Positions 1-7,415 of a stretch of DNA of 7,415 nt are shown here, in pieces; position 1 is the stretch's first letter, and every line of letters begins with the position of its first letter. Under the pieces are notes generated by a model, which was given only the letters and a program-made list of their open reading frames with translations, was not told the origin of the DNA and made no database searches. A program made the position numbers and the translations under genes. The stretch comes from a virus (Monodnaviria > Loebvirae > Hofneiviricota > Faserviricetes > Tubulavirales), in the IMG/VR virus record IMGVR_UViG_2648501390_000001, one strand, 5' to 3'.

Positions 1-2001
<2,001 letters not shown>

Positions 2002-2031
2002 CTGAATTTTTAACATTGAGGAGTCTGATTT

Positions 2032-2457
2032 ATGAATCAAATTTATGACAGTTTTCCGTTTCCTTCCCCTGAGGGTTTTACCGCAGGTATGACAATGGCG
2101 GGATATTTTATTCACGCCACTGTCATAAATGATGAGGAGTTAAAACCCACGGGTTCTCATTATAACCCTGAGGCCAAACCCAAATATGCCATTGTTATTG
2201 CCTATCCGTATGAGGACCGAAAATTAAAAGTCCGCCGTGAGGAGCATGAGCGATTTTCCTGTACTGAGGAGGATTTTAAATTTTTTAATTCATGTCCTGA
2301 TTTGCAGGGCAAACCTGTTTATCTCACGGTGGATGTTAACTCATGGTCGACAGGCTCTGAACGTCATGGTGTCTGGTATCGTTTTATTTCCGGCTCCATG
2401 AAACGTTTTGACGGTCAGCCGCTGGGTGCACTGCCCGCAGGTAAAGAAAAAGGCTGA
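2032..2457 (+). CDS. Hypothetical protein in the gV position (possible ssDNA-binding protein), 141 aa
   Basis: ATG at 2032 preceded by GAGGAG (2018..2023) at 8-nt spacing, starting 30 nt after the initiator stop. The functional call rests on synteny only; I see no convincing sequence similarity to M13 gVp (87 aa). Confidence 0.6.
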   Translation: MNQIYDSFPFPSPEGFTAGMTMAGYFIHATVINDEELKPTGSHYNPEAKPKYAIVIAYPYEDRKLKVRREEHERFSCTEEDFKFFNSCPDLQGKPVYLTVDVNSWSTGSERHGVWYRFISGSMKRFDGQPLGALPAGKEKG

Positions 2458-2461
2458 TGAT

Positions 2462-2602
2462 ATGTCTGACGCTGATTTTCTGAACTTTGTTTTATTTGCT
2501 GCGCCTGCAATGATTTTATTTTCTTCAGGTTTTGGCATCGGAATAAAACTGATTCGCGCCTGTGACTCACAAAGCATTACTGTTCAGCGTTATTATGACT
2601 GA
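2462..2602 (+). CDS. Small hydrophobic virion protein (gVII/gIX-like minor coat protein), 46 aa
   Basis: ATG at 2462, 4 nt after the preceding stop. It encodes one predicted transmembrane helix (FLNFVLFAAPAMILFSSGFGIGI). Size and position match Ff gVII. The six-frame track's start at 2408 would overlap the upstream gene by 50 nt, so I prefer the in-frame ATG at 2462. Confidence 0.55.
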   Translation: MSDADFLNFVLFAAPAMILFSSGFGIGIKLIRACDSQSITVQRYYD

Positions 2603-2765
2603 ATTTGATTTCAGCGGTGTTTTATCCGCACTGAATTCTGGCGTACAGGACGGGGAGCTTTACTGGGCCGTTCTGTATGTCTGGATTGTCTGCTGGCTTC
2701 TTGGCTTTGGCCTTGGTGTTATTTTCACTCTGGTCTGCCGGATGTTCAGCGATGCTGTTAATTAA
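2595..2765 (+). CDS. Small hydrophobic virion protein (gIX/gVII-like minor coat protein), 56 aa
   Basis: ATG at 2595 overlaps the upstream stop (ATGACTGA, translational coupling). Hydrophobic core YWAVLYVWIVCWLLGFGLGVIFTLV. Position matches Ff gIX, immediately before the major coat gene. Confidence 0.55.
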   Translation: MTEFDFSGVLSALNSGVQDGELYWAVLYVWIVCWLLGFGLGVIFTLVCRMFSDAVN

Positions 2766-2771
2766 TTTTAA

Positions 2772-3032
<261 letters not shown>

Positions 3033-3047
3033 TAGTTATTTAACGAC

Positions 3048-3070
3048 AGCGCCCTTCGGGGCGCTTTTTT
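3048..3070 (+). terminator. Rho-independent terminator after the major coat gene
   Basis: Perfect 7-bp GC-rich stem AGCGCCC (3048..3054) and GGGCGCT (3059..3065) around a TTCG tetraloop, followed by a T-tract to 3070. Located 16 nt after the gVIII stop, as in Ff phages. Confidence 0.85.
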
Positions 3071-3074
3071 AATC

Positions 3075-4358
3075 ATGCCAGGAGTGTTTTGCTTGATTCG
3101 TTTTATTATTTCGCTTCTGTTTTTGTTCTTTTCTTCGCTTTCTTTTGCTGAGGAGAAAGAAGATCCGGATAAGCTTGTTCAGTGTTTTGGCCGTTTCAAC
3201 TGCAGAACAGCTTATTCAGATGCGGGAGCATCGATTAAATTAGCCAGGGGAGCTGGTCATATTTATTGTGGTTCCAGTGGTTACGACGCGTGCTCCGGAA
3301 TAATTCATTATTGCGGTAGTAAGCTATCAGACTCGTCTAGCGCGCCTTCCACCGTTGGGGTTTTTGTCCATGCCCGGTGGTCCGCATATAAAGTCTGGGA
3401 TTTAGAGAAGCGAGAGTGGGAAACCTGCACTCTTGATTTTCAGGGTGGTGAGGGGGATTTGACACCTGAATATAATAAGCCGCCAACTGACGAGATTTGT
3501 CTTTCTCGTCCGGTTCTTGATGGTATGACTTTTCCTGGTGTTTATAAAGGTGATGACGGGACCCGTTATGTTAATGTGCAGGGGTGTATTTATGAGGCAA
3601 CCGGCAATCCTTTTATTTGTAATCCCGATGATGATACGGTTTGTACTGCCAACTGGAAACCAGTTGCTGTAGATCCTGCATTCTCCGATGATAAGGAGGA
3701 TGGCGGTAGCTCAGGTGGTGGCAGTTCCGGTGGTGGTAACTCAGGCGGCGGCAGCTCAGGTGGTGGCAGCTCAGGTGGTGGCAGTTCTGGCGGTGGTGGT
3801 AACTCAGGCGGTGGCAGCTCAGGTGGTGGTAACTCAGGCGGCGGCAGCTCAGGTGGTGGTAACTCAGGCGGTGGCAGTTCCTCCGGCGATGGCTGGCTTG
3901 GTGATATTCTTGGCTGGTTGCAGCGTATTTGGGTTTCAGTGAATGATTTGAATAGTTTCTTTTCTTTTTCTCAGGCTGATGTAAATAATTCACTGAATAC
4001 TTTTGATGACCAGCTGTCTGATATTGTTAAAAATGAATCGGGTGATTCATCAAATGATTATGATTCTTTAACCTCTCAGTTTATTGATAAGCTACCTAAG
4101 GAGTGGTTATTTATTGATTTCGACAAGTTATTTTTTCCTGGTAATCATCGTTCTGATGGGGCTCAGCCACTTGAGGTTGATTTTTCATTTTATCTTCCGG
4201 TGATTGGGACTGTACATTTTACAGTTGACACATCCGATTTTTCATCAGCTTATGATTTGTTGTTAAGGCCTGTTCTGGAATATTTTATTTATGCACTTAC
4301 TGTTTTTCGTCTTTATTTTGTTTACCGTCGCGCCCTGATGCGTCATGCTGAGGTTTAG
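3075..4358 (+). CDS. gIII: Adsorption / minor coat protein (gIII-like), 427 aa
   Basis: N-terminal signal peptide (probable cleavage after SLSFA), Cys-rich N-terminal domains, an approximately 60-aa Gly/Ser/Asn linker, and a C-terminal domain ending in a hydrophobic anchor (LEYFIYALTVFRLYFVY) plus basic tail. This is the pIII architecture. ATG 3075 has no Shine-Dalgarno because it abuts the terminator T-tract; an in-frame TTG at 3093 has AGGAG (3080..3084) 8 nt upstream and would give a textbook signal peptide, so the true start may be 3093. Confidence 0.88.
   Translation: MPGVFCLIRFIISLLFLFFSSLSFAEEKEDPDKLVQCFGRFNCRTAYSDAGASIKLARGAGHIYCGSSGYDACSGIIHYCGSKLSDSSSAPSTVGVFVHARWSAYKVWDLEKREWETCTLDFQGGEGDLTPEYNKPPTDEICLSRPVLDGMTFPGVYKGDDGTRYVNVQGCIYEATGNPFICNPDDDTVCTANWKPVAVDPAFSDDKEDGGSSGGGSSGGGNSGGGSSGGGSSGGGSSGGGGNSGGGSSGGGNSGGGSSGGGNSGGGSSSGDGWLGDILGWLQRIWVSVNDLNSFFSFSQADVNNSLNTFDDQLSDIVKNESGDSSNDYDSLTSQFIDKLPKEWLFIDFDKLFFPGNHRSDGAQPLEVDFSFYLPVIGTVHFTVDTSDFSSAYDLLLRPVLEYFIYALTVFRLYFVYRRALMRHAEV
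3702..3885 (+). repeat. Tandem near-identical 15-nt (5-codon) repeats encoding the (S/N)SGGG linker of gIII, about 11 units
   Basis: Alternating units AGCTCAGGTGGTGGC and AACTCAGGCGGCGGC (with variants) read directly in the sequence; translated as GGSSGGGSSGGGNSGGG... The repeat also produces the artefactual ORFs 3613..3993 (-) and 3688..3942 (+). Confidence 0.9.
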
Positions 4359-4360
4359 TT

Positions 4361-4723
4361 ATGGTTGTTTTTATTAATTTCATTTATTCTTTTGTGCTTA
4401 TTATTTTCAGGAGGCTGCTACCTTTCCTCAGAAATAAGTTTCCTTCTGCTTTTTCTTATGCGGGTACATTAACGTATCTTTTTATGTCGATTTCTCTTGC
4501 TGTAAGTTTTATTATTGCAGCAAACTCTGTTATTGATACTGTTTCTTCTTCTGCTGTTATGAACAGGTACCTTATTATTGCGTTCAGCTATTTACCCCAT
4601 AACTTTACATTTTGCGCAAATCTCATTATCGCCGCTGATTTTATTTCTTTTCTTTTTCACTCAAAGGAACGTATTTATCGATATATTCGCTTGTTTATAT
4701 CAGGGAAAATACCGGGAGGCTAA
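4361..4723 (+). CDS. gVI: Minor coat protein (gVI-like), 120 aa, polytopic hydrophobic
   Basis: ATG 4361 lies 2 nt after the gIII stop, with GAGG 7 nt upstream. Very hydrophobic 120-aa product with several predicted transmembrane segments; size (M13 pVI is 112 aa) and position after gIII fit. Confidence 0.75.
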   Translation: MVVFINFIYSFVLIIFRRLLPFLRNKFPSAFSYAGTLTYLFMSISLAVSFIIAANSVIDTVSSSAVMNRYLIIAFSYLPHNFTFCANLIIAADFISFLFHSKERIYRYIRLFISGKIPGG

Positions 4724-5938
<1,215 letters not shown>

Positions 5939-5947
5939 GACAGAAGA

Positions 5948-6007
5948 GATACCGCTCGCCGCAAGTTTATGACCGAACGTAGTGAGCGAATAAACGAGGA
6001 AGCGGAA
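5948..6007 (+). other. Noncoding element in the gI-gIV spacer resembling the region downstream of the pMB1/ColE1 origin; candidate primosome-assembly site or complementary-strand origin
   Basis: GATACCGCTCGCCGCA (5948..5963), GACCGA (5971..5976), AGTGAGCGA (5981..5989) and CGAGGAAGCGGAA (5995..6007) occur in the same order as in pBR322/pUC-type vector sequence between the origin and the lac region, as I recall it. The match is from memory and not computed. Confidence 0.35.
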
Positions 6008-6018
6008 TGTCTTCATGA

Positions 6019-7272
<1,254 letters not shown>

Positions 7273-7325
7273 GTGCCGACCGGGATTATCAGGACGCGGC
7301 ATCTCAGTTTACCCACCACAACGTC

Positions 7326-7353
7326 AGTGCGCATAATGTATATTATGTTAAAT
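7326..7353 (+). other. dif: dif-like XerC/XerD recombination site (prophage attachment junction)
   Basis: AGTGCGCATAA-TGTATA-TTATGTTAAAT matches the E. coli dif 28-mer (GGTGCGCATAA TGTATA TTATGTTAAAT, from memory) at 27 of 28 positions; the only difference is the first base of the XerC arm. Lies 53 bp downstream of the gIV stop. Confidence 0.8.
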
Positions 7354-7415
7354 TGAATTTGAGTGATGCGAAGCGATTTTCCGGTCGTCGTTATTACTTC
7401 AGGGTTCCAGAACAT

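What the first reader, a model, noticed from the sequence alone, without database searches (positions are those of the whole stretch)
7273..7415. dif-like site directly after gIV: an XerCD-integrated filamentous prophage with no integrase
A 28-bp site with the XerC arm, 6-bp central region and XerD arm of E. coli dif (27/28 as I remember the canonical site) sits 53 bp after the last phage gene, and no integrase or recombinase is encoded in the window. That is the signature of phages that hijack host XerCD (CTXphi in Vibrio; CUS-1 and Ypf in enterobacteria, as I recall). The single mismatch is at the outer end of the XerC arm, so this could be a phage-derived attP half or a hybrid attL/attR rather than the pristine chromosomal dif. 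That matters because only one junction of such prophages normally retains a resolution-competent dif.
Basis: partly seen in the sequence, partly recalled or inferred. Interest (0 to 1): 0.7.

Follow-up and report, generated by a model that had tools for sequence, protein, structure and literature searches.

The report
Filamentous prophage's dif junction (attR)
The 28-bp site is the right-hand junction of a filamentous prophage that inserted at the E. coli chromosome-dimer resolution site (dif) using the host XerC/XerD enzymes; this is a well-known strategy (CTXphi, CUS-1, Ypf), seen here in a phage lineage I found no description of.

Summary
Window 7326-7353 reads AGTGCGCATAA-TGTATA-TTATGTTAAAT, which is 27/28 of E. 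coli dif. It lies 53 bp after the secretin (gIV) stop, and no shuffle of the window reproduces it. The window holds a complete inovirus gene set (P2-GpA-type Rep, pIII, pVI, pI/Zot, pIV) and no recombinase.

Near-identical prophages in E. coli genomes lie between hipA and the ydeT fimbrial genes, often as tandem arrays. Their copy-to-copy junctions reveal the phage attP: two inverted dif-like sites with 11-nt and 5-nt central regions. These fold in the + strand into a roughly 98-nt hairpin (-40.9 kcal/mol, z = -11), as in CTXphi and CUS-1.

All five hipA-side junctions read host GGTGCGCATAA plus phage centre. Every internal junction and every terminal site reads phage AGTGCGCATAA. The window site is therefore a hybrid attR: phage XerC arm, host central region and XerD arm. 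It is the only resolution-competent dif in the array.

The A at position 1 is also a natural dif allele, found at empty sites in about 343 of 5,426 genomes. The phage is not the CUS-1/Ypf lineage; it shares only a homologous attP module and a 43%-identical pIV.

Verdict: interpretation supported; a new member of a known kind; modest interest.

The parts
1..2001 (+). Rolling-circle replication initiator, 666 aa, P2 GpA-type ('replication endonuclease')
   Evidence: Pfam PF05840 Phage_GPA E=6e-49; PHROG 91 'nicking at origin of replication' E=7e-129. RefSeq relatives are annotated 'replication endonuclease'.
2032..2457 (+). 141-aa conserved phage protein of unknown role (its position suggests a ssDNA-binding/pV analogue; inference only)
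   Evidence: PHROG 30648, full length, E=2e-95, unknown function; no Pfam hit.
2462..3032 (+). Three small ORFs (46, 56 and 80 aa) with hydrophobic stretches: candidate minor and major coat proteins. The 80-aa ORF at 2790-3032 starts with a signal-peptide-like N-terminus.
   Evidence: ORF list and translations. The same three genes are called in all relatives. The function is inferred from position and size, not tested.
3075..4358 (+). pIII-like attachment protein (427 aa) with a Gly/Ser-rich linker repeat at 3701-3880
   Evidence: Pfam Phage_Coat_A E=1e-8; PHROG 4150/8482 virion structural/attachment protein. Tandem 15/30/93-nt repeat. Length varies among relatives: 385, 400, 430, 440 aa.
4361..4723 (+). 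pVI-like minor coat protein (120 aa)
   Evidence: PHROG 1944 E=2e-7; conserved position between pIII and pI.
4727..5938 (+). pI/Zot-type assembly ATPase (403 aa)
   Evidence: Pfam Zot E=3e-9; PHROG 1675 'morphogenesis (protein I of M13)' E=9e-50. Best match to any INPHARED phage is only 31-35% identity.
6049..7272 (+). pIV secretin (407 aa), the last phage gene
   Evidence: Pfam Secretin E=1e-24; PHROG 1012 'assembly (protein IV of M13)' E=2e-113. 43% identical to the CUS-1 secretin of UTI89.
7273..7325 (+). Phage non-coding DNA leading into attP; in the free phage it is followed by the attP hairpin
   Evidence: Identical to the sequence that precedes the inter-copy junction in AST205 and other arrays ('...caccacaacgtc').
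7326..7336 (+). XerC-binding arm AGTGCGCATAA of attR, phage-derived (A at position 1)
   Evidence: All phage-preceded junctions carry A1; all five hipA-side attL junctions carry G1. Empty sites with the window's right flank start matching at query position 2, i.e. they differ at position 1.
7337..7342 (+). 6-bp central region TGTATA. TGT is shared by attP and dif, so the crossover lies within 7327-7339; ATA is host.
   Evidence: Four-way alignment of attR, inter-copy junction, attL and empty site. The shared core is GTGCGCATAATGT, and the sequences diverge after TGT.
7343..7353 (+). XerD-binding arm TTATGTTAAAT, host-derived
   Evidence: Identical to dif at empty sites. The phage's own XerD arm reads TTATGTTGAAA.
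7354..7415 (+). Host chromosome, terminus region on the ydeT/fimbrial side of dif
   Evidence: A 98.9% match (query 2-90) contiguous with an uninterrupted dif in prophage-free strain XDL.

Best explanation
Window 7326-7353 is the attR junction of a CTXphi/CUS-1-type IMEX (an integrative mobile element exploiting Xer recombination). The element is a roughly 8-8.6 kb filamentous phage with no recombinase of its own, inserted at the E. coli dif site by host XerC/XerD.

In the free phage, the 53 nt after gIV run into two inverted dif-like sites. Site 1 is AGTGCGCATAA-TGTGACACGCG-TTATGTTGAAA. Site 2, read as its reverse complement, is AGTGCGCACAA-TGACG-TTATGTATAAA. In the packaged + strand the two sites pair into a hairpin whose stem presents one XerC arm and one XerD arm.

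XerC cuts after ...CATAA in both the hairpin and dif and swaps one pair of strands. Only the TGT next to the XerC arm is shared between the two central regions. Replication then resolves the pseudo-Holliday junction.

The product is: host XerC arm + phage centre/hairpin (attL), then the phage genome, then phage XerC arm + host TGTATA + host XerD arm (attR). attR remains a working dif. It keeps resolving chromosome dimers and accepts further insertions, which produces arrays.

Shown here: the site, its location at dif, the junction composition, the hairpin in relatives, the arrays, and the absence of a recombinase. Inferred by analogy with CTXphi: Xer dependence, XerC-only catalysis, ssDNA as the substrate, irreversibility, and phage production from tandem copies.
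For: The site and its significance rest. The inovirus gene set without a recombinase rests. Location at dif is shown by hipBA on the left and ydeT/fimbrial or LysR genes on the right in relatives, and by empty sites in XDL and ATCC 8739.

The four-way alignment places the crossover inside GTGCGCATAATGT. Junction census: 5/5 hipA-side junctions are G1 + TGTGACACGCG...; all internal junctions and all terminal sites are A1 preceded by phage DNA. One contig (L040) shows attL, an internal junction and attR together.

The hairpin folds at -40.9 kcal/mol, z = -11, with 0/200 shuffles as stable. The same architecture occurs in CUS-1 of UTI89 (z = -8.3), in a satellite element (z = -9.1) and in Enterobacter adelaidei (z = -8.0). 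The consensus fold has 39 pairs, 2 of them with compensatory changes at the outer XerC arm.

The 11-nt and 5-nt central regions mirror CTXphi attP1 (12 bp) and attP2 (5-7 bp), and CUS-1/Ypf are listed as CTX-class members (PMC4246890; PMC3089051; PMC4266046). Tandem copies are common: the attP module occurs in 83 genomes at 193 places, median 2 and maximum 10 per genome.
Against: The window itself lacks the hairpin, attL and the regulatory region. These are inferred from relatives that are 98.4-98.6% identical, and the window's own contig could not be found.

Junction sequences alone cannot distinguish ssDNA-hairpin integration from dsDNA integration through site 1.

The hairpin is so conserved that covariation support is thin: 2 compensatory pairs, and in attL sequences the outer top-strand base is host-derived.

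A at position 1 is also a natural host allele, so for this particular window the phage origin of the XerC arm rests on flank-matched comparisons, not on its own attL.

There is no experimental evidence of Xer dependence for this lineage.
Confidence: 0.88

Rival explanations
1. VGJphi-type integration. The double-stranded replicative form recombines with dif through site 1 alone (XerC strand exchange, resolved by replication). The element would then be excisable, and the inverted site 2 would be irrelevant or merely part of a terminator.
For: This route predicts the same attL/attR composition as observed. The inner stem GGCCGCTGCG...CGCAGCGGCC followed by TTTTT looks like an intrinsic terminator after gIV, which could explain part of the inverted repeat.
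Against: In site 1 the XerC and XerD arms are 11 nt apart, against 6 in dif and 7 in VGJ attP. For CTXphi, the equivalent 12-bp attP1 is reported unsuitable as a duplex substrate (PMC4246890). The inverted repeat extends well beyond a terminator stem to cover complete XerC and XerD arms, and it is conserved in three otherwise unrelated elements.
Confidence: 0.08
2. The 28-mer is simply the untouched native dif of a host carrying the A1 allele. The phage arrived beside it by some other route, such as homologous recombination with a resident element, or the IS110-family recombinase seen in sister phages.
For: AGTGCGCATAATGTATATTATGTTAAAT is the native dif at empty sites in ATCC 8739, and about 343 genomes are identical over 74 nt. 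Sister phages with the same backbone do use a different module and a different locus.
Against: Phage DNA abuts the site at exactly the position where the phage's own XerC arm begins in inter-copy junctions. Empty sites sharing the window's right flank differ at position 1. IS110-type relatives have no dif after gIV, and their homology ends at the gIV stop. No recombinase is present in the window.
Confidence: 0.03
3. Chance resemblance of AT-rich intergenic DNA to dif.
For: None beyond the AT-richness of the site.
Against: 0/200 shuffles give any match at up to 3 mismatches. The site and its right flank are contiguous with the chromosomal dif locus in hundreds of genomes.
Confidence: 0

Closest known systems
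CTXphi of Vibrio cholerae (class 1 IMEX; ssDNA hairpin attP(+), XerC-only strand exchange)
   Same: No integrase. Two inverted dif-like sites with a long (11 vs 12) and a short (5 vs 5-7) central region. Central-region identity to dif only next to the XerC arm (TGT). A functional dif is regenerated at the 3' end. Tandem and mixed arrays with satellite elements.
   Different: Different host and dif sequence. The arms are about 40 nt apart rather than about 90. Rep is P2 GpA-type (PF05840) rather than RstA-type. It encodes its own secretin. No toxin cargo is seen in the window. The mechanism has not been tested experimentally for this phage.
CUS-1 (E. coli O18:K1:H7) and YpfPhi (Yersinia pestis)
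   Same: Enterobacterial filamentous prophages at dif next to hipA. The attP hairpin module is homologous: XerD arm plus inner stem TTATGTTGAAAAGGCCGCTGCG is identical, the same 11-nt/5-nt spacing is kept, and site 2 has the same centre TGACG. An intact dif lies at the 3' end, and tandem copies are reported for Ypf (PMC4266046).
   Different: The proteins are unrelated except pIV (43% aa) and a short C-terminal stretch of pI. CUS-1 has a 350-aa II/X-family Rep, a DUF2523 pVI and a 341-aa Zot, and there is no nucleotide similarity outside dif. The CUS-1 phage XerC arm has G at position 1; this lineage has A, with the paired base changed to match.
UPphi phages (Lineavirus-like, dif-integrated, Enterobacterales)
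   Same: dif-integrated filamentous prophages of E. coli found as tandem repeats, with reverse-oriented small ORFs next to the att site and a Gly-rich variable pIII linker (PMC7307601).
   Different: UPphi core genes are about 70% aa identical to IKe/I2-2. Here pI is only about 31% identical to f1 and below 60% to every INPHARED phage, and Rep is a different family.
VGJphi- and TLCphi-type IMEX
   Same: Host XerCD exploited at dif; no integrase.
   Different: Those use a single duplex attP, with a roughly 7-bp centre (VGJ) or a degenerate XerD arm with XerD-first exchange (TLC) (PMC4246890). Here there are two inverted sites, an 11-nt spacer in site 1 and a good XerD arm.

Membership tests
E. 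coli dif (XerCD chromosome dimer resolution site) | 28 bp: 11-bp XerC arm, 6-bp central region, 11-bp XerD arm matching GGTGCGCATAA TGTATA TTATGTTAAAT | tested here: met
   27/28, with the mismatch at position 1. The exact A1 28-mer is the sole dif at prophage-free sites in ATCC 8739 and about 343 other genomes.
E. coli dif (XerCD chromosome dimer resolution site) | Located in the replication terminus between hipA and the ydeT fimbrial cluster | tested here: met
   The right flank 7354-7415 is contiguous with dif in empty-site genomes. Relatives have hipBA on the left of the array.
E. coli dif (XerCD chromosome dimer resolution site) | Supports FtsK-dependent XerCD dimer resolution | not testable with these tools
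   Inferred only, from identity to a natural allele that serves as the only dif in many strains.
CTXphi-type IMEX (ssDNA hairpin attP) | Element integrated at dif and encoding no recombinase | tested here: met
   (window). In relatives, the remaining 1.2 kb has only three ORFs of 60-82 aa, and there is no integrase in the flanks.
CTXphi-type IMEX (ssDNA hairpin attP) | Two inverted dif-like sites in the phage genome that can pair in the + strand into a stem carrying XerC and XerD arms | tested here: met
   Found in inter-copy junctions of relatives, not inside the window: L001 6878-6972; fold -40.9 kcal/mol, z = -11. Conserved in three unrelated elements.
CTXphi-type IMEX (ssDNA hairpin attP) | Neither duplex site is a good substrate (over-long or incompatible centre), and homology to dif is limited to the XerC side | tested here: met
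   Site 1 centre is 11 nt, TGTGACACGCG (TGT shared with dif). Site 2 centre is 5 nt, TGACG. Compare CTX attP1/attP2.
CTXphi-type IMEX (ssDNA hairpin attP) | attL = host XerC arm + phage centre; attR = phage XerC arm + host centre + host XerD arm (functional dif regenerated) | tested here: met
   5/5 attL are G1 + phage centre; all attR are A1 + TGTATA TTATGTTAAAT.
CTXphi-type IMEX (ssDNA hairpin attP) | Integration needs XerC and XerD, with XerC catalysis only and ssDNA as substrate; irreversible | not testable with these tools
   Requires genetics or biochemistry.
CUS-1 / YpfPhi phage lineage | Near-identical genome (CUS-1 and Ypf share 99% nt over 7.1 kb) with II/X-family Rep, puvA-type pIII and DUF2523 pVI | tested here: not met
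   Against CUS-1 in UTI89 (L026): only pIV at 43% aa and a 63-aa stretch of pI; no nucleotide similarity except the 29 nt at dif.
CUS-1 / YpfPhi phage lineage | Shared attP hairpin module | tested here: met
   Alignment A2: arms and inner stem nearly invariant, same spacing.
UPphi / Lineavirus | About 70% aa identity of core genes to IKe/I2-2 | tested here: not met
   pI is below 60% identical to every phage in INPHARED, best 34.6%, about 31% to f1. The whole window finds nothing by megablast.
VGJphi-type IMEX | Single duplex attP with arms separated by about 7 bp | tested here: not met
   11-nt spacer in site 1 and a second inverted site.
Inovirus (filamentous phage) | pI/Zot ATPase, pIV secretin or host secretin use, pIII/pVI/small coat genes, and a rolling-circle Rep in one orientation within about 6-9 kb | tested here: met
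   Unit length from tandem periods is 7,897-8,578 bp.

The most novel reading that the evidence does not exclude
The attP hairpin behaves as a portable integration cassette. The same ~100-nt module is attached to at least three unrelated replicons at E. coli dif: this GpA-Rep phage, CUS-1, and small Rep-only satellite-like elements. On this very phage backbone, the cassette plus its regulators is swapped cleanly (gIV stop to Rep start) for an IS110-family 'RNA-guided' recombinase that places the phage at the hcxB-ybiB intergenic site. Both versions co-reside in the same strains. If this is right, the lineage is a natural paired system for comparing host-Xer and bridge-recombinase-type integration of a ssDNA phage.
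Probability: 0.55. Interest if true: 0.45.

Novelty: new member of a known kind. Interest (0 to 1): 0.3.

Why it matters
dif-integrating filamentous phages shape the terminus region of pathogens and can carry virulence cargo; CTXphi is the standard example. This analysis shows that E. coli holds a further inovirus lineage, which I found no description of, that uses the CTX/CUS-1 hairpin strategy. It builds multi-element arrays at dif, analogous to the TLC-CTX-RS1 arrays of V. cholerae. For annotation, it gives exact phage/host boundaries and shows that the terminal site should still work as dif. It does not change what is known about Xer-mediated integration.

Tried and rejected
- **Phage database, DNA.** Megablast of the whole window against INPHARED phages found nothing.
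- **Species representatives.** The search for related loci with pI against GTDB species representatives found no relative.
- **Hairpin pattern scan.** A degenerate hairpin pattern scanned over genome contigs returned only Enterobacter adelaidei. It did not retrieve Y. pestis, so YpfPhi itself was not compared directly; CUS-1 in UTI89 was used instead.
- **CUS-1 paper.** The Gonzalez 2002 CUS-1 paper is not held.
- **Window's own contig.** The look-up by the exact pIII protein found nothing, so attL upstream of nt 1 could not be checked in the same genome.
- **A1 as a phage signature.** I first took A at position 1 as diagnostic of phage origin. I rejected that once the prophage-free ATCC 8739 site showed the same base and 343 genomes matched that empty site exactly. 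The argument now rests on junction context.
- **Satellite element.** I considered that the small element beside the phage in E300010 might be CUS-1. It is not: its close matches are ~3-kb, Rep-only copies and none is a full-length CUS-1-type prophage (UTI89 CUS-1 examined separately).
- **Bridge RNA.** An Rfam search of the IS110 region for a known RNA family found nothing.
- **Literature.** Searches found no paper describing this lineage.

Full report
**1. Observation**

Window 7326-7353 on the + strand reads AGTGCGCATAA TGTATA TTATGTTAAAT. It matches the E. coli K-12 dif site GGTGCGCATAATGTATATTATGTTAAAT (as tabulated in PMC2731167) at 27 of 28 positions. The only difference is position 1, at the outer end of the XerC arm. 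It is the only match in the window at up to 3 mismatches, and none of 200 dinucleotide-preserving shuffles produced a match.

**2. What surrounds it**

The window is an almost complete filamentous phage. All large ORFs lie on the + strand:

| Coordinates | Product | Support |
|---|---|---|
| 1-2001 | 666-aa P2-GpA-type replication endonuclease | PF05840; PHROG 91 |
| 2032-2457 | 141-aa conserved protein | PHROG 30648 |
| 2462-3032 | three small membrane-type ORFs | ORF calls only |
| 3075-4358 | pIII-like attachment protein | Phage_Coat_A |
| 4361-4723 | pVI-like protein | PHROG 1944 |
| 4727-5938 | pI/Zot | Pfam Zot; PHROG 1675 |
| 6049-7272 | pIV secretin | Pfam Secretin; PHROG 1012 |

The pIII gene carries a Gly/Ser repeat at 3701-3880. 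Nothing resembles an integrase.

The whole window finds nothing among 50,697 deposited phage genomes by megablast. Its pI is at most 35% identical to any of them. Nineteen complete E. coli genomes carry the element over at least 80% of its length, at up to 98.6% identity. Exact copies of the window's pI and pIV are on record in many assemblies.

**3. Location**

In relatives the element lies between hipBA and the ydeT/fimbrial cluster or a LysR-type island, which is the E. coli dif locus. The window's last 62 nt (7354-7415) are contiguous with an uninterrupted dif in prophage-free strain XDL. They are therefore host DNA.

**4. The phage attachment site**

Many genomes carry two or three head-to-tail copies. 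Unit lengths are 7,897-8,578 bp. The copy-to-copy junction shows what follows gIV in the phage genome:

...caccacaacgtc AGTGCGCATAA TGTGACACGCG TTATGTTGAAA AGGCCGCTGCG-(11-nt loop)-CGCAGCGGCCT TTTTATACATAA CGTCA TTGTGCGCACT

This is two inverted dif-like sites. Site 1 has an 11-nt central region. Site 2, read as its reverse complement, is AGTGCGCACAA-TGACG-TTATGTATAAA, with a 5-nt central region.

As single-stranded DNA the + strand folds into a hairpin of -40.9 kcal/mol (shuffles -14.2 +/- 2.4; z = -11). In that fold:
- the XerC arm is fully paired, with one T-G pair;
- the XerD arm is paired, with one bulge and one G-T pair;
- the centre is 5 bp plus a 6-nt bulge on the top strand.

This is the CTXphi design. 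There, attP1 (12-bp centre) and attP2 (5-7-bp centre) are inverted and fold in the + ssDNA into the real substrate. XerC alone exchanges one strand pair, and replication finishes the job (PMC4246890; PMC3089051). CUS-1 and Ypf are listed as members of that class, and Ypf is described as having inverted XerC/XerD sites and an intact dif at its 3' end (PMC4266046).

The remaining ~1.2 kb between the hairpin and Rep encodes only three minus-strand ORFs of 60-82 aa. Two of them are paralogous, and none is a recombinase.

**5. Test of the predicted junctions**

XerC cleavage after ...CATAA on the strand that reads 5'-XerC arm-centre-3' makes two predictions:
- attL = host XerC arm + phage centre + hairpin;
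- attR = phage XerC arm + host TGTATA + host XerD arm.

A four-way alignment of the window attR, an inter-copy junction, an attL and an empty site shows exactly this. The shared core is GTGCGCATAATGT.

Across ten loci the pattern holds. All five hipA-side junctions read GGTGCGCATAA+TGTGACACGCG. Every internal junction, and every terminal site, reads AGTGCGCATAA preceded by phage DNA. Contig L040 shows attL (G1), an internal junction (A1) and the terminal A1-dif together.

In each array only the terminal site lies within 3 mismatches of dif. The window site is thus a hybrid attR. Its coordinates divide as follows:

| Coordinates | Origin |
|---|---|
| 7273-7336 | phage |
| 7327-7339 | ambiguous: shared crossover core |
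| 7340-7415 | host |

**6. A correction**

The A at position 1 is not in itself a phage signature. The prophage-free ATCC 8739 site has the same 28-mer. In addition, 343 of 5,426 complete genomes are 100% identical to that empty site over 74 nt. One attL (L011) has a host A1 arm. Two things follow. The phage origin of the arm must be argued from context, as in section 5. The A1 site is very probably a fully working dif, because it is the only one in many strains.

**7. Relation to CUS-1, Ypf and UPphi**

I located CUS-1 in UTI89 next to hipA. Its attL reads GGTGCGCATAA TGTACGACTCG TTATGTTGAAA AGGCCGCTGCG...CGCAGCGGCCT CTTTAGCATAA CGTCA TTGTGCGAACC, and its attR is a perfect dif.

The attP module is clearly homologous to the one here (alignment A2). 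It folds equally well (z = -8.3). The outermost XerC-arm pair covaries: A-T here, G-C in CUS-1.

The proteins, however, are unrelated, except pIV (43% aa) and a short stretch of pI. CUS-1 also uses a 350-aa II/X-family Rep. UPphi phages are about 70% identical to IKe (PMC7307601), which this phage is not.

So the window works like CUS-1/CTXphi but is not a member of the CUS-1/Ypf or UPphi lineages. A diverged copy of the same hairpin also occurs in Enterobacter adelaidei.

**8. Mechanism: shown and inferred**

Shown:
- the site and its location at dif;
- absence of a recombinase;
- the hairpin in relatives;
- junction composition;
- arrays.

Inferred from CTXphi:
- dependence on XerC and XerD;
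- catalysis by XerC only;
- ssDNA as the substrate;
- resolution by replication;
- irreversibility;
- production of new ssDNA by Rep-driven rolling-circle replication across tandem copies.

A further inference concerns transcription. The inner GC-rich stem followed by a T-run probably also terminates gIV transcription in the free phage. In the last prophage copy that stem is left at attL, and no terminator-like site remains between gIV and dif in the window.

**9. Rivals**

Duplex (VGJ-type) integration through site 1 would give the same junctions. It is disfavoured by the 11-nt spacer and by the conserved second site. The reading of a native dif with the phage placed there by other means is contradicted by the junction census and by flank-matched empty sites. 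Chance is excluded.

**10. Verdict**

The phenomenon is well known. What is new is the lineage: a GpA-Rep inovirus absent from the phage collection searched, for which my literature searches found no description. Interest is modest. The more intriguing material is peripheral: the modular exchange of integration systems, and the mixed IMEX arrays.

Noticed in passing
L003 4832-5995 and 13403-14400 (NZ_AP041805.1); also L027, L028: A sister phage with the same Rep-to-gIV backbone (94-96% nt) is not at dif. It sits between hcxB and ybiB/dinG. The module from gIV stop to Rep start (attP hairpin plus small regulators) is replaced by a DUF2726 gene and an IS110-family 'RNA-guided transposase' gene abutting Rep. 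The transposase-Rep junction occurs in 30 of 5,426 genomes, and it was at the same locus in 3/3 inspected. Several strains (AST205, E300010, 700481, TD225-C4, E100341) carry both the dif-type and the IS110-type phage. Rfam found no known RNA in the region.
   Followed up: partly
L002 3868-6876; L030 11278-18400; L032 11278-19125: dif arrays contain other Xer-exploiting elements stacked with this phage. These include ~3-3.5 kb Rep-only 'satellite-like' units (Rep_trans/Phage_CRI Rep, DNA-binding protein, small ORFs, no morphogenesis genes) and a CUS-1-like complete phage. Each is bounded by the same AGTGCGCATAA-TGTGACACGCG junction. The arrangement resembles the TLC/CTX/RS1 arrays of V. cholerae. 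The small element occurs in about 105 genomes.
   Followed up: partly
L006 2501-2528 (ATCC 8739) and 343 other genomes: E. coli dif is polymorphic at position 1. AGTGCGC... occurs at uninterrupted hipA-dif-ydeT sites in about 6% of complete genomes, alongside the textbook GGTGCGC....
   Followed up: partly
window 3701-3880: There is a Gly/Ser-rich 15/30/93-nt tandem repeat in the pIII linker. pIII length varies among otherwise near-identical relatives (385, 400, 427, 430, 440 aa), and this is the most divergent part of the phage.
   Followed up: partly
L001 7140-7180 and 7670-7710 (regulatory region, outside the window): A ~35-nt direct repeat (cttcgtatcgataggtaactatgatgttattttttt) follows two of the three small minus-strand ORFs. 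Two of those ORFs are paralogous (…SEVVHFMIKNYL / …SEIVNHLIDNYL). They may be duplicated repressor/operator units.
   Followed up: no
one search hits H136, H141 (plasmids NZ_CP078136.1, NZ_CP173491.1): Five copies of the attP hairpin module lie on plasmids rather than chromosomes. This suggests integration into plasmid Xer sites, or plasmid-borne phage DNA.
   Followed up: no
L024 3275-3375 (-) (Enterobacter adelaidei NZ_CP154353.1): There is a diverged version of the same hairpin (GGTGCGCATAA TGTAGCACGCG TTATGTTGAAC ... TGACG ... GGTTCGCATAA), next to ORFs that do not match the window's proteins. The att module is therefore present outside Escherichia.
   Followed up: partly
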